DNA of 64,000 nt from Octopus bimaculoides (lineage: Eukaryota): assembly GCF_001194135.2 (NCBI RefSeq), contig NC_068996.1, forward strand, positions 20,805,579-20,869,578, given 5' to 3'. Position 1 is the first letter of the stretch. Each line of letters begins with the position of its first letter. The notes under the pieces are model-generated. The model did not search any database, was not told where the DNA came from, and saw nothing but the letters and a program-made list of their open reading frames with translations. A program made the translations under genes and the position numbers. Below, in pieces: positions 1-64,000 of this stretch.

Positions 1-270
1 TTTCGAGCGAGATCGTTGCCAGTGCCCCTGGACTGGCTTGTGCGGGTGGCACATAAAAGACACCATTTCGAGCGTTGCCGTTTTCGTGCGGGTGACACGT
101 AAAAGCACCCACTACACTCTCTGAGTGGTTGGCGTTAGGAAGGGCATCCAGCTGTAGAAACTCTGCCAAATCAGACTGGAGCCTGGTATTGCCATCCGGT
201 TTCACCAGTCCTCAGTCAAATCGTCCAACCCATGCTAGCATGGAAAGCGGACGTTAAACGATGATGATGA
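1..270 (+). mobile_element. RTE-tailed SINE-like element (family C), 5' part outside window
   Basis: GCCAGT..ACTGGC modules, GCACCCACTACACTCTCTGAGTGGTTGGCGTTAGGAAGGGCATCCAGCTGTAGAAAC, terminal CCAACCCATGCTAGCATGGAAAGCGGACGTTAAAC followed by (GAT)n. Near-identical to 7088-7467. Confidence 0.85.
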
Positions 271-389
271 TAATGCAGAATTCCATGCAGCTGGAGAAGC
301 ATATAAACCATAAAAAGTCAGGAGTTATGAGGGTGAATAGATTTATTCAACCACCTGTTATCCTTAGGAATATGGCTGTTTTGCAACCT

Positions 390-1160
390 TCATCATCATC
401 ATCACCATAATCATCATTAGCATCTACTTTCTATGTTGGCATGGGTTAGATGGTTTGACTGAAACTGGTAAGCTGGAGAGCTGCAACAGGTTCCAATCTA
501 ATTTGGCATAGTTTCTACGATTGGACGCCCTTCATAATGCCAACCACTCCAACAGTGTAATGGATGCATTTTACATGCCACCAGCATGAGTGCCAGTTAT
601 GTGACACCAGCATTGGTCACAACTGTGATTTCACTTGTCTTAATGAGTCTTCTCAATCATGGCATAATGCCAAAGGCCTTAGTCACTTATCATCTTCATG
701 AGGCCCAATGTTCAAAGATCATGCTTCACCACCTCGTCCCATGTCTTCCTGGGTCTACCCCTTCCACAGGTTCCTTCTGCAGTTTGAAATTGGCATATTT
801 TATACAGCTATCCTCGTTCATACATATCACATGACCATACCAGTGCAGTCATCTCTCTTGCACACCACATCTAATGTTTCTTGTGCCCAGCTTTTCTTTC
901 AACATGCTTACACACTGTCGTACATGCACACTGACATTGCTCATCCAGCGAAGCATACTAGTTTCACTTCTTTCAAGCTTATGCATGTCCTCGACAGTCA
1001 CAGCCCATGTTTCACTGCTATGTAGTATGTTGTTCACACACAGGCATCATATAATATGCCTTTCACTCTCAGGGAGAAACCCTTTGTTACCAACAGAGGT
1101 AGGAGCTCTCTAAACTTTGCCCAGCCTATTCTTATTCTAGCAGCTATGATCTTAAAGCGT
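390..1160 (-). mobile_element. RTE-clade LINE, 5'-truncated 3' end with (GAT)n tail
   Basis: Minus-strand ORF LHSSETWAVTVEDMHKLERSETSMLRWMSNVSVHVRQ is typical of the RTE ORF C-terminus; followed by a family-C-like 3' UTR and a (CAT)n run at about 390-417. Confidence 0.85.
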
Positions 1161-1299
1161 CATGTAATAATAATTTCAATTATACACTGAAATTATTATT
1201 ACATGCTGAAGATTGTGAAATGGCCATTGTTCCAAGGATAACAAGTGGTTGAATAAATTTATTCACCTCTCATACCTCCTGACATTTTATGACTTATAT

Positions 1300-1473
1300 N
1301 NNNNNNNNNNNNNNNNNNNNNNNNNNNNNNNNNNNNNNNNNNNNNNNNNNNNNNNNNNNNNNNNNNNNNNNNNNNNNNNNNNNNNNNNNNNNNNNNNNNN
1401 NNNNNNNNNNNNNNNNNNNNNNNNNNNNNNNNNNNNNNNNNNNNNNNNNNNNNNNNNNNNNNNNNNNNNNNNN
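1300..1473. other. Assembly gap (174 N)
   Basis: N run abutting (TA)n. Confidence 0.99.
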
Positions 1474-1513
<40 letters not shown>

Positions 1514-1619
1514 TATATTATATTATATTATTTACATACATACAGTGAAGTAAACGCAGGTTGAAACCTATTTGAACTTATACAATATGCCTGGGAAATA
1601 TACATGCAAGATTTCTTTT

Positions 1620-3575
1620 CAGATGCAGAATGCTGTCCCCCATTCCTGTGTCTCCTTGGCCCACACCTTCGACACCCTTAGAGTTGACATGCACAATGTG
1701 GGCACATTGAAAGATAGGTCTGATAAGATTGTTGAGGTGCTTGAATGGAGATGTATAGATGTGTGTTGCATCCAAGGAGTAAGGTGGAGAGGAGGTTCTG
1801 CCAGGTTCCTCACAGTCAAAGAGCATAGGTATAAAATCTGGGTATGGAACAGTGTTGGAATTGGTGGTGTGGGCATACTTCTTGCTTAGAAATGGGTTGA
1901 TAAAGTAATCCGGATAGTCAGAGTGTGTGATATAATATTTAAGTTTTGCAAAGTGGAACAGCAACTATTATCTTAGCCTGTGCCCCTCAGCCAAGACTAC
2001 CTGATGAACAGAAAAATTGATTTTATGACACCATTTTGTAGACTACCTCGTCAACAAATGACAATTACCTTCTTTTTGTGGCTGGTGATCTTAATGGGAA
2101 TGTTGGGCAACATCCAGATAGCTTCCATAGTGTGCATGGTGGCAATAGATTTAGTTCCCACAATGAGGAAGGAACCAGGCTGCTGGGGTTCTGTAATGAC
2201 CTTATGTTCTGCAAATGACCTTATGATCTGCAATACTAACTTTGGGAACTCACCAGTCACCTATTTGCCTAATACAGATAGGAGTTCACCAAGGTTAAGT
2301 TCTCAGCCTCCTCTTGTTTATCTCAGTCCTCCAGGCTTTAGTAGAGGAATTCTAGACTGGTTGCCCCTAGGAGCTCCTCTATGTTGACAACCTTATTTTT
2401 ATAGATGAATCACTGCCTGACCCAGAGAAGAAATTTCAGGTGTGGAAGCAAGGCTGGGAATCTAAGGGTGTTAGAGTTAATTTAAGGCCTTGGAGTTAAT
2501 TTACTAAAAATCAAAGTCCTAGTAAGTAGGAAAACAGACAAATCACAAGTCTCTTCAGGAAGCTGCTTGATATGTAAGAAGGGTGTTGGTAGAAACTCCA
2601 TACATTGTACCCAGTGCAAGCTTTTGACACAAAAGAGGCTTTTCACACACAGGAAGGTTAACAGAGAATATAGTCTTTGTGTGTGGCAAATGTGCAGGTA
2701 CAATATGTACTAAAAATTCACAGATAATAGACTCTATAAAATACTTAGGAGGATCATTAGAAGTAATAGAGGGTTAGGCAAAGCTCAGAGAGCTTCTACC
2801 TTTGTTGGTAACTAAAGGCCTTTCCCTCAGAGTAAAAGGCATGTTGTATGATGCCTGTGTATGTACAGCTATGTTACATGGCAGTGGAACATAGGTTTTG
2901 ACTAGAGAGGAGGCTTCAAAGAAATGAAGCTAACATGCTCTGCTGGATGGGTAATGTCAGTGTGCATGCATGGCAAATTGTAAATAATTTAAGAGAAAAA
3001 CTGAGCATGAGAGGCATCAGATATTGTGTGCAAGAGAGAAGACTGAACTGGTTTGTCATGTGATGCATATGGATGAGGACAGCTGTGTAAAGAAGTGCCA
3101 ATTTCTAATTGTTGAGGAAATCTGTAGAAAGGGTAAACCCAGAAAGACGTGGGATGAAATGGTGAGAAAGGATCTTTGAATGCTAGGCCTTACTGGGGAA
3201 TGACAAGGAACTGGGGAATGTGGCTATTTGCTGTACTTGATAAGACACGTCAATCTAAGTAAAATTGCTGTCTTCCATATGTACAAGCTTGTCCTTTCAG
3301 GTGCCAGTACCACATAAAAAGCACCCATGCCAGTACTGTGTAAACACACTCATGCTGGTGCTGCATAAACGCACTTGTGCTGGTGGCACATAAAAGGTAC
3401 CCAGCACAGTTAAGTGGTTGGCATTAGGAAGGACATCCAGCCATATAGAAACCATAGAAATAACAGACAATTGGAGTCTGGACAACTTCCAAGCTCACCA
3501 ACTCCATGTCAAATCATCCAACCCATGCCAGCATGGAAAACAGATGTGAAGCAATGATGATGATAATGACGATAT
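1620..3575 (+). mobile_element. RTE-clade LINE, internally deleted and decayed (APE endonuclease plus RT C-terminal half plus tail)
   Basis: APE N-terminus TLRVDMHNVGTL..IDVCCIQGVRWRGGSARFL..GIGGVGILLA. At about 2265-2280 it jumps to RT motifs VGVHQG*VLSLLLF..ELLYVDNL (decayed YADD), then KGLSLRVKGMLYDAC..MLHG, then the shared 3' tail and (GAT)n. Multiple stops and frameshifts. Confidence 0.88.
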
Positions 3576-3609
3576 ATATATATCAGGTCATCCTCTAAGT
3601 AATGTCTGG

Positions 3610-3730
3610 ATGGTGACCAGTAAATTCCACCGCGGTAAATTCCACCATGAAAATTTCCACCGGGTAAATTTCACCATAGGTAAATTCCACCACAGTATAT
3701 TCTATCATGGTAAATTTCACTATAGGTGAA
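3610..3730 (+). repeat. About 15-bp tandem array (GGTAAATTCCACCAY, about 7-8 units) after an ATGGTGACCAGTAA leader
   Basis: Direct reading of the units; followed by (ATT)n. Confidence 0.85.
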
Positions 3731-3732
3731 AT

Positions 3733-3733
3733 A

Positions 3734-3778
<45 letters not shown>

Positions 3779-3972
3779 TTATGTTTGACTTTTGTTTTGC
3801 ATTTGTACAAGTTGGATCCAAGTCTCACCCAGAGACCTCAAGAGACAACAAGTTAGAAGTTCATGTAGGTGTTATGCCTAGGGTACCATATATTTGGATT
3901 TGTACAGTTTTGTTCAAGTGAATGTTTAAGAAACCATAAGAAAAATTATTATTATTATTATTATTATTATTA

Positions 3973-4028
<56 letters not shown>

Positions 4029-4030
4029 TT
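3733..4030. repeat. (ATT)n microsatellites; representative of many (TA)n, (CA)n, (AAT)n and (GAT)n tracts across the window (e.g. 16260-16310, 17765-17905, 30470-30575, 32590-32652, 49420-49478)
   Basis: Direct reading; they produce the poly-I/Y/L and YIYI pseudo-ORFs in the track. Confidence 0.95.
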
Positions 4031-5116
4031 ATGGGTTACAATATTATGGAAATAAAAAAAGAATGCATAAAAATAATATCAATAATGTCAATGAATACAA
4101 AAAATATGAGGGAGAAAAAATAATTAAGGAACAATCACACAAAGAAATACACTTGTTGCACACACACACACACACACACGCACACAACAGTCTTTTTTCA
4201 GTTTTTGTGCACCAAATCCACTTACATGGCTGTGATCAGCTTGGAGGTGTAGTAGAAAACATGATTAGTGCTGTAATGGTGGTGTAGTTGTAATGTTGTG
4301 TCCAAACTACATGACATATTTTGAGCAGTCTATAGCAGGGAAAACAAAATTACATAAACGAGTTTATCTTATTTTGTCCTCAGCACTGATTGAACCTTTT
4401 ATTTTCCTCTTGCCTAAAATATAGATTTCTTGACCTGAGTAAAAATGGAATACATTTTAAAAGTTTAAAAGTTCAGAATAATAATATATTCACCTTACTT
4501 TTGGGGTGACACACAAAATTTTTTGTTGTCAGATTAGAAAATAAACAAATTTGTTAAACAATACTAGACTTTAAATATCTATTGAAAAATGTTGGAGTAA
4601 ACATCTATGTTAACCTGAATAGGATTTGTTAAAAACATAAATAGTCCTTTTCAACAGATAAGTCCTGAAAATACAGGAAATCATTGGACCATGAAATAAT
4701 AATTAATCTTTAAGGATTTCAGTTAAGTGTTTATCTCTTCCATGCCTAACAGATGACAGAAACAAGATAATGAAATACATCTTAAGATTATCTGTTTAGC
4801 TATGCTTGAAACAACTATTTAGACAATAGAAGCAATAACAAATAGGAAGGATAAAGTTTAAGGACACCAAGAGAGCTGTGAATGGGTAAGTATGCTGGTA
4901 TGCCAGACAAAATACCATAAATTATTTTCATTTACTTCCATTCAAAGGTCACAGTATGTCAGCATTGGTTTTGTTTTGCACCCCAGACCTGGTTGGATTC
5001 ATTAGCAAGATTTGATTCTTTGTAAAAATTTTAAATCAGAAATTTATTCTGAGATAAAATTATATTTGTTAAAACTTGTCCCTCATGTTCTGTCTTCCAT
5101 TTGGGCTCATCGCCTT

Positions 5117-5169
<53 letters not shown>

Positions 5170-5172
<3 letters not shown>

Positions 5173-5750
5173 GGTGCGATGGGTAAATTGTCGCCATTCT
5201 ATATTTTTAATTTCGTGCATGCACATTGTTTGTTTTTGATTTGCTGACTACACAGTATAGTAGGGTAAGTTGGGTACTGTTTGTGATAAAAACAGCACCA
5301 TGATGCAATTCACTTTACCAGAAATTTGAAAACAACATGTACTGCTTGGCATTCGCACTGGAAGCTCCAATACAAATATTTCAGAGTGTTTGGGTGTCAC
5401 TCTGAGGACGTACTGAGGGGGATAAAAATCAAACATCCAGTCAACATTGTGGTGTTTGGAGTGATCACTTGTGGTGGCGACATTATGCCTCCATTCATCT
5501 TCCCACACGGCCTCAGACTCAACATGGAGGCCTACATCAAGTGTCTGGAGAATGTAGTGCTGCCCTGGATCAAGAGGATGGCTACTGGAAGACACTTTGT
5601 CTGGCAACAGGACTCTGCATCATGCCACACAAGCAGGAGAACCCAGTCATGGCTGTCAGACAGTTTCTGCCACCACATCACCCCTAACATCTGGCCACCT
5701 AACTCCCCAGACTGCAACTCTCTTGATTATTATGTGTGGGGTGCAGTTGA
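5170..5750 (+). mobile_element. Tc1/mariner DD37D (maT-type) transposon remnant, internally deleted and 3'-truncated
   Basis: TA|CAGGGTG terminus after (TA)n. Peptide KHPVNIVVFGVIT..FVWQQDSASCHTS..WPPNSPDCNSLDYYVWG with 37 residues between the 2nd and 3rd catalytic Asp. Deletion near 5413 removes most of the HTH region and the first Asp; no right TIR seen. Confidence 0.85.
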
Positions 5751-7087
5751 TTTATATATTAATATAGTGATACACATAAAGCTTTTCCAGATTATAATGA
5801 ACAGCTATGGCATCATCATCATTTAACAAGCCATGTTTCCATGTTGGTATGGTTTGGATAGTTTGATGAGTCAGAGGACAACACCAAACTCCAATATCTC
5901 TTTTGGCATGATTTCTACTGCTGTTTTAACATCTACTTTTCCATGATTGCATGGGTCTGACAAGACTATGTTAGAACAGAACCCTTCCCATTATCTAACC
6001 ACCTCCTCTTGTTTCCAAATGGGGTTATAATCTCCCAGTCTATCAAGCAACAAACAGCCTGGACATGTGTTCATGGTGGACTACAAGCAAATGACACCAT
6101 GATGAAGCATTATTTACAAACCAATGAGTATTTAGCCCATTGCTATGTTGAGTTCAAATTCCGCTGAGGTTGACTTCGCCTTTCATACTTTTGGGGGTCG
6201 ATTAGACAAGTACCAGTTGAACTCTGGGTTTGATGTTATCGACTCATCCCCACCTCCCCCAAGCTGCCCCTGTGGCAAAAATTTGAAATGAATATTTGCA
6301 AACCAGTGAAAGCCAGCAAAATATGAAATACAGTGCTATAGTACAAGGCACTTGTCCAAAGTGTCAAACAGTGGGTCTGACTCTGAAACCACATGGCTGG
6401 GAAGACAACCTTTTAACCACACAACCATGCCTGTTACCTCACAGCTGTATCTCTGTCTATATACACATGTATGTGTTTGTATAAACATGTGTATACATAA
6501 ATACCTTGTGAATATTCCAGCTGTAAGGTCTATTTTGCCTTTCATCCTTCAGAGTAAACAAAATAAAGTACCAGTGAAGTGTTTGGGTTGATTTTGTCTA
6601 TTATTTTTTCGCCTTGTGTATTTCTGATCTTCTGCCTATGGTAGAAATCATCATCATCATCATCATTATTATTAAATTATTATAAAATTGTTAAGATGCC
6701 AGGCAAAATGCTTATCAGTATTGTGCAACTTTGTTCTGAGTACAAATTTTGCCGAGATTAATTTTGCCTTTCTTGACTGATAAATTAAGTACAAGTCAAG
6801 TATAGGGGTTGATGTGATCGACTATTTCCGTCTCACAAAATTTCAGGCCTTGTGCTGTTTTTTTTTGCCAAAACAACAAACTTTCGGGGTGTGTTAATTA
6901 CATGAACAGATTGTTTCCAGAAGTTTTTTAGAAATTTTTTGTTGAAAAATGATGTACAAATGTAAACATTCATACGGGAAGTTACTCATTTAATGTCAGA
7001 ATAAGTTTTCACAAATATAATGAAGTTGACTTTTATTTATGCTGGACGGTATAATTATTATTTTTATTATTGTTGTTATTATTATTA

Positions 7088-7467
7088 AAGCGAAATCGTG
7101 ATGGCACCTGTGCCCAGCGACGCCTTTCTGGCACTTGTGCCCACGGCATGTGTAAGGACTTTCGAGCGAGATCGTTGCCAGTGCCCCTGGACTGGCTCCT
7201 GTGCAGGTAGCACATAAAATACACCATTTTGTGAGTGGCCGTTGCCAGTACCACCTGACTGGCCTTCGTGCCGGTGGCACGTAAAAGCACCCACTACACT
7301 CTCTGAGTGGTTGGCGTTAGGAAGGGCATCCAGCTGTAGAAACTCTGCCAAATCAGATTGGAGCCTGGTGTAGCCATCTGGTTTCACCAGTCCTCAGTCA
7401 AATTGTCCAACCAATGCCAGCATGGAAAGCGGACGTTAAACGACGACGACGATGATGATGATGATGA
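7088..7467 (+). mobile_element. Family C RTE-tailed element, young copy (other young copies 18995-19177, 31424-31633, 36763-37117)
   Basis: High mutual identity, CpG-rich, (GAC/GAT)n tail. Many older tails in both orientations, e.g. 9520-9660, 18560-18960, 37160-37450, 40900-41080, 42050-42240, 55380-55520. Confidence 0.85.
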
Positions 7468-7677
7468 TTTCTCTTAGGCATAACAGTATTAATAACCAAT
7501 TGTTAGAATTCAGTAAACATATGCTTCAGAATCTAAATGACAAAGGAGCATGAATTATATAATCAATTTCCTGTTTTCTTCCATAAGAAGCTGAATACCT
7601 GTGCAATATCTCATGGCTTACTCTGAGTGATTAATATATATATATAATTTTTGATACATGTATATATATGTGTGTGT

Positions 7678-8058
7678 GGAGGCCAATGGCCCAGTGGTTA
7701 GGGCAGCAGACTCGCGGTCATAGGATCGCGGTTTCGATTCCCAGACTGGGCGTTGTGAGTGTTTATTGAGCGAAAACACCTAAAGCTCCATGAGGCTCCG
7801 GCAGGGGATGGTGGCGAACCCTGCTGTACTCTTTCACACAACTTTCTCTCACTCTTTCTTCCTGTTTCTGTTGTACCTCTAATTCAAAGGGCCAGCCTTG
7901 TCACACTGCGTCACGCTGAATATCCCCGAGAACTACGTTAAGGGTACACGTGTCTGTGGAGTGCTCAGCCACTTGCACGTTAATTTCACGAGCAGGATGT
8001 TCCGTTGATCGGATCAACTGGAACCCTCGACGTCGTAAGCGATGGAGTGCCAACAACA
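7678..8058 (+). mobile_element. tRNA-Arg-derived SINE (resembles octopus OR-type SINEs); related copies 24290-24475 (-), 25540-25820 (-), 44820-45030 (+)
   Basis: Head GGAGGCCAATGGCCCAGTGGTTAGGGCAGCAGACTCGCGGTC..GGTTTCGATTCCC with A and B boxes and a TCG anticodon-like loop; about 300-bp body; ends CAACAACA. The family name is from memory, not verified. Confidence 0.75.
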
Positions 8059-8093
8059 TATATGTGTGTGTGTGTATGTATATATATATATAT

Positions 8094-8766
8094 NNNNNNN
8101 NNNNNNNNNNNNNNNNNNNNNNNNNNNNNNNNNNNNNNNNNNNNNNNNNNNNNNNNNNNNNNNNNNNNNNNNNNNNNNNNNNNNNNNNNNNNNNNNNNNN
8201 NNNNNNNNNNNNNNNNNNNNNNNNNNNNNNNNNNNNNNNNNNNNNNNNNNNNNNNNNNNNNNNNNNNNNNNNNNNNNNNNNNNNNNNNNNNNNNNNNNNN
8301 NNNNNNNNNNNNNNNNNNNNNNNNNNNNNNNNNNNNNNNNNNNNNNNNNNNNNNNNNNNNNNNNNNNNNNNNNNNNNNNNNNNNNNNNNNNNNNNNNNNN
8401 NNNNNNNNNNNNNNNNNNNNNNNNNNNNNNNNNNNNNNNNNNNNNNNNNNNNNNNNNNNNNNNNNNNNNNNNNNNNNNNNNNNNNNNNNNNNNNNNNNNN
8501 NNNNNNNNNNNNNNNNNNNNNNNNNNNNNNNNNNNNNNNNNNNNNNNNNNNNNNNNNNNNNNNNNNNNNNNNNNNNNNNNNNNNNNNNNNNNNNNNNNNN
8601 NNNNNNNNNNNNNNNNNNNNNNNNNNNNNNNNNNNNNNNNNNNNNNNNNNNNNNNNNNNNNNNNNNNNNNNNNNNNNNNNNNNNNNNNNNNNNNNNNNNN
8701 NNNNNNNNNNNNNNNNNNNNNNNNNNNNNNNNNNNNNNNNNNNNNNNNNNNNNNNNNNNNNNNNNN
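8094..8766. other. Assembly gap (673 N)
   Basis: N run after (TG)n(TA)n. Confidence 0.99.
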
Positions 8767-9062
8767 GTTAGTAACCATACACATTTGAATTAAACTCTAC
8801 ATACTAAGTTTATATTGATTTAATAAGAATAGATATAATAGCACAATATGACATTTTTACCAATTATATCTACTTGAACTTTATTATACTTAACACTCCA
8901 GATAAATATATATCTTTACAACTCCATTATACACAACCTCACTCCCCTTCTAAGGTTTCTACCATTTTTATGCTATGTTGTTTATGTTTAAATTTTATCA
9001 GTTAATGTTTTGCAGACGTTTACTCAACATGAAGAAATTGAACACATACTTTATATATCTTT

Positions 9063-9152
9063 ATCTACCTCTGAAGAGATTTGACTTTCAAATAATTTTT
9101 GATTTAATTAATTAATTTTCTGAGGATCTGAATTGAAACAGCTGTAAGGGAT
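9063..9152 (+). ncRNA. Minimal type I hammerhead ribozyme motif (Penelope-like)
   Basis: ATC-TA-CCT|CTGAAGA(9071-9077)|stem II with long loop|GAAAC-AGCT-GTA(9135-9146)|AGG-GAT. Stem I is CCT/AGG plus ATC/GAT; stem III ACAGCTGT is palindromic. Confidence 0.6.
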
Positions 9153-9444
9153 GCTTATCAATTTTTTAATTAATAAATAATGATTTATTAATTACTTCTC
9201 TATTTGCTTATCTTATTATTATAATAAATAAAATATATATAAACCACAGTTTATATAGTTACCTTGCAGTTGAGTATTAAATATAATGTTCAATACTCTT
9301 TGTATAGGTAATTAACTAGTACTTTCATAGGATTTTGTTATCCCTGAATGAGGTTTGTAACCTTTAATTGTGCTTATATATATATGTGTGTGTGTGTGCC
9401 CCAGCATAGCAACAGTCTAATACCTGAAACATGCAAAAGATAAA

Positions 9445-9507
<63 letters not shown>

Positions 9508-12323
9508 ATCATCATCATCATTTGACATCCATGTTCCATTTGGCATGGGTTGGACAGTTCGACATGAACAGACAAGACAGAGGTCTGCATTGAGCACTAA
9601 TGCCTACTTTGGCATAGTTTCTACTGCTGGATTTGCTTTCTAACACCAACCACTTCATGGAATTATATATATATATTGCTATATTTCTCTATGCTATAAT
9701 ATCCTAACATCTAAACTTAGTCATTATCAGTGTTTTTCAATCTCAGTTCATGCTTGTTTCATTAGCATCTATTTTCCTTCTTCTCTTCACATCTCCACCA
9801 CAAGCAAACCTGATGAGCAGAGTTGTTAGCAATGGCATTTCAACCATGACCACCTTGTCTTTTTAGGGGGTTTCTGTAACTAAATTATCTATTAAAAAGC
9901 AGCAGGGTATGAGCCACAAATGGGTACTTCCTCTTTTCTGGCTGGTAGAAAAGAATTGGTTTCCTTTTCATCATCTTTGCTCACCATATTGGTATTTTTG
10001 TCTTTATTCTGTATAATGTATACCATCTTTCTCACTTCCATTTCCATTTGTAAATATACTGTTTTATTTTTCATTTCCTAGGGTAAAGCTGTCCATCCTC
10101 TATCTTGGGTTTCATAGTCTTGCAAGCTGCATGGTAACCATACTAGTGACTGTGTCATGAAAAAAGTATCCAGTACACATGAATTATATAATCAATTTCC
10201 TAGCTTACAGCTGTTTCTGCATCGTGAAAAAGTATCCAGTACACATTGTAAAATAGTTGGCATTAGGGAGGACATCTGGCCATAGAAACCATGCCAAAGT
10301 AAACACTGGAGCCCAATGCAGTTCTTGAACTATTGGATCCTGTCAAGCTAGTACAATAATAAATATTAAATGATAATGATGATGATGATGATGATGAGAT
10401 GTTGATGACAATGATGATGATATTGCATTTCATTTTTCCTGCCAAGGTAAACTTCCATCCTTTCAGGATCAGTAAAGTACCAGTGAAGTATTGGGGTTTA
10501 TAGTATTGACTAACTCCTTACCTCAAAATTGCTGGCCTGGTGCCTAAATTGGAAACAATTATTACTCGTATTATTTGCTTAGTCTATGAGCATTTCTGGC
10601 TTGTGGAATCATGTCAGACATTATTTGGCAAGTGTAGAAGATTGCATCTCTGCTTTCCTTTCGCTAGGATGGGCAATGCTCTTTCCTTGTTGATGGCTGT
10701 GGCAATAAAGATTGTTTGGTGGACAAGATAGAATAAAGTGAATACAGACACTTATATTCTCTAGCCAAATTCTCATCTTTAGGTTACACCTTGAGAGCAA
10801 AGATGAGAATAGAGTGTCATGTGATCCCTGCTGAAAGGTAGGTAAGAACAATTTACATGAATGAATCTATTCTCAGCATGTCCTTGTAGTCTGGCAAACA
10901 CAGTTGAGAGAGGACATTTGCTTTCAATAATCACTTACTCCTAGGTCTGTGAGGTTCTGTGATCGTATCTAGACAGCTGTTCTCATATTGGGACATCATG
11001 AAATGGTTTTGTAATTTGTTCTTCATTCATTACTCTTACAACAAATGTATTATGATTAGGTGTTTGTGTGGTTGAACAGTATGCTGCTAAATCACTTGAT
11101 TTCAAGTTCAACTCCACTACATGGCACATTAGGAAAATGTTTTCTACTACAAACTTTATTTGATAATTCATCATTTTTCTCCTTAAGTCTTTTATTTTGG
11201 TGAATTGTTGTTTCTATCAACTGGCCACTGTTTGAAATAATAATTGATAGAAAAATTTACACAGTAATTCTGTGACCTGATCACTGACAGTGGAATTGTG
11301 TGAAAGACCAAGGTACAGAAATACTGGGACTATCATGAAGAATATAAATAAATGAGAAATAAATATCTCAGTTTCTGTGTTTTTTTAAATGACTCTTCTA
11401 TGATGTCATTGTTTTAGTTTTAACACATGATCTCAGGTCAAGTCACTTCACAAACAAGTTCAACTCTAAAATGCACACATCGTGTCTTCTATGTATGTTG
11501 TGAATATTGTGACTGTATGTAACAGTATCTTTATCTCGTATGTGTGGGTGTGGTATAAATATGTTGTTGAATGTATTTTCATGGAGTCTTGCATTGCCGG
11601 ATATTTGGTTGTAACTTAAGCAAGTCTGTTGTTGTGGAGCTGTTTTCTTTTTAGAGGTGTGGTGGTTATGCAGAGTTAAGGTTAGTACCTTGAGAATCAT
11701 GTGAGGATGTGAATGTGGTGATGTCATGTGAATGCATTTTGTGAATGTGTAGAAAGGACATGTAGATTGGGAAAGAGAAAGTGAGAGAACAGTTTCCTGT
11801 TATATTCCAGTCAGGATATTGTAAGTTTTGATTTTATTCATTAACTAGGATTGGTGACTTTACAGGCAGTCTACCAACCAATGATTGCTGTTGTTTCTTA
11901 AGATGATGTAGAGTATTTTAGTGTATGATAGGGTAGCAGGAAATGGAGCCAAAAGATTTTTGATGTTGATGATACTTAAAATGGTGGAAGTTCTTATGTT
12001 GGTGAAGCTATTATATATTCTCTGTGTTGACTTGTTTGGTAGTTGTTTAGCCAGCCCCAGGTCAGCTCTCATTAAACAAATCTAGGATCAAAGGCATCAA
12101 CTCATGACAATTCCATCATCTTTTTATATATTTTGGATTGTATTAGCCAATATTTCCTTTCTTTAAGAGGGTGGTAGGGTATAATTTGAGGGAAATTTGA
12201 CTGCTATTTCTAGTAGGTCAGATGAATACACAGAAGCTCCCCTTTTTTTGTATTTCTTTTTACAAGGGGTTAGGGTTAGTGGTGTCAAGGATTAACCTGT
12301 CTAGGATGTTAGAATGTGTGTAT

Positions 12324-12520
12324 TGGCGAGCTGGCAGAAACGTTAGCACGCCGGGCAAAATGCTTAGCGGTATTTCGTCTGAGTTCAAATTCCACCGAGG
12401 TTGACTTTGCCTTTCATCCTTTCGGGGTCGATAAATTAAGTACCAGTTACACACTGGGGTTGATGTAATCGACTTAATCCCTTTGTCTGTCCTTGTTTGT
12501 CCCCTTGTGGGCAATAAAGA
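12324..12520 (+). mobile_element. tRNA-derived SINE family B (young copy; inverse young copy 18310-18535; many older copies, e.g. 6135-6280, 14745-14930, 30570-30780, 49730-49930, 55760-56140, 57350-57540, 60355-60530)
   Basis: GGCGAGCTGGCAGAAACGTTAGCACGCCGGGC..GAGTTCAAATTCC (B box), then the conserved GAGGTTGACTTTGCCTTTCATCCTTTCGGGGTCGATAAATTAAGTACCAG core repeated throughout the window. Confidence 0.85.
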
Positions 12521-12867
12521 AATAAGAATGTATGTATTGGAATATGAAGGGTCTTATAAAGTTACTTTATGAGGGTTTTGACTGGACTTGAGAACTGTTA
12601 GGATTTTATCCTGCTTTCAGATTCTAGGAATTTCAGTGTTGGTACAAGTAACAGCAGATGTTAATGAGTACAATGATTCCATCATGTCTAATATATTTTC
12701 AGGTGAAAATGTTGCTCTGTGATTCTGTCAGTTACATGATGTGATTTGTACAGCCTTGTAGATTTTTAGATTGTCATACCGTTTTTCTAGGTATCTGATG
12801 GAAGAAAACAAGCCTTTAAGCAGTCACTCAATCTATAATAATTAGCAACAAAATCTTAGATTACCAT

Positions 12868-13098
12868 TTAAACCCTTTAGCATTTAAACCAGCCATATTC
12901 AGCCAAAAATATTCTACTTGTTTTATATTCAAACTGACCAGATCTGGCCTTTCACATCTTTCCTACAATGCTATTTTAAAAATAAAACAATCACAACTTT
13001 GAAATCTCAAAACCACAAGATAAAGCTTGATGAATTCAAAGCAATGTGAATGAGTAAGCGTTACATTTGACAGAATAATCTGAATGTCAAAGGGTTAA
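12868..13098. mobile_element. piggyBac-type MITE, about 230 bp (copies 23655-23822, 47165-47385, 47988-48200, 58306-58532)
   Basis: Termini resembling TTAACCCTTTAGCATT ... AATGCTAAAGGGTTAA (TTAA target plus CCC end) with a shared internal sequence. Confidence 0.75.
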
Positions 13099-13245
13099 AC
13101 ATTAATGAAAATACTTGACAGAAAGATCTAAATATATCAGAAAAGATGACAAGATGGTCATGGCTGATCAAAAGATTTTAGTTTGGCCCAGAGAAACTTG
13201 CTTAATGCAGCTAAAGTCAGAAACATGTTGGATGCATTTGTTGTT

Positions 13246-13603
13246 CAGTTCTATATTTAAGAGATGAGGAATTCTGTACATCATTTACATTCAACGGATG
13301 TTTGTCCTCATCTGGTTTGTTGTTAACACAACGTTTAGGCTGATATACCCTCTGATATATAACTATGCCATATGCCCATGGGCATATGGCGTAGTGGTTA
13401 AGAGTGCAGGCTACTAACCCCAAGATTCCAAGCAGTGATCTGAACACTAATAATAATAATATCGAAAAATACCTTAGGAATGAGAACCCAGGTTTGAAAT
13501 TTCCCCAAGAGACCTGAAGAAGGCTGGAGGGTATATCAGCCAAAACATTGTGTTAACAGCAAACAAGATAAGGACAAATATCCATTGAATGTAAATAATG
13601 TAT
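13246..13603. mobile_element. Palindromic tRNA-head/hammerhead element (family D), copy 1
   Basis: Left arm (internally deleted) begins CAGTTCTATATTTAAGAGATGAGG; perfect 24-bp palindrome at 13367-13390; right arm is tRNA-like head, (AAT)n, then CTGAAGA-A-GGCTG..CAGCC-AAAAC. Confidence 0.8.
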
Positions 13604-14640
13604 ATGTTGTTGTTTATGAGGTCAGACATGAGCCATTAGATCTATGGTCAAGTGGGTTCCTGAAATCGGCATCATGTATCTAGGACTATATTATGCAATA
13701 TGTTCTTCCTTTATAATCCTGAATATGATTTGAGGTATATTTGGTTGCTATTTCTACGAGGTTGTGCACTTACAGAGGTTCTCTAATGATGACAATATAA
13801 CCCTTCATATGGTAGCAGCACATGCTGTATACATTTTACATGTTATTCAACCTTAGAGTCATGGAATCAGTACCTTTTAAAAAGGTTATCTGTTCAATGA
13901 AAGGAACTTTGTCGATCAATTTAATGATGGCAAAAGATTTCTTGCAACAACAGTTTTTTTCTTGGATAAGTATTTTTCTGTTTAACTATATTTTTACTGT
14001 AGAGGAAGCATTTTCCAGAGTTTATTATAATTGTGATCATGTTGAGATTTTGAACCACATCCAAAGCAGAACTTTTCTTCATAATCACTAGTTTGAGGTT
14101 GCCTAATTAAATTGATGTTATCATAATTAATAGTTACATTTTTGTGCATCTTGCATGCTGTTTAACCAAATCATATGTTTGTACCATCAATATTTTTACT
14201 GTGATATTAAATGACTGCAAACAATTTTACCCACATTGTCAACGAATTGATCCTCTTATTACAGTACTACTATCATATTTATTAAAATGCATATTTTTTT
14301 TTACGTATGCTAACATAGATTACATATGATAATGTAGATAATATAGCAAAATGAAGATTGTCTATGTTGGTAAAACCAGGCTAGAATACATTTCTCTCAT
14401 CAGACTTGAACATGAATCAAGTTTTTCAGAATGAATCAAACGATGGTGTTGTTGTTGAGGATAACAAACTACCTCAAGACTGTGAACTTGCTCAGGAATA
14501 ACCTAAACTATTGTATAGTCTAAGTAGCTCTACAAGAATAAATGAAGGATACCAGTAATGAAATACAGTCCTTGATGTGAATGTATATAAAAGAGGAGTG
14601 AAAAAATAACATTTACATGGTAGTGTCACATGCCCTAGAT

Positions 14641-15060
14641 CAGTGGTTCTCAACGGTGGTCCTATAAGATTTTGTTTGCTCAAAATTATGTGGTTATACT
14701 TCTACAATACACAAAGTATTTTTTTTTTATACAAATCCTAATAATCCTTTCTACTATAAGCACAAAGCCTGAAATTTGTGGGGAGGGGTTAAGTTGATCA
14801 CATCAACCCCAAAAGGATGAAAGGTAAAGTTGACATAGGTAGAATTTGAACTCAGAATGTAAAGATGGATGAAATGCCAATAAGCATTTTGTCTGGTGTG
14901 CTAATGTCTCTGCCAGCTCACTGCCTCATATAATTCCTAATTATGTTTGATAATAAAAATATATAATAGGATATTTTAAACACTGAATGGCTATGAGATT
15001 TCACCTGAGTAAAATAAGAAACAAAGTGGTCCATAGCTAAAAAGTGGTTGAGAACCACTG
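14641..15060. mobile_element. hAT-type MITE with a nested family B SINE
   Basis: TIRs CAGTGGTTCTCAAC / GTTGAGAACCACTG. Flanking 8-mers CCCTAGAT and TTTTAGAC both resemble the NTCTAGAN hAT target (decayed TSD). Confidence 0.75.
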
Positions 15061-16255
15061 TTTTAGACGGTTTACATCTTTATATCAACCCAATGTCCAG
15101 GTGATCAGGGTTATTTAAGATGGTTACCAATATGTTGATGATGATTGTGAAAGAGGTACGAAATTTCTTTCTACAACAAATGACATCCAACAAACATTTT
15201 TTTTTCTCATAATTTTATAGAAACAAAAACAAGACAAAAAAACCCATGAAGAAATGTTTTATTTCTTTTATTTTTAATAACTCTTTGGTGTAGGTTTATC
15301 ATTTTAATTGCACAGAAAAATCATTGAAAGAGATGAATCAAAGTATTAAAATCTAAATTAACAAATAAGACTAAATTTTTAACATTGAATAACAAAACAG
15401 TAGAAATAATTTATCAAAACTTAAAGGTTAATCAATATTTATATACATATCGCAAATATGATGTGTAGAAACATTTACGGACAAAAATTAAATGTGTTCA
15501 AATAGTAGATTAACAAAAAAAAAAAAAGTTTTAAAGAATAAATTGTGATTAAATTTACTTTAATTGCATAAAACATTTTCGTTTTTTTTTTTTAGGAATT
15601 TTCATTTTCATTAGCAATATTCGTTTTTTAAAAGCAAGATAAATAACAATATTAAATTGATATACATACGTATACTCATAGATATACACATGTATGTATC
15701 TATCTATACACTTGTGTGTATATGTACATATATCATCAATTTATGTCTGCTTTATATGCTGATATGGGTTGGACGGGTAGTCACATTTAGAGTTTTCTTA
15801 TTTGGAGGTGAACAAACCATTGTTCATTTTGGCATGGTATGGTATCTATGGCTGAATGCCATTTCCTATTACCAACCATTTTATGAAGTGTACTAGGTAC
15901 ATTTTATTGTGGCATCATCACTAGAGAGGTTTTTGTTTCCTCAATAAAACAAAACTACAAAGTCCTTCTTACTGTCTCCACTCTTCAATAATGTTTCCAC
16001 CATTCTGTCAATGTTACACACACACACACTTATGAAGGCATGTAGCCTAGCTGTTAGGTTGTTGCTCTCATAATCACGAGATCATTTCACATTGTTCCAG
16101 TCTACTCAACAGACCTGCGTTCTGTTCAGTGGGAAATGTTGGCCTGCCCAACCTATCCAGCAAGGTGGTATCATTCGAAAGCTAAAACAATGTGAAATAA
16201 TGCTCTGTGACCAGCAGTGTAAAACAACATCCAGTAGTCTGGTTGACACAGCGGG

Positions 16256-16295
<40 letters not shown>

Positions 16296-16405
16296 ATATA
16301 TATATATATATATGGGAGAATTTACGAAAAAAACAACAACAGACGAGGACAGGTGGTGTAAATAACAAAAGGATGTATTAGTTTAACGCTCGGGAATAGA
16401 GAAAG

Positions 16406-16442
16406 TCTTTAACGTTTCGAGCTACGCTCTTCAACAGAAAGA
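16406..16442 (-). ncRNA. Minimal hammerhead-like motif (A6U variant) within a short repeat remnant
   Basis: Minus strand TCTTT|CTGTTGA-A|GAGC-GTA-GCTC|GAAAC-GTT|AAAGA: 5-bp stem I, 4-bp stem II, loopless palindromic ACGT stem III. Confidence 0.55.
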
Positions 16443-16489
16443 ATAAGGAGAAAAACAAGGAGAAAAACACGGAGAAAAAAAAAATTTAT

Positions 16490-16556
<67 letters not shown>

Positions 16557-17269
16557 TACAGAGAGAGAGAGAGAGACACACACAGACACATAGAGATAGA
16601 TAGGTATTTCACTGGTTTTAGTCACTGGACTGTGGCTATGCTGGAGCATTGCCTTCAAGGGTTTTAGCATCTGATAGATACTTAACTAGTCTACTTATGT
16701 TATACTGAATATAGTAAAATACTCTTTGTACACCCACTTTCTTACTAATGTTGTTTGTATTTGATTTTCATGTCACAATGCTTTCAGCATGTTCTTGGAA
16801 AATGGGTGGAGAAAAACAAAACAAAACCAAAGCAGTGTAACAACCAGTTGTATAGTTATAGGTACAAGGCACCCATGCCATATAATTGACAGGGGCAAGC
16901 CACCTATATAGTCGATAGGAATAAACCATTCATTCACTAAAGGAGAATTTGGATATCTATGATTATCCGTATGTTTAAAAAATGTCTAGATGGTATAATA
17001 TGTTTCTGGAATTTAGATAATTTGCAAGACATTTAACAAAAAGTAAAAGCAGATACAAATTTGATGATATGTAATAAGTTTAGGTCATTGACTTTTATCA
17101 TTCTGCATTTAGTATCATTTTATTGGCAGCTGGCAATAAAACTGTTTCATGATTTTCTGGAGCTCTGCCTGTGACCAACTTACTTTGGTATATGCTTGAA
17201 AATATCTTGCATTGTTGTACATTTTTTTATTGCTGTAATACACACACACACATGCAAATGGACATACAA

Positions 17270-17305
<36 letters not shown>

Positions 17306-17819
17306 ATGCTTAAATGTGTTGTGTTTGTTCACCACCACTTGACAACCAGCATTGGTTTGTTTACATCCATACACATTAGCTGTTCAGCAAAAGAAACCAC
17401 TGGAGCAGGTACCAAACTTAAAAAATAATATAAAATTAAACTAAGTACTGGGATATTCTCTATTACACTAACTTATCAGTAAATCTACTCTGTGCGCATG
17501 CTTCATTATAACAGAATGTAGCCCCCGTCTATTTTCTTCTGCTGATGCCTATGACTAAGGTTTATAATTACAATGGGGATGGAGGTTGGAGTCCCTATAC
17601 ACAGTTTCCTTGTTAGGATTTCTGTGAGTGTAGAATTTGCTTGCCTTGAATTGTAGAGTGACATCCATACAATCGGTGGTAATGGTTCACTTGGGGCCAA
17701 ATTTCTCTGGAAATGTTTATAACTTACACTTGGCATAGTCATTCAAAAGGCTTGAGAATGCAAAGCCATATATATATATACATAAACCATATGTGCATGT
17801 ATGCACACACACACAGATA

Positions 17820-17879
<60 letters not shown>

Positions 17880-18001
17880 TGTATATATATATATATATAC
17901 ATACATATGCATGTATCATCTTTGTTTTCAATATATTCAAGCAATCTATTAAATTAAAAAGAAAATAACTATATACACATGGACATTTTTTTTTTCTTCT
18001 T

Positions 18002-18160
18002 TCAGCTAAGACTTTTAGCAAGTGTTTTCAAGCGTCTAAATTCGTTGTTGACAGAAATCAGCTCTTTGGGAAACACAATATTTTTATCTCGGTAGAATGT
18101 CTCAGCGATTCCAAGAAACTCTTCCAGGATGAACTGTGCATTCTTCATTATGAAAGTTTG
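18002..18160 (-). CDS. EXOC8: EXOC8 last coding exon with TGA stop (18002-18004)
   Basis: CAG acceptor. QTFIMKNAQFILEEFLGIAETFYRDKNIVFPKELISVNNEFRRLKTLAKSLS* versus human KAFIRQNASFLYETVLPVVEKRF. The 12 exons sum to 1671 nt, divisible by 3. Confidence 0.9.
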   Translation of the reverse strand, partial: QTFIMKNAQFILEEFLGIAETFYRDKNIVFPKELISVNNEFRRLKTLAKSLS

Positions 18161-19772
18161 CTGAAATATGATGGCATTAAATTAGTAAATTAGTGATCAG
18201 AAATATTAAATAAATCAATACTGAATACATATGATAAAACACTCATTAGAGTTTTCATTAAAAATGACTTTTTAACCATTTGGCAAAATAACTGTTACCT
18301 TATTTTTTTTTATTGCTCACAAGGGGCTAAACATAGAGGGGACAAACAAGGACAGACAAAGGGATTAAGTCGATTACATCAACCCCAGTGTGTAACTGGT
18401 ACTTAATTTATCAATCCCGAAAGGATGAAAGGCAAAGTCGACCTCGGCGGAATTTGAACTCAGAGTGGCAGAAGACGAAATACCGCTTAGTATTTCGCCC
18501 GGCGTGCTAACGTTTCAGCCAGCTTGCCGCCTTAAATAACTTGGCAAAATAACTGTTACCATCATCATCACCATCATGATTTAATGTCCATTTTCCATGC
18601 CGGCTGGGTTGGACAGTTTGACTGAAAACTGGTAAGCTGGGGAGCTGCACCAGGTTCCAATCTGACTTGGCATGGTTTCTATGGCTGGATGCCCTACCTA
18701 ATGCTAACCACTTAACAGAGTGAAGTGCATGCTTTTTATGTGCCACTGATTTGACATGGGTGCCATTGATTTGACACTGACATCAACCTCAGCTACTGTC
18801 ACTTGGCTTGACAGGTCTACATAAACACGGTATACTGCCGAAGGTCTTGGCCACCTGTCACTGCTTCTATGAGGCCCAACACTTAAATGGTGTTTTCTAT
18901 GTGCCACCAGCATGGGTTCCAGTTAGATGGCACTGGCATCAGCCATAACTATGATTTAAGATAAAGCTAAATTGTTTTTATTGAATATCACATCTGCCGG
19001 TGGCATGTAAAAGCACCCACTACACTCTCGGAGTGGTTGGCGTTAGGAAGGGCATCCAGCTGTAGAAACTCTGCCAAATCACATTGGAGCCTGGTGTAGC
19101 CTTCTGGTTTCACCAGTCCTCAGTCAAATCGTCCAACCCATGCTAGCATGGAAAGCAGACGTTAAACGATGATGATGGTACTTAATTTATTTGTGTGCAA
19201 ATTTTGTCTTTCTTTGCAAAGTATATGTGCATCTATGTGAATAAACTTTGCTCAAATTTCTTAAATTAAAAAAACTTCTGATTTCATTTTGAAAACCATG
19301 TGTGTGACAATTTTTTCTTAGTGTGCAGGAAGAACATTGATAAAGTTGTCACCTTTCCTTCTGACTAAAACCTTTAAATGTTTTCTAGGTCTATTCTAAG
19401 ACTTTTCAATCCTAGGCTTAGGTTCTATGGTTGAAGTTTCTTTTCTAAGTGACAGAAGTACAGCACAACTTCTAATGCAGGAAGAAGACAAAGATTATCA
19501 CAAAAAAAAAAAGGCAATATTTGAAATTAACTGAATAAAAGGAGTAGTGCTGCAAAACCACAAGAAGAAACAGAAACAGAGCAGTAAATAACAAAATAAA
19601 AAACAAAACAAAGAAGACAAATTGAAACACAAGAAAATAGAGCAAAGCTTGAAGCTGAAATAGTCAGAATTACTGAAAGATGATAGAAATGAACCTTATC
19701 ACTTTCAGAGGTACAATATCTCTCAGAAAAAGGAAGAAACAGTTTTACATGACAACAAATAATAGTACTTAC

Positions 19773-19963
19773 ATCTTTGGCAAATTTTGCTCGTTTCAAG
19801 GAATTTTGAATGTGTAAAATATGAGCCTTGAAAATATCTGCAATAGCATTGTTGATAAAAACTCCAAGATCTGGAGTATACATCTTCAAAGTATCATCAA
19901 CAAAAATAAGAGTTGTTTTTGTAAACTGAACTGTATTTATCGTCAAATTTACGAAGCAGTCAT
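19773..19963 (-). CDS. EXOC8: EXOC8 exon
   Basis: CAG acceptor, GTAAGT donor. (D)DCFVNLTINTVQFTKTTLIFVDDTLKMYTPDLGVFINNAIADIFKAHILHIQNSLKRAKFAKD versus human DDCWVNLSYTVVAFTKQTMGFLEEALKLYFPEL. 191 nt. Confidence 0.95.
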
Positions 19964-20049
19964 CTGAAATACAACAGGAATTAATGAGTGAGTGTAGAGA
20001 AGAATAATTTTTAATGTAAAAGTGTCCAAACAAAAATGATTAAGAAGTT

Positions 20050-20385
20050 CATCATGCTGCTCACAGTCAGATCATAAAGCATGGCCTAGACACTGCAAGC
20101 TTCCCCTCTCAGCTCAAGCCAACAGGGCTGGGCAGAGGAGAGGCTAAAAGGACAGATGGCATGACAATTTTCCCATTCCATGGAGGTAGACCACTCTTCA
20201 GAGATGTCACTTGTGGTAACACATTCTCCAGCAACAACCTGGTGTGTTTGACTGCCAGCCCAGACTTTGGGAAGGGTAAATTTTCAAAGTATCAGCTGCT
20301 CTCTGACAGATCTGTGGTCAAGCCTATGGCAGAGGAGACCTCTGATGTTCTTTGTCACCTGCATATTTGTCAGTGTATATTACTG
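20050..20385 (+). mobile_element. CRE-like non-LTR retrotransposon fragment (C-terminal restriction-like endonuclease)
   Basis: Open frame HHAAHSQIIKHGLDTASFPSQLKPTGLGRGEAKRTDGMTIFPFHGGRPLFRDVTCGNTF..KYQLLSDRSVVKPMAEETSDVL resembles the RHxxLNDIIKRAL..EPxGLxRxDGKRPDG..WDxTC..KY..P.A.ET.G pattern. Confidence 0.7.
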
Positions 20386-21496
20386 AAGCTGCAAATATCA
20401 ATTAGAATGCTGAAAAAAACTGGTATTTTTTTAACAAATTCCTTTGCAATATTTGTTCTATTCCAAGTTAATGACACACCCTTCTGTTATCAAAAATACA
20501 GCAGACCCTTAATTAGTCTATTAGAAATCTACAACTATTGTTCAGAAACTGAGATATAGAAAATATATATAGAAAACACATAAAAATCTCATATTTAAGG
20601 AATTGAATTGAATAAAACTGTTCTTCAAATGAATACTTAAATATACAAAGAGATGTATGTAATTGACACATCTAGCAGCAAACATTTATACAAGTGACAC
20701 ATCTAAAAGTGTGGATGAATGGGTTACCTCAAAAGATTATGCAGGATACATCCAAGCAAGTTGTTAAATATTCTTTTATTCTTTTACTTTGACTGAAACA
20801 AGTAAACAAGTGCTGGAGCACTGCCTTGGAGGGTTACACACATACATGATGGGCTTCTTTCAGTTTCTGTCTTACAAATCCACTCACAAGGCTTTGGTTG
20901 ATTTGAGGCTATAGTAGAAGACACTTGACCAAGGTGCCATGCAGTGAGACCAAACCTGGAACCATGTGGTTGAGAAACAAGCTTCTTACCACACAGCCAT
21001 GCCTTATTTAAAAGTATATTTTTAAGAGTCCCATAGTAATTCTAAAGACTGGAGTTTATCACTAATTTCATGTTGATGAGAAATGAATATCACCCTGTAT
21101 AGGATGACACTTATCTCATGGAACATTCCTAAAATATCTATTGTCCATTTGCAATAGCTTGAGGAAATGAGGTATTTGGAGCTAAAGACCATGTCCAAAT
21201 ACAGAACGAAATGTAGAGACATGAGTTGAAATTCCATACTATTAGAAGCTGGTCACATTTTTCATGATTTCTTTGACATCTTTGAATTCCAGTTTCATGC
21301 ATGATACCTTTAATTATATTCTTAACAAATATTCAAACTGTCACACTGTACCCCAGTTCATAACAGAGTTAGGTAGTGGCATGGTATAAGATACATCTGT
21401 GGGTCACATTTTGTTGCTTGATCAGAGCTGACCTGTGACCACACAACAACAACAACAACAGTGACCAAAAATATGCATTAAAAAATACATATTTAC

Positions 21497-21602
21497 CATA
21501 AACACATGTAGACATCTGACTGAAACCAAGAAGCTGCATGTCTTCTATAAATCTGTCACAAGCAGTTTTACTGAGATGGTTCATTGGTCGCCACAAGTCA
21601 TC
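21497..21602 (-). CDS. EXOC8: EXOC8 exon
   Basis: AAG acceptor, GTAAAT donor. DDLWRPMNHLSKTACDRFIEDMQLLGFSQMSTCVY+G versus human EEMWRRMNLMTPEALGKLKEEMKSCG. 106 nt. Confidence 0.92.
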
Positions 21603-21741
21603 CTTTATTAAAACACCAAAAAAAAAAGAGAGAGAATATAAATAAAAATCTAAAACAGTGGTTTTTAAAAAAAAATATCAAAGTAAACATTATACCGTGT
21701 TATCATGAAATATATAATAGTTAAAATAACTTATACACACA

Positions 21742-22030
21742 CACCAGGTAAGTAACAGTATATATACCAGGTAATTGACAATATATATACCAAGTAATTA
21801 GCAGTGTATATAGTAGGTAATTAATAGTATATATACCAAGTACTTAATAATATATATAGCAGGTAATTAAGAGCATATACCAGATAATTAAGAGTATATA
21901 TAGCAGGTAATTAGCAGTATATATAGCAGGTAATAAACAGTATATATATATATATATATATATATATAGCAAGTAATTAACAACATATACACCTTGTAAT
22001 TAACAAGATATATACCAGGTAAGTAACATT
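21742..22030. repeat. About 21-23-bp minisatellite (TATATACCAGGTAATTAACAG-like, about 12 units) with an internal (TA)n expansion
   Basis: Direct reading; lies inside the 557-bp EXOC8 intron 21603-22159. Confidence 0.85.
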
Positions 22031-22159
22031 AATATAAATTAGGTCAATTAGTATATATATATTGTAATAGACAGAGGATATGCTCTTAGATAAACTCACA
22101 AATTACATGGTGAATCAATCAATATTAAAAAAAAATTAAGAACATTAATAATATCTTAC

Positions 22160-22279
22160 AGCAGCTCTGTACTTGACACCCTCAATAATATGATCTTTTG
22201 TCTCTTGTATAACTCGTTTGATATCATCATTGATAAATAAGTCCAATGTGAAGCTAAGATCAAGGCCAATGGAATGAAG
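22160..22279 (-). CDS. EXOC8: EXOC8 exon
   Basis: TAG acceptor, GTAAGA donor. LHSIGLDLSFTLDLFINDDIKRVIQETKDHIIEGVKYRAA versus human LGDIGLDLTFIIHALLVKDIQGALHSYKEIIIEATKHRNS. 120 nt. Confidence 0.95.
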
Positions 22280-22481
22280 CTAAAAAAAAAACAAAAAAAA
22301 AACACACCAAAAGTTTTAAATTGTTTGTGATAACAGATATTGATAGGGAGATAAGGATAATGATTAACCGAGGTGATGATAATATATCTCATTCAAGTTC
22401 TACATTATTGAAACTTTTTATTTCTCTGATTGTAAAAATAAGTAAGTACTAATATAAAATTGTGTATAAAACTAACATATA

Positions 22482-22888
22482 GGCGTAGGAGTGGCTGTGT
22501 GGTAAGTAGCTTGCTTACCAACCACATGGTTCCAGGTTCAGTCCCACTGCGTGGCACCTTGGGCAAGTGTCTTCTACTATAGCCTCGGGCTGACCAAAGC
22601 CTTGTGAGTGGATTTGGTAGACGGAAACTGAAAGAAGCCCGTCGTATATATGTATGTATATATATATATATGTGTGTGTTTGTGTGTCTGTGTTTGTCCC
22701 CCCACCATCGCTTGACAACCGATGCTGATGTGTTTACGTCCCCGTAAGTTAGCGGTTCGGCAAAAGAGACCGATAGAATAAGTACTAGGCTTCCAAAGAA
22801 TAAGTCCTGGGGTCGATTTGCTTGACTAAAGGCGGTGCTCCAGCATGGCCACAGTCAAAAGACTGAAACAAGTAAATGAGTAAAGAGT
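22482..22888 (+). mobile_element. tRNA-derived SINE family A, full-length (others: 39044-39452 +, 47539-47958 -, 28440-28674 -, partials at 20850-21003, 34390-34540, 38300-38860, 46050-46360, 50140-50400, 54590-54960, 57720-58060)
   Basis: GGCGTAGGAGTGGCTGTGTGGTAAG (A box), GGTTCAGTCCC (B box), CCTTGGGCAAGTGTCTTCTACTATAGCC core, internal (TA)/(TG)n, 3' half ending CCAGCATGGCCACAGTCAAA..GAAACAAGTAAA(AGAGTA)n. Confidence 0.9.
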
Positions 22889-23268
22889 ATATGTAACATT
22901 CAACAGTTCAGTCCACCCGTCTATAACGAAGAACCACAGGGTGGTATAATTTGTTACATTATACAAACTATAAAATTGATGAGTGTTATACTACAATGGA
23001 GTAAAATCCAACAGTAAGTAGGGTACATTTCTCTTGTTCAGGAGGAAGAGGGAGGATGGTAAACATTTCCATAAAACAATTACAGTTGTTAGAGAAACCA
23101 ATGTCATATGGGGATGTGTCAAGTTTATTGTATTGCTCAACATTTTAAGGCACAAACTGATTACAAAACAAACAAAAAAAAAAATTTCTAGTTTAAAAGA
23201 AAAATTTATTTGTAGAGGATTTGGAATGAAGTTTAAGTTACTAATTAGGAATGAAGTTTAAGTTACTA

Positions 23269-23446
23269 ATTGTGCCTTAAAATTTAACACACTCACCAGT
23301 AAAATTTCCACTTATTTTTCTTATTACTTTCCTAAAATTTTCAAGACTATTGATAAGGTTGCAAGACACAATGAAAATTTTAGGACAGTAAAAATAAAAA
23401 TAAGTGGAAATTTTACCAGTGAGTGTGTTAAATTTTAAGGCACAAT
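23269..23446. mobile_element. MITE / fold-back, about 180 bp with about 75-bp inverted arms
   Basis: ATTGTGCCTTAAAATTTAACACACTCACCAGTAAAATTTCCACTTATTTTT ... AAAAATAAGTGGAAATTTTACCAGTGAGTGTGTTAAATTTTAAGGCACAAT. Confidence 0.75.
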
Positions 23447-24935
23447 AAGAAAATGACTCTCCCCAGACACAACAGATTAAGTTACTAATTTTTAATAAAA
23501 CTTGTATCTGTGTACAACAAGAATAATTGACAAGAACTGATTTGAATATACTAGACATGATTAATAGTGAATTATTAATCATGCCTTCAGTAATACTAGA
23601 TACAATGAAGACCAGTTAGAGACAGCAAAAAGCAATAATCTTACGAGTGAGGCATAACTTTTAGCATTCAGATTACTCTGTCAAATGTAATTCTTATTTA
23701 TTCACAGTTTTGAATTAATCATGCATTGCAAGGTAGGTATGAGAGGCCAGATCTAGCTGGTTTGAACGTAAAAGAGAATATTTGAGACACATATGGCTGG
23801 TTTAAATGCTAAGGGGTCAAGTTACAAATTAGTGCTTGAATTGTGGTTGGGGATTTCATCAGTAAACTTGCTATTCTTTTCTGCAATAGACCCCTACTCC
23901 TCTTCCTTGCTGCTGCCACCGTTGTCACCATCATTACTATCTAACGTCTGTTTTCTGTGCTGGCATGGGTTGGATGGTTTGACAAGGAGAGAAGGAACAG
24001 TGATGGATTCCTAGTTGAATGTTTGCATGATGTAATATTGATAACAGAATTTATATATGTTAGGGAGTGATTAATGGAAATGATGCTGTAATTGTCATCA
24101 TCACCACCACATTCCTAATAAACATAAAGTCTTAAACTGTCCATTAATTTACCATCAGGAGACTGACCCTCTCATTTTGTTTAGATTATAGCAGAAAAAT
24201 AAATATATACTTTATTTTTAAATAATTACACATGGTTGAATAAGTTAGTAACCTTTTATAATAAAAGGAATATATTCATTCAAATACATCAAACACAATT
24301 CGAAAGAGTAAGAGAAAGTTGTAGCGAAAGAGTCAGCAGAAGTTCACCATTACCTTCTGCCGGAGCCACATGGAGCTTAGGTGCTTTGCTCATGAACACA
24401 AACACCACCCAGTCTGAGATTTGAACCCGTAATCCCTTGACAACAAGTCTTTTTAGCAAGACAACAATAGGCAAGTGTTAATAATTATAAGAAAAGCAAC
24501 AATCACTTTCAAATTAGGCAGAGGGCCAGCACTTTTGAGCAGAGAGTATTAATTGATACCACTGACTCCAGTATTTGACTGCTATTTATTTTACTGAGAC
24601 TGGAAGGATAAAAGGCAAAACTGACTTCAGTGGATTTTGACCTCAGAATGCAAAACCCCAGAAAAAGTATTGTTAGCCCCTTTGATATTGACTCACCCTG
24701 CACCACCCATTATTCTAATGATACAAACTTTCTGTTTTAAAGTGAATAAAATTAAATCTTGCATCAGAAATTTCATATTAATTTATCTTCCAATCTTTGG
24801 CTTAATACTGATGAAGATATTTTACTAGAGTCTTCATTATTATGAGAATTAATTGAAACAAAGGCAGTGTAATTCAACAGAAACCTAATAACAAAAGTGT
24901 TAAGCATTTTGTCTGACCCTCTAATGATTCTACCA

Positions 24936-25497
24936 ATTATTTACATTATTTACATTTGACGGATATTTGCCCTCATCTTGTTTGTTGTTAACACGTTTCA
25001 GCTGATACACCCTCCAGCCTTTATCAGGTGTCTTGGGGAAATTTCGAAACTGGGTTCTCATTCCTAAGGTATTTTTCGATGTTATTATTATTATCATTAT
25101 TATTATTATTATTATCCAGGTCAATGCCTGGAATTGAACTTGGAATCTTGGGGTTAGTAGCCCATGCTCTTAACCACTATGCTATATGCCCATGGGCCCA
25201 CAGGCAATTGGCGTAGTGGTTAAGAGTGCGGGCTACTAACCCCAAGATTCTGAGTTCGATTCCAGGCAGTGACCTGAATAATAATAATAATTGTAATAAT
25301 AATAACAACAACAACATCGAAAAATACCTTTGGAATGAGAACCTAGGTTCGAATTTTCCCCAAGACACCTGAACAAGGCTGGAGGGTATATCAGCCAATA
25401 TGTTGTGTTAACAACAAACAAGATGAGGACAAATATCTGTCAATTGTAAATAATGTAAATAATGTACATAATTCCTCATCTCTTAAATATAGAACTG
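24936..25497. mobile_element. Palindromic tRNA-head/hammerhead element (family D), copy 2, most complete
   Basis: Two arms of about 250-290 bp in inverted orientation around TATGCCCATGGGCCCACAGGCA (about 25184-25206); right end CCTCATCTCTTAAATATAGAACTG. Confidence 0.85.
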
Positions 25498-26624
25498 GAT
25501 TCTACCACTCCACTGCCTGAAAACACCATGAGAGAATGCTGATTTGTTTGTTCCTTCTCGAGCCATGATTGGCTCATAAGGGCTAGTTTCCCAGTTTTGT
25601 TGCCATATAGGTTCCCCACCTGGACGGGATGCCGGTCCATCACAGGTGAGCTGCTAGGTGCAGGAAGAAAGAGTAAGAGAAAGTTGTGGCAAAAGAGTCA
25701 GCAGAAGCTCCCCATTACCTTCTGCCAGAGCCATGTGAAGCTTAGATGTTTTGCTCATAAACACACACCGCCCAGTCTGAGATTCGAACCCGCTGCTCTA
25801 ACCACTAGGCCATGTACCTCTAAGAACGCTGATTTACTGCTATGAAATATTCCAGTAACAACAAATAAAATTTGACCAATTGGCATAGAATCACTTAGTG
25901 TTATTTCCTCTTTCTGTATCACAACTAAAATGGCTTCTACTTCTTGGAGTTAGCTGAGTTCATAACTCCACTCAGGCATTACTTACCCACTTCCCTCCGC
26001 TCCTTTCAATACCCTTGTTGTGTCCAACACCAGCCTGAACTTCACATTAACTCCTAATCCTAATCCATTTTATCTAGAATATTGACCCCATAAAACTCTA
26101 CTCATTGTTTTTCCTGTAGGTGTTAATTTGCAGTCCCACCTTAAGAAAACATTAATGGTTTCAATCTCACTAGTCTCAAGGGGATATTGGAAATGATGGG
26201 TACCACCCCATCCTCTGGCTCCAGCAAGTAAAGACAGAAAAAGCATCAAATAAGAAAAAAAATTTACAAAAATGTTGAAGAATAATTCAATAATTATTGT
26301 ACAAAAGTATTGGTTATTACCTCATATAACACACACACATATTATAGAATGTGTGTTGATTACAACTTTAAGATACACCCGATGGCTTATTCAATACATG
26401 ACTGTTTGAATAAGCTTCATATACAAAACTTGGCAGTTCCAGTTAACACAACCTTTACAATAAATCTGACTCTACTTTCAGTATTGAGTCTCCTCCATCA
26501 TCAGTAAATGTTTTGTGGTTATTCTTAAACTTGCATTAAAACAATCTTATTTTAACACACATGCGTGCACACGTGCACACACGCTCACACACACACACAC
26601 GTACACACACACTCACTAACTAAC

Positions 26625-27020
26625 TCAGTTTTGTTGAGGTGAGCAAATCTTCTTGAGGACTGCAGATTGCCAGTCATCCAGATCCTTTTTCATCTTCTCC
26701 ATGAGGTTCAAGGTCCTGAGATCAAACTTTATGACTTTGCTCCTCATCTTCTTGGATCTTCCTCTTCTGCAAGCTCCATCCACATTAAGTGATTGGCACT
26801 TCTTTATACAACTGACCTCATCCATACTCATCACATGTCCATAATAGAAAAAATCTTCTTTCTTGCACATTACATCTGATTTCTCTAATGCCTAGTTTTT
26901 CACTCAGCACATTTATACTATGTCACTGGTACACAGATATTGTACATCAAATGGAGAAAGCTCGCTTCATTTCTTTCCAGTCTTCTCATATCCTCGACAT
27001 TCAAGGCCTGTTTCTCACAA
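26625..27020 (-). mobile_element. RTE LINE 3' ORF fragment
   Basis: YYGHVMSMDEVSCIKKCQSLNVDGACRRGRSKK is a decayed form of the RLRWFGHV..G.R.RGRP motif. Confidence 0.75.
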
Positions 27021-28674
27021 CCATGCAACATAACCATTCTAACACCATCAATTAACAGTCATTTTTCCATACTGGCAATCCAAACTCTAATCTGTTTTAG
27101 CATGGTTTCTATGCCTGGATGTCTTTCTTAACACCAGCCACTTTACAGAGTGTACTGGATGTTTTTCATGTGTCACCAGGATTCGCAGAGGCACCAAGTA
27201 ACTCACAAGACAAAGACCTCTCGACTAAGAGGGAGAGAAGTACTGAGGGTGGGGATCTTTGTGCCAGGTGATAAGAGGTTATAAGAATAACCACTGATCA
27301 ATAACACACACACAACTATATACAGATGAAATTATAGTCAACTGTTTATATGAGTGATATATTTGTTTATTTTAATTCTTTTTACTTATCTTTCTATCAG
27401 ATCTTCACTCTACATTTTAAATGCCATACTCTTTAAAATATATTAGTGATAACTGAAATACAAGTTTCATATGGTATCAAGATGCATATTTCAATACCCA
27501 CCCTTCTTAGCCATCAAGGGCCATGCATTTCTTGATAATCTCCCTTGCATTTATTAAATAATTTAGGTTACTTAATATACCATTATCTCTCTTCCTTACC
27601 CCTTTCTTACACCCTATATAAACATCCTCCATGTGCCCGTGCTTTCTGTTGATACTAAAATTAGCCAATTTAGTTTTATGGGTATTCTGGTTAAACCCCA
27701 CAAAAAGTGTGAAGCGAGTGTTTCCTAATGCAGAGAAAAGACAAGAATCTTATCACAATAATATATTACTGTCCTGTAATAAAAATGCAATAACTACTCT
27801 AAAAATAAAGCTGATGCAGCAGTAATGGTATTGCCACACACACACATATAAATATACACATTCACTAAATCCATTCTCTCAGCAAAACCACGTATACAAT
27901 ATGACAATTATCCTAGCAAACATCAACACCTGTCATGTTGGGACTGTAGAACGTTGGGCTTGTGTCAGGTGTATACAACAACCAACTGTCATTTAGCAAC
28001 TCACCACCACCACCACCACTGTCACCGCTGCCGCCACCAGCAGCACTAGCACCAGCACCACCACTGCTACTGCATGATATTTGCAGATGTTCTCAATCCC
28101 AAATGCCTACATGACAAAGATTAAAATCCTAGATAAAGTGGCTTTACTTGTGTGAGAGAAACTTGTGTACTCAGTGCTAACAATGATATAGTTCAGAATT
28201 TGATAAATTAACAGAGAAGCAGAACTTCATGTGTGATAGGTGTAAAGGAGTTGTAAGCAGTATGAATAGCTATGAAAAGTTCAAGAGCTGCTTAGACAGA
28301 CCCTTAAGTGTAATTGTTAGTTAGCCTATGTTATCTCTGGGATCTGATTATAACTGCATGTAGTGTTGTATGAAGTGAAAGTAGAGCTGTAAGATAAAGA
28401 TGTTTAGGGGCTGTGACCTTTACTATTTTACTATTTTACTATTTTACTTGTTTCAGTCTTTTGACTGTGGCCATGCTGGAGCACCGCCTTTAGTCGAGCA
28501 AATCGACCCCAGGACTTATTCTTTGGAAGCCTAGTACTTATTCTATTGGTCTCTTTTGCCGAACCGCTAAGTTAGGGGTACATAAACACACCAGCATCGG
28601 TTGCCAAGCGATGTTGGGGGGACAAACACAGACATATATATATATACATATACATATATACGACGGGCTTCTTT

Positions 28675-28884
28675 NNNNNNNNNNNNNNNNNNNNNNNNNN
28701 NNNNNNNNNNNNNNNNNNNNNNNNNNNNNNNNNNNNNNNNNNNNNNNNNNNNNNNNNNNNNNNNNNNNNNNNNNNNNNNNNNNNNNNNNNNNNNNNNNNN
28801 NNNNNNNNNNNNNNNNNNNNNNNNNNNNNNNNNNNNNNNNNNNNNNNNNNNNNNNNNNNNNNNNNNNNNNNNNNNNNNNNNNNN
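28675..28884. other. Assembly gap (210 N)
   Basis: N run truncating a family A SINE. Confidence 0.99.
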
Positions 28885-29169
28885 AATATTTGCAACAAAA
28901 AGTCCCAAAGGACTAAGTGGGGTGTTAAACTGGGTAGTGAATTAAGTCTAGAAATTAGAGGTGAAACAACATGGACATTAAATAGGCAAGTTGAAGAGAT
29001 CATGGACAGAAATGAGGCAGCTATAATCAGTTGGATTGTGTAGACATGTATGGAAGACAGAGTACAAAAATGAACTGAGAGAGTTTCTGGAGATTAACTT
29101 TTTTTGATACTAATCCACCGGAAACTGATCTTGGCCCTATGCTACAAAAGTCCCATTTAAAGTGATTTA

Positions 29170-29251
29170 CATTTAAACTTCTCATTAATCTTGGGGTTGG
29201 TAGCCCACTCTCTTAACCACCATATGCCCGTGGGCCCACGGGCATATGTGA

Positions 29252-29292
<41 letters not shown>
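29170..29292. mobile_element. Family D element, copy 3 (collapsed centre only)
   Basis: Antisense tRNA-head fragment, perfect 28-bp palindrome CATATGCCCGTGGGCCCACGGGCATATG (29221-29248), then TGACCTGAAT(AAT)n. Confidence 0.75.
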
Positions 29293-29293
<1 letters not shown>

Positions 29294-29800
29294 GTATAAA
29301 AGATGGGCTACAATAGTATAAAAGATGGGCCACAGCAAATATTCTGCTTAATACCATAGATTTGCTTGTCAGTTGTTTGACCGTAACCAGTTGAGGATAT
29401 CCCTTGGTGGCTGACGATATGTGCATCTCTGATCATGAGCAGAAGTAGTGGGGGAGCATCATAGCCATGTGTTGAGAGGAATTCTTTGGGGTTTGAATAA
29501 TTCACCTTTGGAAACATGGGTGTTTTGCTCAACATCCTTAAACAATCCTTATTCAGGGACCTTTTGAGCAGGATGGGCTACTCGACCCGAAGAAAATTCT
29601 AACTGGGCCCCACCTGCGAGGTCATGCGCTGTTTATCTTCATATGAGATCACCATATCGCGCACATATGGTTGTGATGCATGTGTCTGGTGTACCCTTAT
29701 CAGGTGGGTAGTTGTGATGGGTATACTGGGCTTTTCATATTTTACCCCAGTGTCACTTTGATGGCATGCACTGCTCTCTCACTCAATAATAATAATAATA
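29293..29800 (+). mobile_element. (AAT)n-tailed non-autonomous retroelement family F (second copy 33625-34050)
   Basis: The two copies share GTATAAAAGATGGGC..TGCTTGTCAGTTGTTTGACC..GATGGCATGCA.TGCT.TCTCACTCAATA; both begin right after an (AAT)n run. Confidence 0.65.
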
Positions 29801-30091
29801 ATAACATGATTATCTAATGTGCTGGTATAGGTTACATGATATGAATGGATAAAGAGTGCTGAATGTAGAAGTTATGTGTAATGGAGTTTCAAGGAAGACA
29901 TGACAAGAAGTCATGAATGAATAGACAACAGCTGCAGGAAAGTAAGACACAGAATAGAAAATATGAAAAGAGATATTAAAGTCAATAGTTTGAATGATTC
30001 AATTATAGGAACACTTTATTTCAGAAATATAGATTATATTAAGAAAAACTGAAATCATTAATTAATTATAAAAAAAAAAAAAAAGCCTCAC

Positions 30092-30222
30092 CTCTTGACA
30101 ATGTTGTCTTGCTAACATAACACATTCTGCAATTATTGAAAGATTGGATTTTCCACCAAATACTTGGCGCTTGAACATGTCAACAAATATTTTCAGTTCT
30201 TGATGTGACCAAACAACAATGG
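30092..30222 (-). CDS. EXOC8: EXOC8 exon
   Basis: TAG acceptor, GTGAGG donor. (A)IVVWSHQELKIFVDMFKRQVFGGKSNLSIIAECVMLARQHCQE versus human AFVVWARSAMGMFVDAFSKQVFDSKESLSTAAECVKVAKEHCQQ. 131 nt; absent from the ORF track. Confidence 0.95.
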
Positions 30223-30251
30223 CTACAAGGAGAATAACAACAACAACAGTA

Positions 30252-30285
<34 letters not shown>

Positions 30286-30478
30286 GGACTTACAAATATA
30301 TATAACATACAGAAAATTGCACTACTGGGCACTGCACACATCCTACGCAAAACACTTTCAATACAGTAACCATAAGAGCACCACAGCAAACCACAGCACA
30401 TACCCAAGGCGCACAGAGCTGTGCTCGGTAGTGAAGTGAAAGCACGTTATAAAAATAAAACTACTGAACAATAATAAC

Positions 30479-30525
<47 letters not shown>

Positions 30526-30526
30526 C

Positions 30527-30574
<48 letters not shown>

Positions 30575-30842
30575 CCTCTCTTCTGGGGGCACAAGGCCTC
30601 AAATTTGTGGGAAGAAGACCAGTTGATTACATCGACCCCAGAGTTTCACTGTTACTTAATTTATTGAACCCGAAAGGATGAAAGGCAAAGCTGACCTCAG
30701 CAGAATTTGAACTCAGAATGGGTGAAATACCGCTAAGCATTTTGTCCAGCATGCTAATAATTCTACCAGCTTGCAGAATAATAATAAACTAGAAGATTAA
30801 TGAATTGGGAAACTTAGAAAACTAGGAAACTATTAGCATACC

Positions 30843-32260
30843 AAAAGTCACAACTCCCAAAGCAGACACTGACAGAATACATCTACCCTACTGAGAAGGA
30901 GGTCATGGCCTGACACAGATAAAGAACTACTACAAAACAACAGTTGGACTAAAAAAAACTTAGAAACAAAAATTGGATGACTACTGTATGTAATAAAGCA
31001 ACACAAAAAATAAATAAATATATATATAGAAAACACTTTTCTCTATAGACAAGGTGACAAAATACAAAAGAGAAACAAACTACACTGAAGCACTGATCTC
31101 AGATGACAACATGACAGATACAAAAAAAAAAAAAAAAAAAATCACTCCAAGGCCAATACTCTGCAAGACTCGACAGAGAAGTGAGCCTAAATGAACCCCA
31201 ACAATGGTTCAAAAGGTCTGGACTAAACACAGAAATGGAAAGACTGATTCTTGCTGCACAAGACCAAAGCCTGACCACAAACAACTATAAAAGCAAAATA
31301 ATGGAAACACCAAATACAGAACATGCAATCAACACAATGAGACATTGACATCATCTCTGGCTGTCCGGTCCTTGCAAAATCTGAGTATATATATATATAT
31401 ATATATATACATACATACACAGACCAGTACCGCCTGACTGGCCTTCGTGCCGGTTGCACGTAAAAGCACCCACTACACTCTCGGAGTGGTTGGCGTTAGG
31501 AAGGGCATCCAGCTGTAGAAACTCTGCCAAATCAGATTGGAGCTTGGTGTAGCCATCTGGTTCACCAGTCCTCAGTCAAATCGTCCAACTCATGCTAGCA
31601 TGGAAAGCGGACGTTAAACGACGATGATGATGATAACCAAGAAATAGGTATATCCATTGGGCAATATGCCAACACTACAACATAAAAACTGATAAGAAAT
31701 TATATAAACATGTGCTAAACAAGGTACATAAGAACTAGAATACATATATGTCTGTGCATGCTGGCATCAAAGTTACTTTTCTTATTTTCAAAATTTATTG
31801 AAACAAAGACAGCATATTTCAGCAGAAATATGGTGGTAAAATGGTTATCTAATGTGCTGGTACGGTTACATGATATGAATGGATGGATCCATAACACTAT
31901 ACAAAACCTAACCCTTCTAGGAATAATTCACATTCTATGCAAGACACTATCAATTCAATAATACAACCCAAATATAACAATCCACAAACACAAGACACAC
32001 TGTATACAGTATGTAATAAAATAAACAACCTCCATATGTACTCTGCAGGTCAGATACCCAACAGAAGAACACAACTCGCATTACACACAACACAAATACT
32101 ATTATAACAAAAGATTCCAACCAAACTCCCATACCAAAACAAACTGATACAATACAACACTGGGAAGAGTTTGTACTCCTTCAACACCAACAAAAAAATA
32201 TAATACGAGGTGCTGCAGACATCTCAGCAACACCAAAGTGTAGCATGAGATGCAGTAGAA
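30843..32260 (+). mobile_element. R4/Dong-like (RLE) LINE remnant, interrupted by (TA)n, a family C element and an RTE scrap
   Basis: ERLILAAQDQSLTTNNYK..IISGCPVLAKSEY, then after the insertion YIHWAICQHYNIKTDKKLYKH, and at 31888 IHNTIQNLTLLGIIHILCKTLS. Confidence 0.65.
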
Positions 32261-32612
32261 ATGTACCTGAAACTATCAAATGTCAAATAATAATCCTTCC
32301 TTCTATAGGTACACTGTCTGAAAGTTTGGGAGCTAGTTGATTACATTGACCCCAGCACTCTACTGGTACTTTGTTTCACTGACAATTAATTTATTGACCC
32401 TGAATCCCTTCTATTATAGGCATAATTTGGGGGAGGGGGACAGTAAATTACTTTGACCCCAGTGTGTAACTGGTACTCATTTCATCAATCCCAAAAGGAC
32501 GAACAGCAAAATCAACCTCGGCAGAATTCAATGTAAGGCCAGACAAATGCTAAGCATTTTGCCCAGCATGCTAATGATTCTGCCAACAACAATAATAACA
32601 ATAATAATTATG

Positions 32613-32654
<42 letters not shown>

Positions 32655-32699
32655 GCAGAATATTTGGTAAATAGCAAACAAGACCTGCTACAAGGAAGG

Positions 32700-33585
32700 A
32701 TTTACCAAAAATGGAATTGAGAGTGCTAATGAATTCCGATCATAAATCGCCAGCGAGAAAGAAGAAACTCTACTCTGCATGGAATTACATGGTCAGTTCT
32801 ACTATGAAACTAAAAGACCAAGAAGCCTCATGGAGCTGGCTCAGCAAGGATGACCTAAAAAAGAAGACTGGAAACCTAATTATTGCTGCCCAGGATCAGG
32901 CATTAAATACTAACTCAGTGAAAAGGGATTTATACCACACAAGTGCAATGAACCTCTGCAGAATGTGTGGGAAGCGGGTTATAAGCATGATAAGTCTTGC
33001 AGAAAAAGAGTACAAATGCAGACACAACAAGGTAGCCCAAAACCTTCACTGGCTACTATACTGAAAGTATGGATATAAGGTAACGGGTGCTTGGTACCAA
33101 CATACACTGGAAAAGGTAATGGACAAAAAGGGGAAGGCAAATATCCTCTGGGACTTTGACTTCCAGGCAGACAAGATATTTGAGCACCAAAGACTGTATA
33201 TAGTAACTTTAGGAAAGACAAACAAAAGTGCCTAATAATCAACATAGCAGTGCCAGGAGATCAACATATTACCATGAAAGAAAGAGAAAAGATTGATAAA
33301 TATGGAAACTTGAGAATTAAGATCACCAAGATGTGGTAGCTATGAGAGTCAAACATAAAGGTTGTTCCTGTTGTCATCGGAGCATTGGGTTCAATACCAC
33401 CCAATCTGAAGAAACAATTGGAAATTTTAGAAAAACTCTACAATCTAAGTGTATTGCAAAAGTTGGCATTACTTGGGACTGCATGCATATTGCATAAAGT
33501 ACCTGTCTTGACAGACAGTACAAACCCCTGGTAGACACAACACCTTCAATCAACATCAAGATATTGGATATTGTGTGATGTTTTA

Positions 33586-33620
<35 letters not shown>
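32700..33620 (+). mobile_element. R4/Dong-like (RLE) LINE 3' fragment with (TAA)n tail
   Basis: SWLSKDDLKKKTGNLIIAAQDQALNTNSVK..CRMCG..LAEKEYKCRHNKVAQNLHW, then ILWDFDFQ, KVVPVVIGALGSIP and LQKLALLGTACILHK. Confidence 0.8.
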
Positions 33621-33628
<8 letters not shown>

Positions 33629-35669
33629 GCCTTGATGCAGTACCAAGCAGTGGCTCTCATGGCTTCTGATCTTAACTGACTGGAAGTGTTATCATGTACA
33701 TTGTTTGTCTTGGTATAAAAGATGGGCTACAGCAAATATTCTGCTTAATACCACAGATTTGCTTGTCAGTTGTTTGACCTTAACCAGTTGAGTTTGTCCC
33801 TTGGTGGCTGACGATATGTGCATCTCTGATCACGAGCAGAAGTAGTGGGGGAGCATCATAGCCATGTGTTGAAAGGAATTCTTTGGAGTTTGAATAATTC
33901 ACCTTTGGAAACATGAGTGTTTTGCTCAACTTCCTTAAACAAACCTTATCAGACAGGTAGTCACGATGGGTACATTGGGCTTTGTATATTTGTACCCTAG
34001 TGTCACTTTGATGGCATGCATTGCTTTCTCACTCAATACATAATAACAACAACAATATTGAAAACAATTCTATTAAACTGTGTATTAGCTAATCAACAGA
34101 ATATCATTGTCATAATGATCATTGTTTTAATGTCTACCTGTTCTTGCATGGGTCAGATGAATTTGCTGAGGTAGATTTTCTATGGTTGGATGCCCTCCCT
34201 GTTGCTAACACTCACCTATTTCCATTCATAGTTATATTTCTCTGTGCCAGGCATGTTTTTCATAGATGTTTTTATACAAAAGACATCACTTGTATGTCAG
34301 TGACACTTGTTTACAACCATCATGTAATGACAAGACAAGGAGACACCAACAACAATTCATATACACATGTATACATAAGTATACATGAATATGCATGTGA
34401 TAGACTTCTTTCAATTTCAATCTATCAAATCCACTCACAAAGCTTTGGTCTACCTAGAACTGTAGAAGACTTGTCCAAGGTACCATGCAATGGGACTGAA
34501 CCCAGAACCAAGTGGTTGGGAAGCAAGCAATGCCTGTGCCTGTATATCCTTATATATGTAAGTATGAAGTGTGTGCTTGTATATATAAAACATGTGGCAT
34601 ATGAAAAAAGGTTCTGAAACAAAACAGAAAAGAAAGAGAGGAAAATAGTCAGGTTAGGACATATAACACAACTGGAATAATGCAAATATAGAAAAATGAA
34701 TGTTAAAATGAAGATAATGATGATGTCAGATCTTTCATTACTTGCTATATTGTGCAATGTTTGGTTGTGTGCAACATGACAGTCTCACTCTCTCTCTCTC
34801 TCCCTTTCTCTTTGTTATAAATGTAACCCCTAATTTAGGCATTCATGGTGTAAAATGGGAGGGAGTAAGTAGAAAAAGGTGTGTTTGTCAATGTTTTGAC
34901 TGAGAAATCTTTTTACTGAATCATTATACGTTTTCTCTCTTCATGGCAGAAGGGTCACTTTGCAACCACATGGTTTTGGGCAAGTGCCTTTTACTGTAGC
35001 CCTGGGCCAGTGAATGAATTCAGTAGATAGAGACTGTGTGGAAGCCGATCTTGTGTGTGTTTGTGTGTGTGTGTACACACACACATATATATCATCATTT
35101 AATGTCTGTTTTCCATGCGGGCATGGGTTGGACAGTTTGACAGGAGCTGGTAGCCAGAAGATTGTACCAGGTTGTAAAGTTGCTGGCATTAGGAAAGGCA
35201 TCAAGCCATACAAACCATTCCAAAATAGACAATTGGAGCCTTGTGCAGCCCTTCAGCTTGCAAGTTTCCAGTCAAACTATCCAACTCATGCCAGCATGGA
35301 AAACTGATGTTAAATGATGATGATGATGATGATGGTTATGATGATGGTTATGATTGTGATGATGAAGAATTGCTGTAAGTATGCTGTATTTTGATGTTTT
35401 TTGCAAAATGGTTGACCCTTTGGTTATTGTCATCCATTGTATGTAACTAATATAACAAGCTTCACAGTGGATGTTTGTTAGTCAGATATTCTTAATCTGG
35501 AGTCTACTGTAGACAATTCCTCTCAGGCGATGTACAACATATTCCCTTCCACATCTAGAATAATAGTTGTGGTTGTGTGGCATGTTGGGCAAGTGTTTTC
35601 TGCTATATCATGGGCCGACCAAAGCCATGTGAGTAAATTTGGGAGATGTAAACTGTATGAAAGACCATC

Positions 35670-35728
<59 letters not shown>

Positions 35729-35970
35729 TAAACGGGTGAATGGACAAATGAAAGAAAAAGGCATTCAGCCAATTTTCCAGTAGCCAACTGGATATGAATC
35801 TGTGACCTTTGAGTTAGTAATCCAGTACCTGATATTTCCCAACAACTCCTTTATTTTCTTGTAAAGTAATGTAGCAAAAACGATAAGAGTACAGAAGACC
35901 AAAAATCAAAGGATAATGGTGAAGCTGTTGGTGATGAGGATGACAATGATGAGTAAAATCAAATAGTTAC

Positions 35971-36151
35971 CAGAATAACAGCCGTAATTCTGTGGAAATG
36001 CTTTCATAAATTCTTTGCCTGTTTCAGCTAAACTTGAGAAAAATCCTGTACAGAGACGCTTGATGTACAATGTTGTTGAACCTTCAAACTTCAATTGTCT
36101 GATGTTATATTTAATAATGGCACTCCGGTTGTTCAGAAACAGTTCACAGGC
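35971..36151 (-). CDS. EXOC8: EXOC8 exon
   Basis: TAG acceptor, GTAACT donor. ACELFLNNRSAIIKYNIRQLKFEGSTTLYIKRLCTGFFSSLAETGKEFMKAFPQNYGCYS versus human ACELFLRNRAAAVHTAIRQLRIEGATLLYIHKLC. 181 nt. Confidence 0.97.
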
Positions 36152-39100
36152 CTAATAAAATACACAAAATAAGGATCAGAAAGTTCTCATTAGACTAATG
36201 ATTATAACATATCTAGTTGTTGATTTCATACTAGTTAGCTTCAGTTCAATCCATTTCTACCAGACCTGTGATCAAGGGCCTACTAGCCGTGGCCACCCCA
36301 CCTTTTCTTTTCAAGCACAGATTACTCACAACGTTATCCAATGTATCCTTCTTTTCTAAGACAATAGAGTATGAGTTATTGAAGGAGTATTGGCAGCTTT
36401 TCTAGCACAGTGAACAATTGTGTAGTGTCTCGTTGAAATTTGAAAGAGTAGTGAAAGCCATACAGCAAAAGGTACACTCCCATTCAGCTGAGATCATGCT
36501 GTTGTTTCAATTTTTACAATCTTTTTTAAAGGCATTTATTTCTACCCTTTCCAATCTAAAAGTTATGTAGTTCTTTTACACTTTTGTTTGAAGTTAAAAC
36601 CTTGTAACTACCATGTTTTAAGCACTATCACAGATACATGCCATGTACACTATTGCCTTATTTTCTCCAGATTCTGATTTTAAATACCCACAGAGCCACA
36701 ATCTATTCTTTTCATCCCCCCTCTCCCAACTACCATAACCAAGAAATATAAGGAATTGAGGCAAGCGAAATCGGAATCGTGATGGCACCGGTGCCCTGGC
36801 ACATGTAAGGACATTTGAGCGAGATCATTGCCAGTGCCGCTGGACTGGCTCCTGTGCAGGTGGCACGTAAGTAAAAGACACCACTTTGAGCGTGGCCATT
36901 GCCAGTACCGCCTGACTGGCCTTCGTGCCGGTGGTACGTAAAAGCACCCACTACACTCTTGGAGTGGTTGGTGTTAGGAAGGGCATCCAGCTGTAGAAAC
37001 TCTGCCAAATCAGATTGGAGCCTGGTGTAACCACCTGGTTCACCAGTCCTCAGTCAAATCGTCCAACCCATACTAGCATGGAAAGTGGACGTTAAACGAT
37101 GATGATGATGATGATGATAATAAGGGTTAATTCAATTCAACTACAAACCTCCTCCTCCTCATCATCGTTTAATGTCCAGCTTCCATACAGGCATGGGTTG
37201 GACAGGCCAGGTAGGAGTTTGCATCAGACTTCTGTTTTTGTTTTGGCAGGGTTTTTATGGCTGGAAACCCTTCCTAACACCAACCACCCAGCTAAATGGA
37301 CTGAGTGCTTTTTATGTGGCATCAGCACAGGCGAGGTCAGCTTTGGCAAGATTTTTACAGCTGGATGCTTTACCAAATGCCAACCATATTACAATGTGGA
37401 CTGGATACGTTTTATGTGGCATCAGCACACCCACTCCAGAATTTGGTTTTGTGTCAAGACATAAGGAATCAGGGATCTTTTCTGTTGATGACATTTTCCT
37501 ATTTTTTTAGAATTTTGTTCCAATTGTTTTCAAATTTGGTGTATCAATTTAGTTTTGTATGCTAATTATGAAAAGGAAATTGATAAATAAAAAGTTAATA
37601 GCTTTTAAAATTTGCAAATTTTGGGTAATTCTTTAGCCAATAGAAAGCCACAGACATATTAGTGCTTCTTCCTATAGTAACAAGGCAAGCAAATCTGTAG
37701 CTAGCTGTCTGAACCACCATCACCACCACATGTATATTCCTTTAGCCTATGTAATTTCTTTGATGATGAGTCAAACCCTCATCCTAATCCTGAACCCTAA
37801 ATCTAACCTTAAACCCTAATGTACAGTTTATTTTTTAATTTTGTAATTTTACACAAAAAAAATTTTGTTTTGAAATTATTTACATGTCTGTTCAACAGTT
37901 TTTACATGACTTTATTCATCAAAATTTATTAAAACATCTGACAACGTAAGTTGTCATAATGTTTTGCTTTCTTTTTGTTTGTAAAAACTTCATCATTGTA
38001 ATGTTTTTTGCTTTCATTTTGTGATAGACTGCTCTCATGCAGAAAATCCCAGCTTCCAAATCTTGTTTTCTGATCAAACTTTAAACTTTTGTAACATTCT
38101 TTCTTAATTTTTTTCTGCTACAGATGAATCAGAAAATCAGATTCAGCGTAAAAAATTATATCAATATACCAAATTTGGAAACTGTCACTTAATTTCGAAG
38201 TTTCAAAATGTGACAGCAACTGCAAAAATCTGAAATTAGTATTTTTCTTGAATTTAGTCTATTGGGAAAATAATTCCTTGAATAATCTAGTAGAAAGGCA
38301 GTGTGGTAAGAAGTTTGCTTCCCAACCATATGGTTCCAGAGTAAGTGTCTTCTACTATAGCCTTGGGCTGCCAAAGCCTTGTAAATGGATTTGGTAGTTG
38401 TAAAGTGAAAGAAGCTTGTCGTATATATACATATCCCCTCTCTCCCTCTCTCTCTCTCTCTCTCTCTTTGGGAGAAAGGCACAAGCACATACACAGACAT
38501 ATACACACACGGCAGTAACTTTTGCCTACCAAATTCAATCACAAAGCTTCGGTCGGCTCGGGGCTATAGCAGAAGACACTTGCCCAAGGTGCCATGCGGT
38601 GGGACTGAACCCGAAACCATGTAACTGGGAAGCAAGCTTCCTAACCACACAGCCATGCCCGTTCACCACTGCTTGACAACTGGTGTTGGTTTGTTTATGA
38701 CCCTGTAATTTAATGGTTCAGTAAAAAGGACTAATAGAATAAATATCAGGCCTAAGGAAGAAAAAAAAAGCTACTGAAGTTAATTCATTCAACTAAATCC
38801 CTTTAAGGTGGGGCCCCAGCATGGCCCCAATGACTGAAACAAGTAAAAGATAAAAGGTAACGAACATACATGCATACACACACACATACACACAATCTTG
38901 ACATATTCCTTGTGGAGCACTCAGTATGAATTCCCAGCTAGCTACCCATTAAGAATGATATTTGATCATGTGATTTCACAACATGGGTGCATATATGCAT
39001 AAAAAAAACAAGTATGAGGTTGAAATAAAAATTAATTAAACAAAGGAGTGGCTGTGTGGTAAGTAGCTTGCTTACCAACCGCATGGTTCCGGGTTCATTC

Positions 39101-40021
39101 CCACTGCGTGGCACCTTGGGCAAGTGTCTTCTACTATAGCTTCGGGCCGACCAAAGCCTTGTGAGTGGATTTGGTAGACGGAAACTGAAAGAAGCCTGTC
39201 GTATATATGTATATATATGTATGTGCGTGTATATGTTTGTGCGTCTGTGTTTGTTTCACCCCCCTCCCCCAACATCGCTTGACAACCGATGCTGGTGTGT
39301 TTACGTCCCCGTAAGTTAGCGGTTCGGCAAAAGAGACCGATAGAATAAGCACTAGGCTTCCAAAGAGTAAGTCCTGGGGTCGATTTGCTCGACTAAAGGC
39401 GGTGCTCCAGCATGGCCACAGTCAAATAACTGAAACAAGTAAAAGAGTAAAGTAGGTAAATTTGTCTTTTTCCTCTTTCCTTGTGTTCTCTCTCCCTCTC
39501 TTCATTTCCCTATTTATATTTAAATAAATCTCTGCTGGTTATAACAATGAGTGTTCAGCTATTTCATGAACAGCTGAATACTTATTGGAGTTAGTGTGTA
39601 AAACTCAGTGTTTCCCACCCTTAACATAATCTTTAGGTGGAAAGGTGGAATCAGTGTTACATAGTGTGTGGCAAGGTTGGACCTTTGAATTACAGATATA
39701 CTCCATCCAATGAGATTCCACATAGATTCCATCTATCCCAATGTCACTCACATGGATTGAACTGAGGTTATAGTAAAAGGCATTTTTTGAAAATGCCATC
39801 CTGTGGGATTGAACCAAAGACCTCCCAGTTAAAGAAACAACAACAGTAACAAGCTATAAAGTGTTAAGTGTCTGGCGTTGGGGTAGGAGGAACTGTCAAC
39901 CTGTTAGTGTGTTGTTTCATCCACCTCAGTCACTCAGCCAATTGTGACTCTATTCAAAAATAAATAAATAAATAAAAATGGTAACTGAATTTTATCTCTC
40001 AAAAGAACTGCTGGAACCTAC

Positions 40022-40166
40022 TTGAGCAGACTTCCCAAGACGGATAAGCTGTGTCACTGCTCTTCTTGCAGCTCTTGGACCACCTCGAAGAGACCGTTCT
40101 GGTGTCACTTGTAATTCACTCATTAATCCTTCTGTTAATTGTTTAATCCTATGATCAATGCGAGCT
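40022..40166 (-). CDS. EXOC8: EXOC8 exon
   Basis: CAG acceptor, GTAGGT donor. (K)ARIDHRIKQLTEGLMSELQVTPERSLRGGPRAARRAVTQLIRLGKSAQ versus human AKVEERVRQLTEVLVFELSPDRSLRGGPKATRRAVSQLIRLG. 145 nt. Confidence 0.97.
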
Positions 40167-40286
40167 CTGCAAGAAACAAAAGGCAGGATGTGTAAAAATT
40201 ACTTAGCAGAAAAAGAAAACAAAAAATTTTAAAGATAATTTCACATTATAAACATTTTTACTTTATTCTGAAATTCTTTTTTTATT

Positions 40287-40660
40287 AAACAGAAATACAT
40301 TTATTTCTCAAACGCGTGATAATGCTATAAATAGCGTGATCAGGATAAATTATCCATATAATGCAGAAAAATATGTTGCCGGCCAGCCAAAGCTATATTT
40401 ATAAGTTCTATAATTGCAGAACAATTCGTTGCTGGGCAGTTTAGTTTAATGGTAAAACACTTGACGCGTAATCACAAAGATGTGAGTTTGAGTCTCATGG
40501 CTGGCCAGTAACGTATTTTTCTGCATTATATGGATAATTCATTCTGATCACGCTATTTATAGCATTATCACGCGTTTGAGAGATAAATTTATTTCTGTTT
40601 CATACAATACATCTCAACACTTCTAAAAAAACAAACTTTGTTTGTTTACTTTCATTGTAA
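40287..40660. mobile_element. Fold-back element family E enclosing a tRNA-Thr-like cloverleaf (copy 1)
   Basis: 103-bp inverted arms 40287-40389 and 40498-40600; tRNA-like sequence 40434-40506. Confidence 0.8.
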
Positions 40661-42948
40661 AAGTCTTTTTTTATTGTTTTTATATTTGTATATGAATGTA
40701 ATATAACACACACACATACACACAGAGTTTTCTTTCCCTTGTTAGCACAAATAAAAAGTAAAAGTAAAATCAATTTATAACTTTAAATATAAAAAAAAAA
40801 AAACTCAGAAACCATAATCCCTCATCTCCCTAAATGTAAAGCCCCTACCACCACTTAGAATTTTGTAATCTTGCAAACTGCACAGCAACCTTATTTGTAG
40901 TGATAGCATGAAAAAGCATCCAGTACATTCTGTAAAGTGGATGATATTAGGAATGGTATCCAGCTGTAGAAACCATGCCAAATTAGACACTGGAGCATGA
41001 TGCGGTCATTGGGTCCATTGGATCCTGTCAAACTGTCCAGCTCTTGCCAGGATGGAACATGGATGTTAAATGATGAGGATGTCAGATATCATGAAGCAAA
41101 AAAAAAAAAAATTCCACAACTATAAACTGAGCTAACACTTGATCAATTATTGCCTTGAATGTGATTATAATTTTCCTGCATAATTAACATTCAATTAATC
41201 TAATTTTGAAAGATCATGATATTTTTTTTTTTTTTAATCTTTACTTCTTAACATTTTGATTTAACCCTTTTGTCACCCTGTTCCTGCTGAAATACACAGT
41301 TTTTGCTTCAATAAATTTTGAAAATAATAAAGAATTTATTAAAAGTTACTTTACCATTAATTAAGTTGTGTTTGGGACATAAAATAACATTTTGATGAAA
41401 GGTTTTAATTTAGTCACTGCTGCCACCACAACCATCATCATCATCATCAGGTGTCTTATTCTAAATAACAATTAAGAGAAGGGGTAATTTGGTACTAGGG
41501 TGTTAGAGGGATGGAAAGTAACTTTGTGTATGGATAAGCCTTCAGTCTATAATAAGTAAGATTTCCACAATGTGATATCCATTGATAGCTAAGTGAACTG
41601 ATGTAATGTAAAATAGTGTATACTGCTGGAGAAATAAAACATTGGAAATGAGAGAGAAATCTCCATTTGAACATCATACCATTCTACCAAAAGTAACATT
41701 CCCACAGGATGTGATTCTTATTTGTGCCAACAAGCTAGGATAACAAAGCATACTTGGGTTATAACAACAGCTATTGTAGTTTGGGGAGGCCCTGAATCAT
41801 AGGATCACCACTGGAAAGTTTAGGTTAGAAAAGAAAACATCTTTTCTCAAATTAAATTCACTGAAGGAAGTGAACCCAGCATCTATAGTAAAATGGCACC
41901 TAATTACAAGTAGGTGGACTGTATCCTTTTATCATTGAATCAGTAACTATGAATGACATGACATGGTGATACATTATAAACTATTTCTCCACCCACGATG
42001 TAGTCAACAAGGCTTTCTCCATTTTCCTCGTTCTTTTCCTGTCTTGTAAGTTATTTGACAACCTCACTCATGTTGATGGCATGGAAAAAAAAGCACCCAG
42101 CACACACTGTAAAGTGGTTGGTATTAGGAAAAGAATCCAACTGTAGAAACTATGCCAAAGCTGTCATTAGAGTCTGATGTGGATTCTGTTATACTGGTCG
42201 ACCTATGCCAGCATGGCAAATGGACATTAAATGATGATGACTGCTCACCTGGTTGTTAGTGTTTTTTCTTTTTAGATTCAGGTCAAATGCAATTACTCAG
42301 ACTTTCTACTTATGACTGTTCCATCTTACATAATACATCATCAAGGATTACTGCATCCAAACTGTACTTCACTTTTAAAGGCAGTAGAATGTCATTAGAA
42401 ATAGATTTAGCTGCTATTTCTAGCAAATCAAATGACCATTTTTGTTCTCAAATGGTTATCTACTTCTCTATTGTCTTTCATTGACATCCTTAATTACATT
42501 TTAATTGGAAAATAAATCAACTCTTCTACTGGCTGAAATATGATGATAGTGATGATAGTGATAGTAGTGGTGGAGATGGTAATGATGGTGATGTTATTGA
42601 TAAATTTAACGATAGCAATAAAGATGAAGAGACGACAGGTGGATAAAGTCACCTCTAAGAAGATTTAGTCCATCATTTAAATGTGGCGTGGACTTTCTTT
42701 GGGCTGGTTCTGGCAGCTGTACTGGAAACTTGTACTGGAAAGATGTGTGATGAATTTGATGGAAACAGAGTTATTATAGGGACATACATTTCTTCTAAAC
42801 TATTATTATTACTTTCATTTCTCAAGATGCTGGATCTCACAGAAGCAAAAGAAAATATAATATGCAGTATTGTTAGAATATGAAGATGACAAAGTCAAAA
42901 CCACAATGTTTCTACCAATAAAAAAATATAATGCTCAATTCTAATTAC

Positions 42949-43000
42949 TTGAATTCTTTTACTTCAGGTGTTCTTGGACAATCTTTCAAGAATTCATTGA
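42949..43000 (-). CDS. EXOC8: EXOC8 short exon (52 nt)
   Basis: Long poly-T tract plus CAG acceptor, GTAATT donor. (V)NEFLKDCPRTPEVKEF(K) versus human LNHYLEDKPSPPPVKELR. Phases 1 and 2 fit both neighbours. Confidence 0.88.
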
Positions 43001-43899
43001 CTGCAAAAGAAAAAAAAAAAAAAAAAACCCATTTAAATTGAGAATTAAAAAAAAAAATTAATATTAATAGAAATTAACATTTAGCAAATTGAAAATTTGG
43101 CCAGTAATTCTTAAGCTTAATTTCCAAATGTAAGTTAGAGCATCTGGTGTCACTGTTCCATTCTAGCACTCAGTAGAACTCTTGGGAAAAATAAATAAAG
43201 TTTCAGTAGAAGAGATCACATTCTAAATATTCTTGTTCTTTCTCTCTCTCTTCCACACATACACATACATACATACATGTATGTGTGAGTGTTTGTGTGT
43301 TTGTGTTATGACACCACATAAAGGTTGTAAATTAGCATCATCATCATCATCATCATCATCATACAAGTGAATCTGGTCAATTCTAGTCTTCCATGAAAAA
43401 GACATCTGGCCATAGAGAAATATTACCATGCTTGGAAAGAGGTGAGGGTTGGCAACAGGAAAAGTGTCTGGCCATAGAAAATCTGCTTCAACAAATTCCA
43501 TCTGTTCCTTGCAGGCAAGGAACAGTGGAAAATAACTGATGATGACTACGACGATGATGATGATGATATATAATATTAAAAATACTGAAATTTTAGACAA
43601 AGAGAGACAAATACAAATATAAAGGTACATAAATTGTAAATTATAGGGTCTTATTAGTGTGGTGTTTAGATAAGATCATAAAAAGATATGTAAAAATTAG
43701 TGCCTTGAAGAAGCAGCACTTAGCTGCTACTTCACCAGACAAATGACAGATAAATCATTGACTTGACAAAGTGCCAGACAATTGCAGGTAACTTTCTTAC
43801 ATGATTCCTTAGTCCAATAGTTTATTTACTTGGCCAGTGTGTTTCTGTTGTCTGTAGCTGCTATGGTAGTCATCTATATATATATATAGATACACACAT

Positions 43900-43950
<51 letters not shown>

Positions 43951-44753
43951 AAGACTAGATCCAAAGAATTGAGTGGAATGCACTGTAAGCATTCCAAGAA
44001 CTCGCTAACAGGTCATATAGTTAATTAAATTCCACCATAATTTAACTGCATCATGCACTAATATTTCCTTTGTGGCATATATAAGGAAATAAAGGAAGAA
44101 GAGGCAACAGGTCAGTTACCTCTTCTTGATTAACATACATACATCTGACCCTGTACCTTGAGGTGTGCCCTTTCACTTTGCCACTACTTACCACCCTCTT
44201 GCTCTTCTCTAGCATCCCATTTATATTCTGATCCCCATTCCTTGTGAGCATGCTCTGGCACTTCACCAACATCTCTCTCCTGCATTTTTCCATTCTCTCT
44301 CTCCCTCTGACTGGTTAACCATGTATCTCCTCTACAACAGACCTGTTCTTGGCCTCAATTTTGATCACTGTCTCTCTCTCTCTCTGACCAGGTTACCATG
44401 TTCCTCCTCTACAGCATGACAGTTTTCTGCCTAACCAGTTCCTTCAAACCATCCAAATCATGCCAGCATAGAAAACGGACATTAAATAATGATATATATA
44501 TATCGGCAGGAGCTATTCGGATAGAATGGGGCATGCCAACGCTAGGCCGAAACAGCTGTAAGTTTCTGTTTATTCTCAAATTCCTAATGTACTGTTTATT
44601 TGTAACCTTGATTGTTAATATAACATGGTATGTCATAAGCATTTGTATGTTGTCATTTTTGTCATTTTAGTTACAAAATAAGTTAATTAACTCAACAGAA
44701 CACACTGTCTGCAAGTCGATGAGTACCGCATATTCTCCTCCATTTTCTAATTG

Positions 44754-44788
<35 letters not shown>

Positions 44789-45531
44789 GTGTGTGCACAT
44801 GCGTGTAGGTGTGTGACTTAGTAGTGTTGCAATCATGATTGTAAGATTGTAGTTTTGATCCCTGGACTAGGCGATGTGTTGTGTTTGCAAGCAAAACACT
44901 TCAACTTCATGTTGCTCTCATCCAATCAACTGGCAAAAATGTGCAATCCTGTGGTAGACTGGTGTCCTATCCAGTGGGGGAATATATACACCACAGAATC
45001 TGAGAAACCTATGGCCTGGGAAGGACCTTTGATCAATTTGATATATGTATCTGTGAATATATATATATATATATATACATACACACACACACACACACAC
45101 ATACATACATAGTGCTAATTAACAAACTTCTATGTAATCACTTCACCAGCATGATATAGCAACAAAATTAACTTCCTACTATTGATTAAAACAAAAAAAA
45201 AACAAAAAAAACTAGGATCCACAGAAGCTGTTTACTTTGTTTAATATGCTTAATGTAGCAGCCAACTTCCTATCAACGATGTTGCTTCTGGAACCATTCA
45301 AACCAACGAAAGATCTTCAGGTATACATTTAATTTAATTAATGAACTTTCTCATCGCCTGTAAAAGGAATACCATGTTTGAAGAACAGGCATTTTAGGGG
45401 TAATATACAATAAAGATAGCAACACTATGGTTATTCACACACACACACACACATTTATGGTTTGTTGCACTGAAATGTTTTTTTTTTTAATGTAAAAACT
45501 GTAAAATAAGCAATTTTTCGATTTTTTTTAC

Positions 45532-45681
45532 CTCTCTCTACCAAATCAACAGCTCCTTCAAAATCTCTTTGAGCAATACACATATCTGAATCTTCAGGAA
45601 GTTCTTGGAGCCAGTCAGTATTGAAAACACTGTTTTCAATAGCATTTTGTTGCTGGAGAACACCAGAATTTTCTTCAAAAG
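45532..45681 (-). CDS. EXOC8: EXOC8 exon (start of Exo84 C-terminal helical domain)
   Basis: CAG acceptor, GTAAAA donor. (P)FEENSGVLQQQNAIENSVFNTDWLQELPEDSDMCIAQRDFEGAVDLVER versus human EWIQELPEDLDVCIAQRDFEGAVDLLDK. 150 nt. Confidence 0.97.
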
Positions 45682-48597
45682 CTGAAAAATGGAAGTAACA
45701 CATTTACATGAATATATAAAATTTGAATACAACATTATTTCATTAAAGCAAGGAAACATTTCCCACCAAAGAAATTTGCTGTTTTTGTCTTTTATTTTGG
45801 AATACTGTCGCTAATTACCAATAATAACGACAATTCTTATAACTGGTGCTTTATTTTATTGTGAGGATGAAAGGTAAAGTTTATCTCAGTTGTCCTATCA
45901 AGACCACCAAATCACTGTCCAATAGCAGCAACAACAATAATGATAATTAATATTATTATTATTAGTATTGTGTCACAAAATACTGGGTTTTGGATCTGTT
46001 TCTTTAGAATTCCTAGCAGCAATATCTCTATAACTTGTCTAAGTTATTATCTTTTACTTGTTTCAGTCATTTGACTGTGGCCATGCTGGGGCACTGCCTT
46101 CATGGATTTATATTCGAATGATTCAACTCCAGTAGTCACTTTTTTATTTAAAGCCTGGTACTTATTCTATCAGTCTCTTTTACCGAATTGCCTAGTTATA
46201 AGGATGTGAACATACCAACAGCAGTTGTCAAGTGGTGATGGACACATACTCACATATGATGGGCTTCTTTCAGTTTCTGTCTGCCATGCAGTAAGACTGA
46301 ACCTAGAACCACATGGTTGGGAAGTAAACTCCTTACCACACTGCCACATCTGTGCCTATTCTTTAAGAACATTTAATATGCATTACTTTCCTTTAGTTTG
46401 ATGTCTCTTCATTCACCATCTTTTCTTTTCCAGTGAAGGTAGTTATGTGTCTTCTCTACTGCAAGACACCTGTACCTGTCGCTATCATACTTTAACCTCC
46501 CATTACCTGGCATAAAGCCACTTCCCTCAATATTACACACCACACAGTTGAAGGGTCTTGTCTTGCAAGTTACTTGGTAACCTAACTAGTGCAATTGCCA
46601 TGTAAGGAAACATCCAACAAAATGATTGGCGAATGGAAGAGCACTCAACTGTGGAAATTACACCAAAGCCAAAAACTGAATTTGGCACATTTCTCTGGCT
46701 CACCACCTCTTCTCACACCATCCAACCCATGCCAGCATGGAAAACTGACATTAAACAGTGATAATGATGATGAGAGCATGTGTAAGTGTGTTGAGTTTTT
46801 ATATAGAGTGGACTGCCAAGTAAGTATAAGAACAATAATAAAAAAAAAAAGTTTTTTTTTTTTTTACTAGAGTAAAACATTGTGCATGAGAGATGTTGAC
46901 TGAAGTGACAAACAATTTAGAATTAACTTAGCATAAACCAATAAACAATGTAAACATGGTGATTGGCAGTCATTAAAGACAAACTGAACATTCCACTTGA
47001 TCAATATAACATTTTTATTGATATGAATTATACAACTGATGTAAGTATGATTCCAGAAATTCATATTTCATTTGAGGCACCATTGGAGGGTTCATCTTCA
47101 TACAATATTAGAAGACATGAATCAGGTAAAGTTACCTGACTGGATGGAATTCAACTGAGTACTTTAACTCTTTAGCATTTAAACTGGCCATATCTGGTCC
47201 AAATATTCTACCTGTTTTATGTTCAAACTGGCCTGATTTAGCTTCTCACACTGATCCTGCAATGTCATTCTAAAAACAAACAATCACATCATCAAAATCT
47301 CAAAGCTATGAGATAAATAATAATTGATATTATAAAATGTGAATAAATAAGCATTACATTTGATAGTAATCTGAATGCAAACAAGCTAACACACTATATC
47401 TATTTACTGTGAACTGGGTTGAACAGTGAGTCGAGGCACAACATAACGTCTGTTTACTGCATGATGTACCAGACAGATCCAAAACATCTACAGTTAGCAG
47501 TAGATGTAGCTGTCAGTATCCATTTACATGCAGATGGACTCTTTTACTCTTTTATTTGTTTCAGTCATTTGACTGCAGCCATGCTGGAGCACTGCCTTTA
47601 GTCGAACAAATCAACCCTAGGACCCATTTCTTTGTAAGCCTAGTACTTATTCTATCGGTGTCTTTTGTCAAACCATTATGTTGCAGGGATGTAAACACAC
47701 CAGCGTCAGTTGTTAAGCAATAGTGTGTGTGTGTGTGTGTGTGGGGGGACACACACACACACACACACAGACAGACAGACAGACACACACACACACACAC
47801 GACGGGCTTCTTTCAGTTTCCGTCTGCCAAATTCACTCACAAGGCTTTGGTCGATCTGAGGCTATAGTAGAAGACACTTGCCCAAGGTGCCACACAGTGG
47901 GACTGAACCTGGAACCATGTGGTTGGTAAGCAAGCTACTTACCACACAGCCACTCCTGTGACTACTGTGTATGAAGATGAACTGTTTTGACTCTTTAGCA
48001 TTCATATTGTTCTACCAAATGTAATGCTTATTTATTCACATTGTTTAGAATTAATCATGTATTCTATCTTGAAGCTTTGAGATTTCAATAATGTGATTGT
48101 TCATTTTTTAGAAAGACATTATAGGGTAGGTATGAGAGGCCAGATCTGGTTGGTTTGAACATAAAACAGGTTATGTTTGGTTTATATGCTAAAAGGTTAA
48201 CTTGTTGGACATTTAGTTATGTATCTCTACCGAAAATACAATGCAATTTGGAAAAAATTCCATTAAATGATGGTCACACCTGGAATCTCTTTGATCATAG
48301 TTCTTATTGTTTAAGTAGACCTATGCTTAAACATCACCGCCAACATAAGCCGATGATAGACCCACTATATATATGATTACTTAACTGACTAAAAATAGCA
48401 GCCAAATCTCCTTTGAATTACATCCTATCACATTAGAAGAAGTACATGTGATATAAATGTAGTTTAAAGTCAATCAGGGCCATCATGGTTGAAACAGTTT
48501 TGATCGTGGATTTGTTGACTTGTGACATTCATTGCAAAATGTCCAAGAGAAAGTTCCAGCATGAAAAAGAAATTAGTCAATAAGAGTCAATATTTAC

Positions 48598-48736
48598 GAT
48601 TCGACGGTTCACTTGATACTGATGTATGAGCAACAGTAGCTTGTTGTTCTGCTAAACGCATGGCTGCTTCCTTTTTCTGTTTGTCTCGAGCAGCTTTCTT
48701 CTTTTTTGAATCTTCAAGAATATCTAGCCATTGGCG
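48598..48736 (-). CDS. EXOC8: EXOC8 exon
   Basis: TAG acceptor, GTAAAT donor. RQWLDILEDSKKKKAARDKQKKEAAMRLAEQQATVAHTSVSSEPSN+C versus human REWLEVLEDTKRALSEKRRREQ. 139 nt; the trailing C joins CT to give P of NPF. Confidence 0.93.
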
Positions 48737-49187
48737 CTAAATAAAAATGAATAAAGTAATTAATTGATTTTAAAATGTTACCTGGAAATTTTCTAAATCT
48801 TTTTTTTTGATCTTGATTCTTCACAACAAGCAATTAAAAAAAAAATCACTAGAGTTCATTTAAACCTTTGCCTGTTCAAAGCATTCTCATAAGTTTGTCC
48901 TAAATGTCCACACTTGTTTTCTAACTTTTAGTTAGCTCTTGTAATAAAAAACGTAACTTTTATAGATCCCAAAATATTCTGGTGGCTAAAAATATTGGTA
49001 ATGTGCATCATACATGAAGCATGGATGTCAGAAAATATGTTGTGTGTATCTCATATGATACACATGACAGGCAAAGAGTTAAGAAACCAATGTGATTCAA
49101 TGGAAAATTTATGGGAACATACAAAGACCAAACAAAGTTGGTAAGGACTGTAAAAATATTATAATTATGGTTATTTTTGATACTTAC

Positions 49188-49341
49188 TTTTGATTTTGCA
49201 CTGTCTGTCTGATAAATTCGGGAGTCAGGAAACATGAGAATCTTAAAGGCATTCTTCACTGTGTCAACATCACGCACATTAACAACAGCCAAACTATCAA
49301 GTTCATATAAACCTTGGAATCGGAAACGAACTGGACCACGA
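49188..49341 (-). CDS. EXOC8: EXOC8 exon
   Basis: CAG acceptor, GTAAGT donor. T+RGPVRFRFQGLYELDSLAVVNVRDVDTVKNAFKILMFPDSRIYQTDSAKSK versus human LAVVNVKDNPPMKDMFKLLMFPESRIFQAENAKIK. 154 nt. Confidence 0.96.
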
Positions 49342-49418
49342 CTGAAATGAATGAGAGAAATTGATAATACATATCTGTGTATCTATATATGATTATAACT
49401 GTTGCTCTGTATGCGTGC

Positions 49419-49480
<62 letters not shown>

Positions 49481-51022
49481 ATCATCATCATTGGCATTCT
49501 ATGCTCATATGGGTTGGACAGTTTGACAGGATACATTGAACCCAAGGACTGCATTATGCTCCGTTATTTGTTTGCATGGTCTCTATAGCTGGATGCCAAC
49601 AACCATCAAAACCATGCCATATATATATATATATATATATACATATAATAATAATATTAGGGACAAAATCCCAAATTACAGGTAAAAACTCAATTAAAAT
49701 CAATTTATAAAAAATCAAAATAACAGTTTCAAATTTTGGCACAAGGCCAGCAGTTTTAAGGAAGGACATAAGCTGATGATCATCGATTCCTTAGTGTTCA
49801 ATTGGAACTTATTTCATTGACCTGAAAAGGATGAAAGGCAAAGTTGACCCTGGTAGAATTTGAACTCAGGAGGGAAAGAGCCAGAAGAAATGCTGCTAAG
49901 CATTTTGTCTGACTTGCTAATGATACTACTAGCTCTCTACTAGCTTAACATGTGCAATGATAACGTGATACAACAAACTCATCAATCCAAGGGCAGATTG
50001 AGGGAAGCTGTAGGCAGGCAGTTTTATGCCTCTGCTCTTTCCCTGTGCAGTTCAACTTCAGCATACCTGATGTGCCTGTACTGCCCATCTTGTCAACCCT
50101 CTATACCTAATCCCTCTTATCCAAAATAATTCTTTTATCTTTTATCTGTTTTAGTCATTTAGTGGCCATGCTGGGGCGGGGCACTACCTTGAAGAATTTT
50201 TTAGTTGAATGAGTTGACCCCTGTACTCACACATACACACACACACATGCACACATGTAATGGGCATCTTTCAGTTTCCATCTACCAAATGCACTCACAA
50301 GGCTTTGGTCGGTCTGAAGCTATAGTAGAAGACACTTGCCCATCATGCCACACAACAGGACTGAATCCAGAATCAAGTGGTTGGGAAGCACGCTCCTTGA
50401 CACCTAAATACTAAATTTTTTTTCAGATGGTCCTAGAGGAAGAGACTGCTAAGTTTCTGGAATCCTTGCTCTCCTGAATTTTATCCTGCAGAAATCAGTA
50501 TAGAGGAGTTCTAACTGAACATCAACCAATACCAACTACATTACTAGTCAGGAGGGATGCATTACTGATAGAAAAAAAAAAAGTTATACAAGTATTTCTC
50601 TAAAAAAGATGTAAATACCTAATTAAAAAAAAAAAAATCTCCCAACTTTTGTCAAAGGTGTAAAAGAGAAAAGGAAGAGAAATAACTCCCTCCATTCAAG
50701 TTTGTAACAATTCTCCTCTTTACATGTTCATTAGTTCTAGTCCACTCCATTCCTCCACTGTGCTATCAGTCTGTCCTTTTTAACAGTTAATAACAGTTCT
50801 GCTACGTAATTGAAAAGAACACCTCACACCATAATTTTATTGTAGAAGTCAGTGAGTAACTAAATACCATTACTCATAATTATCTTTGTGTCTTTAGTTC
50901 AACTTTCCATGGCTTCATTAATTTAATCTCCTAATTACTTTAGACACTACTAATTGATTCTGGTGTATTTTACAGTTGGTCTTGTCTCATTTATAGTCTT
51001 TCTTAAACAATCTCTAGCATTT

Positions 51023-51064
<42 letters not shown>

Positions 51065-54000
51065 TAATGTATTCCTTTGATGTTGGACATAGTTTATCCA
51101 ATGACATACCATTAGAGAGAAAAAGGGGGGAGAGGGAAAGAGTGTGGGCATGTTAAACATTGTAATAAAGTGATTTTTAATACTTCATTATAAAATAAAT
51201 GTCACAGGTCATTTATGTTAAACATAAATCATCTTAGACTGATGCGAACTATAACAATACAACAACCTAACATAATGACCTGAGATATATATCGGCTACT
51301 GTTGCTGCTGCTACTGTTGTTGTTTAGCACCAGGTCAACCGTAATCCAGCAGATTAAAGGCATTCTAGCATTGTCCATCCTATAATTTGTTTCCCTACGA
51401 CTAGGGTTTTCTAGGATTCATACCATAAGCTTAACACCTTCATCTTAATCTAACACAGCTTTTTCTTCAAGACGGTAAGCCATGATATGAAGGAGATTTA
51501 GCTGCTACTACTAACAGGTTTAGTGATTGCATAAAGGCTCCCTCATTCATTCATCATGCATTAATGGTAGTATGTGTTACTGGAATTCTAGCCTCCAAAA
51601 AAGAACTATGTTAACACTAATAAGATATCTTAATCCTTTAAAATACTGTTGTGTGCTTGGTTCGACCCTTTTTTCCTCTGTGTTTCTGTATTTCCAGCAG
51701 ATGTTAAGTCTGAGCAGCAGAAATATTATCCTTATTGGTTTGAGAGATGACTGCAAATGTCATGTGATGTGAGGTGAATGAAATGTGTATTTTGTCTGAT
51801 TGACATAACTTCCTCCAGAGCACATAAAAACCACTAGCCCTCTTATATGCTTTGTCTTCTCTAAGTTTTTTCTGACATTGCTACACCAGACTAGATTCCT
51901 CATCAGACTATCTTGTCAGTTTTGTCTTTTAGGAGTAAAACATCAGAGTTGATCTAATTTTTAGTTTTTCTAATACAACGAGGCAAATGGTTTTTCATAT
52001 CTGAATTCCTAACTAGAAACATGGGACAGGAAAGGGAAGATTGCAGAGATCAGAAGTTCTAAGGAAAAATAAGGCAGTCTGTGTAATATATTTAGTTTAG
52101 GGTTTTGCAGGTAACAGAGTGATTTGATGTCATCATCATGTAAAATGTCACAGGAGAAAAGTTGTAAAAGAAAAATTCACAAAAAAAAAAAAAGCCACAG
52201 GAAAAACAGTTACAGCATGCACACACACACACACACACACATACACACTTTTAAATAAAACTTCATTTTAAAATTCAAGATATCAAATTAATTGGATTTT
52301 GTTCAGATAGATGAAGTCACATATTACCAGTTAATAAGTGAATTAAAATAGGTTTAATTACACTGTAACTATCATTTATGACTGTTAAATGAAAAGTGAC
52401 TGCCTCCAATATTTTAATTGACTTTATTTCTATACACTAAGAGCATATGGATAGTGAAAAGAATGGCTGCAGCTGCATCAGGTGGACTCTGGAGAGGTAG
52501 CCACATGTTAGTTCAAATGAATAGAAGCCATTGTAGTAACGTCAGAAGGAACCAAAAGAGGGCAAAGCATATCAGTGAGTTAATTTGCTGTTATGCGTTG
52601 ATAGAGGCATGTCAATTAACCAAATCTGAAATGCAAAAGTGTTTCACATTTCAGCTGCACACATCTTGCACTGCAGTGGTCACCATAATGGAAAATCAAG
52701 CAGTACTAACCAAACCTTTGAAATCATTTTTTGGCCCATATATCTACTTTTCTGTCTATTCTTGTTTCACTAAACCTGCAAGTCACAGTTTCTAACTAAT
52801 ATGACTTCTAAAATATTTTCCGGTCATATTATTGAAATTAGGTTACACTGACCCAATTCTACAAATTATTTTAAACATGTCTAAAAGTGATTAAATATTT
52901 TTAAAAGATATTATTAAAGAATTAAAGACAAAGCAATTTAATATTTAAAAAAATTATAAAAATGTAGAAACAAAGAACATGCATTAAAAATAATCAGATG
53001 GGATTTCAGTATTAAAATTCATTGACTTCTTTTCTGGTTTATGAAAGATAATTAAGAAAATTCACTGGTTTATGAAAGAATAACTCTTAAAACTGATTGA
53101 TGGTGACAAAAAAATACGATTATGTGATATTCATGTATTTCTTGGGATCAAGAATAATTTTATAGAAGCAAAAATAGGGATAGCCCAAAGACTTTGATTT
53201 GCTAGGAAGTTACTTTCTTAAGCTGTTGTATGGTGACCGGTAATAAAGTCACAGACAAAAATGTCACAAACACAGATGATGAAACAGAACTCAAAACCTG
53301 AGCCTTTTTATTTTATTATTATACACCTGCATTGTCAATAGCATTTCTGAATTTCTGTCCATAACCTTCCAGATGGATATTCAGTCCTGTTATTGATCTG
53401 CAAGGTTTGAAGCATAGGTAACGGGCAAAAGTAGTAACTTATTGCATACTTCCAATTGATTAGGTCTGCACTTCCATCACCATAGGACTTTCAGTAGACG
53501 GAATGACAAAATGAGGTCATAATAAGTCATTGGATTATAATGATAAATGCTTGTACAACATGAGTACCACTCACTAACGTAGCTGCTCACAGTAGGGGCG
53601 CTCCACCCTGGGTGGCACTTTTAAAGGGGTGGCACTTTTGGGTCTGCTGTACACAATATGTGTTTTTTTGTAGGGACTGGGAGCATCACACACTCTAGCT
53701 ACACTAAAGGTACCACTCCCTGAGTCTCAATCATTAGTATCTAGTGATACACTGAAGCAAAGTGACCAAACAAGTATTCACATGAAACTACACATCTTGC
53801 AAAGTGTCTCTCTTCTAGAAGGATGTTGTGACAACAGCTAGGGGTCTCTCACTGCCAGTAGTTTATTGTGAACCCTCACACCAACCAAGAGTATTTCTGT
53901 GTTCCTGCACTGAGATGGATTGTCATCACATATGCTAGTTCACCCATAGTTGGGACTGTGACTAGTCCTGCAAACAATAGTGGCTAAGAGATGCTTCAAC

Positions 54001-54285
54001 ATCTTCAAAACTCTGGAACTTCCAAACCAGAACCCTACTACTTGATGTAGGTTAAAGACATACATAGGACATATATGTACATACACACAAACATATGAGT
54101 GCATGTATTAGCATTTTGCTAAATCAGCCATAAATTTTCATGGTAAAAATATATATACTGGCAGAAATTTTAGCCAAGCTATCAACCGTTTGAGCAGTAA
54201 CTACTGATAATACCTATGAAACAGGCAAAACTAATCTAGTCTAGTGATTCTAGAGATGGTCATGGGGCAGTTAACTACCCTGTCA

Positions 54286-54343
<58 letters not shown>

Positions 54344-55341
54344 TAGTTTTAGGGAAAATAACCAATTTTCAAGAACTCATCGATGAAAATCCACTATCAC
54401 ATATAGAAAAATTAATAATTAAAAGCACAATAAACGAGTATAATATAAAGTAAAGTAAATATCATAAGATAAATATAATAAAAAGATTACACGTGTTTCA
54501 TAACCAATTTTCAAATAGAAAAGAAATTTAAATCGATTAAAATCAATTGAAATATATATACTGTGCTCTTTATATATGTATATGCACAACAGAACTTCTG
54601 CCAACCAAATTCAATCTCAAGGCATTGGTTGATCCAAGGCTATTGCAAATGACACTATCCCAATGTGCCATGCAATGGGACTGACCCCAAAACTATGTGC
54701 TTGAGAAGCAAGCTTTCCTACCACACAGCCATGTCTGATGTGTGCACGTGTGTGTGTGTGTGCACGCGCACCTTTGTGTTAATCCTTGTCCCACACCATC
54801 ATCTGACAACCAGCGTTGGTTTGTTTACATACCCATAACCTAGCAGTTTGAAAAAAGACTAATGGAATGAGTACCAAGGTCTATTTGTTCAACTAAAACC
54901 CTTCAAAGTAGTGCCCTGCATGGCCACACTCTAATGAATGAAACAAATAAAAGATAAAGATAATTCAGTGGCATAGTATGGGTTTTGACTACCCATTTCC
55001 TTAAATGTAACATATCTTTGATAATAGCAAACATATGGATATAATGTGGCTGCCTGGTATAGTCTCCCCATCCATACACTATGCTGATACATGAGTGATA
55101 AGGGAGATGTGTGATAAGGGTCAAGTGTGAAAGAGAGGCTACCAAAGAGCCTAAATGTAACCTTAACAGTGTGTGACTGATGACATATAACTCTAATGAC
55201 CAAAATATGAGCCTGATGATTTAGAAACACTAATGATGAAATTCTGACAGTAAAGTCTGCAGAAATAAAATTCACCAACAATAAAAAGGGCAGAACAACA
55301 CTTCATATTCAGTTAATAAAAAATAAATTAATTGTCACTAT

Positions 55342-55381
<40 letters not shown>

Positions 55382-58300
55382 GTCGGTGTTAGGAAGGGTA
55401 TCCAGCTGTAGAAACCATACTAAATCAGACTGAAATGTGGTGCAGCTCTCCAATCAAACCATCCAACCCATGCCAGCATGGAAAAATGAATGTTAAAGAT
55501 GATGATGATGATGATGATAATGGTTTCAAATTTTTGCACAAGGCCCGCAGTTTTGGGGAAGTGTCAGTCTATTACATTGACTCCAGTACTCAATTAGTAC
55601 TTATTTTATTGACCTAGAAAGGATGAAAGGCAAAACTGACCTTGGCAGAATTTGAACAATAAAAATGCTAAAAATTCTGCCAGCTCACTGCCTTAATAGT
55701 TTTAGGTGGGGTGGAAGGTTATTGTTGTTGTTGTTGTTATTACTATCATCATTATAACTGTGGTGAACTCGATGGCATTTCATCCCTCTTTACGTTCAAA
55801 TTCCACCAAGGTCAACTTTGCCTTTCATCTTTTTGGGAGTTGCTAAAATAAATACTAGTCAAGTACTGGGATCAATGTAATCGACTAACCCTTTCCCCCA
55901 GAATTCCAGGCTTAATACCTATAGCAGAAAGAATTATTATGATTAAGGTGGTCAGCTGGCAGAATTGTTAGAATGCTGGATGAAATGCTTATTGGTATTT
56001 CACCTGTTACTATGTTAAAATTCCGCTGAGGTTGACTCAGCCTTTCATCCTTTCAAAGTCAATAAATTAAGTACCAGTGATACACTGAGGTCGATGTCAT
56101 CGACTAACCCCACAATTTCAGGCCTTGTGCCTATATTAGAAAGGATTACTATGATTATTCATTTCATGAACAGAGTGAATTTATTCTTTTTTACAACTCC
56201 ACAGAGATAATACTAGCATTTTGCTTTTAAATGTAGGTGAATCATGCAGAGTTCCACATCTTTTGGGCTTTTAGGCCCCTTCAAACTACCAAGAGAGTGT
56301 CTGTTACCATATACTCTTCAGGGAATCTTCTTATTTTTTTTTATCTATCTCTTCCTCAGAAAGTATGACCTAATTTGTAATGTAATAGGGTTAGTATTAA
56401 AGTTAAGAGATTGAGGTCCTATGTCAGCACTGAGAATTTCAGCTACTCTGTGAGGGAGGGCACCTTTTCATGTAGTTTGCCATCCTGGTCTATCTTTTAT
56501 TTTCATCTACTATCAAAAGACAATGTGAAGGCGCTACTAGTTGTATCTTCTAGTCAGCCCTGTGTCAAGGGAGCAAACTCTTTGGCTTCTTGAATGTTCC
56601 TGTAACTAGGGACAAAGTTATTTTTTCCACAATCCACAAATAGGTGATTGCTGGTGCTCTAGAAACTGATTTTTTTAAAAACCTGATGCTGTTGTCCACT
56701 GCTTTCATTCTTCTTTTGCTTCTCTTCTTCTCTCGGCAATAAGTCTTCAAAAGACACTTATTTCCATTTGTCTAACAAATGGACTTTCTGCCCTTCACCA
56801 CTAGTATGATCGCCTTCCCTATGATGGAAAACAACTCCAAGATAATTTTTATTTTCATCTTCAAGAGGTCATCAGAATATACTTATCTATGCAGACCCCC
56901 ATACTCCCACCCAGCCAGAAATTGTTTCATATTAACTCCGTACTATGCCACAAAGGTAACAACGAGCTGGAGGCTGACATCTGTAACAATTTCTTTGGTT
57001 GTAATCTTTGTGTTTTGTCTCTACATATATTGTGATAGTAGAGGCAGGCCACCTCTACCTGCTTCACCTTATCTTTAGTCTTAGAGCCCATGCACACATT
57101 GTGCCTTAGTCTGGGCAATGGAGTAAACATCATACTACATAATCAACCATGACTGCTAACTGTTCCTTTGTGGGTATAAGGAAACCCTTTCTTTGAAAAT
57201 CACAGATTAAACCATTTTCCTTAGCTTGATGAATTCCTTGAACAAAAGGGAAATGTCACATGTTAATTGTTTTTCCTACAGAGTTAAGCAAGTACTTCAT
57301 CATCATCATCATCATAGGTTTACAAAACCAATAAAGCAACTATTACTCTAGATATGGGTTTCAAATTTTGGCACAAGGCCAGCAATTTGGGGGAAGAGAT
57401 TAAGTTGATTACACTGACCTCCAAAAGAATGAAAGGTAAAACCAACCTCAGCAGATTTTGAAGTCAGAACATAAAGGCAGACGAAATACTGCTAAGTATT
57501 CTGCCCAGTATGCAAACACTTCTGCCAGCTCAATGCCTTAATACTGCTCTAGTTGCTGCTACTTTTTCCATCATCGTCATATTTTCCTACATATTTTTCA
57601 AACTGAATGTCTGTTGTCATAACTCTGTCAACTATTTGTCATAGATTTTTTTTTTTTTTTTTAATTTGAGATTTTATCTTTCCTATTATCTTTTTAACCT
57701 TACTTATTTCAGTCGTTGTCGTTGGACTGTAGCCATGCTTCAACTGTTTTAGTTGAAAAAATCACTCACCAGTACTTACATTTTAAGTTTTGTACTTATT
57801 GGTTTCTATTGCTGAACCACAAAATTACATGGATGTAAACAAACCAACACTGGTTATCAAGCATTGGTGAGGAATACACTCACACACATACACACATAAA
57901 CAAACAATGAGCTTCCACATAGTTTCCATCAACCAAATTCACTCACAAGATATTGGTTGACCTGGAGGCATACATGAAAACACTCTAGGTATCACACAGT
58001 GGGGCTAAACTCGAAACCACATGGTTGTAAAGCAAACTACTTCATCACACAGCCCTGCCTGTACCTATTTCGTTTGAAAAATTTTTTAAAAAAGTCTTTC
58101 AAACTCCTTGTATTTGTAGCTATCATCTTTTTCTACAACTCCATTGCAACAAATAAACAAATACTTACAAAAATATAAACTGTAAAATAGCCAATGCCAA
58201 AATTTATTTTATGTTAGGATAGGTGCTTAATGTTCTGCTTTCTATTGATAAAATAAACCCTAATACCTTTTTCCATCAAGAATCCAAACCTTCTCTGGAG

Positions 58301-59179
58301 CCATATTAACCCTTTAGCATTCAGATTAATCTGTCAAATGTAATGCCTATTTATTTGCATAGCTTTGAGTTAATCAAGCATTATCTTGTAGCTTTGAGAT
58401 TTCAGTGATGTGATTGTGTATTTTAAAATGACATTGTAGGGTTGGTGTGAGAGGCCAGATCTGGTCAGTTTGAACATACAATAGATAGAATATTTGGGCC
58501 TGATACAGCCACTTTAAATTCTAAAGTGTTAAAGATATTTACATATTGTAAGCGACAGCAACAACTTTAAAAACAAGCTGCTACTATTACTACTACCACC
58601 ACCAATAATAATTAATAATAACAATAATAAACAACAGTAGCAGTAGATAAACATTCTAGTAATTTTAGGGGAAAGGATTTAATTAATTACATTGGCCCGA
58701 GTGCTTAATTGGTATGAAAGGATGAAAGACAAAGTTGACCGTGGCAGTATTTGAACCTGCAATGTTAAAAGCTGGAAGAAATGCCACTAAACAATCTGTA
58801 CAGTACAATAACTATTCTGCTAGCTCACAGTCATGATGATGCTGACTGACATGTAGCTGTAAATGTAAATACATCTCCTAATTGATGTATCAATTCAAAC
58901 ATGTTTGATATGTCTTCAAAGACACAGAAGAAACTTTGCAACTATAAAGATACTGAAATAGATGTAAATAGAACAGGAAAAACGTAAAACAGAGAAAAAT
59001 CTCGACATAAATGATAATGATTATTCAAAGATTTTCCGAAAATGGTTACACATTAAGTAGAGAATTTTCAATGCAATATGAAAAAAAAAAGTGCATACAG
59101 TGTGCAGAAAATGGTGCAATTAGCAGTGTAGTGGGAAAACAAAATAATCCAAGATTTCTGAGAAAAAAAACAACAACAA

Positions 59180-60345
59180 AAAACAAACAAACAACAACAA
59201 CAATTGTCTCAAAGCATGAAGACAAGAAAGCATCATACTCAGTAACAAAACAGGCAGAGGAACATCTAAGTAATTTCCAAATACAACAAATCCCAGAATT
59301 AGTCGTACTAGAAACAAGCACAGAAAAAGCTAAGCGTATGAAAACCTGTACTAAAACTGCTGCCTTAGATATTCTTACTGATAAATGGCAAGAAAAACCT
59401 CTCAATGGCAAATATACCCAAAGGCAGCTAATAGTGCCAATGTTGACAAAGCCCTTACCTATCAATGGTTTGTGTCTTCTGGTTTAGAATAAAAAACAGA
59501 AGGGTTTATAATAGCAACCCAAGATCAATGCTTACCTGCAAGAAACTACCAGGCCAACATATTAAAGAATGGCAGTAACCCAACATATTGTGTATATCAA
59601 CAATAAAATGAAACCATTGATCATGTTGTCTCCATGTGCAGTCTTCTTGTGCCTACAGAGTATCTCAACAGGCATGATAGAGCTGCACAATATATTCACT
59701 GGGTAATTTGCAAAAACCTGGTCCTGCCCCATGATAAGAACTGGTGGGAACACAAACCACTTTCAGTGCTTGAAAATGATCACATCTCACTCCTCTGGAA
59801 CTTCACCATTCAAACTGATAGAAAGATAGATGCGAATAGGCCAGACATCATATTGAAAGACTTCAGACAAAAATCATGCCTCCTCATTGATATGACTGTA
59901 CCAATCAATATAAATGTATCTGTCAAGAAATACCAAAACTGAGCAAGTATAAAGATCTTGAAATAGAAATTGGCAAAACGTGGAACCTCAAGACTAAAAC
60001 AATACCTGTTGTCATAGGTGCCCTAGGAATGATAGCAAAAGGGGTTGATTACCACCTAACTCAGATACCAGGAAATCCCATAATGGCAGAAATTCAAAAG
60101 ATAGTGCTCATGGGAACTACCCATATCCTACGTAAAATACTGTCTATGTAATCTCAAATTTTAAAACAAACTCATAATTTTCTTATGTTTTCTTAAACAT
60201 TCTCTAGAACAATGCTACATGCAAAACCAAATATATGACACCCTAGGCATAACACCAACATGAACTTCTAACTTGTAGTCTCTTAAGGTCTCTGGGTGAG
60301 ACTTGGAACCAACTTTTACAAACACAAAGCAAAAGTCAATAATAA
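59180..60345 (+). mobile_element. R4/Dong-like (RLE) LINE 3' part, best preserved copy
   Basis: DKWQEKPLNGKY..EGFIIATQDQ..EYLNRHDRAAQYIHWVICK..LLWNFTIQTDRKIDANRPDIILKDFRQKSCLLIDMTVP..KYKDLEIEIGKTWNLKTKTIPVVIGALG..IQKIVLMGTTHILRKIL (RH, PD-x-D and K endonuclease motifs); (AAT)n tail. Confidence 0.88.
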
Positions 60346-60599
60346 TAATAACAATTCTTTCTTTTATAGGCACAAGGCTTAAAATATTGGGGGAGGAGGA
60401 TAGTTGATTGCATTGACCCCAATACTCAAATGGTATTTATTTTATTGACCCCCAAAAGGATGAAAGGCAAAGTCAACCTCAGTGAAATTTGAACTCAGAA
60501 TGTAAAGACAGACAAAATACTTTCAGTTTCATCTATGACAAAACCTCTTTTGCTATAGGCATCAAACACAAGTAAATTGCCTAACCCTCTCAGTCAAAG

Positions 60600-61500
60600 G
60601 TAGATGGTAGGGCGATTTTCACACTAGACTTGGCTGACAGCCAGATCCATTTCCATCCTACTTCCAACACCAACTGTCCTATAACAAAACTCAACAAATC
60701 AGTAATGTTCAGACACTGAATAAGTGTGTACAAAATGGTTTCATCACTTTGCATGTATCTCAGACAGGCCCAGCTAATGACACTTTCAAGCTTGTAGAGT
60801 TTGCAGTGATGTCCACTCCTGACAGAACTACCAGCCACAAATTCTCCTGAACAGACCAGCCAGTTCAATCTTGTCAATGCTGAGAATTTTCCTGTTGCAA
60901 TTCTTCCCTACCACTAGCCCTCTATAGAACAACATAGAAGCTCCACCAACTACATTTTGCTAACTGACAGAGGACAGTTAGTGCCTAATGACATCCTTGT
61001 TACTAAGTGCTCATATTTGATCTTTGTTTCATTCAAGACAGTAGCTCATACATGGAAACAGTCTGTGAAAAAACATGCCTAACAAAAGACAACCACACTT
61101 GCTCACTGTCTAGAAATTTTTGTAGCCATCACAACCTCAGAACATATCAGCACATCAACAGCCATGGTGTAAGCAGTAAGTGGACTGCCTGACTAGTGAA
61201 CATGTCCTTTTGACAAGAATTCAAAGAACAGATGTTTCAATCTAGTCATACAAAACTAGGGCAAGGTGTAGTAGTCAGGTAGTAATATATAAAGGTGGTG
61301 GTAGGTGCATTTGCCATTTCTGCTTGACTTTTCAGACTTAACCTCTTCTCAGCCTTTTATGGATGACAATGCTCATAATCACATCCCAGTTTGTATGCAC
61401 ATGGAAGTCCAAACTGAATCAGACCACAAGTAATTTAACAGGGCTGCTCATTCGGCTTTCCACAATGCAGTCCAATAGCATGGACTTATCTCTCCCAGTG
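60600..61500 (+). mobile_element. Heavily decayed LINE, possibly an RTE-type endonuclease region
   Basis: Scraps such as NYILLTDRGQ..DILVTKC resemble RTE endonuclease motifs; many stops. Confidence 0.3.
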
Positions 61501-61973
61501 CTGAGCTGCAAACCTACTGATTTACTTGGGTTAAGCTTTGTGCCTGTCTAAATCTTGTTCTCCTTTCAATAGCTGCTGAACACCTCAATTTCCATGTCTG
61601 GCACCATTATAATAATATCATTTATAATGACAACACAGCTCTACCATGTCCCAATTTGAACGGGATGCTCTACAAATACTGTATAACAATGATGGGCTCA
61701 CTTGTCAAAGACAACGTATGAGTACTCAGTTTTTTTTCCTAAACAACCTGCAGAAATGATTTGTTTATAGTGATCAAAATGTGCTGTACATTAACTCACT
61801 CTCTCCATCAAAATAACATTGCTTGAATAGGTGCATGGTGTGTCATGCGTTATGTGTTTAAGTGGTTGCAACACCTGGTCTAGTAGAAAGGATTATTATT
61901 ATTAATAGTTAACGACATCTAATTACTGCAACAATAAGAATGACAGCAATGGAAGTTTAAATATGTGGCTTAC

Positions 61974-62116
61974 CGATGAGGTAGTAATGATGCTATCATT
62001 AAACTATCATTTAAAAGAAAAGCATGCACAGCATGGTTAGAAGAAAAGGTTTCAGGATCCAGTTCAGTTAGTTCTCCATTGTGTATAAGCTGACGGCCAG
62101 GAACCTCAGTAACACT
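61974..62116 (-). CDS. EXOC8: Exocyst complex component 8 (Exo84), first exon visible in window (internal exon; PH-like region)
   Basis: CAG acceptor (62117-62119), GTAAGC donor. Translates SVTEVPGRQLIHNGELTELDPETFSSNHAVHAFLLNDSLMIASLLPH+CG, similar to recalled human EXOC8 LLETPGQYLVYNGDLVEYDADHMAQLQRVHGFLMNDCLLVATWLPQR. 143 nt, ends in phase 2, matching the next exon. Confidence 0.93.
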
Positions 62117-62327
62117 CTGCAAATAAACACATACAAACATCAATTAAAGGAAAAAAAAAACTAACAAACTTTTATAGAGATCAGTTAAAAAGAATTCGGA
62201 AACTAATACAGAGATCAGCTAAAGAAAAGGCAAACTCGGTTTTAGAAAATAAATTTTTACTCTTATTTTCATTTTACTTATTTTCTTGCAAGACTAGGTG
62301 GAGTAATTATTACTGATACTGCCTAAT

Positions 62328-62780
62328 TATTGTAAGATACAGAAATAAATTTATTTCTCAGACTCGAACTCACATCTCTGTGATTACATCACGCGTTTGA
62401 GAAATAAATTTATTTCTGTATCTTACAATACATCTCGAAGCTTCTAAAAAAGAACAAACTTAGTTTACTTTCATCGTAAAGTTGAATTTAACGTTAGCGT
62501 CTTATGAAGCTAAATTTATAAGTTCTAAAATTGCAGAAGAATTTGTTGCTGGGCAGTTTAGTTTAACGGTAAAACACTTGACATGTAATCACAGAGATGT
62601 GAGTTCAAGTCTCATGGCTGGCCGGTAACATATTTTTCTGCATTATATGGATAATTTATCCTGATCACGCTGTTTATAGCATTATCATGTGTTTGAGAAA
62701 TAAATTTATTTCTATTTCATACAATACATCTCAATGCTTCTAAAGACAAACTTTGTTTACTTTCATCGTAAAGTTGAATT
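62328..62780. mobile_element. Family E element (copy 2): short perfect hairpin plus tandem partial duplication plus tRNA-Thr-like cloverleaf
   Basis: Perfect 33-bp inverted repeat 62328-62360 / 62398-62430 enclosing an antisense tRNA fragment; tRNA-like 62551-62623; the 3' module occurs twice (about 62390-62490 and 62680-62780). Confidence 0.8.
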
Positions 62781-64000
62781 TGCCTAATTATTATTAAAAG
62801 ATTGAGACAAAGAAACTAATATGCACTATTCATATTTCCCATAGATAGGACTGCATCCCAAAGCCTAGCCCTTCACTTCAGGGCTTCATGGTCAGATGTC
62901 ACTTCATCCCCCAACCATTACTGATACTCTACAAAGTTCAGATGAGATTCACAATAGAGTATTACTCCCATATCTGACACAAAAAGGATGCTACTGTTGC
63001 ACACACAAACACCTTAAACTGCATCTAGAAAATGAGCATCAGACTAAGAGTGGCATAAAGTCACTCAGACATGTTCCAGTCTCTGGTACACAGGTCTTAC
63101 AGTTCTCCTCTCTTTGTTTTTCTACTACTACTATAATGGCCTCTGCTCCTCAGAGCTAGCTGAGCTTATGCTTCTTCCACTCAGAAATTTTCTGACCCAC
63201 TTGTCTCTCTTTTAACAATTATGCATGTTGTGATCAACTCCATCTTAAGATCCTGCACTAATCGCTACACTGGCTCTTTGCTCCCCAGAATGTCCTACTG
63301 GAATTTCATCCTTGTCCCTGGCACCCTGGAACTTCATCTTCTTGTACACCTTACTGACAATGCAAGTGATTAACAAATCCTAATTTTCAGCAGTTCAGTG
63401 ACTAGGGATAGGCTGGTTTCTTAGCTTTCATATCCTTAATACCTAGTTCAACTGTATAACAACCACTTTCAATAATGGGTCTCCTCATTCAGTCTGCTTG
63501 GAGTAGTTCCTATCTCATGTATTTTTCTCATTCAACAACTGCTTGTAGTACTTCCATGCTTTTTAACTCTTATATTCCATACACATTTTTCACAAATAAA
63601 ACATCCAAATTCTATTTTGTAATCTGGAAATCCCTCATAACAGGACATGTACAAACCTTTCACACTATGATTCTTTCCTTATTTAGTATATCTGCTGTTT
63701 CATTTTTCTCTCAGTCATCTGATAATGTTTCTTGATACCCACTCCCTTTTCCATTAATTCCAATCTTTCTCGAGATAGTCTCATTTCATATTAATAGAAA
63801 AAATAGGCATAACATCTTCAACAGAAATTCTACTAAAGTTTCATACTTTCTATTAACACAAAGTATATGTCAAGAAATACTGGCACCAAAATAGAAAGCA
63901 GGTGTAATTGTGGAAACCCCAGGATCTAGGGTTTCAGTAAATAAAAACTGTATCGCCAGTTAGTTAGTTTAAAATGTCAAGATGGAATTGAGCAATGGCT

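Follow-up and report, generated by a model that had tools for sequence, protein, structure and literature searches.

The window analysed here, a 64,000-nucleotide stretch of Octopus bimaculoides contig NC_068996.1, contains ORFs representing Exo84 exons, C-terminal fragments of LINE reverse transcriptases (RTs; no Pfam match) and a mariner DDE_3 remnant. An old and decayed repeat element lies within the intron-rich Exo84/EXOC8 gene or immediately downstream of it. At positions 24936–25497 (locus A) it is composed of two inverted-repeat arms separated by a 0-nt spacer. Other inverted structures in the window, namely a symmetric MITE, a tail-to-tail SINE pair and a TIR element, differ in kind. 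The palindrome described at this position by the original prediction is real, with inverted arms that abut directly and a perfect 10-bp target site duplication (TSD). Locus A contains the following features:

24910–24918, plus strand: flank motif TGTCTGACC, present elsewhere in the window only at 13620–13628 (minus strand)
24926–24935: left TSD copy GATTCTACCA, an identical 10-mer abutting both element ends
24936–25196, minus strand: short (inverted) arm A_L, head complete, last motif GTAAATAATGTAAATAAT, no terminal tail
24990–25032, minus strand: hammerhead-type motif of A_L, GACAC-CTGATAA-A-GGCTGG...CAGCT-GAAA-CG-(3-nt deletion)-GTGTT
25130–25141, minus strand: decayed B box counterpart AAGTTCAATTCC in A_L
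25189–25204: head-to-head junction, CCCATGGG followed without spacer by CCCACAGG
25197–25497, plus strand: primary arm A_R, unit complete including the 34-nt tail
25209–25219, plus strand: A box TGGCGTAGTGG
25252–25263, plus strand: B box GAGTTCGATTCC
25364–25409, plus strand: hammerhead-type motif of A_R, GACAC-CTGAACA-A-GGCTGG...CAGCC-AATA-TG-TT-GTGTT
25464–25497, plus strand: one-sided 34-nt tail GTACATAATTCCTCATCTCTTAAATATAGAACTG, in A_R only
25498–25507: right TSD copy GATTCTACCA, perfect over 10 bp

The unit begins with a 5-nt leader and a tRNA-Ser-like head that bears the Pol III A and B boxes. An (AAT)n linker and a further ~55 nt of spacer separate this head from a minimal type I hammerhead motif of the Penelope type, which is followed by a 3′ region of ~50 nt. 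A_R has all five modules in this order, with CCCAC as its leader, and continues into the 34-nt tail. The (AAT)n linkers are present as predicted, and the lesions are indeed mostly CpG-type: A_L and A_R are 87.7% identical and 13 of the 22 transitions between these sister arms are of this type. The locus A junction is itself a CpG-decayed form of CCCGTGGG joined to CCCACGGG, a junction also seen at locus C (see below). Within the A_R tail, TCCTCATCT is complementary to the internal sequence AGATGAGGA.

The A box matches TRGCNNAGTGG exactly, begins 12 nt after the arm start and is also exact at 13387 in locus B. The B box is found at 25252 exactly as predicted, one mismatch from GGTTCGANNCC, and the spacing between the two boxes is 32 nt. 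The head scores 15.6 bits against the Rfam tRNA model (gathering score 29). With relaxed settings (-ps70), ARAGORN calls a tRNA-Ser(ACU) on A_R only and does not call the consensus; on the whole window it reports no tRNA. The proposed tRNA-like Pol III head is consequently upheld with respect to its A and B boxes and to an arm start at the expected transcription start, while its likeness to tRNA is weak. The start common to all arms is predicted to be the position at which a Pol III transcript would begin.

Further loci and shared ends

Locus B (13246–13604) and a partial junction locus, locus C (29187–29299), belong to the same family as locus A:

13238–13245, with a right copy at 13607–13614: probable TSD TTGTTGTT of locus B, about 8 bp
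13246–13374, minus strand: primary arm B_L, with a 29-nt tail (13246–13274)
13325–13342, minus strand: 3′ half of the hammerhead motif in B_L, CAGCC-TAAA-CG-TT-GTGTT
13375–13382: locus B junction, one CCCATGGG common to both arms
13375–13604, plus strand: short arm B_R, A box at 13387–13397, B box deleted, ending at GTAAATAATGTATA without a tail
13509–13554, plus strand: hammerhead-type motif of B_R, GAGAC-CTGAAGA-A-GGCTGG...CAGCC-AAAA-CA-TT-GTGTT
29187–29299: locus C, third head-to-head junction, heavily rearranged

B_L has lost its 5′ core, linker and most of its head through an internal deletion (junction near 13352). The exact length of the locus B TSD is ambiguous (6–9 bp) because the target is a (TTG)n microsatellite. 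At locus C, an inverted partial head (29187–29234) meets the undecayed form of the junction at 29227–29242, and the right side consists of an internally deleted head followed by (AAT)n to 29299. BLAST and nhmmer profile searches of the window returned only the four arms and junction C, so that the evidence base comprises four near-identical arm sequences of one family and one additional junction, all about 12% decayed. No family copies were found in 20 kb of O. bimaculoides DNA or in ~125 kb of other cephalopod DNA (9 loci), and Exo84 exon peptides brought up only distant cephalopod loci in which the introns are not conserved. Exact-pattern scans of metagenome and viral collections gave 0 matches to the element, as did a profile of its accidental ORFs against a database of 5.8 billion proteins, and four of its diagnostic strings are absent from the full-text literature searched.

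The ends of the element are shared between loci. The arm start, CCCAC, is the same nucleotide at all three, 12 nt upstream of the exact A box. All three loci are arranged head-to-head, with either a 0-nt spacer or a shared 8-nt turn at the center, in agreement with the predicted insertion as a palindrome. The terminal CTTAAATATAGAACTG had been assigned to each arm and is in fact found on one arm per locus only, as a tail of 34 nt on A_R and of 29 nt on B_L, that is, on opposite sides in loci A and B. The tail-less arms of these two loci end at most 5 nt apart. A 9-nt duplication of GTAAATAAT is present in both A arms and in neither B arm, and at a further site the A arms have CA and the B arms TG. 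Not one site sorts the arms of loci A and B by arm type. Each palindrome thus goes back to a single template. An inherited palindromic master with diverged arms was considered and rejected, because arm characters are locus-specific and none is specific to an arm type. At both full loci, a copy of TGTCTGACC lies 15–17 nt outside the short-arm end and 5–7 nt beyond the TSD, in like orientation relative to the element; this is possibly a target-site motif or a coincidence.

The hammerhead motif

Minimal hammerheads of Penelope-like elements (PLEs) were reportedly addressed by Lünse, Weinberg and Breaker in 2017. The motif in the octopus unit consists of a 5-bp helix I, CUGANGA, an unpaired A and a helix II of 5–6 bp closed by G10.1-C11.1, followed on the 3′ side by GAAA, a palindromic ACGU replacing helix III and a GUU site. 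The original prediction had placed it in four stretches, all of which were recovered. In the 5′ catalytic box (C3-U4-G5-A6-N7-G8-A9), CTGA and A9 are present in all three arms covering the box. Position G8 has no majority among these arms, being C in A_R, A in A_L and G in B_R, and an intact CUGANGA box is found in B_R only. The unpaired A before helix II is present in 3/3 arms covering the position. Helix II, GGCTGG/(T)CAGCC, has 5–6 bp and the G10.1-C11.1 pair in A_R, B_R and B_L (3′ strand only), while in A_L a C-to-T change converts the closing pair to G-U. The 3′ catalytic box with its neighbor (G12-A13-A14 and A15.1) reads GAAA in A_L and AAAA, AATA or TAAA elsewhere. G12 is therefore a G in one of the four arms, and the ancestral G is recovered only by the logic of CpG decay (TG / CA, CA / CT): the position and its preceding nucleotide show the pattern of a decayed CpG (CT-G once, CC-A twice), which gives CCGAAA as the ancestral sequence of the consensus, if not of every copy. 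The palindromic 15.2–16.2 segment without a helix III loop, U16.1 and H17 are present, with ACGTT intact in B_L; the counterparts in A_R (TG) and B_R (CA) are both CpG decay products and A_L carries a 3-nt deletion. In A_R and in the consensus, helix I (GACAC/GTGTT) has 5 bp, one of them G-U. Overall, A_R has lesions at G8, G12, A14 and C15.2, with a predicted cleavage site between 25404 and 25405, and A_L has lesions at G8 and C11.1 and a deletion of 16.1/17. It had been proposed that the consensus core is intact and that no single arm is. The latter is correct; the former is qualified by G8, which lacks a majority, and by G12, which depends on CpG-decay logic.

The CpG-corrected consensus matches the published descriptor of minimal PLE hammerheads (traits in PMC4209133). 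This descriptor finds the consensus and yields 0 matches in 20 Mb of random sequence of matched composition, even when any nucleotide is allowed at G8, supporting the assignment of a motif derived from PLE-type minimal hammerheads. In combination with the perfect 10-bp TSD, this result indicates that the structure of locus A is not due to chance. The minimum free energy fold of the consensus corresponds exactly to helices I and II. The fold energy is unremarkable (z = -1.1 for the consensus, z ~0 for the raw arms) and is counted as evidence neither way, and the dimer predicted by RNAcofold is a domain-swapped duplex and uninformative. The Infernal search suggested by the original prediction did not bear fruit: no Rfam hammerhead model matched at gathering score in the whole window or at E<=10 in loci A and B, where the output consisted only of the 15.6-bit tRNA match and of miRNA-hairpin matches that are spurious, being caused by the palindrome. 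This null result is weak negative evidence, because minimal PLE hammerheads have no helix III and the copies carry mutations. With no intact arm and no majority at G8, processing of the element by the ribozyme is not supported. Cleavage by a lone sense hammerhead would separate the head from the 3′ priming region, and a role in processing is thus not obvious. Most likely, the hammerhead was inherited from the 3′ end of a PLE.

Comparison with known elements

The hammerheads found in PLE pseudo-LTRs act as dimers (Cervera & de la Peña 2014, PMC4209133). They share with the octopus motif a helix I of 4–5 bp, CUGANGA (complete in B_R only), an unpaired nucleotide before a long helix II, G10.1-C11.1, GAAA and a palindromic 15.2–16.2 segment without a helix III loop, which entails the dimer requirement. 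In both cases motifs are paired on opposite strands at a distance of a few hundred bp; dual minimal hammerheads 100–700 bp apart on opposite strands are known from Schistosoma mansoni (PMC4209133). The octopus motif differs in that its unit, ~270 nt long, has a tRNA-like Pol III head and lacks an RT or endonuclease (EN) ORF, and in that G8 has no majority in its decayed copies. In PLE insertions, an inverted copy lies at the 5′ end, and a tail of 30–40 bp is often confined to one end (Craig, Yushenova, Rodriguez & Arkhipova 2021, PMC8557442). The octopus element likewise shows an inverted copy abutting the 5′ end, a one-sided tail and TSDs, and one of its two targets is a microsatellite, as also seen for PLEs. 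The inverted copy and one-sided tail agree with the PLE-style inverted insertion that had been predicted (PMC8557442). In contrast to canonical PLEs, with their 5′-truncated inverted copy and direct pseudo-LTR, the inverted arm of the octopus element is 5′-complete, its 3′ end is defined and no direct repeat of the unit, such as a partial tandem of the pseudo-LTR kind, is found at any locus.

SINE-like retroposons combining Pol III transcription with a hammerhead are already known from Schistosoma (Smα/Sjα; Ferbeyre et al. 1998; Laha et al. 2000; PMC6765202). Compared by description rather than by sequence, Smα/Sjα and the octopus element are both short and non-autonomous, with apparent Pol III transcription (predicted for the octopus element) and a type I hammerhead. 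The Smα hammerhead, however, is canonical and fast, makes loop-loop contacts and has a real, if short, helix III, and Smα is organized largely in tandem arrays with a promoter downstream of the cleavage site, whereas the octopus element combines the minimal PLE type with head-to-head palindromes and a 5′ tRNA-like head. Animal non-LTR retrozymes, proposed to depend on PLEs, are non-autonomous hammerhead-bearing units of ~300 nt and low GC content (Cervera & de la Peña 2020, PMC7229834; Li, Clavereau & Pollet 2026 preprint, 10.64898/2026.07.22.740005), and the octopus unit resembles them on each of these counts. Retrozymes form direct tandems and circRNAs and carry one canonical type I hammerhead per monomer but neither a tRNA head nor a palindromic arrangement, while the octopus arms are inverted. 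With no tandem direct repeats at any locus, the suggestion of a retrozyme hybrid could not be sustained. The tRNA-derived SINEs of octopus (tRNA-Core/tRNA-Deu, PMC8967140) share with the element a tRNA-related Pol III head, dispersed intronic copies and the host genus; they possess a Core or Deu domain and a LINE tail instead of the PLE-type hammerhead 3′ module, and every copy of the element seen is a head-to-head dimer. The element is consequently a new-looking variant whose parts are all known and does not represent a new category of system.

Proposed mechanism, alternatives and significance

We consider it probable (about 0.6) that the element is a non-autonomous retrotransposon (SINE) of ~270 nt that joins a tRNA-like head to a PLE-type minimal hammerhead, is mobilised by a PLE and inserts as a head-to-head palindrome. 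As originally proposed, it is a non-autonomous retro-inserted element, judging by its TSDs and asymmetric ends; the TSDs of 8–10 bp at loci A and B point to insertion at a staggered nick. Transcription of a master copy by Pol III would start at the first nucleotide common to all arms. The RT and endonuclease, presumably those of a PLE, would then carry out target-primed reverse transcription at the staggered nick, using the hammerhead-containing 3′ module, whose source is probably a PLE pseudo-LTR. At the 5′ end of the RNA, the RT would switch to the nascent cDNA. At junctions A and C this switch would be end-to-end; at junction B it would occur by snap-back on the terminal CCC-N2-GGG, the expected product of which is the single shared CCCATGGG. 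The RT would then copy back and stop at a defined position ~30 nt before the end, which would yield the anatomy observed, a palindrome with a tail at one end. Because no further copies and no partner PLE were retrieved, PLE dependence and ribozyme activity remain inferences. More tentatively, the element may exemplify a class of PLE-dependent SINEs in which the Pol III-defined 5′ end obligatorily becomes the palindrome center by template jumping or snap-back and integration is guided by TGTCTGACC.

An ordinary tRNA-derived SINE moved by a LINE (RTE or CR1), with the hammerhead-like block as a dead relic or as a conserved SINE core serving another role, and with palindromes arising by generic RT snap-back at the 5′ end of the RNA, appears unlikely. 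It is favored by the great abundance of octopus SINEs, automatically classified as tRNA-Core/tRNA-Deu with LINE partners (PMC8967140), by the LINE RT fragments in the window, where no PLE ORF (RT, GIY-YIG EN) is found, by the failure to retrieve any PLE sharing the 3′ module, and by the state of G8 and the Rfam hammerhead result. Against this, the motif combines all traits of minimal PLE hammerheads, including the bulged nucleotide and the ACGU palindrome, far beyond chance, and the head-to-head arrangement of 3/3 loci is not seen in the other SINE families of the window. The loci could instead derive from an autonomous PLE, each being a very short copy of its terminal (pseudo-LTR) part with an inverted partner; the tRNA-like stretch would then belong to the PLE terminal region. 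PLE insertions are typically strongly 5′-truncated with an adjacent inverted copy and carry hammerheads in their pseudo-LTRs (PMC8557442, PMC4209133), and many minimal hammerheads occur isolated or paired away from full PLEs (PMC4209133). We regard this explanation as quite unlikely, as truncation points should vary, whereas three independent loci start at the same nucleotide, which is the expected Pol III start, and the inverted arm is not truncated at its 5′ end. A tRNA-like Pol III head would also be unusual in a 3-kb ORF-bearing element.

The almost wholly palindromic structure, a terminus beginning with CAGTTC and the presence of symmetric MITEs and of a long-TIR element with a tRNA-like center in the same window recall a foldback or MITE DNA transposon, reminiscent of Tc1/mariner in its terminal CAGT..., whose long TIRs would contain tRNA-like and hammerhead-like strings by chance. 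A transposase requires both ends, but the termini are asymmetric at both full loci: one arm lacks the terminal 29–34 nt, from a near-identical position but on the left in A and on the right in B. TSD length varies (10 vs about 8 bp) without a TA, and the junction variants fit cDNA end-joining or snap-back. The DNA-transposon reading, very improbable on this evidence, was rejected on account of the asymmetric termini. Local inverted duplications or assembly artefacts without transposition are barely credible: the assembly is gapped (N runs at 1300–1473, 8094–8766 and 28675–28884) and palindromes are error-prone in assemblies, but three loci share the junction nucleotide in different flanks and the TSD of locus A is perfect. 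The ~12% divergence of the arms, with CpG-type decay, shows that they are old genomic sequence and not a read artefact.

Octopus genomes contain abundant Penelope elements, which have expanded there (PMC8967140), and the integration of PLEs, with its tandem or inverted copies and one-sided tails, is mechanistically unresolved, an in vitro system having been called for (Craig et al. 2021, PMC8557442). A Pol III-transcribed passenger of 270 nt with a fixed 5′ end would be a compact substrate for studying this mechanism, and its two readable junction types (end-to-end and snap-back) and one-sided tail would help to dissect it. If true, a PLE-dependent SINE would provide a natural, short and tractable reporter of PLE integration and the first tRNA-headed SINE with a PLE partner. 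For the host, intronic palindromes of ~560 bp are potential sources of hairpins or dsRNA and potential fragile sites. The element would tie the abundant SINE compartment of octopus to PLEs, beyond LINEs, and the combination of Pol III transcription with a hammerhead would reach beyond schistosomes.

Structure and termini of the palindromic element

The palindrome at 24936-25497 (locus A) is real, and its two arms are inverted with a spacer of zero and 87.7% identity, in agreement with the head-to-head arrangement of the original prediction. The repeated unit of ca. 270 nt is made up of a tRNA-like head with A and B boxes, an (AAT)n linker, a spacer, a hammerhead motif and a 3' region. The predicted boxes were recovered as exact matches, the linkers were found and the four motif-bearing stretches lie where they had been placed. 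Besides locus A, BLAST and nhmmer profiles identified exactly two members of the family, the full locus B (13246-13604) and the partial junction C, with no additional copies in the window or in ca. 145 kb of cephalopod DNA.

Features of the palindromic family
24936-25196, minus strand: arm A_L
25197-25497, plus strand: arm A_R
13246-13374, minus strand: arm B_L
13375-13604, plus strand: arm B_R
29187-29299: partial junction, locus C
25209 (locus A) and 13387 (locus B): A box, exact match
25252 (locus A): B box, exact match
24926-24935 and 25498-25507: perfect 10-bp target-site duplication (TSD) GATTCTACCA, adjoining both ends of locus A
25464-25497: one-sided tail ending ...CTTAAATATAGAACTG, 34 nt, arm A_R
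13246-13274: one-sided tail ending ...CTTAAATATAGAACTG, 29 nt, arm B_L

Locus B has a (TTG)n tract as its target, and the duplication there measures ca. 8 bp. The terminal ...CTTAAATATAGAACTG, originally described for each arm, is present on one arm per locus only, and the tail-less partner arms end after GTAAATAAT or GTAAATAATGTATA at positions no more than 5 nt apart. The arm ends represent a defined unit end with an extension on one side rather than random truncation. Within the tail of A_R (25464-25497), TTCCTCATCT is complementary to the internal AGATGAGGA (25419-25435) about 45 nt upstream, a pairing that would allow a 3' stem-loop. Together with the A-rich stretch behind it, TTCCTCATCT may also resemble the conserved CORE-SINE/MIR core (…TTTCCTCATCTGTAAAATGGG…); if this likeness holds, automated pipelines might tag the family SINE/tRNA-Core. 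In the spacer preceding the hammerhead, CCYAGGTTCGAAATTTCCCCAAGA (25340-25362), two strings from the tRNA-like head (25240-25266), TTCGA and CCCCAAGA, recur in permuted order; this may reflect a vestigial second tRNA-related unit or be coincidental. With both strands counted, the window has only two occurrences of the 9-mer TGTCTGACC, at 24910-24918 (plus) and 13620-13628 (minus). At locus A as at locus B, the 9-mer is 15-17 nt beyond the end of the short arm, and its orientation with respect to the element is the same in both cases. The flanks are otherwise unrelated between the two loci, and with n = 2 and a rough chance of about 1e-3 the 9-mer may mark the target site of an endonuclease or be coincidental.

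Central junctions, templates and the hammerhead motif

Loci A and C possess an identical spacer-less junction of CCCGTGGG and CCCACGGG, with CpG decay in A, while at locus B a single CCCAYGGG is common to both arms. The latter is the product expected from extension of a cDNA ending ...CCCGTGGG-3' after it has snapped back at its CCC-N2-GGG. Read in this way, the junctions place the arm start at the same nucleotide, the 5-nt leader CCCAC, in all three loci. This start precedes the A box by 12 nt and the tRNA-like +1 by 5 nt, the position at which Pol III initiates on tRNA-type promoters. A 9-nt duplication of GTAAATAAT is present in both A arms and in neither B arm, one site has CA in the two arms of locus A but TG in the two arms of locus B, and no site in the four-arm comparison groups arms by arm type. 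Because of this locus-specific pattern, sequence comparison indicates that the two arms of each locus were copied from one template.

The four arms approximate a star phylogeny (sister-arm identity 87.7% vs 88-89% to the arms of the other locus), and 55-60% of transitions among them are in CpG context. Restoring CpGs only at sites where arms split TG/CA yields the consensus GACAC CUGAANA A GGCUGG(8-nt loop)UCAGCC GAAA CG U U GUGUU. The claim of an intact consensus core was overstated: of the three arms that cover G8 of the CUGANGA box, one has C, one A and one G. The consensus fits a descriptor coded from the published minimal hammerhead of Penelope-like elements (PLEs) (PMC4209133), with helix I of 5 bp, helix II of 6 bp, a loop of 8 nt and a bulge of 1 nt. 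The descriptor had no match in the raw window, and even with G8 free it had none in 20 Mb of sequence generated by a first-order Markov model of window composition. The minimum free energy (MFE) structure of the consensus consists of exactly helices I and II, at an energy that is not exceptional (z = -1.1). The suggested Rfam search gave no match to any hammerhead model even at E<=10. The motif block is very probably hammerhead-derived, given the descriptor fit, the lack of chance matches and the MFE fold. As a whole, the original observation largely holds after two corrections, and its interpretation is partly supported.

Genomic setting and other repeats

The eukaryotic 64-kb window has a GC content of 35%, a CpG observed/expected ratio of 0.26 and three N gaps. 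It contains minus-strand exons of the exocyst component gene Exo84/EXOC8, intron-rich here, called from Pfam Exo84_C matches on an exon and on homologues and from a conservation with distant cephalopod loci that is confined to exons. The palindromic insertions studied lie within Exo84/EXOC8 introns or downstream of the gene. A 20-kb O. bimaculoides locus has several repeat families in common with the window at 80-90% identity.

Other features of the window
45530-45622, 40020-40172, 35969-36153, 30092-30187, minus strand: Exo84/EXOC8 exons (Pfam Exo84_C)
23263-23452: symmetric MITE, 81-nt terminal inverted repeats (TIRs), 91% identical, 28-nt centre
36964-37287: SINE pair, tail-to-tail over a (GAT)n tract, core ...GTCCAACCCATGCCAGCATGGAAA...
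40280-40607: TIR element, about 330 bp, 110-nt TIRs, 92% identical, with one tRNA-like sequence between them
40435-40506: tRNA-like sequence inside the TIR element (Rfam tRNA, 30.7 bits)
62552-62623: near-identical tRNA-like sequence (34.6 bits)
5326-5826, plus strand: Tc1/mariner-type transposase remnant (weak Pfam DDE_3)
3731-4028, 30250-30574, 32594-32653, 33586-33633, 55340-55380: (AAT)n/(ATT)n microsatellites, numerous across the window

The other inverted structures examined (three) differ in kind from the palindromic family. Two copies of the abundant SINE-like family with the GTCCAACCCATGCCAGCATGGAAA core, also found at 35091-35321, are arranged tail-to-tail over the (GAT)n tract, which suggests insertion into or beside microsatellite tails; the head-to-head family is organised differently. 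The structure at 40280-40607 resembles a TIR element or MITE with a tRNA-like gene and belongs to another family. The best named relative of the mariner-type remnant is in Octopus bimaculoides; an 'uncharacterized protein' of that species is among the relatives, as are numerous ORFs from ENA cephalopod contigs. The (AAT)n microsatellite repeat is also the internal linker of the palindromic element.

Candidate route of mobilisation

The insertions are of retro type, with TSDs and a 5' end fixed at the predicted Pol III start. Each palindrome was copied from a single template, the junctions fall into two classes and the tail is one-sided. An assembly artefact or local duplication has a negligible probability, being excluded by the three loci, the TSD and the ~12% arm divergence, and a foldback or MITE DNA transposon is very improbable, refuted by asymmetric termini and variable TSDs. 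Mobilisation by PLE machinery is the reading we infer, based on two published PLE-specific insertion signatures, the inverted copy at the 5' end and a 30-40-bp tail that is often confined to one end (PMC8557442), on the PLE-type hammerhead together with the report of minimal hammerheads paired on opposite strands 100-700 bp apart (PMC4209133), and on Penelope elements being abundant in octopus genomes (PMC8967140). A SINE mobilised by a LINE, with the hammerhead motif as a relic, is an unlikely alternative to this assignment. Slightly less likely still, the copies would be short pieces from the end of an autonomous PLE and no SINE, a reading against which stands the invariant arm start at the Pol III site.

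Under PLE mobilisation, the unit would be transcribed by Pol III and PLE RT/EN would prime on the 3' module containing the hammerhead. At the RNA 5' end the RT would either jump end-to-end onto the nascent cDNA or snap back on it, and copy-back would stop at a defined point about 30 nt before the end. With a single sense hammerhead per transcript, dimerisation would require a second RNA, and the predicted cleavage after GUU would leave the head and the 3' priming region on different pieces of RNA. The hammerhead may be kept merely as a piece of the RT-recognised 3' module.

Each ingredient of the element is already published: Schistosoma Smα and Sjα are SINE-like, Pol III-transcribed and hammerhead-bearing (PMC6765202), PLE pseudo-LTRs carry minimal dimer-type hammerheads (PMC4209133), and both inverted and tailed PLE insertions (PMC8557442) and non-autonomous, putatively PLE-dependent retrozymes (PMC7229834; preprint 10.64898/2026.07.22.740005) have been described. 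Canonical PLE copies possess a direct pseudo-LTR and an inverted copy truncated at the 5' end, whereas the octopus element has no direct pseudo-LTR and its inverted arm is complete there. The family may already be catalogued under a generic label, e.g. SINE/tRNA-Core. What appears to be new is the combination of a tRNA-headed SINE with a PLE minimal hammerhead as its 3' module, in a cephalopod host, with all three copies seen being head-to-head palindromes centred on the transcript 5' end.
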